Origin: a virus | Taxonomy: Duplodnaviria; Heunggongvirae; Uroviricota; Caudoviricetes | IMG/VR virus record: IMGVR_UViG_3300014970_000032 | Coordinates: 1-16,413 of that record | Length of the DNA stretch: 16,413 nt | Direction: 5' to 3' (one strand) | Part shown: one piece after another, positions 1-16,413 of the stretch | Layout of the letters: each line of letters begins with the position of its first letter | How positions within the stretch are numbered: the stretch's first letter is position 1 | The notes under the pieces: model-generated | Told to the model about the DNA's origin: nothing | Databases searched by the model: none | The model's input: the letters and a program-made list of their open reading frames with translations, nothing else | Made by a program: the position numbers and the translations under genes

Positions 1-263
1 ATTGCAAACGGCGGCGTCTGCTGTTGTGAAAGATAGGCGCGATGCAGCGCGAGTTTTGTTGCGGACCATGCTTCCAGTGGTTGCCCCGCGAACTGAATGC
101 TTCCCTTACCGCTGGTCATTCCGGCCATTCGCGCCAGTAAGGTACTCTTACCCGCGCCATTCGGCCCCACCAGGTGCAGGATCTCCCCAGCCCGAACCTC
201 GCCAGAAAGCGGCCCCAGGCGGGTAGATTCCGCAACATCTTGTAACTGCATCACAATAGACAT
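1..263 (-). CDS. btuD: Vitamin B12 ABC transporter ATP-binding protein BtuD, N-terminal part (gene continues past window start)
   Basis: Minus-strand translation from the ATG at revcomp 261-263 reads [41 protein letters not shown]..., with Walker [10 protein letters not shown], matching BtuD. The start overlaps the btuE stop (TAATG). Not in the ORF track because it runs off the window edge. Confidence 0.88.
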
Positions 264-814
264 TATTTTGCCAACGCCAGTTTAATGCTTTCCATCACAA
301 TGGGATCTTCCGGCGTCATATCCGGGGAAAAACGCTGGATGACTTTTCCGTCCCTGCCAACCAGGAATTTTTCAAAATTCCATAAAATATCATCCGGGTA
401 CAGCGGTGCACGGCCTTTGCTGACCATACGGGCATAGAATCCGCTCTCTTCCGGCGCGACTGCGGTCGGCGCTGCGGCAATCAATTTTTGATACAGCGGA
501 TGGCGTCCTTCGCCATTAACTTCAATCTTACTGAACATCGGGAACGTCACCCCCCATGTGGTGGTACAGTAAGTTTTAATCTCTTCATCGCTGCCCGGTT
601 CTTGTTCCAGAAACTGGTTGCACGGGAATCCCAGCACCATAAAACCTCGATCGACCCAGGCTTTCTGAATATTCTCCAACTGCTCATATTGCGGCGTTAA
701 GCCACACTTTGAGGCGACATTGACAATCAACAGCACATTACCAGCGTACTTCTCCAGCGTGGTCACTTCACCGTCGATATCTTTCACTACGGTCGTCAGA
801 ATGGAATCTTGCAT
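263..814 (-). CDS. btuE: Glutathione peroxidase-family protein BtuE
   Basis: 183-aa [20 protein letters not shown]...[16 protein letters not shown]...FPCNQF, with the peroxidase active-site region VASKCG and FPCNQF; sits between btuC and btuD as in the btuCED operon. Confidence 0.93.
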
Positions 815-876
815 CGTTTCTCCTGGGTGTGGTCAGTAAAAATCTTAGCTTTTAATCATAGACCGTCTTTTTGCGG

Positions 877-1857
877 CTAACGTCTTGCTTTTAACAATAA
901 CCAGATAAACACCGGCGCACCCAACGTTGCGGTGACCACGCCAATAGGCAGCTCTGCGGCAGCTAATGCCAGGCGCGCTACAATATCGGCCAGCAGCAAT
1001 GCGCTCGCCCCTGCCAGCGCGCAGCCGGGAAGTAATACGCGATGATCGGTTAAACCACACAACCGGAGAATATGGGGGATCACCAGACCAATAAAGCCGA
1101 TAGCACCCGCCAGCGCCACACTGACGCCAACCATCCAGCCGGTCGCTGCCACCAGCACATTGCGCCAGAACCACAGGGGTAAACCCAGTTGCCGCGCCGA
1201 GATCTCGCCAAGTGCTAACATATTCATCGGCCTGGACTGACAACAGATCCACAACAACACGGGGATCAATGCCAGCATCAGCCAGCTTTGCCGCCAGTCT
1301 ACGCCGCCAAAACCGCCCATCATCCAGTACATCAGCTGACGTAAATCAACAGAGGTGGAAAAGTAGATAGCCCACGTCATTAGTGCGCTACAGATAATCC
1401 CTAATGCAACGCCAGCCAGCAATAACCGACTGGTCGAAAGATGACGACGGGCGAAACGTAAGAGTATTAAAGTGATGATAAGCGCGCCAGCAATCGCACA
1501 CAGCCCTAGCGCCCAGTTGGGGAGTTGCCCTTGCCCAAGCAATACCGCGGCGATAAGCCCCACGCCTGCGCCGTTAGAGACGCCAAGTAGTCCAGGTTCT
1601 GCCAGAGGATTTTCAAACAACGCCTGCATTACAGCGCCGGATATAGCCAGCGCCGCACCAACCAGCAATACAGCCAGCGTACGTGGCAGGCGAATTTGCC
1701 AGACGAACAGTTCGCCACGAGGAGTAAACCAGTCACCTGGCGAGATCCATTGTTCACCGGCGCAAAGGCTTAAGAGAAGCGCCAGCAGCATCAAAACTGA
1801 CAGGCATAATAACCAGCGAATATTTTGTCGCTGTTGTTGGCGGGCAAGTGTCAGCAT
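877..1857 (-). CDS. btuC: Vitamin B12 ABC transporter permease BtuC
   Basis: 326-aa hydrophobic multi-TM ORF starting [28 protein letters not shown]..., recognised as BtuC; canonical ATG at revcomp 1855-1857. Confidence 0.94.
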
Positions 1858-1915
1858 GGTATCCGTTCTGCTGAAGTGTCATGGCGTTGATTTTACGGTG
1901 ACTCTTCGACAGTGA

Positions 1916-1940
1916 AAAGAAAAAAGGCCGCAGAGCGGCC
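1916..1940. repeat. Left copy of 25-bp direct repeat (aaagaaaaaaggccgcagagcggcc), putative attL core; duplicate of the ihfA terminator hairpin
   Basis: Identical 25-mer at 13984..14008. Flanking sequence differs on the inner side (island) and is core-like on the outer side (btuC upstream). Contains the GGCCGC-agag-CGGCC stem-loop. Confidence 0.7.
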
Positions 1941-2046
1941 ATAAACACAAACAAAAATCAATAAGTTAGATAATTATCAAAGACTTACAGACACACAAAA
2001 ACACAGCCAACCACAACAAATAACAGGGATGTGGTCACTTTGTGGA

Positions 2047-2442
2047 TCATTCGCTCCCCTCTTTTTCCTTATTTCGTTGAACGCCAATTGCGACACACGT
2101 ACTAAGCAAATCTTTACATTTCTCTACATCTTCAGACTTACGCAATTTGATGCTTTTTACAGACTGCGGGCTACTGTCCGTAGCACGATACATCGTTATT
2201 TCAATATCATTTCGGTCTAAGAGTCCCATAATGGCTTTTGCAACCTCCACACCCTTCTTCGCGAAATCAAAGAACAGAGCAAGTTTATATGGATTTTCGA
2301 CGGAAAAAACTTCAATTTTGCTAAAACCAACATCGTGTAGAGAAAAATATTGCTCAACCTCATCTCGAAGTTCTGGATCGCATACAATGTCTATTCTCCA
2401 GTACTGACCTAAATGCAAATCGCTATTAACTGTTTTTTCCAC
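2047..2442 (-). CDS. Hypothetical protein immediately downstream of the integrase (cargo at the attL-proximal end)
   Basis: Track ORF 2047..2463 begins at a TTG. A strong SD (AAGGAGG, revcomp of about 2448-2454) precedes an in-frame GTG at 2440-2442, which I take as the likelier start (about 131 aa). The ORF overlaps the int stop, suggesting co-transcription. No recognisable motif. Confidence 0.45.
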   Translation of the reverse strand: MEKTVNSDLHLGQYWRIDIVCDPELRDEVEQYFSLHDVGFSKIEVFSVENPYKLALFFDFAKKGVEVAKAIMGLLDRNDIEITMYRATDSSPQSVKSIKLRKSEDVEKCKDLLSTCVAIGVQRNKEKEGSE

Positions 2443-2452
2443 AACATCCTCC

Positions 2453-3427
2453 TTACCCAGCAATAGGATTAAATCTCACCGCATCCTGCAAGTAATCCGG
2501 CGCAAGATGGGCATAAATCATCGTTGTCTGAATCTTTGCGTGCCCCAGAATTTTCTGGAGCGTCAGAATATTGCCGCCGTTCATCATGAAATGACTGGCG
2601 AAGGTGTGGCGCAGCGCATGAACAGCCTGGCCGTCAGGAACATCAGGTGCGACCGTTTTGATGACATCGCGAACCAATGGATAATCCAGCGTCGGAAACA
2701 CCAGTTTCCCGCCCCGTTTTTTGATCTTTTCAAACAGGCTTTCAGAAATAGGAACGGTACGGTTTTTGCTGTTCTTCGTTTTTGAAAAAGTGATTCGACA
2801 ATGAAGAACACGGCGCTGCTCCAGTGCCGCTACCTCGCCCCATCGCGCCCCGGTCGACAGAAGGATTTCGACAGCCAGCCGTTCATCGGGATTTTCAGCC
2901 AGTGCATCCAGCAACTGAACACATTCAGACTTACTCAGATATCCCATTTCGCGCTCGTTAACCTTCATTCCTTTAAGGCCTTGAACGGGGTTATCGTTAA
3001 GAAAATGGCCGGATGAGATGAGTGCGGTAAACATCGCGCTTAACGCCCCAATCTCTCGATTAATGGTGCTGGGCTGTATCCCCTGCTCTATCCTGGACAC
3101 ACGTAGCTCGGTGAGCATCGTTGTATTAAGTTTATGCACACACGGGTCATCCATTGCCTCACTCAAGCGCAGCAATTTAAGGCGCGTGTTATGCCCTGAC
3201 TTCATTAGCTGGCCGTGGTATTTCCACCACAAGTCAATAAGCACCGACAGCGGACGGCGATCAATGGAGTTTCCTTTCCACTCATTGTTATGCTGTTGCG
3301 CCAGCACCCACCGCTCATATAAAACTGCATCCGATTTCGTTTTAAATTTTTTGCGAATGCGTTTGCCTTTACGCCCCTCAGGGCGCATGTCAAGAAGATA
3401 CCCTCCCGGAATTGATTTTATGCTCAT
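2453..3427 (-). CDS. int: Tyrosine site-specific integrase, P2 Int-like
   Basis: Track ORF 2453..3577; I place the start at the internal ATG (revcomp 3425-3427) giving MSIKSIPGGYLLDMRPEGRKGKRIRKKFKTKSDAVLYERW..., which parallels the P2 Int N-terminus. C-terminal catalytic region ...LSTGARWGE...HALRHTFASHFMMNGGNILTLQKILGHAKIQTTMIYAHL has the R..HxxR..Y tyrosine recombinase signature. Confidence 0.9.
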   Translation of the reverse strand: MSIKSIPGGYLLDMRPEGRKGKRIRKKFKTKSDAVLYERWVLAQQHNNEWKGNSIDRRPLSVLIDLWWKYHGQLMKSGHNTRLKLLRLSEAMDDPCVHKLNTTMLTELRVSRIEQGIQPSTINREIGALSAMFTALISSGHFLNDNPVQGLKGMKVNEREMGYLSKSECVQLLDALAENPDERLAVEILLSTGARWGEVAALEQRRVLHCRITFSKTKNSKNRTVPISESLFEKIKKRGGKLVFPTLDYPLVRDVIKTVAPDVPDGQAVHALRHTFASHFMMNGGNILTLQKILGHAKIQTTMIYAHLAPDYLQDAVRFNPIAG

Positions 3428-3476
3428 TCGTGAAACCCCAGCGTTACAAGACCACCATGCTCCCAGCGTTCCATGA

Positions 3477-3785
3477 TTAACCGGGCTGTGTACCAGTCTT
3501 GCGGGATTTTTGAGAAGACGATGTGTTTTCTGGCCCATCAGGGGAGAGAGAGGGACTGATCTGCCCAGCAGCCTCATTTGTTTTTCCCGTCATAAGCCAA
3601 TTCATGTACTTAAAAAAGCGAGGGTGATTAACAATCTTGATAAGCACTTCGCCCCCTATGTTTTCAATCCGCCCCGTTTCATAACGACGCAAAGTGCCGA
3701 TAGGCACATCAATCAGGCCGCAAAATTCTTCGCGCGTTAAATCCTCTGATTCACGAATCACTCTAATTTTTTCACCGATAAGCAT
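3477..3785 (-). CDS. Immunity repressor, P2 C-like helix-turn-helix protein
   Basis: 102-aa ORF MLIGEKIRVIRESEDLTREEFCGLIDVPIGTLRRYETGR... with an N-terminal HTH; same strand as int and directly upstream of it, as for C in P2; ATG at revcomp 3783-3785. Confidence 0.8.
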   Translation of the reverse strand: MLIGEKIRVIRESEDLTREEFCGLIDVPIGTLRRYETGRIENIGGEVLIKIVNHPRFFKYMNWLMTGKTNEAAGQISPSLSPDGPENTSSSQKSRKTGTQPG

Positions 3786-3850
3786 TGACAGTGTTCCTAT
3801 AAGTACACTAAGCTTGCGCGCAAGGTGTACTTATAAGTACACCAAGTCAC
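3785..3850. promoter_or_regulatory. Divergent promoter/operator region between the repressor and rightward genes
   Basis: Perfect 18-bp palindrome gtgtacttataagtacac at 3825..3842, and a related half-degenerate copy gtgttcctataagtacac at 3791..3808 (34 bp centre to centre). Consensus -35 TTGACA at 3785..3790 on the + strand, overlapping the repressor start codon. Confidence 0.5.
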
Positions 3851-3881
3851 AAACAACCACAGATAGCGCAGGTTATCACAC

Positions 3882-4163
3882 ATGGCAAAAGTCCTGAACA
3901 CACACGAACAGGCAGACTTTGAGCGTTTAGCAGCGTTCTATCCCTACCGCGATGAGCATGGGTTACCGTGCTTTCTGACATGCTGCGCGCCATCCGTGAC
4001 ACAGAGCACGCACAAAGAATCAATGAAACCACTGAACGCGCACGCCGCAAGGCTACTTTGCTCCAAAAGAGAGGCAAACAGCACTTTAGTAATCAAAATG
4101 ATGATGAGAAAAAACAATTACAAAGTTGGATATGCCTTTTCCATCATGAGGGATGAGATGTGA
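3882..4163 (+). CDS. Hypothetical small ORF in the cox-equivalent position (possibly degenerate)
   Basis: 93-aa ORF located where P2 has cox, but no recognisable Cox similarity. A second overlapping ORF in another frame (3968..4156) suggests frame decay. Confidence 0.25.
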   Translation: MAKVLNTHEQADFERLAAFYPYRDEHGLPCFLTCCAPSVTQSTHKESMKPLNAHAARLLCSKREANSTLVIKMMMRKNNYKVGYAFSIMRDEM

Positions 4164-4178
4164 ATCGCTAACCGAATA

Positions 4179-4208
4179 TTGTGTTGAATAGAATGCAATT
4201 GATATAAT
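4179..4208 (+). promoter_or_regulatory. Candidate sigma70 promoter for the methyltransferase-ATPase operon
   Basis: Consensus -10 TATAAT at 4203..4208 with a weak -35 (ttgtgt, 4179..4184, 18-bp spacer). An inverted repeat ttgcata-N3-atgcaa at about 4239..4254 lies between it and the MTase start. Confidence 0.35.
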
Positions 4209-4341
4209 TCCCCTTAATTCATTGAAAACTGGATTTTTTGCATAACTATGCAAATATCTATGGACGGCGACGATGTTTTTTATCGGGAAAACTCAAGTGC
4301 CATGTTAAGATTATGTTTATTTTTTACTGAGAAAATCGTGG

Positions 4342-5187
4342 ATGACAAAGCCTTCTCATTTTAGAACCCCTCTTCGTTATCCGGGAGGTAAGGCAAAATT
4401 CTTGCCACATATTGAACAAATACTCCGCAACAATGATCTCATTGGTGGATGTTATGCTGAACCTTATGCAGGTGGAGCCGGTGTAGCATTAGGTTTGCTC
4501 CTTAACGGTCTTGTTGAAAATATCTTCATAAATGATATTGATCCTGCCCTTTATTCTTTTTGGTTTGCAGTGGTTAATCATAACGATCTGTTATGTGAAA
4601 TGATTGATGAAGTTCCTGTGACTATTGAAAATTGGCATACTCAAAAGGAGATACTCCTAAACAATGATAAATATAGTATGCTTGAAGTCGCATTATCAAC
4701 TTTCTTTTTAAATAGAACAAACCGTTCAGGAATACTTAAGGCTGGCGTTATTGGAGGGAAAGAACAAAAAGGACCATGGAAGTTAGATGCAAGATTCAAC
4801 AAAAAAGAGTTAATTAAAAGGATTGAACTAATTGGTGCATATAAGGAGAAAATTTACGTATCGAATTTTGATGCTGTAGATTTTCTGCTACACCAAAAAG
4901 CATTGCTACCCCAAAATAGTCTAATATATCTTGATCCACCTTATTATGTTAAAGGAGCAGAGTTATATAGAAATTTTTATAAACATGATGATCATGTAAA
5001 AATCGCTAATACACTACGGGAAATTCAACTACCTTGGGTTGTGTCTTATGACAATGTGCCTGAAATAAAAAGCATATATCATGAATTCAACATGACTGAT
5101 TATACGCTTAATTATACTGCACAAGATAAGAAAAAAGGTCTAGAAATTATCATTTATAATCATGGTATAAAAATCCCTGACATTTAA
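4342..5187 (+). CDS. N6-adenine DNA methyltransferase, Dam-like (D12 class)
   Basis: 281 aa. N-terminal RYPGGKAKFLP...EPYAGGAGVAL (SAM-binding FxGxG-type motif) and catalytic DPPY tetrapeptide (IYLDPPYY), the arrangement typical of Dam-family enzymes. Markedly AT-rich. Confidence 0.85.
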   Translation: MTKPSHFRTPLRYPGGKAKFLPHIEQILRNNDLIGGCYAEPYAGGAGVALGLLLNGLVENIFINDIDPALYSFWFAVVNHNDLLCEMIDEVPVTIENWHTQKEILLNNDKYSMLEVALSTFFLNRTNRSGILKAGVIGGKEQKGPWKLDARFNKKELIKRIELIGAYKEKIYVSNFDAVDFLLHQKALLPQNSLIYLDPPYYVKGAELYRNFYKHDDHVKIANTLREIQLPWVVSYDNVPEIKSIYHEFNMTDYTLNYTAQDKKKGLEIIIYNHGIKIPDI

Positions 5188-5204
5188 ATTTAAGGATGAT
5201 ATAG

Positions 5205-6902
5205 ATGATTAAAGAAATTAGTTTTAAAAAATTTAAGAAACTGATAGATATTGACTTTTCATTCAATGAAGACATCAATATAATATCAGGAACCAATGGG
5301 ACATGTAAGACAACATTGCTTCATTTAATTAGCAATGGTTTCCAAATGCCACCATCTCGATCACAAAATTATTCAAATAGTAATTGTGTTAGAGTTATAA
5401 AATCTATAAACAAAATAGCCAACCCCAAAATGGAAGCAATTGTTAGGGAATCAAAAAATTACACCGATCCGGCAGAGGGAACAAAAGGTGTGTTATTTTC
5501 CATTAACTATTTGGATCATAGCACACTAGACTTCAGAAAGCACAACTCAAAAAATCCAGACGAAGCGCAACGGTATGCTATCAAACCAGTATACCCACGC
5601 GGAAAAGAAAAACAATCACTTCCAGCTAAACCAGTTTTATATCTTGGATTATCGCGACTATTCCCGATTGGTGAAACTAAAGACGACGCCCTTACAAAAA
5701 TTCCGTTAAACCTACCAGAAGAGTATGTTGGTTATATATCGAAAATATATAATGAACTTTTGGGCATTAATATTATAAATATAGAATCAAACAATATCGG
5801 AGATTTTAAAGCTGGCCCATTATTTGATACCGATAACCCAGCAATTGATTCTAATACCATATCATCCGGGGAAGACAATATATTCATTATAATCAAGGCA
5901 TTAGTTAGCCTTAGGTATTATTTTGAATCACTTATTCAATCCACTGATCAAAAAGAAAGCATTCTGTTAATAGATGAATTTGATGCCACTTTACATCCTT
6001 CTTTACAGATAAGATTATTAGATAAAATTTATCAATACGCAAAAGATTATAAGATTCAAGTATTTTTCACAACGCACAGTCTGACATTGCTAGAATATGC
6101 TTTTCATAAAAAATACCATGTTGTCTATCTAATTAACAATATTACAAAGGCTCTGCTTTTAGATAATCCTGACATATTAAAAATAACAATGTATCTGAAA
6201 ACACAAACAAAGGATGAGATATACACAAGGAACAAGATACCAGTTTTCACGGAAGATGAAGAAGCTCGCTTTTTATTTAATGAAATACTTGGTTATTGGA
6301 TAAGCAAATATCCAAATTTTGCTATAGTTAGTAATTCATTTCACTTAATTGATTGTTTCATTGGTGCAGACAATTTAAAAACTATTTTTAATGATTCTCA
6401 TCTTAAGGAAACCTCGTTAAAATCAATTTGTATTCTTGATGGAGATCACAGCCCTGAGGATCAGAGAGGAATTATATCACTGCCGGGAGAAAAAGCTCCA
6501 GAACAATTGATATTTGAGCATTGTGAGCACCTTTATAATACCGACGACTCTTCCTTCTGGGAAAATCAGGATATAATTAACAATGGTTTTTCGAAAGAGT
6601 TATACTTACTCAAGATACGTCCTCAACTACAATCAATTGAAACTGAAATTCAGAAAAGAAAAGACAACCATGAGTCTACATCCGGTTTAAGAAGAAAATT
6701 AAATAAGAAAATATTCAATCAGCATATTGAATTCTTTAGAATGATTACAAGAAACTGGTTAGACAAACCAGAAAATCAGAAATCTCTCCAGTATTTTTAC
6801 AATGGATTACGATCCTTATTCTACCGGGTTACACCAACAAACGGCATTGACAGAAAAATTTGGGATTTTGACTATAACAAAATCATTAAAGAGGATAAAT
6901 AA
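5205..6902 (+). CDS. ABC-type (SMC/OLD-like) ATPase with putative C-terminal TOPRIM-like nuclease domain
   Basis: 565 aa. Walker A GTNGTCKTT (aa ~29-37), signature-like ISSGE, Walker B ILLIDEFDATLHP, H-loop FFTTHS. C-terminal acidic motifs PVFTEDEEA and ICILDGDHSPED (DxD) fit a TOPRIM-type metal site. SD AAGGA 8 nt before the ATG, 17 bp after the MTase stop (operon). Confidence 0.8.
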   Translation: MIKEISFKKFKKLIDIDFSFNEDINIISGTNGTCKTTLLHLISNGFQMPPSRSQNYSNSNCVRVIKSINKIANPKMEAIVRESKNYTDPAEGTKGVLFSINYLDHSTLDFRKHNSKNPDEAQRYAIKPVYPRGKEKQSLPAKPVLYLGLSRLFPIGETKDDALTKIPLNLPEEYVGYISKIYNELLGINIINIESNNIGDFKAGPLFDTDNPAIDSNTISSGEDNIFIIIKALVSLRYYFESLIQSTDQKESILLIDEFDATLHPSLQIRLLDKIYQYAKDYKIQVFFTTHSLTLLEYAFHKKYHVVYLINNITKALLLDNPDILKITMYLKTQTKDEIYTRNKIPVFTEDEEARFLFNEILGYWISKYPNFAIVSNSFHLIDCFIGADNLKTIFNDSHLKETSLKSICILDGDHSPEDQRGIISLPGEKAPEQLIFEHCEHLYNTDDSSFWENQDIINNGFSKELYLLKIRPQLQSIETEIQKRKDNHESTSGLRRKLNKKIFNQHIEFFRMITRNWLDKPENQKSLQYFYNGLRSLFYRVTPTNGIDRKIWDFDYNKIIKEDK

Positions 6903-6980
6903 TGTACTCTAATAGAATATAAACATCAAAGCTATATTCTTTACACATATCAAGAGTAAAAAATAATTTAACTTTATACA

Positions 6981-7018
6981 TAACGACCTCTTTTACAAAT
7001 AAGTAGAAAAGGTCGTTA
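6981..7018 (+). terminator. Imperfect stem-loop downstream of the ATPase gene (possible terminator)
   Basis: taacgacctcttttac / gtagaaaaggtcgtta inverted repeat about 80 bp after the stop codon; no clean U-tract. Confidence 0.3.
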
Positions 7019-7141
7019 TAACTCTCATCTCCATAGCATGTAATTTTCTTTGCATATTTTCACATAACAGTCAGGGATGTATTTATAAGCAACGTCGTAT
7101 ACATAGGCTCAATTTTTCTATAAATAAACACTCCGTTCGGT

Positions 7142-7170
7142 TTGCACAATAGTGCACAAATTTGCACAAT
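7142..7170. repeat. Three direct TGCACAA repeats at exact 10-bp spacing
   Basis: TGCACAA at 7143-7149, 7153-7159 and 7163-7169, followed by a T7 run; helical-turn phasing suggests a protein-binding array. Confidence 0.5.
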
Positions 7171-7593
7171 TTTTTTGAACGACTTTTTGCCCTTCCGGCC
7201 CGCATGGCGGCTGGATCCGTCAAGGATCCGTGCGTGCACAAAAAAACGCGTTTTTTCTGCGCGCAGGTGACGGGGGAACAGCCCGCGTTTCAGGGGGTAA
7301 ATAGCATTCCCTTAACGATGTCGCAGCGACACGACAGAATGGCCGTATTTCTCACGCTGAGCGTGAAAAATACGTGAGGGATTCTGGTTTGATGGGGTGA
7401 AAGGTAAGGCCGTCAAAATCGCACTGAGGCGGCGAGAACATGCAGTCAGCGCAGTGGGATTGCGTAAGAGTCTGACCGTCGATGATGGCAATAAGCAGGA
7501 AAGCGTCGTGAAATTATCTGACTGATACAGGAGCTGGAGAGTCGGGGCATAAATTTTTTATGCCCCGGCGAAGCAGCAGACAAGCGAAGCGCG

Positions 7594-7812
7594 TCAGGAT
7601 GTGGGCTGGGTACCCGCATCCGCTTTACTGACAGCGTCGCGGGCGCGCTCAAATGAACGCGCCTGACGCTCGAGATTTTTGATCGCCCCCTGCGTTCGCT
7701 GGATGGAGTCACCAAACTGCCCCATCAGGCGGCGGGCGTTTTCGGCAGGCCGGGTCAGCCTGTCAACGGCGCTGAAAGCGACCCGGATGTCAAGAGTCTT
7801 CATTATCTGCAT
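7594..7812 (-). pseudogene. Tail tape-measure protein (T-like) N-terminal fragment
   Basis: Short ORF ...MKTLDIRVAFSAVDRLTRPAENARRLMGQF... begins overlapping the end of E' as T does in P2-like tail modules, but stops after about 70 codons. Confidence 0.45.
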
Positions 7813-8319
7813 TCCCGCTGCGAAGTGCCGCCCGCTCACGCCAGCTAACCACTTCGCCGGGCGTCATCATGAAGATTTCGGCGGGCGACCAGTTAAAAAT
7901 GGCGGCAATATCCGCCACAAAGTCTTCTATGTGCTCAAAGCACACAACCGTGATCAGGCTTCCGTCGCCTGTTCGTTCTTCCCGCCAGAGTCCGCACCGC
8001 TCAAAAAATTTACGGCAACCACACATAACTGAATAAAGTCACGGGATGCCATTTTTTTGATCGTCACTTCATCCAGTCGCGGTGATGTCACGCGTGACAG
8101 CAGCGTAAACATGGATTCCGCTTTCAGATTCAGCACATCAGACAGCGACAAATCTCGCAGAGATCCAGCCTGCTCAATAGCCCCGGTGATCTCCACATAC
8201 GTGATTTTTTCGCCGCCTCGCTCAATTGGTTGGGTAAGTTTTACGCCACGCTCACTGGTTTCTTTCACAGTGTCAGTAACTACCGTGTTTTCGGTATCGA
8301 TGTTTTTCGTCTCTTTCAT
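7790..8319 (-). CDS. Tail assembly chaperone E and frameshift product E+E' (P2 gpE/gpE'-like)
   Basis: ORF 7954..8319 (...VAVNFLSGADSGGKNEQATEA) and an overlapping -1 frame ORF ending at 7790. The overlap contains the slippery heptamer T_TTT_TTG on the minus strand (revcomp of 8002-8008), read AAT TTT TTG in the E frame; gene position between FII and T matches P2. Confidence 0.65.

Positions 8320-16413: not shown

What the first reader, a model, noticed from the sequence alone, without database searches (positions are those of the whole stretch)
4164..6902. AT-rich two-gene cargo operon: Dam-like adenine methyltransferase followed by an OLD-like ABC ATPase with putative TOPRIM nuclease domain - candidate methylation-coupled defence system
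Seen in sequence: a 281-aa protein with D12-class MTase motifs (RYPGGK, EPYAGGAGV, DPPY) is followed 17 bp later by a 565-aa protein with a full ABC ATPase motif set (GTNGTCKTT, ISSGE, LLIDEFD, TTHS) and a C-terminal region with acidic motifs (VFTEDEE, ILDGDH) compatible with a TOPRIM fold. Both genes are far more AT-rich than the surrounding prophage and core genes, so they were acquired as a unit. Established knowledge: P2 carries old (ABC ATPase plus TOPRIM nuclease) and tin at a variable locus, and P2-like prophages are known to swap diverse anti-phage systems at such loci. Inference: the pair sits where the replication and old/tin region would be in a P2-like prophage. The MTase-first order resembles an R-M operon, where modification is expressed before a toxic nuclease. 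I know of no named system that pairs a Dam-like MTase with an OLD/GajA/PARIS-type ATPase-nuclease, so this may be an undescribed methylation-guarded variant; equally the MTase could be an orphan anti-restriction Dam next to an independent OLD-like gene.
Basis: partly seen in the sequence, partly recalled or inferred. Interest (0 to 1): 0.82.

Follow-up and report, generated by a model that had tools for sequence, protein, structure and literature searches.

The report
Methylase paired with OLD-like ATPase nuclease
A decayed P2-like prophage in E. coli carries a two-gene cassette, a DNA adenine methylase plus an ATP-driven nuclease-type protein, that travels as a unit across many bacterial phyla and is most likely an uncharacterised relative of the known PD-lambda-5 anti-phage system.

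Summary
Window 4342-5187 encodes a 281-aa D12-class adenine methylase. After a 17-nt spacer, 5205-6902 encodes a 565-aa ABC ATPase with a divergent TOPRIM-like C-terminal domain. Both genes are AT-rich cargo at the classical P2 gpA-portal hotspot of a heavily deleted prophage.

- **Partly known already.** The methylase belongs to the PD-lambda-5_B family (E 9e-122). PD-lambda-5 is a validated "RM+Abi" system whose other gene is a ParB/HEPN protein, not an ATPase.
- **The genes are coupled.** In 66 of 68 evaluable loci from more than ten phyla and one archaeon, an ortholog of the ATPase lies next to this methylase family. Gene order varies, and ATPase-first is the commoner order.
- **The methylase swaps partners.** In 80 prophage loci it pairs with an OLD-like ATPase (about 40 loci) or with PD-lambda-5_A (34 loci). 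Four loci carry all three genes.

My best reading is methylation-gated, restriction-like or abortive defence. No name for the pair was found in PADLOC 2.0 or the searchable literature. I rate it a new variant of a known kind, interest about 0.6.

The parts
3882..4163 (+). Chimeric 93-aa ORF. It joins the 5' part of a cox-region gene to the 3' end of the replication endonuclease gene gpA across a ~6.1-kb deletion, and marks the upstream edge of the cargo locus.
   Evidence: Window 1-3973 aligns to L002 1001-4973 and window 3962-7611 to L002 11098-14747, with a 12-bp overlap. L002 annotation shows gpA at 8467-11292.
4164..4341 (+). Upstream non-coding region. It holds a candidate extended -10 promoter element, TGATATAAT, at 4200-4208.
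   Evidence: Read from the sequence. The consensus scan gave no -35/-10 pair here and no excess of promoter-like sites over shuffles, so this is an inference.
4342..5187 (+). 281-aa alpha-class (D12) N6-adenine DNA methyltransferase of the PD-lambda-5_B family. SAM motif EPYAGGAG is at residues 40-47 and catalytic DPPY at residues 198-201 (nt 4933-4944).
   Evidence: Pfam PF02086 E 1.3e-20. PADLOC PD-Lambda-5_B E 8.7e-122 and MTase_II PDLC03358 E 9e-108. Both motifs are invariant in 32 homologs from both partner contexts.
5188..5204 (+). 17-nt spacer with Shine-Dalgarno AAGGA (5192-5196), 8 nt before the ATPase start codon. Consistent with one operon.
5205..6902 (+). 565-aa ABC ATPase fused to a TOPRIM-like domain and a C-terminal helical domain (whole gene).
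   Evidence: Pfam AAA_15 and AAA_21. PADLOC HEC-04 1.3e-16 and ATPase-Toprim_I-B 8.9e-16. AF2 model with pLDDT 82. Foldseek top hits are the retron Eco8 OLD effector, GajA and Thermus OLD.
5205..6140 (+). ABC ATPase head (residues ~1-312). Walker A is G29-T37 with K35, signature S220-G222-E223, Walker B D257-E258, H-loop H291. It includes a family-specific, highly conserved insert at residues ~45-215 (nt 5337-5849), which is the candidate sensor or recognition region.
   Evidence: Invariant columns in 48 homologs and 70 of 70 orthologs. The insert has no PADLOC match and is modelled with low confidence.
6231..6494 (+). Divergent TOPRIM-like nuclease core (residues ~343-430). A beta strand ends in E350-D351, and a later strand is followed by D412-G413-D414.
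6495..6899 (+). C-terminal all-helical domain (residues ~431-565) of unknown role. Invariant F451, W452, G494, R497, K501, W518 and W553.
   Evidence: pLDDT above 90. No Pfam or PADLOC match.
6980..7019 (.). Imperfect 17-nt inverted repeat, 78 nt after the ATPase stop codon. No T-run follows it and its function is unknown.
7152..7177 (+). Terminator-like hairpin GTGCACAAATTTGCAC followed by a T-run. Possible end of the cargo transcript.
7611..7613 (.). Second deletion junction. The 3' edge of the portal-gene region is joined to the tail-gene region, so the head, packaging and lysis genes and some of the tail genes are absent.

Best explanation
The two genes form one mobile defence-type module that works through DNA methylation, in a restriction-modification-like way.

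The methylase (PD-lambda-5_B family, alpha-class m6A enzyme) marks the DNA of the cell and of its own prophage. The partner is an OLD-type protein. Its ABC ATPase head, together with a family-specific conserved insert, acts as the sensor. The fused TOPRIM domain, with an E...DxD metal site, is the nuclease.

I propose that the ATPase-nuclease is held off by the methyl mark and is switched on by DNA that lacks it, such as incoming phage or plasmid DNA. It then cuts either that DNA (restriction-like) or, as shown recently for P2 Old and PARIS, cellular tRNA (abortive infection).

Shown here: the domain make-up, the conservation of catalytic residues in both proteins, near-obligate linkage across phyla, exchange of the same methylase between this ATPase and the PD-lambda-5_A effector, location in known defence hotspots of mobile elements, and retention in a prophage that has lost most other genes.

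Inferred: that the module defends against phage, that methylation gates the nuclease, and what the nuclease cuts.
For: 1. Linkage. Of 79 loci encoding ATPase orthologs (36-60% identity) in one-genome-per-species contigs, 68 could be evaluated. 66 of these have a PD-lambda-5_B-type MTase within 2 kb, and 63 have it directly adjacent. Taxa span Bacillota, four classes of Pseudomonadota, Actinomycetota, Fusobacteriota, Spirochaetota, Deferribacterota, Planctomycetota, Mycoplasmatota, Bacteroidota and one archaeon.
2. All 15 E. coli genomes that carry the locus have both genes. A 71%-identical pair sits in a different element at smpB/ssrA.
3. ATPase and MTase divergence are correlated across 63 loci, with Mantel r 0.73 and p 0.001.
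4. The MTase SAM-binding and DPPY motifs are invariant. The ATPase Walker A/B, signature and H-loop motifs and the TOPRIM acidic residues are invariant in 70 of 70 orthologs.
5. The same MTase family serves PD-lambda-5_A in a validated system. That system needed an mrr-deleted host for cloning, which implies real in vivo methylation (PMC9519451).
6. In 80 prophage loci the MTase almost always has a large NTPase/nuclease partner.
7. Asymmetric decay. The ATPase is frameshifted in 4 loci, while the MTase is intact in every locus where it could be judged. This is expected if the nuclease is dangerous without the methylase.
8. Relatives with this architecture are proven defence proteins, and mutating their ATPase and TOPRIM sites abolishes defence (HEC-04). 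P2 Old senses DNA structures and cleaves tRNA.
Against: - No experiment on this pair was found, and none could be run.
- The recognition sequence of the MTase is unknown.
- Two Rhizobiaceae loci have an intact ATPase ortholog with no MTase within 4 kb. The ATPase is therefore not always lethal alone, unless a host methylase covers for it.
- The decay asymmetry (4 to 0) is not statistically decisive. Allowing for gene length, p is about 0.2.
- MTases up to 75% identical serve unrelated effectors. That is awkward if each effector must itself read the same methylated sequence.
- TOPRIM support is moderate. No Pfam family matched. Foldseek on the isolated domain gave nothing significant. Profile comparisons with PDB sequences and with P2 Old gave nothing.
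- PD-lambda-5 protects best against T-even phages, which is not typical of classical restriction.
Confidence: 0.5

Rival explanations
1. Guardian model, like PrrC or PARIS. The methylase is not there mainly to mark DNA. It is the guarded partner or bait. The ATPase-TOPRIM is held inactive in a complex with it, and is released when a phage anti-restriction protein (a DNA mimic such as Ocr or ArdA, or an Stp-like peptide) or another phage factor hits the methylase. Abortive infection follows.
For: - Vassallo et al. describe PD-lambda-5 as a compacted 'RM+Abi' system.
- OLD-type ABC ATPase + TOPRIM modules are repeatedly recruited as back-up effectors next to R-M-like and BREX systems, and PARIS is triggered by Ocr (PMC12839542; PMC12707154).
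- Four loci carry the ATPase in addition to a complete PD-lambda-5 A+B pair.
- MTases up to 75% identical serve unrelated effectors. This is easier to explain if the effectors read the protein rather than the DNA mark.
Against: - 63 of 66 linked loci have only the MTase and the ATPase, so there is no restriction component to guard.
- Strict conservation of the MTase catalytic motifs and the Mrr sensitivity of PD-lambda-5 clones point to real methylation being selected.
- No evidence of a physical complex was obtained.
Confidence: 0.2
2. Danger-signal model, like Metis. The methylase marks host DNA so that, when a phage degrades the chromosome, methylated mononucleotides (m6dAMP) build up. The nucleotide-binding ATPase head senses them and switches on the TOPRIM nuclease. 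Carrying its own methylase would make the module independent of the host's Dam status.
For: - Metis and a PUA-Cal-HAD system sense m6dAMP released from degraded methylated DNA and depend on methylases (bioRxiv 10.1101/2025.11.05.686725; 10.64898/2026.01.15.699771).
- PD-lambda-5 protects most strongly against T-even phages, which degrade host DNA (my own knowledge).
- GajA, a related ATPase-TOPRIM, is nucleotide-regulated (PMC8136825, abstract).
- The model explains why unrelated effectors can share one MTase.
- It also fits the two ATPase-only loci in Rhizobiaceae. Those hosts carry the essential m6A methylase CcrM, which is my own knowledge and was not tested here.
Against: - Metis uses endogenous methylases and unrelated sensor proteins.
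- E. coli already has Dam, so an extra methylase would be redundant in this host.
- No m6A-nucleotide-binding domain, such as PUA or YTH, was detected in the ATPase.
- The idea is purely by analogy.
Confidence: 0.12
3. Selfish addiction module. The pair behaves mainly as a post-segregational killing cassette that stabilises the prophage or island, because loss of the methylase exposes the genome to the nuclease. Phage defence would be secondary or absent.
For: - The pair survives in a prophage remnant that has lost its replication, head and lysis genes and some of its tail genes.
- The MTase is always intact while the ATPase sometimes decays.
- Such behaviour is established for type II R-M systems (my own knowledge).
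Against: - The pair sits in hotspots where validated defence systems sit (PMC9519451, PMC9122126).
- The sister system PD-lambda-5 and the architectural relative HEC-04 both protect against phage.
- Addiction and defence are not mutually exclusive.
Confidence: 0.08
4. Two independent genes: an orphan anti-restriction or epigenetic Dam-like methylase that happens to lie beside a stand-alone OLD-like defence gene.
For: - Stand-alone class 1 OLD genes and HEC-04/IbfA work alone.
- Phage methylases of this family have been described as orphans (PMC6536676).
- Two ATPase orthologs lack a neighbouring MTase.
Against: - 66 of 68 loci are linked across more than ten phyla, with varying order and orientation.
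- A 17-nt spacer with its own Shine-Dalgarno separates the genes.
- Divergence of the two genes is correlated.
- The 'orphan' Paracoccus phage methylase in fact has an overlapping PD-lambda-5_A partner, E 2e-147.
Confidence: 0.03

Closest known systems
PD-lambda-5 (Vassallo et al. 2022, Nat Microbiol; PADLOC and DefenseFinder 'PD-Lambda-5')
   Same: - The methylase is the same family: PD-Lambda-5_B E 8.7e-122 over 275 of 281 residues.
- Both are two-gene cassettes on prophages and integrative elements.
- The partner is an NTPase/nuclease-type protein of about 450-600 aa.
- Some loci carry PD-lambda-5_A, the methylase and the ATPase together.
   Different: - The partner gene is unrelated. PD-lambda-5_A is annotated ParB/HEPN, and no PD-Lambda-5_A model is among the 25 best PADLOC matches of the window ATPase. 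The C-terminal fragment and the insert region, scanned alone, match none either.
- In PD-lambda-5 the A gene is usually upstream of the methylase. Here the ATPase is downstream.
HEC-04 / IbfA (ABC ATPase fused to TOPRIM; Payne et al. preprint 2024; R64 and pUA1135 ibfA)
   Same: - Single polypeptide with an ABC ATPase head plus a C-terminal TOPRIM.
- Best PADLOC match for the whole protein (1.3e-16), and the only match for the C-terminal domain alone (4.1e-7).
- The E...DxD positions line up with residues shown to be needed for HEC-04 defence.
   Different: - The match is weak (58 bits) and covers residues 249-444 only.
- HEC-04/IbfA act as single genes with no methylase.
- The window protein has its own conserved insert and its own C-terminal helical domain.
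- tblastn found no IncI-plasmid ibfA at E 1e-5.
OLD family nucleases (P2 Old, Thermus/Burkholderia OLD, GajA of Gabija, retron Eco8 effector)
   Same: - ATPase-then-TOPRIM architecture.
- Foldseek ranks the Eco8 effector, GajA and Thermus OLD first for the full-length model (E 1e-10 to 7e-9).
- Same P2 hotspot as old.
   Different: - The profile comparison with P2 Old aligns only 46 columns around Walker B and the H-loop. The C-terminal profile does not align at all.
- No Pfam OLD-type Toprim match.
- No helicase partner (class 2), retron (class 3) or separate AriB (PARIS).
- The partner here is a methylase, which the accessible OLD reviews do not list as a class.
Restriction-modification systems, especially the ATP-dependent types I and III and type II with a separate M gene
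   Same: - An active-looking m6A methylase tightly linked to an NTPase-nuclease.
- The MTase also matches PADLOC 'MTase_II' PDLC03358 at 9e-108.
- Mobile, AT-rich, and sporadically distributed.
   Different: - The nuclease is TOPRIM-type and the motor is an ABC ATPase. It is not PD-(D/E)xK with an SF2 helicase.
- No specificity subunit.
- No REase model appears among the listed matches.
- Cleavage of unmethylated DNA has not been shown.
PARIS (AriA/AriB) and PrrC/RloC guardian systems
   Same: - ABC ATPase sensor coupled to a TOPRIM (PARIS) or other nuclease.
- AriA and AriAB models match the ATPase head.
- Shared theme of association with modification systems.
   Different: - No DUF4435 match.
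- The protein is fused and of a different subfamily.
- PARIS needs no methylase.
- PrrC is embedded in a complete type I R-M locus.

Membership tests
D12-class (alpha) N6-adenine DNA methyltransferase | Pfam PF02086 match above the gathering score | tested here: met
   74.6 bits against a cut-off of 22, E 1.3e-20, covering residues 13-253.
D12-class (alpha) N6-adenine DNA methyltransferase | SAM-binding FxGxG-type motif near the N-terminus and catalytic DPPY after it | tested here: met
   EPYAGGAG at 40-47 and DPPY at 198-201. Both are invariant in 32 homologs.
Dam proper (GATC-specific, TIGR00571) | Score above the NCBIfam cut-off for the Dam subfamily | tested here: not met
   70.4 bits against a cut-off of 114.85. 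The recognition sequence is unknown. PD-lambda-5 clones needed an mrr-deleted host. Dam methylation is not known to trigger Mrr (my own knowledge), so this hints at a non-Dam methylation pattern.
PD-lambda-5 system | Component B: methyltransferase matching the PD-Lambda-5_B models | tested here: met
   PDLC04018 E 8.7e-122 over 6-280. PDLC04019 E 3.4e-67.
PD-lambda-5 system | Component A: ParB/HEPN protein matching the PD-Lambda-5_A models, adjacent to B | tested here: not met
   No PD-Lambda-5_A model is among the 25 best PADLOC matches of the 565-aa protein (78 weaker matches, all above E 2e-11, were not listed). Its C-terminal half and its insert region, scanned alone, match none. True A proteins score E 1e-254. 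No other ORF lies between gpA and the portal remnant.
ABC ATPase (OLD/SMC-like clade) | Walker A, signature (LSGG-like), Walker B, D-loop and H-loop in order | tested here: met
   K35, S220-G222-E223, D257-E258, D260 and H291 are invariant. Pfam AAA_15, AAA_21 and SMC_N match. Foldseek hits include Rad50, PtuA and GajA.
OLD family nuclease | C-terminal TOPRIM domain with a conserved glutamate and a DxD metal-binding motif | tested here: inconclusive
Against: no Pfam Toprim family; Foldseek on the domain alone not significant; no hit in PDB sequences.
OLD family nuclease | Detectable sequence homology to P2 Old across both domains | tested here: not met
   hhalign aligns only 46 columns at Walker B/H-loop, probability 78%. 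The C-terminal profile scores probability 0.4%.
OLD family nuclease | Metal-dependent nuclease activity regulated by ATP | not testable with these tools
   Needs purified protein.
HEC-04 / IbfA | Full-length match to the HEC-04 model; functions as a single gene | tested here: not met
   Only residues 249-444 align to model positions 230-408 of 494, at 58 bits. The gene is linked to a methylase in 66 of 68 loci.
PARIS (AriA + AriB or fused AriAB) | AAA_15/AAA_21 ATPase plus a DUF4435 (PF14491) TOPRIM | tested here: not met
   The ATPase part is met. DUF4435 is not detected even at E 10 on the C-terminal half, nor in 15 family members.
Gabija (GajA + GajB) | OLD-type GajA adjacent to a UvrD-like helicase GajB | tested here: not met
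   No helicase ORF is adjacent. GajA models hit only the ATPase core, at 42-52 bits.
MADS (methylation-associated defence system) | MAD3 ATPase above the NCBIfam cut-off, within a multi-gene mad locus | tested here: not met
   NF047739 scores 15.6 bits against a cut-off of 420. The locus has only two genes.
Restriction-modification system (functional definition) | The nuclease cleaves DNA that lacks the cognate methylation, and the methylase protects | not testable with these tools
   Only indirect support: near-obligate linkage and asymmetric decay.
P2-like prophage hotspot cargo | Located between the replication endonuclease gpA and the portal gene gpQ of a P2-like prophage | tested here: met
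   Intact prophages in AR_0013 and MS20654. The window keeps the gpA 3' end and the portal-side junction. P2 itself carries tin and old there.

The most novel reading that the evidence does not exclude
The pair represents an unrecognised class of modification-dependent immunity. One conserved family of m6A methylases acts as a portable self-marking hub for interchangeable NTPase-nuclease effectors: ParB/HEPN in PD-lambda-5, and at least two clades of ABC ATPase-TOPRIM proteins here.

The ATPase-TOPRIM version would be either the first TOPRIM-based, ABC-ATPase-driven restriction enzyme, or a methylation-gated abortive tRNase that turns absence of a methyl mark on DNA into translation arrest.
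Probability: 0.35. Interest if true: 0.8.

Novelty: new variant of a known kind. Interest (0 to 1): 0.6.

Why it matters
- **Scale.** The ATPase family comprises about 120 clusters at 50% identity at E 1e-30 or better. It spans most major bacterial phyla and one archaeon, yet it is annotated only as 'AAA family ATPase' beside a 'DNA adenine methylase'. Defence-annotation tools that need both PD-lambda-5 genes would miss it, or would report an orphan or type II methylase.
- **OLD biology.** If methylation gates an OLD-type nuclease, that would link two well-studied areas, restriction-modification and OLD/PARIS/Gabija-type sensing. It would also give a simple, genetically tractable handle on the open question of how OLD-type ATPases tell self from non-self.
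- **Orphan methylases.** Methylases of this family in prophages have been called orphan. At least one such case, in Paracoccus phage Pkon1, is in fact paired with a PD-lambda-5_A gene.
- **Prophage decay.** Both cargo loci survive in a prophage stripped of most other genes. This is a small, clear example of defence or addiction cargo outliving its vehicle.

Tried and rejected
- Pfam scan of the C-terminal 268 aa at E up to 10, and of 15 family members at E up to 1. No Toprim, DUF4435 or OLD-type family appeared.
- Foldseek of the isolated C-terminal model against the PDB. Nothing was significant: best E 0.67, with AriB, retron Eco2 and GajA only among non-significant hits.
- Profile of the C-terminal domain against PDB sequences. 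Only spurious globin hits.
- hhalign of the full and C-terminal profiles against P2 Old. Only the Walker B/H-loop region aligned. I therefore do not file the protein as a P2 Old homolog.
- PADLOC scan of the conserved insert (residues 45-215). No match, so no hint of what it recognises.
- Search for the methylase's specificity. The nearest solved structure (7m6b) matches at only 67 bits. The Paracoccus phage paper reports no motif for the homolog. REBASE is not available here.
- Literature searches for a named methylase + OLD-like pair found none. Krishnan et al. [quoted passage not shown] It may already describe this gene neighbourhood.
- Rejected families: Dam proper (below cut-off), MADS, PARIS and Gabija (membership tests failed), and the independent-genes reading (co-occurrence).
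- Promoter scan. No excess of sigma-70-like sites over shuffles in this AT-rich region, so the promoter call rests on a single extended -10 match.

Full report
**1. What is in the window**

The window is E. coli chromosome. It runs from btuE/btuC (263-1857, minus strand) to ihfA/pheT (14026-16366, minus strand), with a P2-like prophage integrated between them.

The prophage is a remnant:
- Window 1-3973 is collinear with a complete prophage in strain MS20654.
- The sequence then jumps about 6.1 kb, across a 12-bp overlap, to the last ~200 bases of the replication endonuclease gene gpA.
- At 7611/7613 it jumps again, from the portal-gene edge into the tail genes.
- A further deletion lies near 9205.

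What survives is the integrase, the repressor region, some tail genes, ogr, and both AT-rich cargo loci.

**2.

- ORF 4342-5187 encodes 281 aa and ORF 5205-6902 encodes 565 aa.
- They are separated by 17 nt that contain an AAGGA ribosome-binding site.
- Pfam assigns the first protein to the D12 class of N6-adenine methyltransferases (E 1.3e-20). It assigns the second to AAA_15/AAA_21-type ABC ATPases.
- GC falls to 0.29-0.37 across the pair, against about 0.5 outside it.
- In 15 of 5,426 complete E. coli genomes the same 2.7 kb occurs at 98-99.7% identity. Both genes are always present and always chromosomal.
- In intact prophages the pair lies between gpA and the portal gene. P2 itself carries tin and old at that position.

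**3. The methylase is not unaffiliated**

Against PADLOC-DB it matches PD-Lambda-5_B at E 8.7e-122 over nearly its whole length, and a type II MTase model at 9e-108.

PD-lambda-5 was selected experimentally from ECOR7 by Vassallo et al. (PMC9519451):
- It is listed there as 'ParB/HEPN, methyltransferase'.
- It protected against nearly all of ten phages, most strongly the T-even phages.
- It had to be cloned in an mrr-deleted host.

Against the NCBI Dam model the window methylase scores below the cut-off, so it is not Dam proper. Its target sequence is unknown.

**4. The ATPase partner**

No PD-Lambda-5_A model appears among the 25 best PADLOC matches of the second protein. Genuine A proteins score E 1e-254. 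The best matches are HEC-04 (1.3e-16), PtuA, the retron type I-B 'ATPase-Toprim' model (8.9e-16), AriA/AriAB and GajA.

An alignment of 48 homologs (45-83% identity) shows these residues to be invariant:
- Walker A K35
- signature S220-G222-E223
- Walker B D257-E258
- H-loop H291
- E350, D351, E353
- D412-G413-D414

The same pattern holds in 70 of 70 orthologs from fetched loci.

The AlphaFold2 model (pLDDT 82) is ranked by Foldseek closest to the OLD-type effector of retron Eco8 (1e-10), GajA (1e-9) and Thermus OLD (7e-9). Those alignments span more than 500 columns.

**5. How good is the TOPRIM call**

Evidence for:
- The C-terminal 268 aa alone hit the HEC-04 model at E 4e-7, over model positions 312-409.
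- HEC-04 is an ABC ATPase-TOPRIM fusion. Its Walker A mutant and its E319/D375/D377 mutant lose defence. E350 and D412/D414 fall at the corresponding places in the alignment.
- The model shows a strand ending in E350, a helix, a strand, a helix, and a strand followed by DGD.

Evidence against:
- Pfam finds no Toprim family, in this protein or in 15 relatives.
- Foldseek on the isolated domain finds nothing significant.
- Profile searches against PDB sequences and against P2 Old find nothing.

I regard the domain as a divergent TOPRIM with moderate confidence. I regard the protein as OLD-like in architecture, but not as a sequence relative of P2 Old.

Two regions have no match anywhere. One is a strongly conserved insert at residues ~45-215 inside the ATPase head. 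The other is a confident all-helical C-terminal domain.

**6. Are the two genes coupled**

A scan of one genome per species returned 79 loci encoding ATPase orthologs (36-60% identity, two more distant at 30%). They come from Bacillota, alpha-, beta-, gamma- and epsilon-proteobacteria, Actinomycetota, Fusobacteriota, Spirochaetota, Deferribacterota, Planctomycetota, Mycoplasmatota, Flavobacterium and one methanogen MAG.

I searched the flanks with the window methylase:

| Arrangement | Loci |
|---|---|
| MTase directly downstream, same strand | 53 |
| MTase directly upstream, same strand | 6 |
| Convergent | 3 |
| Divergent | 1 |
| One gene between ATPase and MTase | 3 |
| No MTase within 4 kb | 2 |
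| Contig too short to judge | 11 |

So 66 of 68 evaluable loci have a methylase of this family within 2 kb.

- The Firmicute methylases also score as PD-Lambda-5_B, at E 1e-109 to 1e-113.
- The two exceptions are Rhizobiaceae loci inside a defence-type island with a HerA-like gene and AbiTii.
- Within 63 ortholog loci the divergence of the two proteins is correlated (Mantel r 0.73, p 0.001), and both average 46% identity.
- The ATPase is broken by frameshifts in four loci. The methylase is complete wherever the contig allows a judgement.
- A 71%-identical pair in E. coli sits in a different integrative element beside smpB.

The 'orphan methylase next to an independent gene' reading is therefore rejected.

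**7. The methylase as a shared hub**

Methylase homologs at ~60% identity in Pseudomonas and Pectobacterium are preceded by a bona fide PD-Lambda-5_A gene.

I then ran a methylase-centred scan of viral contigs, which gave 80 prophage loci:
- 34 have PD-Lambda-5_A.
- About 40 have an OLD-like ABC ATPase. Six of these are orthologs of the window protein. The rest belong to a more divergent clade of 530-620 aa, usually upstream of the methylase. That clade keeps the ABC motifs, and 31 of 35 members also keep E-D...DxD.
- Only six have no recognised partner, and several of those are cut by contig ends.

Methylases do not cluster by partner. Mean identity is 0.47 within a partner class and 0.43-0.45 between classes. 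The nearest non-identical neighbour has a different partner type in about a third of cases. Identity reaches 75% between an ATPase-linked and an A-linked methylase.

In the three 'spaced' loci the intervening gene is PD-Lambda-5_A itself (E 2e-269, 7e-32 and 8e-31). A fourth locus has A, the methylase and a divergent ATPase.

The methylase is thus a portable module. It has repeatedly exchanged NTPase-nuclease partners and sometimes serves two at once.

**8. Mechanism**

None of this shows what the pair does. I commit to a methylation-gated model at about 0.5 confidence:
- The methylase marks resident DNA.
- The ATPase head, with its private insert, senses DNA lacking the mark.
- The TOPRIM domain is the effector.

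The reasons are as follows:
- near-obligate linkage
- conserved catalysis in both proteins
- evidence of in vivo methylation from PD-lambda-5
- asymmetric decay of the two genes
- location in defence hotspots
- proven defence by architectural relatives

Whether the target is invading DNA or cellular tRNA is open. Recent work shows that P2 Old senses DNA structures but cleaves tRNA (bioRxiv 10.64898/2026.07.10.737580). PARIS AriB cleaves tRNA-Lys. GajA and the retron Eco8 effector cut DNA.

Rival models:
- **Guardian, like PrrC or PARIS (0.2).** The methylase is bait or partner. The three-gene loci and effector swapping favour it. The dominance of two-gene loci and strict conservation of the methylase active site count against it.
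- **Danger signal, like Metis (0.12).** The methylase ensures that chromosome degradation releases m6dAMP. This fits the T-even bias of PD-lambda-5 and the shared hub, but rests on analogy alone.
- **Addiction module (0.08).** This can coexist with defence.
- **Independent genes (0.03).**

**9. Novelty**

- PADLOC-DB 2.0 has no model specific to this ATPase and no system rule for the pair.
- Public annotation gives only generic names, on 759-889 contigs.
- Nine literature searches found no named methylase + OLD-like system.
- The accessible OLD-family paper and review list standalone, helicase-, retron- and PARIS-type classes only. Neither mentions a methylase-linked class.

One caveat remains. 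A later paper cites Krishnan et al. [quoted passage not shown] It may already have noted this neighbourhood computationally.

I therefore rate the finding as a new variant of a known kind: the PD-lambda-5 methylase module with an OLD-type ATPase-TOPRIM effector. It is widespread but experimentally untouched.

Noticed in passing
window 9876-12995 (+): A second AT-rich cargo gene (GC ~0.33) encodes a 1039-aa protein with a hydrophobic N-terminal ~200 aa. It lies between a gpD fragment and ogr, which is the second P2 hotspot (Z/fun locus). It has no Pfam, PADLOC or NCBIfam match, and RefSeq calls it 'MFS transporter' without domain support. The 184 homologs are all in Enterobacterales. They include a distant 1069-aa set (26-29% identity), many of whose members lie on ~80-95-kb contigs of E. 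coli and Salmonella; at least one is annotated as plasmid-borne. It is a candidate uncharacterised single-gene defence or cargo protein.
   Followed up: partly
window 3882-4163, 3962-3973, 7611-7613, ~9203-9207: The prophage is a multiply deleted remnant. The early and replication genes, the head and lysis genes and some of the tail genes are gone. ORF 3882-4163 is a cox-region::gpA-3' chimera formed across a 12-bp overlap. Both cargo loci are nevertheless intact.
   Followed up: yes
L050 4001-8527; L073 1877-6062; L090 4001-8162; L152 2716-6411: Three-gene loci in which an OLD-like ATPase-TOPRIM, a PD-lambda-5_A protein and the methylase occur together. Either the ATPase was added to a complete PD-lambda-5 system, or two effectors share one methylase.
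   Followed up: partly
e.g. L101 2177-3967, L109 2191-3918, L113 2112-3911, L117 2100-3968, L128 2154-3956: A second, divergent clade of 530-620-aa ABC ATPases lies usually upstream of the same methylase family in prophage contigs. It keeps the ABC motifs and mostly keeps the E-D...DxD signature. Three members (L117, L128, L129) align only to the ATPase head and may carry a different C-terminal domain.
   Followed up: partly
L176 1570-3739 (Paracoccus phage vB_PkoS_Pkon1, pkon1_p76/p75): The methylase pkon1_p75 is described as orphan in PMC6536676. It is overlapped by an upstream 439-aa gene that matches PD-Lambda-5_A at E 2e-147, so this phage carries a complete PD-lambda-5-type pair.
   Followed up: yes
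L052 and L053 (Rhizobium sp. 2MFCol3.1, Pseudorhizobium pelagicum): These are the only intact ATPase orthologs without a neighbouring methylase. In L052, the one examined, the gene sits between a HerA-like (DUF87) gene and an AbiTii-domain gene. I did not check whether a host methylase such as CcrM substitutes.
   Followed up: partly
window 6980-7019: A 17-nt imperfect inverted repeat (ATAACGACCTCTTTTAC / GTAGAAAAGGTCGTTAT, 6-nt loop) lies 78 nt downstream of the ATPase stop codon. No T-run follows it and its function is unknown.
   Followed up: no
L009-L011 5001-7560 (E. coli contigs): A 71%/~63%-identical version of the same pair sits just inside an integrase-bearing element at smpB/ssrA that also carries shufflon, PilS and TraD genes. 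The cassette therefore moves between unrelated mobile elements within E. coli.
   Followed up: partly
window ~13582-13722: By collinearity with L003, a Hok/Gef-family toxin gene should lie between ogr and ihfA, at the prophage-chromosome edge. I did not examine it in the window.
   Followed up: no

What the first reader, a model, noticed from the sequence alone, without database searches (positions are those of the whole stretch)
6903..7593. About 690 bp non-coding stretch packed with phased direct repeats and long palindromes
Seen in sequence: (a) TGCACAA three times at exactly 10-bp spacing (7143, 7153, 7163) followed by a T7 run; (b) GGATCCGT twice 11 bp apart (7213..7231); (c) perfect 16-bp palindrome aaaaaacgcgtttttt (7241..7256) and 10-bp palindrome ctgcgcgcag just after it; (d) 31-bp near-perfect palindrome cgtatttctcacgct-g-agcgtgaaaaatacg (7344..7374); (e) perfect 11-bp-stem hairpin cggggcataaa-ttt-tttatgccccg (7543..7567). 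No convincing ORF is present. This density of helically phased repeats and dyads suggests a cis-acting site such as an origin/iteron array, a packaging (cos-proximal) region, or a multi-operator control region for the adjacent cargo, rather than random spacer.
Basis: seen in the sequence. Interest (0 to 1): 0.45.

Follow-up and report, generated by a model that had tools for sequence, protein, structure and literature searches.

The report
Phage DNA-packaging (cos) site of a prophage remnant
The repeat- and palindrome-rich spacer is mostly the DNA-packaging (cos) site of a decayed P2-family (P88-like) prophage, flanked by the tail end of a defence-gene cassette and by the stem-loop after the lost portal gene; it is an ordinary, known kind of element, though it shows the layout of this cos type very clearly.

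Summary
All five sequence features are real, and such a density of dyads is far above chance: 4 perfect inverted repeats against 0.13 expected, reached by 0 of 500 shuffles. The stretch is not one element. It lies in a 12.1-kb remnant of a P88-like (Xuanwuvirus, P2-family) prophage.

- **6903-7139:** AT-rich tail of a PD-Lambda-5-like defence cassette.
- **7143 to about 7300:** the phage cos site.
- **About 7300-7593:** a spacer specific to the P88 lineage, ending in the stem-loop that follows the portal gene.
- **7594-7612:** the last 19 bp of the portal gene, fused by a deletion to a tape-measure fragment.

The TGCACAA boxes sit 123, 113, 103 and 31 bp left of a 19-mer, GGTGACGGGGGAACAGCCC (7266-7284). 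P2, P4 and 186 have TGCA boxes at -123/-124, -111, -101 and -29 from their experimentally mapped cohesive ends. The same layout holds in 40 portal-anchored prophage copies and in 103 viral contigs. Conservation starts abruptly at box 1 and fades near +32. A satellite-like island shares only this 160 bp with P88-like phages.

I read the boxes as terminase recognition sites, analogous to lambda cosB; that step is inferred. An origin or an operator array is not supported. This is a new member of a known kind, of low to moderate interest.

The parts
6903..7139 (+). AT-rich 3' tail of the defence cargo cassette (Dam-type methylase 4342-5187 plus AAA ATPase 5205-6902). It contains the stable hairpin 6980-7019. 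It is not part of cos.
   Evidence: It travels with the cargo: 6700-7612 is contiguous at 98.9% in an intact prophage of E. coli 1442, and 14 complete genomes cover it. Other P88-like phages lose homology left of 7140/7143. The hairpin folds at -18.7 kcal/mol, z = -6.75. GC is 0.31.
7143..7169 (+). Distal cos boxes 1-3: TGCACAA three times at 10-bp spacing, 123, 113 and 103 bp left of the cosN-like 19-mer.
   Evidence: Searches give the positions. P2, P4 and 186 have TGCA at -123/-124, -111 and -101. The register is kept in 40 portal-anchored prophage cos regions. Among 103 unique IMG/VR segments, TGCAC is at -123 in 82, at -113 in 90 and at -103 in 94.
7170..7196 (+). T7 run followed by the conserved TGA...TTTTTGCCCTTCC block. 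It is a possible bend or spacer between the distal boxes and the core.
   Evidence: Information content is 1.4-1.9 bits over the T run in both surveys. The terminator-like call GTGCACAAATTTGCAC plus T7 folds no better than shuffles, z = -0.45.
7197..7231 (+).
   Evidence: Most relatives have an inverted repeat that starts at about -70 to -64 (centre near -60) but with different sequences. Examples are CCGCC-ctgt-GGCGG, CGCCAG-tg-CTGGCG, ACCGCGCC-attccc-GGCGCGGT in P4 and CGCCAG-ag-CTGGCG in 186. The first GGATCC is specific to the P88 lineage.
7235..7241 (+). Proximal cos box 4, TGCACAA(AAAA), 31 bp left of the cosN-like 19-mer.
   Evidence: P2, P4 and 186 have TGCATTAAAA at -29. It is present in 96 of 103 IMG/VR segments. 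Information content is near 2 bits over CAAAAA.
7241..7265 (+). Core spacer with the 16-bp palindrome and the CGCGCGCA block that abuts the predicted left nick.
   Evidence: CGCGCGCA is nearly invariant, while the 10-12 bp before it vary but often keep an A-run/T-run dyad. The extended inverted repeat has arms 7231-7245 and 7251-7265.
7266..7284 (+). cosN-like 19-mer GGTGACGGGGGAACAGCCC, the predicted cohesive-end segment.
   Evidence: It matches P2 cosL GGCGAGGCGGGGAAAGCAC at 13 of 19 positions. An intermediate in E. coli ES1 matches P2 at 15/19 and the window at 17/19, and ends 187 bp before the portal stop, the spacing of the P2 19-mer's start. It is the most conserved block of the alignment. 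The exact nick positions are inferred.
7285..7300 (+). Right flank of cos, GCGTTTCAGGGGGTAA. Broad conservation and the homology to the satellite-like island both end here.
   Evidence: Conservation fades near +32. The satellite-like island's homology ends at about 7300-7308.
7344..7374 (.). 31-bp near-palindrome, specific to the P88 lineage. Its function is unknown and it is not part of the conserved cos.
   Evidence: It is absent from other lineages. In most close relatives the outer 4 pairs are broken (7344 C to T, 7371 T to G). Core changes in L015, L068, L070 and L071 are not compensated. It folds at -20.6 kcal/mol on the minus strand, z = -6.4.
7543..7567 (-). Perfect 11-bp stem-loop starting 27 nt after the portal stop. 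It occupies the position of terminators tQ of P2 and tW of 186, but has no U-tract.
   Evidence: Searches give -22 kcal/mol for the 66-nt fragment folded and z = -3.4. P2 tQ and 186 tW are annotated just after the portal stop. 7543-7597 has no substitution in 12 lineage members. The terminator scan did not call it.
7594..7612 (-). Last 19 bp, including the stop codon, of portal gene Q. The rest of the gene is deleted.
   Evidence: Homology to P88-like portal genes runs to 7612. From 7611-7613 the sequence matches the 5' part of the tape-measure gene.

Best explanation
The stretch has three parts.

**Core (7143 to about 7300).** This is the cos (DNA-packaging and cohesive-end) site of a P88-like, P2-family prophage that has since lost its replication, head and terminase genes. 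From left to right it holds:
- three TGCACAA boxes on one face of the helix;
- a T-run;
- a GC-rich dyad;
- a fourth TGCACAA box;
- a short dyad-bearing spacer;
- CGCGCGCA;
- the 19-bp segment GGTGACGGGGGAACAGCCC.

I expect the phage terminase to make staggered nicks at the 19-bp segment and so produce cohesive ends.

**Proposed mechanism (inferred).** The small terminase subunit, gpM, binds the proximal box and the three distal boxes. The DNA between them bends. This places the large subunit, gpP, on the 19-mer. The arrangement resembles R3-I1-R2-R1 of lambda cosB.

**Flanks.** Left of 7143 is the 3' tail of the neighbouring defence cassette. Right of about 7300 is a spacer specific to the P88 lineage, ending in the stem-loop that closes the portal-terminase operon.

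In this remnant cos is a relic. It could act only in trans, if a P88-like helper phage supplied terminase.

**Shown:** the homology, position, boundaries and conserved register. **Inferred:** the exact nick positions, gpM binding to the boxes, and the bend.
For: **Context.**
- Intact P88-like phages have the order replication gene A, cargo, this sequence, then portal Q and terminase P.
- The window keeps the last 19 bp of Q at 7594-7612.
- Published work places the P2-family cos and a defence hotspot between gpA and gpQ (PMC9122126; PMC13586616).

**Register.**
- TGCA boxes lie at -123, -113, -103 and -31 from 7266.
- In P2, P4 and 186, whose cohesive ends are annotated from experiment, they lie at -123/-124, -111, -101 and -29.

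**Breadth.**
- Forty non-identical portal-anchored cos regions, most from other Enterobacterales genera (52 loci fetched), align without gaps from -130 to +35.
- Conservation starts abruptly at -124/-123 and fades near +32.
- Among 103 unique IMG/VR segments, all four boxes are in register in 77 and at least three in 93.

**Boundaries from an independent element.**
- A 13-kb satellite-like island carries a Toprim primase, integrases, an Ogr/Delta protein and a P2-family capsid gene, but no annotated portal or terminase.
- Most of a 701-bp stretch of it around cos is found in 53 complete E. coli genomes.
- It shares only window 7142 to about 7305 with P88-like phages, at 81-84% identity.

**The 19-mer.**
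- It matches P2 at 13/19.
- The ES1-type intermediate matches P2 at 15/19 and the window at 17/19, and ends 187 bp before the portal stop; the start of the P2 19-mer is 186 bp from its portal stop.
- The mapped phiRSA1 end also begins GGTGAGGCGGGG (PMC5694545).

**Non-coding status.** Rfam gave no hit.
Against: - No experimental ends exist for this cos type in the collections I could search. No phage record and no IMG/VR contig begins at the 19-mer.
- The one linear P88-type record, LR595891, starts at the equivalent of 7188, which is 78 bp left of my predicted nick. I cannot explain this.
- The 13/19 match to P2 cosN is not significant by itself: 225 of 2000 shuffles reach it. The assignment rests on the shared register, the intermediates and the conservation.
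- gpM binding to the boxes is inference. I could not read Ziermann & Calendar 1990, so I do not know whether the distal boxes lie inside their minimal functional cos.
- In P2 the old-tin transcript starts 25-30 bp left of the distal boxes, so the boxes could have a second, transcriptional role there.
Confidence: 0.82

Rival explanations
1. The TGCACAA array and the dyads are a replication origin or iteron array for the island, like ori/crr of P4.
For: Short repeats in helical phase next to an A/T run look like iterons. A true iteron array (GGTTACA/TGTAACC, 13 copies) lies a few hundred bp from cos in the satellite-like island. So origins can sit near cos in such elements.
Against: P2 replicates from a nick inside gene A at 29892. 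P4 ori and crr are annotated 2-7 kb from cos. Both still carry the same TGCA box layout beside cos. The window has no A-type or alpha-type replication gene. The satellite-like island has its own separate iterons in addition to the boxes.
Confidence: 0.03
2. The region is a transcription control or insulation zone for the neighbouring cargo and the portal operon. It would hold operators for a phage regulator, plus terminators that stop read-through into or across cos.
For: In P2 the old-tin transcript starts 25-30 bp left of the distal TGCAT boxes. A terminator-like hairpin plus T7 is called at 7152-7177. Stable hairpins lie at 6980-7019 and 7543-7567, the latter where P2 and 186 have tQ and tW. 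So part of the stretch very likely does carry transcript-end signals.
Against: The boxes keep a fixed distance to the 19-mer whatever the identity or orientation of the cargo, and also in a satellite-like island with different neighbours. The 7152-7177 hairpin folds no better than shuffles, z = -0.45, and P2, P4 and 186 have no T-run there. Apart from one copy inside the cargo ATPase gene (5118), TGCACAA occurs only in cos; it is absent from the C-cox control region of the window.
Confidence: 0.1
3. The stretch is decayed coding sequence or neutral spacer, and its repeats are chance or leftovers.
For: Some annotators call small ORFs here. The palindrome at 7344-7374 is not maintained among relatives. 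About 7300-7540 is conserved only in the close lineage.
Against: No shuffle out of 500 reaches the observed dyad density. The box register is conserved across genera. The 42-aa ORF shows no coding constraint. No Pfam hit was found for the ORFs in the stretch.
Confidence: 0.05

Closest known systems
cos sites of coliphages P2 and 186 and of satellite P4 (19-nt 5' cohesive ends; the '55-bp core' of Ziermann & Calendar 1990, as cited in PMC5694545 and PMC9122126)
   Same: It sits between the gpA-side hotspot and the 3' end of portal gene Q. It has a G-rich 19-mer beginning GG(C/T)GA. A TGCA box followed by an A-run lies about 30 bp to the left, and three TGCA boxes lie 100-125 bp to the left, with the same register to within 2 bp. 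GCGC-rich flanks bracket the 19-mer. A stem-loop follows the portal stop.
   Different: The 19-mer differs from P2 at 6 of 19 positions, so the ends would not anneal with P2 or P4 ends. The boxes read TGCACAA rather than TGCAT, and are spaced 10+10 bp rather than 12+10 bp. A conserved T7 run follows box 3. Cos lies about 310 bp from the portal stop instead of about 187 bp. The stem-loop after the portal gene has no U-tract. The ends have not been mapped experimentally for this type.
lambda cos (cosN plus cosB, with gpNu1 sites R3, R2 and R1 and IHF site I1); cited from general knowledge
   Same: As a working analogy, one recognition box lies near the nick site, several more lie about 100 bp away on the same side, and a bendable segment lies between them. 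The whole spans about 125 bp on one side of the nick region.
   Different: There is no sequence similarity and the terminase small subunit belongs to a different family. The P2 family is reported to package circular monomers. Which genome end is packaged first, relative to the boxes, was not established here.
P4 ori/crr iterons (type 1 and type 2 repeats)
   Same: They are short direct repeats, some at 10-bp spacing, in a non-coding region of a P2-associated element.
   Different: The sequence and the location differ. P4 carries both its ori/crr repeats and, separately, the cos boxes.

Membership tests
P2-family cos site | It lies between the replication-gene/hotspot side and the 3' end of portal gene Q, which is transcribed towards it. 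| tested here: met
   The P88 and E. coli 1442 prophages show A, cargo, this sequence, then Q and P. The window keeps the last 19 bp of Q at 7594-7612.
P2-family cos site | A 19-nt cohesive-end segment homologous to GGCGAGGCGGGGAAAGCAC. | tested here: inconclusive
   7266-7284 matches P2 at 13/19, which alone is not significant (225 of 2000 shuffles). Supporting points: an intermediate that matches P2 at 15/19 and the window at 17/19, the same offset from the boxes as in P2, P4 and 186, and the highest conservation in the alignment.
P2-family cos site | Conserved core around the 19-mer (the '55-bp core'): a TGCA box with an A-run about 30 bp to the left, and GCGC-rich flanks. | tested here: met
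   Box 4 is at -31, against -29 in P2, P4 and 186. CGCGCGCA abuts the 19-mer. That the published core corresponds to -29 to +26 is my reading of the P2/P4 identity, not taken from the original paper.
P2-family cos site | Cleavage by terminase gives 19-nt 5' cohesive ends in virion DNA. | not testable with these tools
   No record or contig starts at the 19-mer. The linear record LR595891 starts 78 bp to the left.
P2-family cos site | It is sufficient in cis for packaging by a helper, and is shared with satellites of that helper. | tested here: inconclusive
   A satellite-like island shares only about 160 bp (window 7142 to about 7305) with P88-like phages; most of a 701-bp stretch of the island around cos is found in 53 complete E. 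coli genomes. This is strong indirect support.
Iteron-type replication origin (P4 ori/crr-like) | Repeats bound by the element's own initiator, with the initiator gene present and the repeats located at the mapped origin. | tested here: not met
   The window has no initiator gene. The P2 ori is inside gene A. P4 ori/crr lie away from cos, yet P4 has the same boxes at cos.
Intrinsic (Rho-independent) terminator | A GC-rich stem-loop followed directly by a U-tract on the transcribed strand. | tested here: not met
   7543-7567 and 6980-7019 are stable stems but have no U-tract and are not called by the scan. The only call, 7152-7177, is energetically no better than shuffles.

The most novel reading that the evidence does not exclude
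The four phased TGCA boxes (-123, -113, -103 and -31) may be the recognition module of P2-family terminases, equivalent to lambda cosB. As far as I could check, no such module has been described. The box sequence (TGCACAA versus TGCAT) and the 19-mer would then define packaging-specificity groups. Dedicated satellites would copy these groups, including a capsid-gene-carrying satellite-like island that shares only this 160-bp module with P88-like helpers. On this reading the 12.1-kb remnant in the window, which keeps int, cox, ogr and an intact cos, could still be cut or mobilised by a P88-like helper.
Probability: 0.2. Interest if true: 0.5.

Novelty: new member of a known kind. Interest (0 to 1): 0.3.

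Why it matters
The result explains a conspicuous 'mystery' spacer as a standard functional site, so no new class of element is needed.

It has three practical uses:
- It gives base-level boundaries (about -123 to +32) and a conserved box layout for the cos of the very common P88-like prophages. The cos segment 7140-7300 matches in 1,150 of the 5,426 complete E. coli genomes searched. This helps to delimit the defence hotspot next to it.
- It helps the design of cosmids or transducing particles for these helpers.
- It helps to recognise the satellites that copy the site.

It also points any binding experiment at the terminase small subunit rather than at Ogr or the repressor.

Tried and rejected
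- **P2 19-mer search.** A search with up to 3 mismatches found nothing. The homologue has 6 mismatches and was found only through the box register and intermediates.
- **A false lead.** I first thought TGCGCGC..TGACGG just right of P2 cosN matched 7258-7275, which would have put the nick at the 16-bp palindrome. I dropped this once the ungapped multi-phage alignment fixed the register.
- **Record ends.** I looked for phage records or viral contigs that end at the 19-mer, as a proxy for mapped ends, and found none. The start of LR595891 at 7188 remains unexplained, and no paper cites that accession.
- **RNA families.** Rfam at a permissive threshold gave no family.
- **Small ORFs.** 7162-7377 and 7446-7715 gave no Pfam hit. 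The 42-aa ORF failed the codon-position test. A PHROG scan failed on a coordinate slip and I did not repeat it.
- **Palindrome 7344-7374.** I looked for compensatory changes and for other copies of its half-site in the window and in P88. There was no compensation and no meaningful second copy.
- **Terminator reading of boxes 2-3 plus T7.** Rejected on energy and on its absence from P2, P4 and 186.
- **Literature.** Ziermann & Calendar 1990 is not held. The reviews and cosmid papers I could read give no internal anatomy of the P2/P4 cos. I therefore cannot say whether the distal boxes have been described before.

Full report
**1. The observation**

- TGCACAA at 7143, 7153 and 7163, followed by T7 at 7170-7176.
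- GGATCCGT at 7213 and 7224.
- The 16-bp palindrome at 7241-7256, followed by CTGCGCGCAG at 7257-7266.
- A near-palindrome with 15-nt arms at 7344-7374.
- A perfect 11-bp stem at 7543-7567.

The region holds 4 perfect inverted repeats with arms of at least 8 nt and loops of at most 8 nt. Dinucleotide-preserving shuffles gave a mean of 0.13, and none of 500 reached the observed count.

As a bare word, TGCACAA is not enriched in the window: 5 copies against 3.3 expected. The signal lies in its clustering and in its conserved position.

**2. Context**

The window is a decayed prophage inserted between btuC and ihfA.
- A 25-bp direct repeat at 1916-1940 and 13984-14008 bounds a 12.1-kb element.
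- The gene order is: integrase, C-like repressor, a cox-position ORF without family hits, a Dam-type methylase and an AAA ATPase, the stretch in question, 19 bp of portal gene Q, then fragments and genes of the tail cluster (a tape-measure 5' fragment, E', E, FII, the sheath 3' end and a gpD fragment), a 1039-aa ORF and ogr.
- The closest phages are P88 and its relatives (genus Xuanwuvirus, family Peduoviridae) at 92-98% identity.
- In intact relatives the order is replication gene A, cargo, this sequence, then portal Q and terminase P on the opposite strand.
- The window has lost gene A. It has also lost everything from Q to the tape-measure gene, through a deletion whose junction lies at 7611-7613. 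That junction is found in none of the 5,426 complete E. coli genomes searched.

**3. The stretch is composite**

Homology to P88-like phages starts at 7140-7143, exactly at the first TGCACAA, and runs to 7612.

The AT-rich 6903-7139 is shared only with prophages that carry the same methylase-ATPase cargo. One example is E. coli 1442, contiguous at 98.9% from 6700 to 7612. This part therefore belongs to the cargo cassette. Its main feature is a stable hairpin at 6980-7019 (-18.7 kcal/mol, z = -6.75).

**4. The core is the cos site**

Published work places the P2-family cos, and a defence hotspot next to it, between gpA and gpQ (PMC9122126; PMC13586616).

I compared the window with P2, 186 and P4, whose cohesive ends are annotated from experiment.
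- In those three, TGCA boxes lie at -123/-124, -111, -101 and -29 from the first base of the 19-nt end.
- In the window, TGCA lies at -123, -113, -103 and -31 from 7266.
- At 7266 the sequence reads GGTGACGGGGGAACAGCCC (coordinates corrected).

That 19-mer matches P2 at 13 of 19 positions. On its own this is weak: 225 of 2000 shuffles reach the same score. Three things support the assignment:
- It sits at the offset from the boxes that P2 predicts.
- An intermediate in the E. coli ES1 prophage, GGTGACGGGGGGAAAGCCC, matches P2 at 15/19 and the window at 17/19. It ends 187 bp before the portal stop; the start of the P2 19-mer is 186 bp from its portal stop.
- The mapped end of Ralstonia phage phiRSA1 also begins GGTGAGGCGGGG (PMC5694545).

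**5. Breadth of conservation**

*Portal-anchored loci.* Anchoring on the portal protein gave 52 loci, most from other Enterobacterales genera.
- Forty non-identical cos regions align with the window without a single gap from -130 to +35.
- They fall into two 19-mer classes: GGTGACGGGGGAACAGCCC-like and GGCGAGGCGGGGGAGCAAG-like.
- Information content rises abruptly at -124/-123 and fades near +32, which is window 7298.

*Viral contigs.* A scan of IMG/VR for the exact 19-mer gave 103 unique segments.
- TGCAC is at -123 in 82 of them, at -113 in 90, at -103 in 94 and at -31 in 96.
- All four boxes are in register in 77, and at least three in 93.

*Between the boxes.*
- The T-run after box 3 is conserved.
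- A GC-rich inverted repeat that starts at about -70 to -64 (centre near -60) is kept as a dyad, but with different sequences: CCGCC-ctgt-GGCGG, CGCCAG-tg-CTGGCG, and ACCGCGCC-attccc-GGCGCGGT in P4.
- In the window this dyad is weak (GCCCGC-ATG-GCGGC).
- The 16-bp and 10-bp palindromes lie between box 4 and the predicted nick. The CGCGCGCA part is almost invariant, and the rest varies.

**6. Independent delimitation by a satellite-like island**

E. coli C25 carries a 13-kb island between hpt and gcd. It encodes two integrases, a Toprim primase, an Icd-like protein, an Ogr/Delta protein, a P2-family major capsid protein and MazEF. No portal or terminase is annotated in it.

Its only similarity to P88-like phages is a stretch of about 160 bp, equal to window 7142 to about 7305, at 81-84% identity. 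Most of a 701-bp stretch of the island around cos is found in 53 complete E. coli genomes.

An element that depends on a helper's packaging machinery would be expected to copy exactly the cis-acting packaging signal. The copied piece coincides with the conservation boundaries found above.

**7. The rest of the stretch**

From about 7300 to 7540 the sequence is conserved only in the close P88 lineage.

*The 42-aa ORF.* It lies at 7397-7525 and is not under coding constraint. Differences fall 13:14:13 over the codon positions. There are 24 non-synonymous and 10 synonymous variants, one stop codon and two frame breaks.

*The 31-bp palindrome.* It is thermodynamically strong, but its outer pairs are broken in most relatives and the core changes are uncompensated. 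I treat it as a lineage-specific element of unknown, possibly no, function.

*The perfect hairpin at 7543-7567.* Its stem starts 27 nt after the portal stop, where P2 and 186 have terminators tQ and tW. The block 7543-7597 has no substitution in 12 lineage members, although its flanks vary. It has no U-tract, so it fails the formal definition of an intrinsic terminator. I read it as the 3'-end stem-loop of the terminase-portal operon, by position.

**8. Mechanism**

*Shown:* this is the cos region of a P2-family phage, with a conserved layout from about -123 to +32.

*Inferred:*
- Terminase makes staggered nicks at 7266-7284.
- The four TGCA boxes are recognition sites for the small subunit, gpM. 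Three of them lie on one face of the helix about 100-125 bp from the nick region, and one lies 31 bp from it.
- The T-run and the dyad between them allow a bend that brings the distal and proximal boxes together, much as R3-I1-R2-R1 do in lambda cosB.

Which genome end enters the capsid first, relative to the boxes, was not established. In this remnant there is no terminase, portal or capsid gene, so the site could act only in trans.

**9. Rivals**

*Origin or iterons.* The P2 ori nick is inside gene A. The P4 ori and crr are annotated far from cos. Both phages still have the boxes at cos. The window has no initiator gene.

*Operator or insulator.* The register is independent of the identity and orientation of the cargo. 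The only terminator-like call within the boxes is energetically no better than shuffles. A secondary transcriptional role cannot be excluded, because in P2 the old-tin transcript starts just left of the distal boxes.

*Chance or decayed coding sequence.* This is contradicted for 7143-7300. It remains the default for about 7300-7540.

**10. Caveats**

- No experimentally mapped ends exist for this cos type in the collections I searched.
- One linear record, LR595891, begins at the equivalent of 7188 for reasons I could not find.
- I could not read the original P2/P4 cos paper. Whether the distal boxes have been described before is therefore unknown to me.

**11. Verdict**

The element is a new member of a known kind. 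Interest is low to moderate, mostly for the clean base-level anatomy of a very common cos type and for the satellite-like island that copies it.

Noticed in passing
L075 (NZ_CP127314.1 4531000-4548000); L010 3440-4170: A 13-kb satellite-like island lies between hpt and gcd in E. coli C25. It carries two integrases, a Toprim primase, an Icd-like protein, a 13-copy GGTTACA/TGTAACC iteron array, a P88-type cos, an Ogr/Delta protein, a 236-aa protein without Pfam hits, a 423-aa P2-family capsid protein and MazEF. Most of a 701-bp stretch of it around cos is found in 53 complete E. coli genomes. I did not establish whether this island type has been described.
   Followed up: partly
window 7611-7613: A deletion junction fuses the last 19 bp of portal gene Q to the 5' part of the tape-measure gene on the same strand. 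No complete E. coli genome among the 5,426 searched has this junction.
   Followed up: partly
window 1916-1940 and 13984-14008: A 25-bp direct repeat, AAAGAAAAAAGGCCGCAGAGCGGCC, overlaps the ihfA terminator. It looks like attL/attR and bounds a 12.1-kb remnant, close to the 11.6 kb of P4. The remnant keeps int, a cox-position ORF, cos and ogr but has no replication gene.
   Followed up: partly
window 4342-6902: The cargo next to cos is a Dam-type methylase that matches PD-Lambda-5_B (E = 9e-122), plus a 565-aa AAA_15/AAA_21 ATPase of the PtuA/AriA/GajA type. P88-type cos sites carry conserved GATC at about -41, and the window has two (7214 and 7225). I did not examine any link between the methylase and cos.
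   Followed up: partly
window 9876-12995: An AT-rich 1039-aa ORF lies between the gpD fragment and ogr. It has no Pfam or PADLOC match. It is a candidate for an uncharacterised cargo or defence gene.
   Followed up: no
window 13582-13722: A 46-aa hydrophobic ORF (MSQKSLTAITFCVTAILIIWILHG...) lies between ogr and attR. P88 has a hok/gef-family gene annotated at a similar position after gene D.
   Followed up: no
L005 and L006 (LR595891.1 ends), equivalent to window 7187/7188: The linear record of phage P88_4B11 starts at TGCCCTTCC..., 78 bp left of the predicted nick site, and ends just after the T7 run. It may be an arbitrary circular permutation or a claimed terminus. I could not resolve this.
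   Followed up: partly
window 7543-7597: A 55-bp block, made of the hairpin plus the sequence up to the portal stop, has no substitution in 12 P88-lineage copies, although its flanks differ by 5-10%. This is stronger constraint than a plain stem-loop would need.
   Followed up: partly
L069 547-1257; L015 3547-4150; L068 and L071 from 830: In some relatives, extra genes sit between cos and the portal gene. Examples are a 236-aa CDS in E. coli F1022 and about 600 bp in a Salmonella prophage. This would be a second small insertion hotspot on the portal side of cos, as reported for phiCTX (PMC5694545).
   Followed up: no
H82: NZ_CP183151.1 10880-11040: A 129-kb E. coli plasmid carries the same cos segment at 98% identity. 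P88-like phages also encode ParB-like partition proteins in their hotspot.
   Followed up: no
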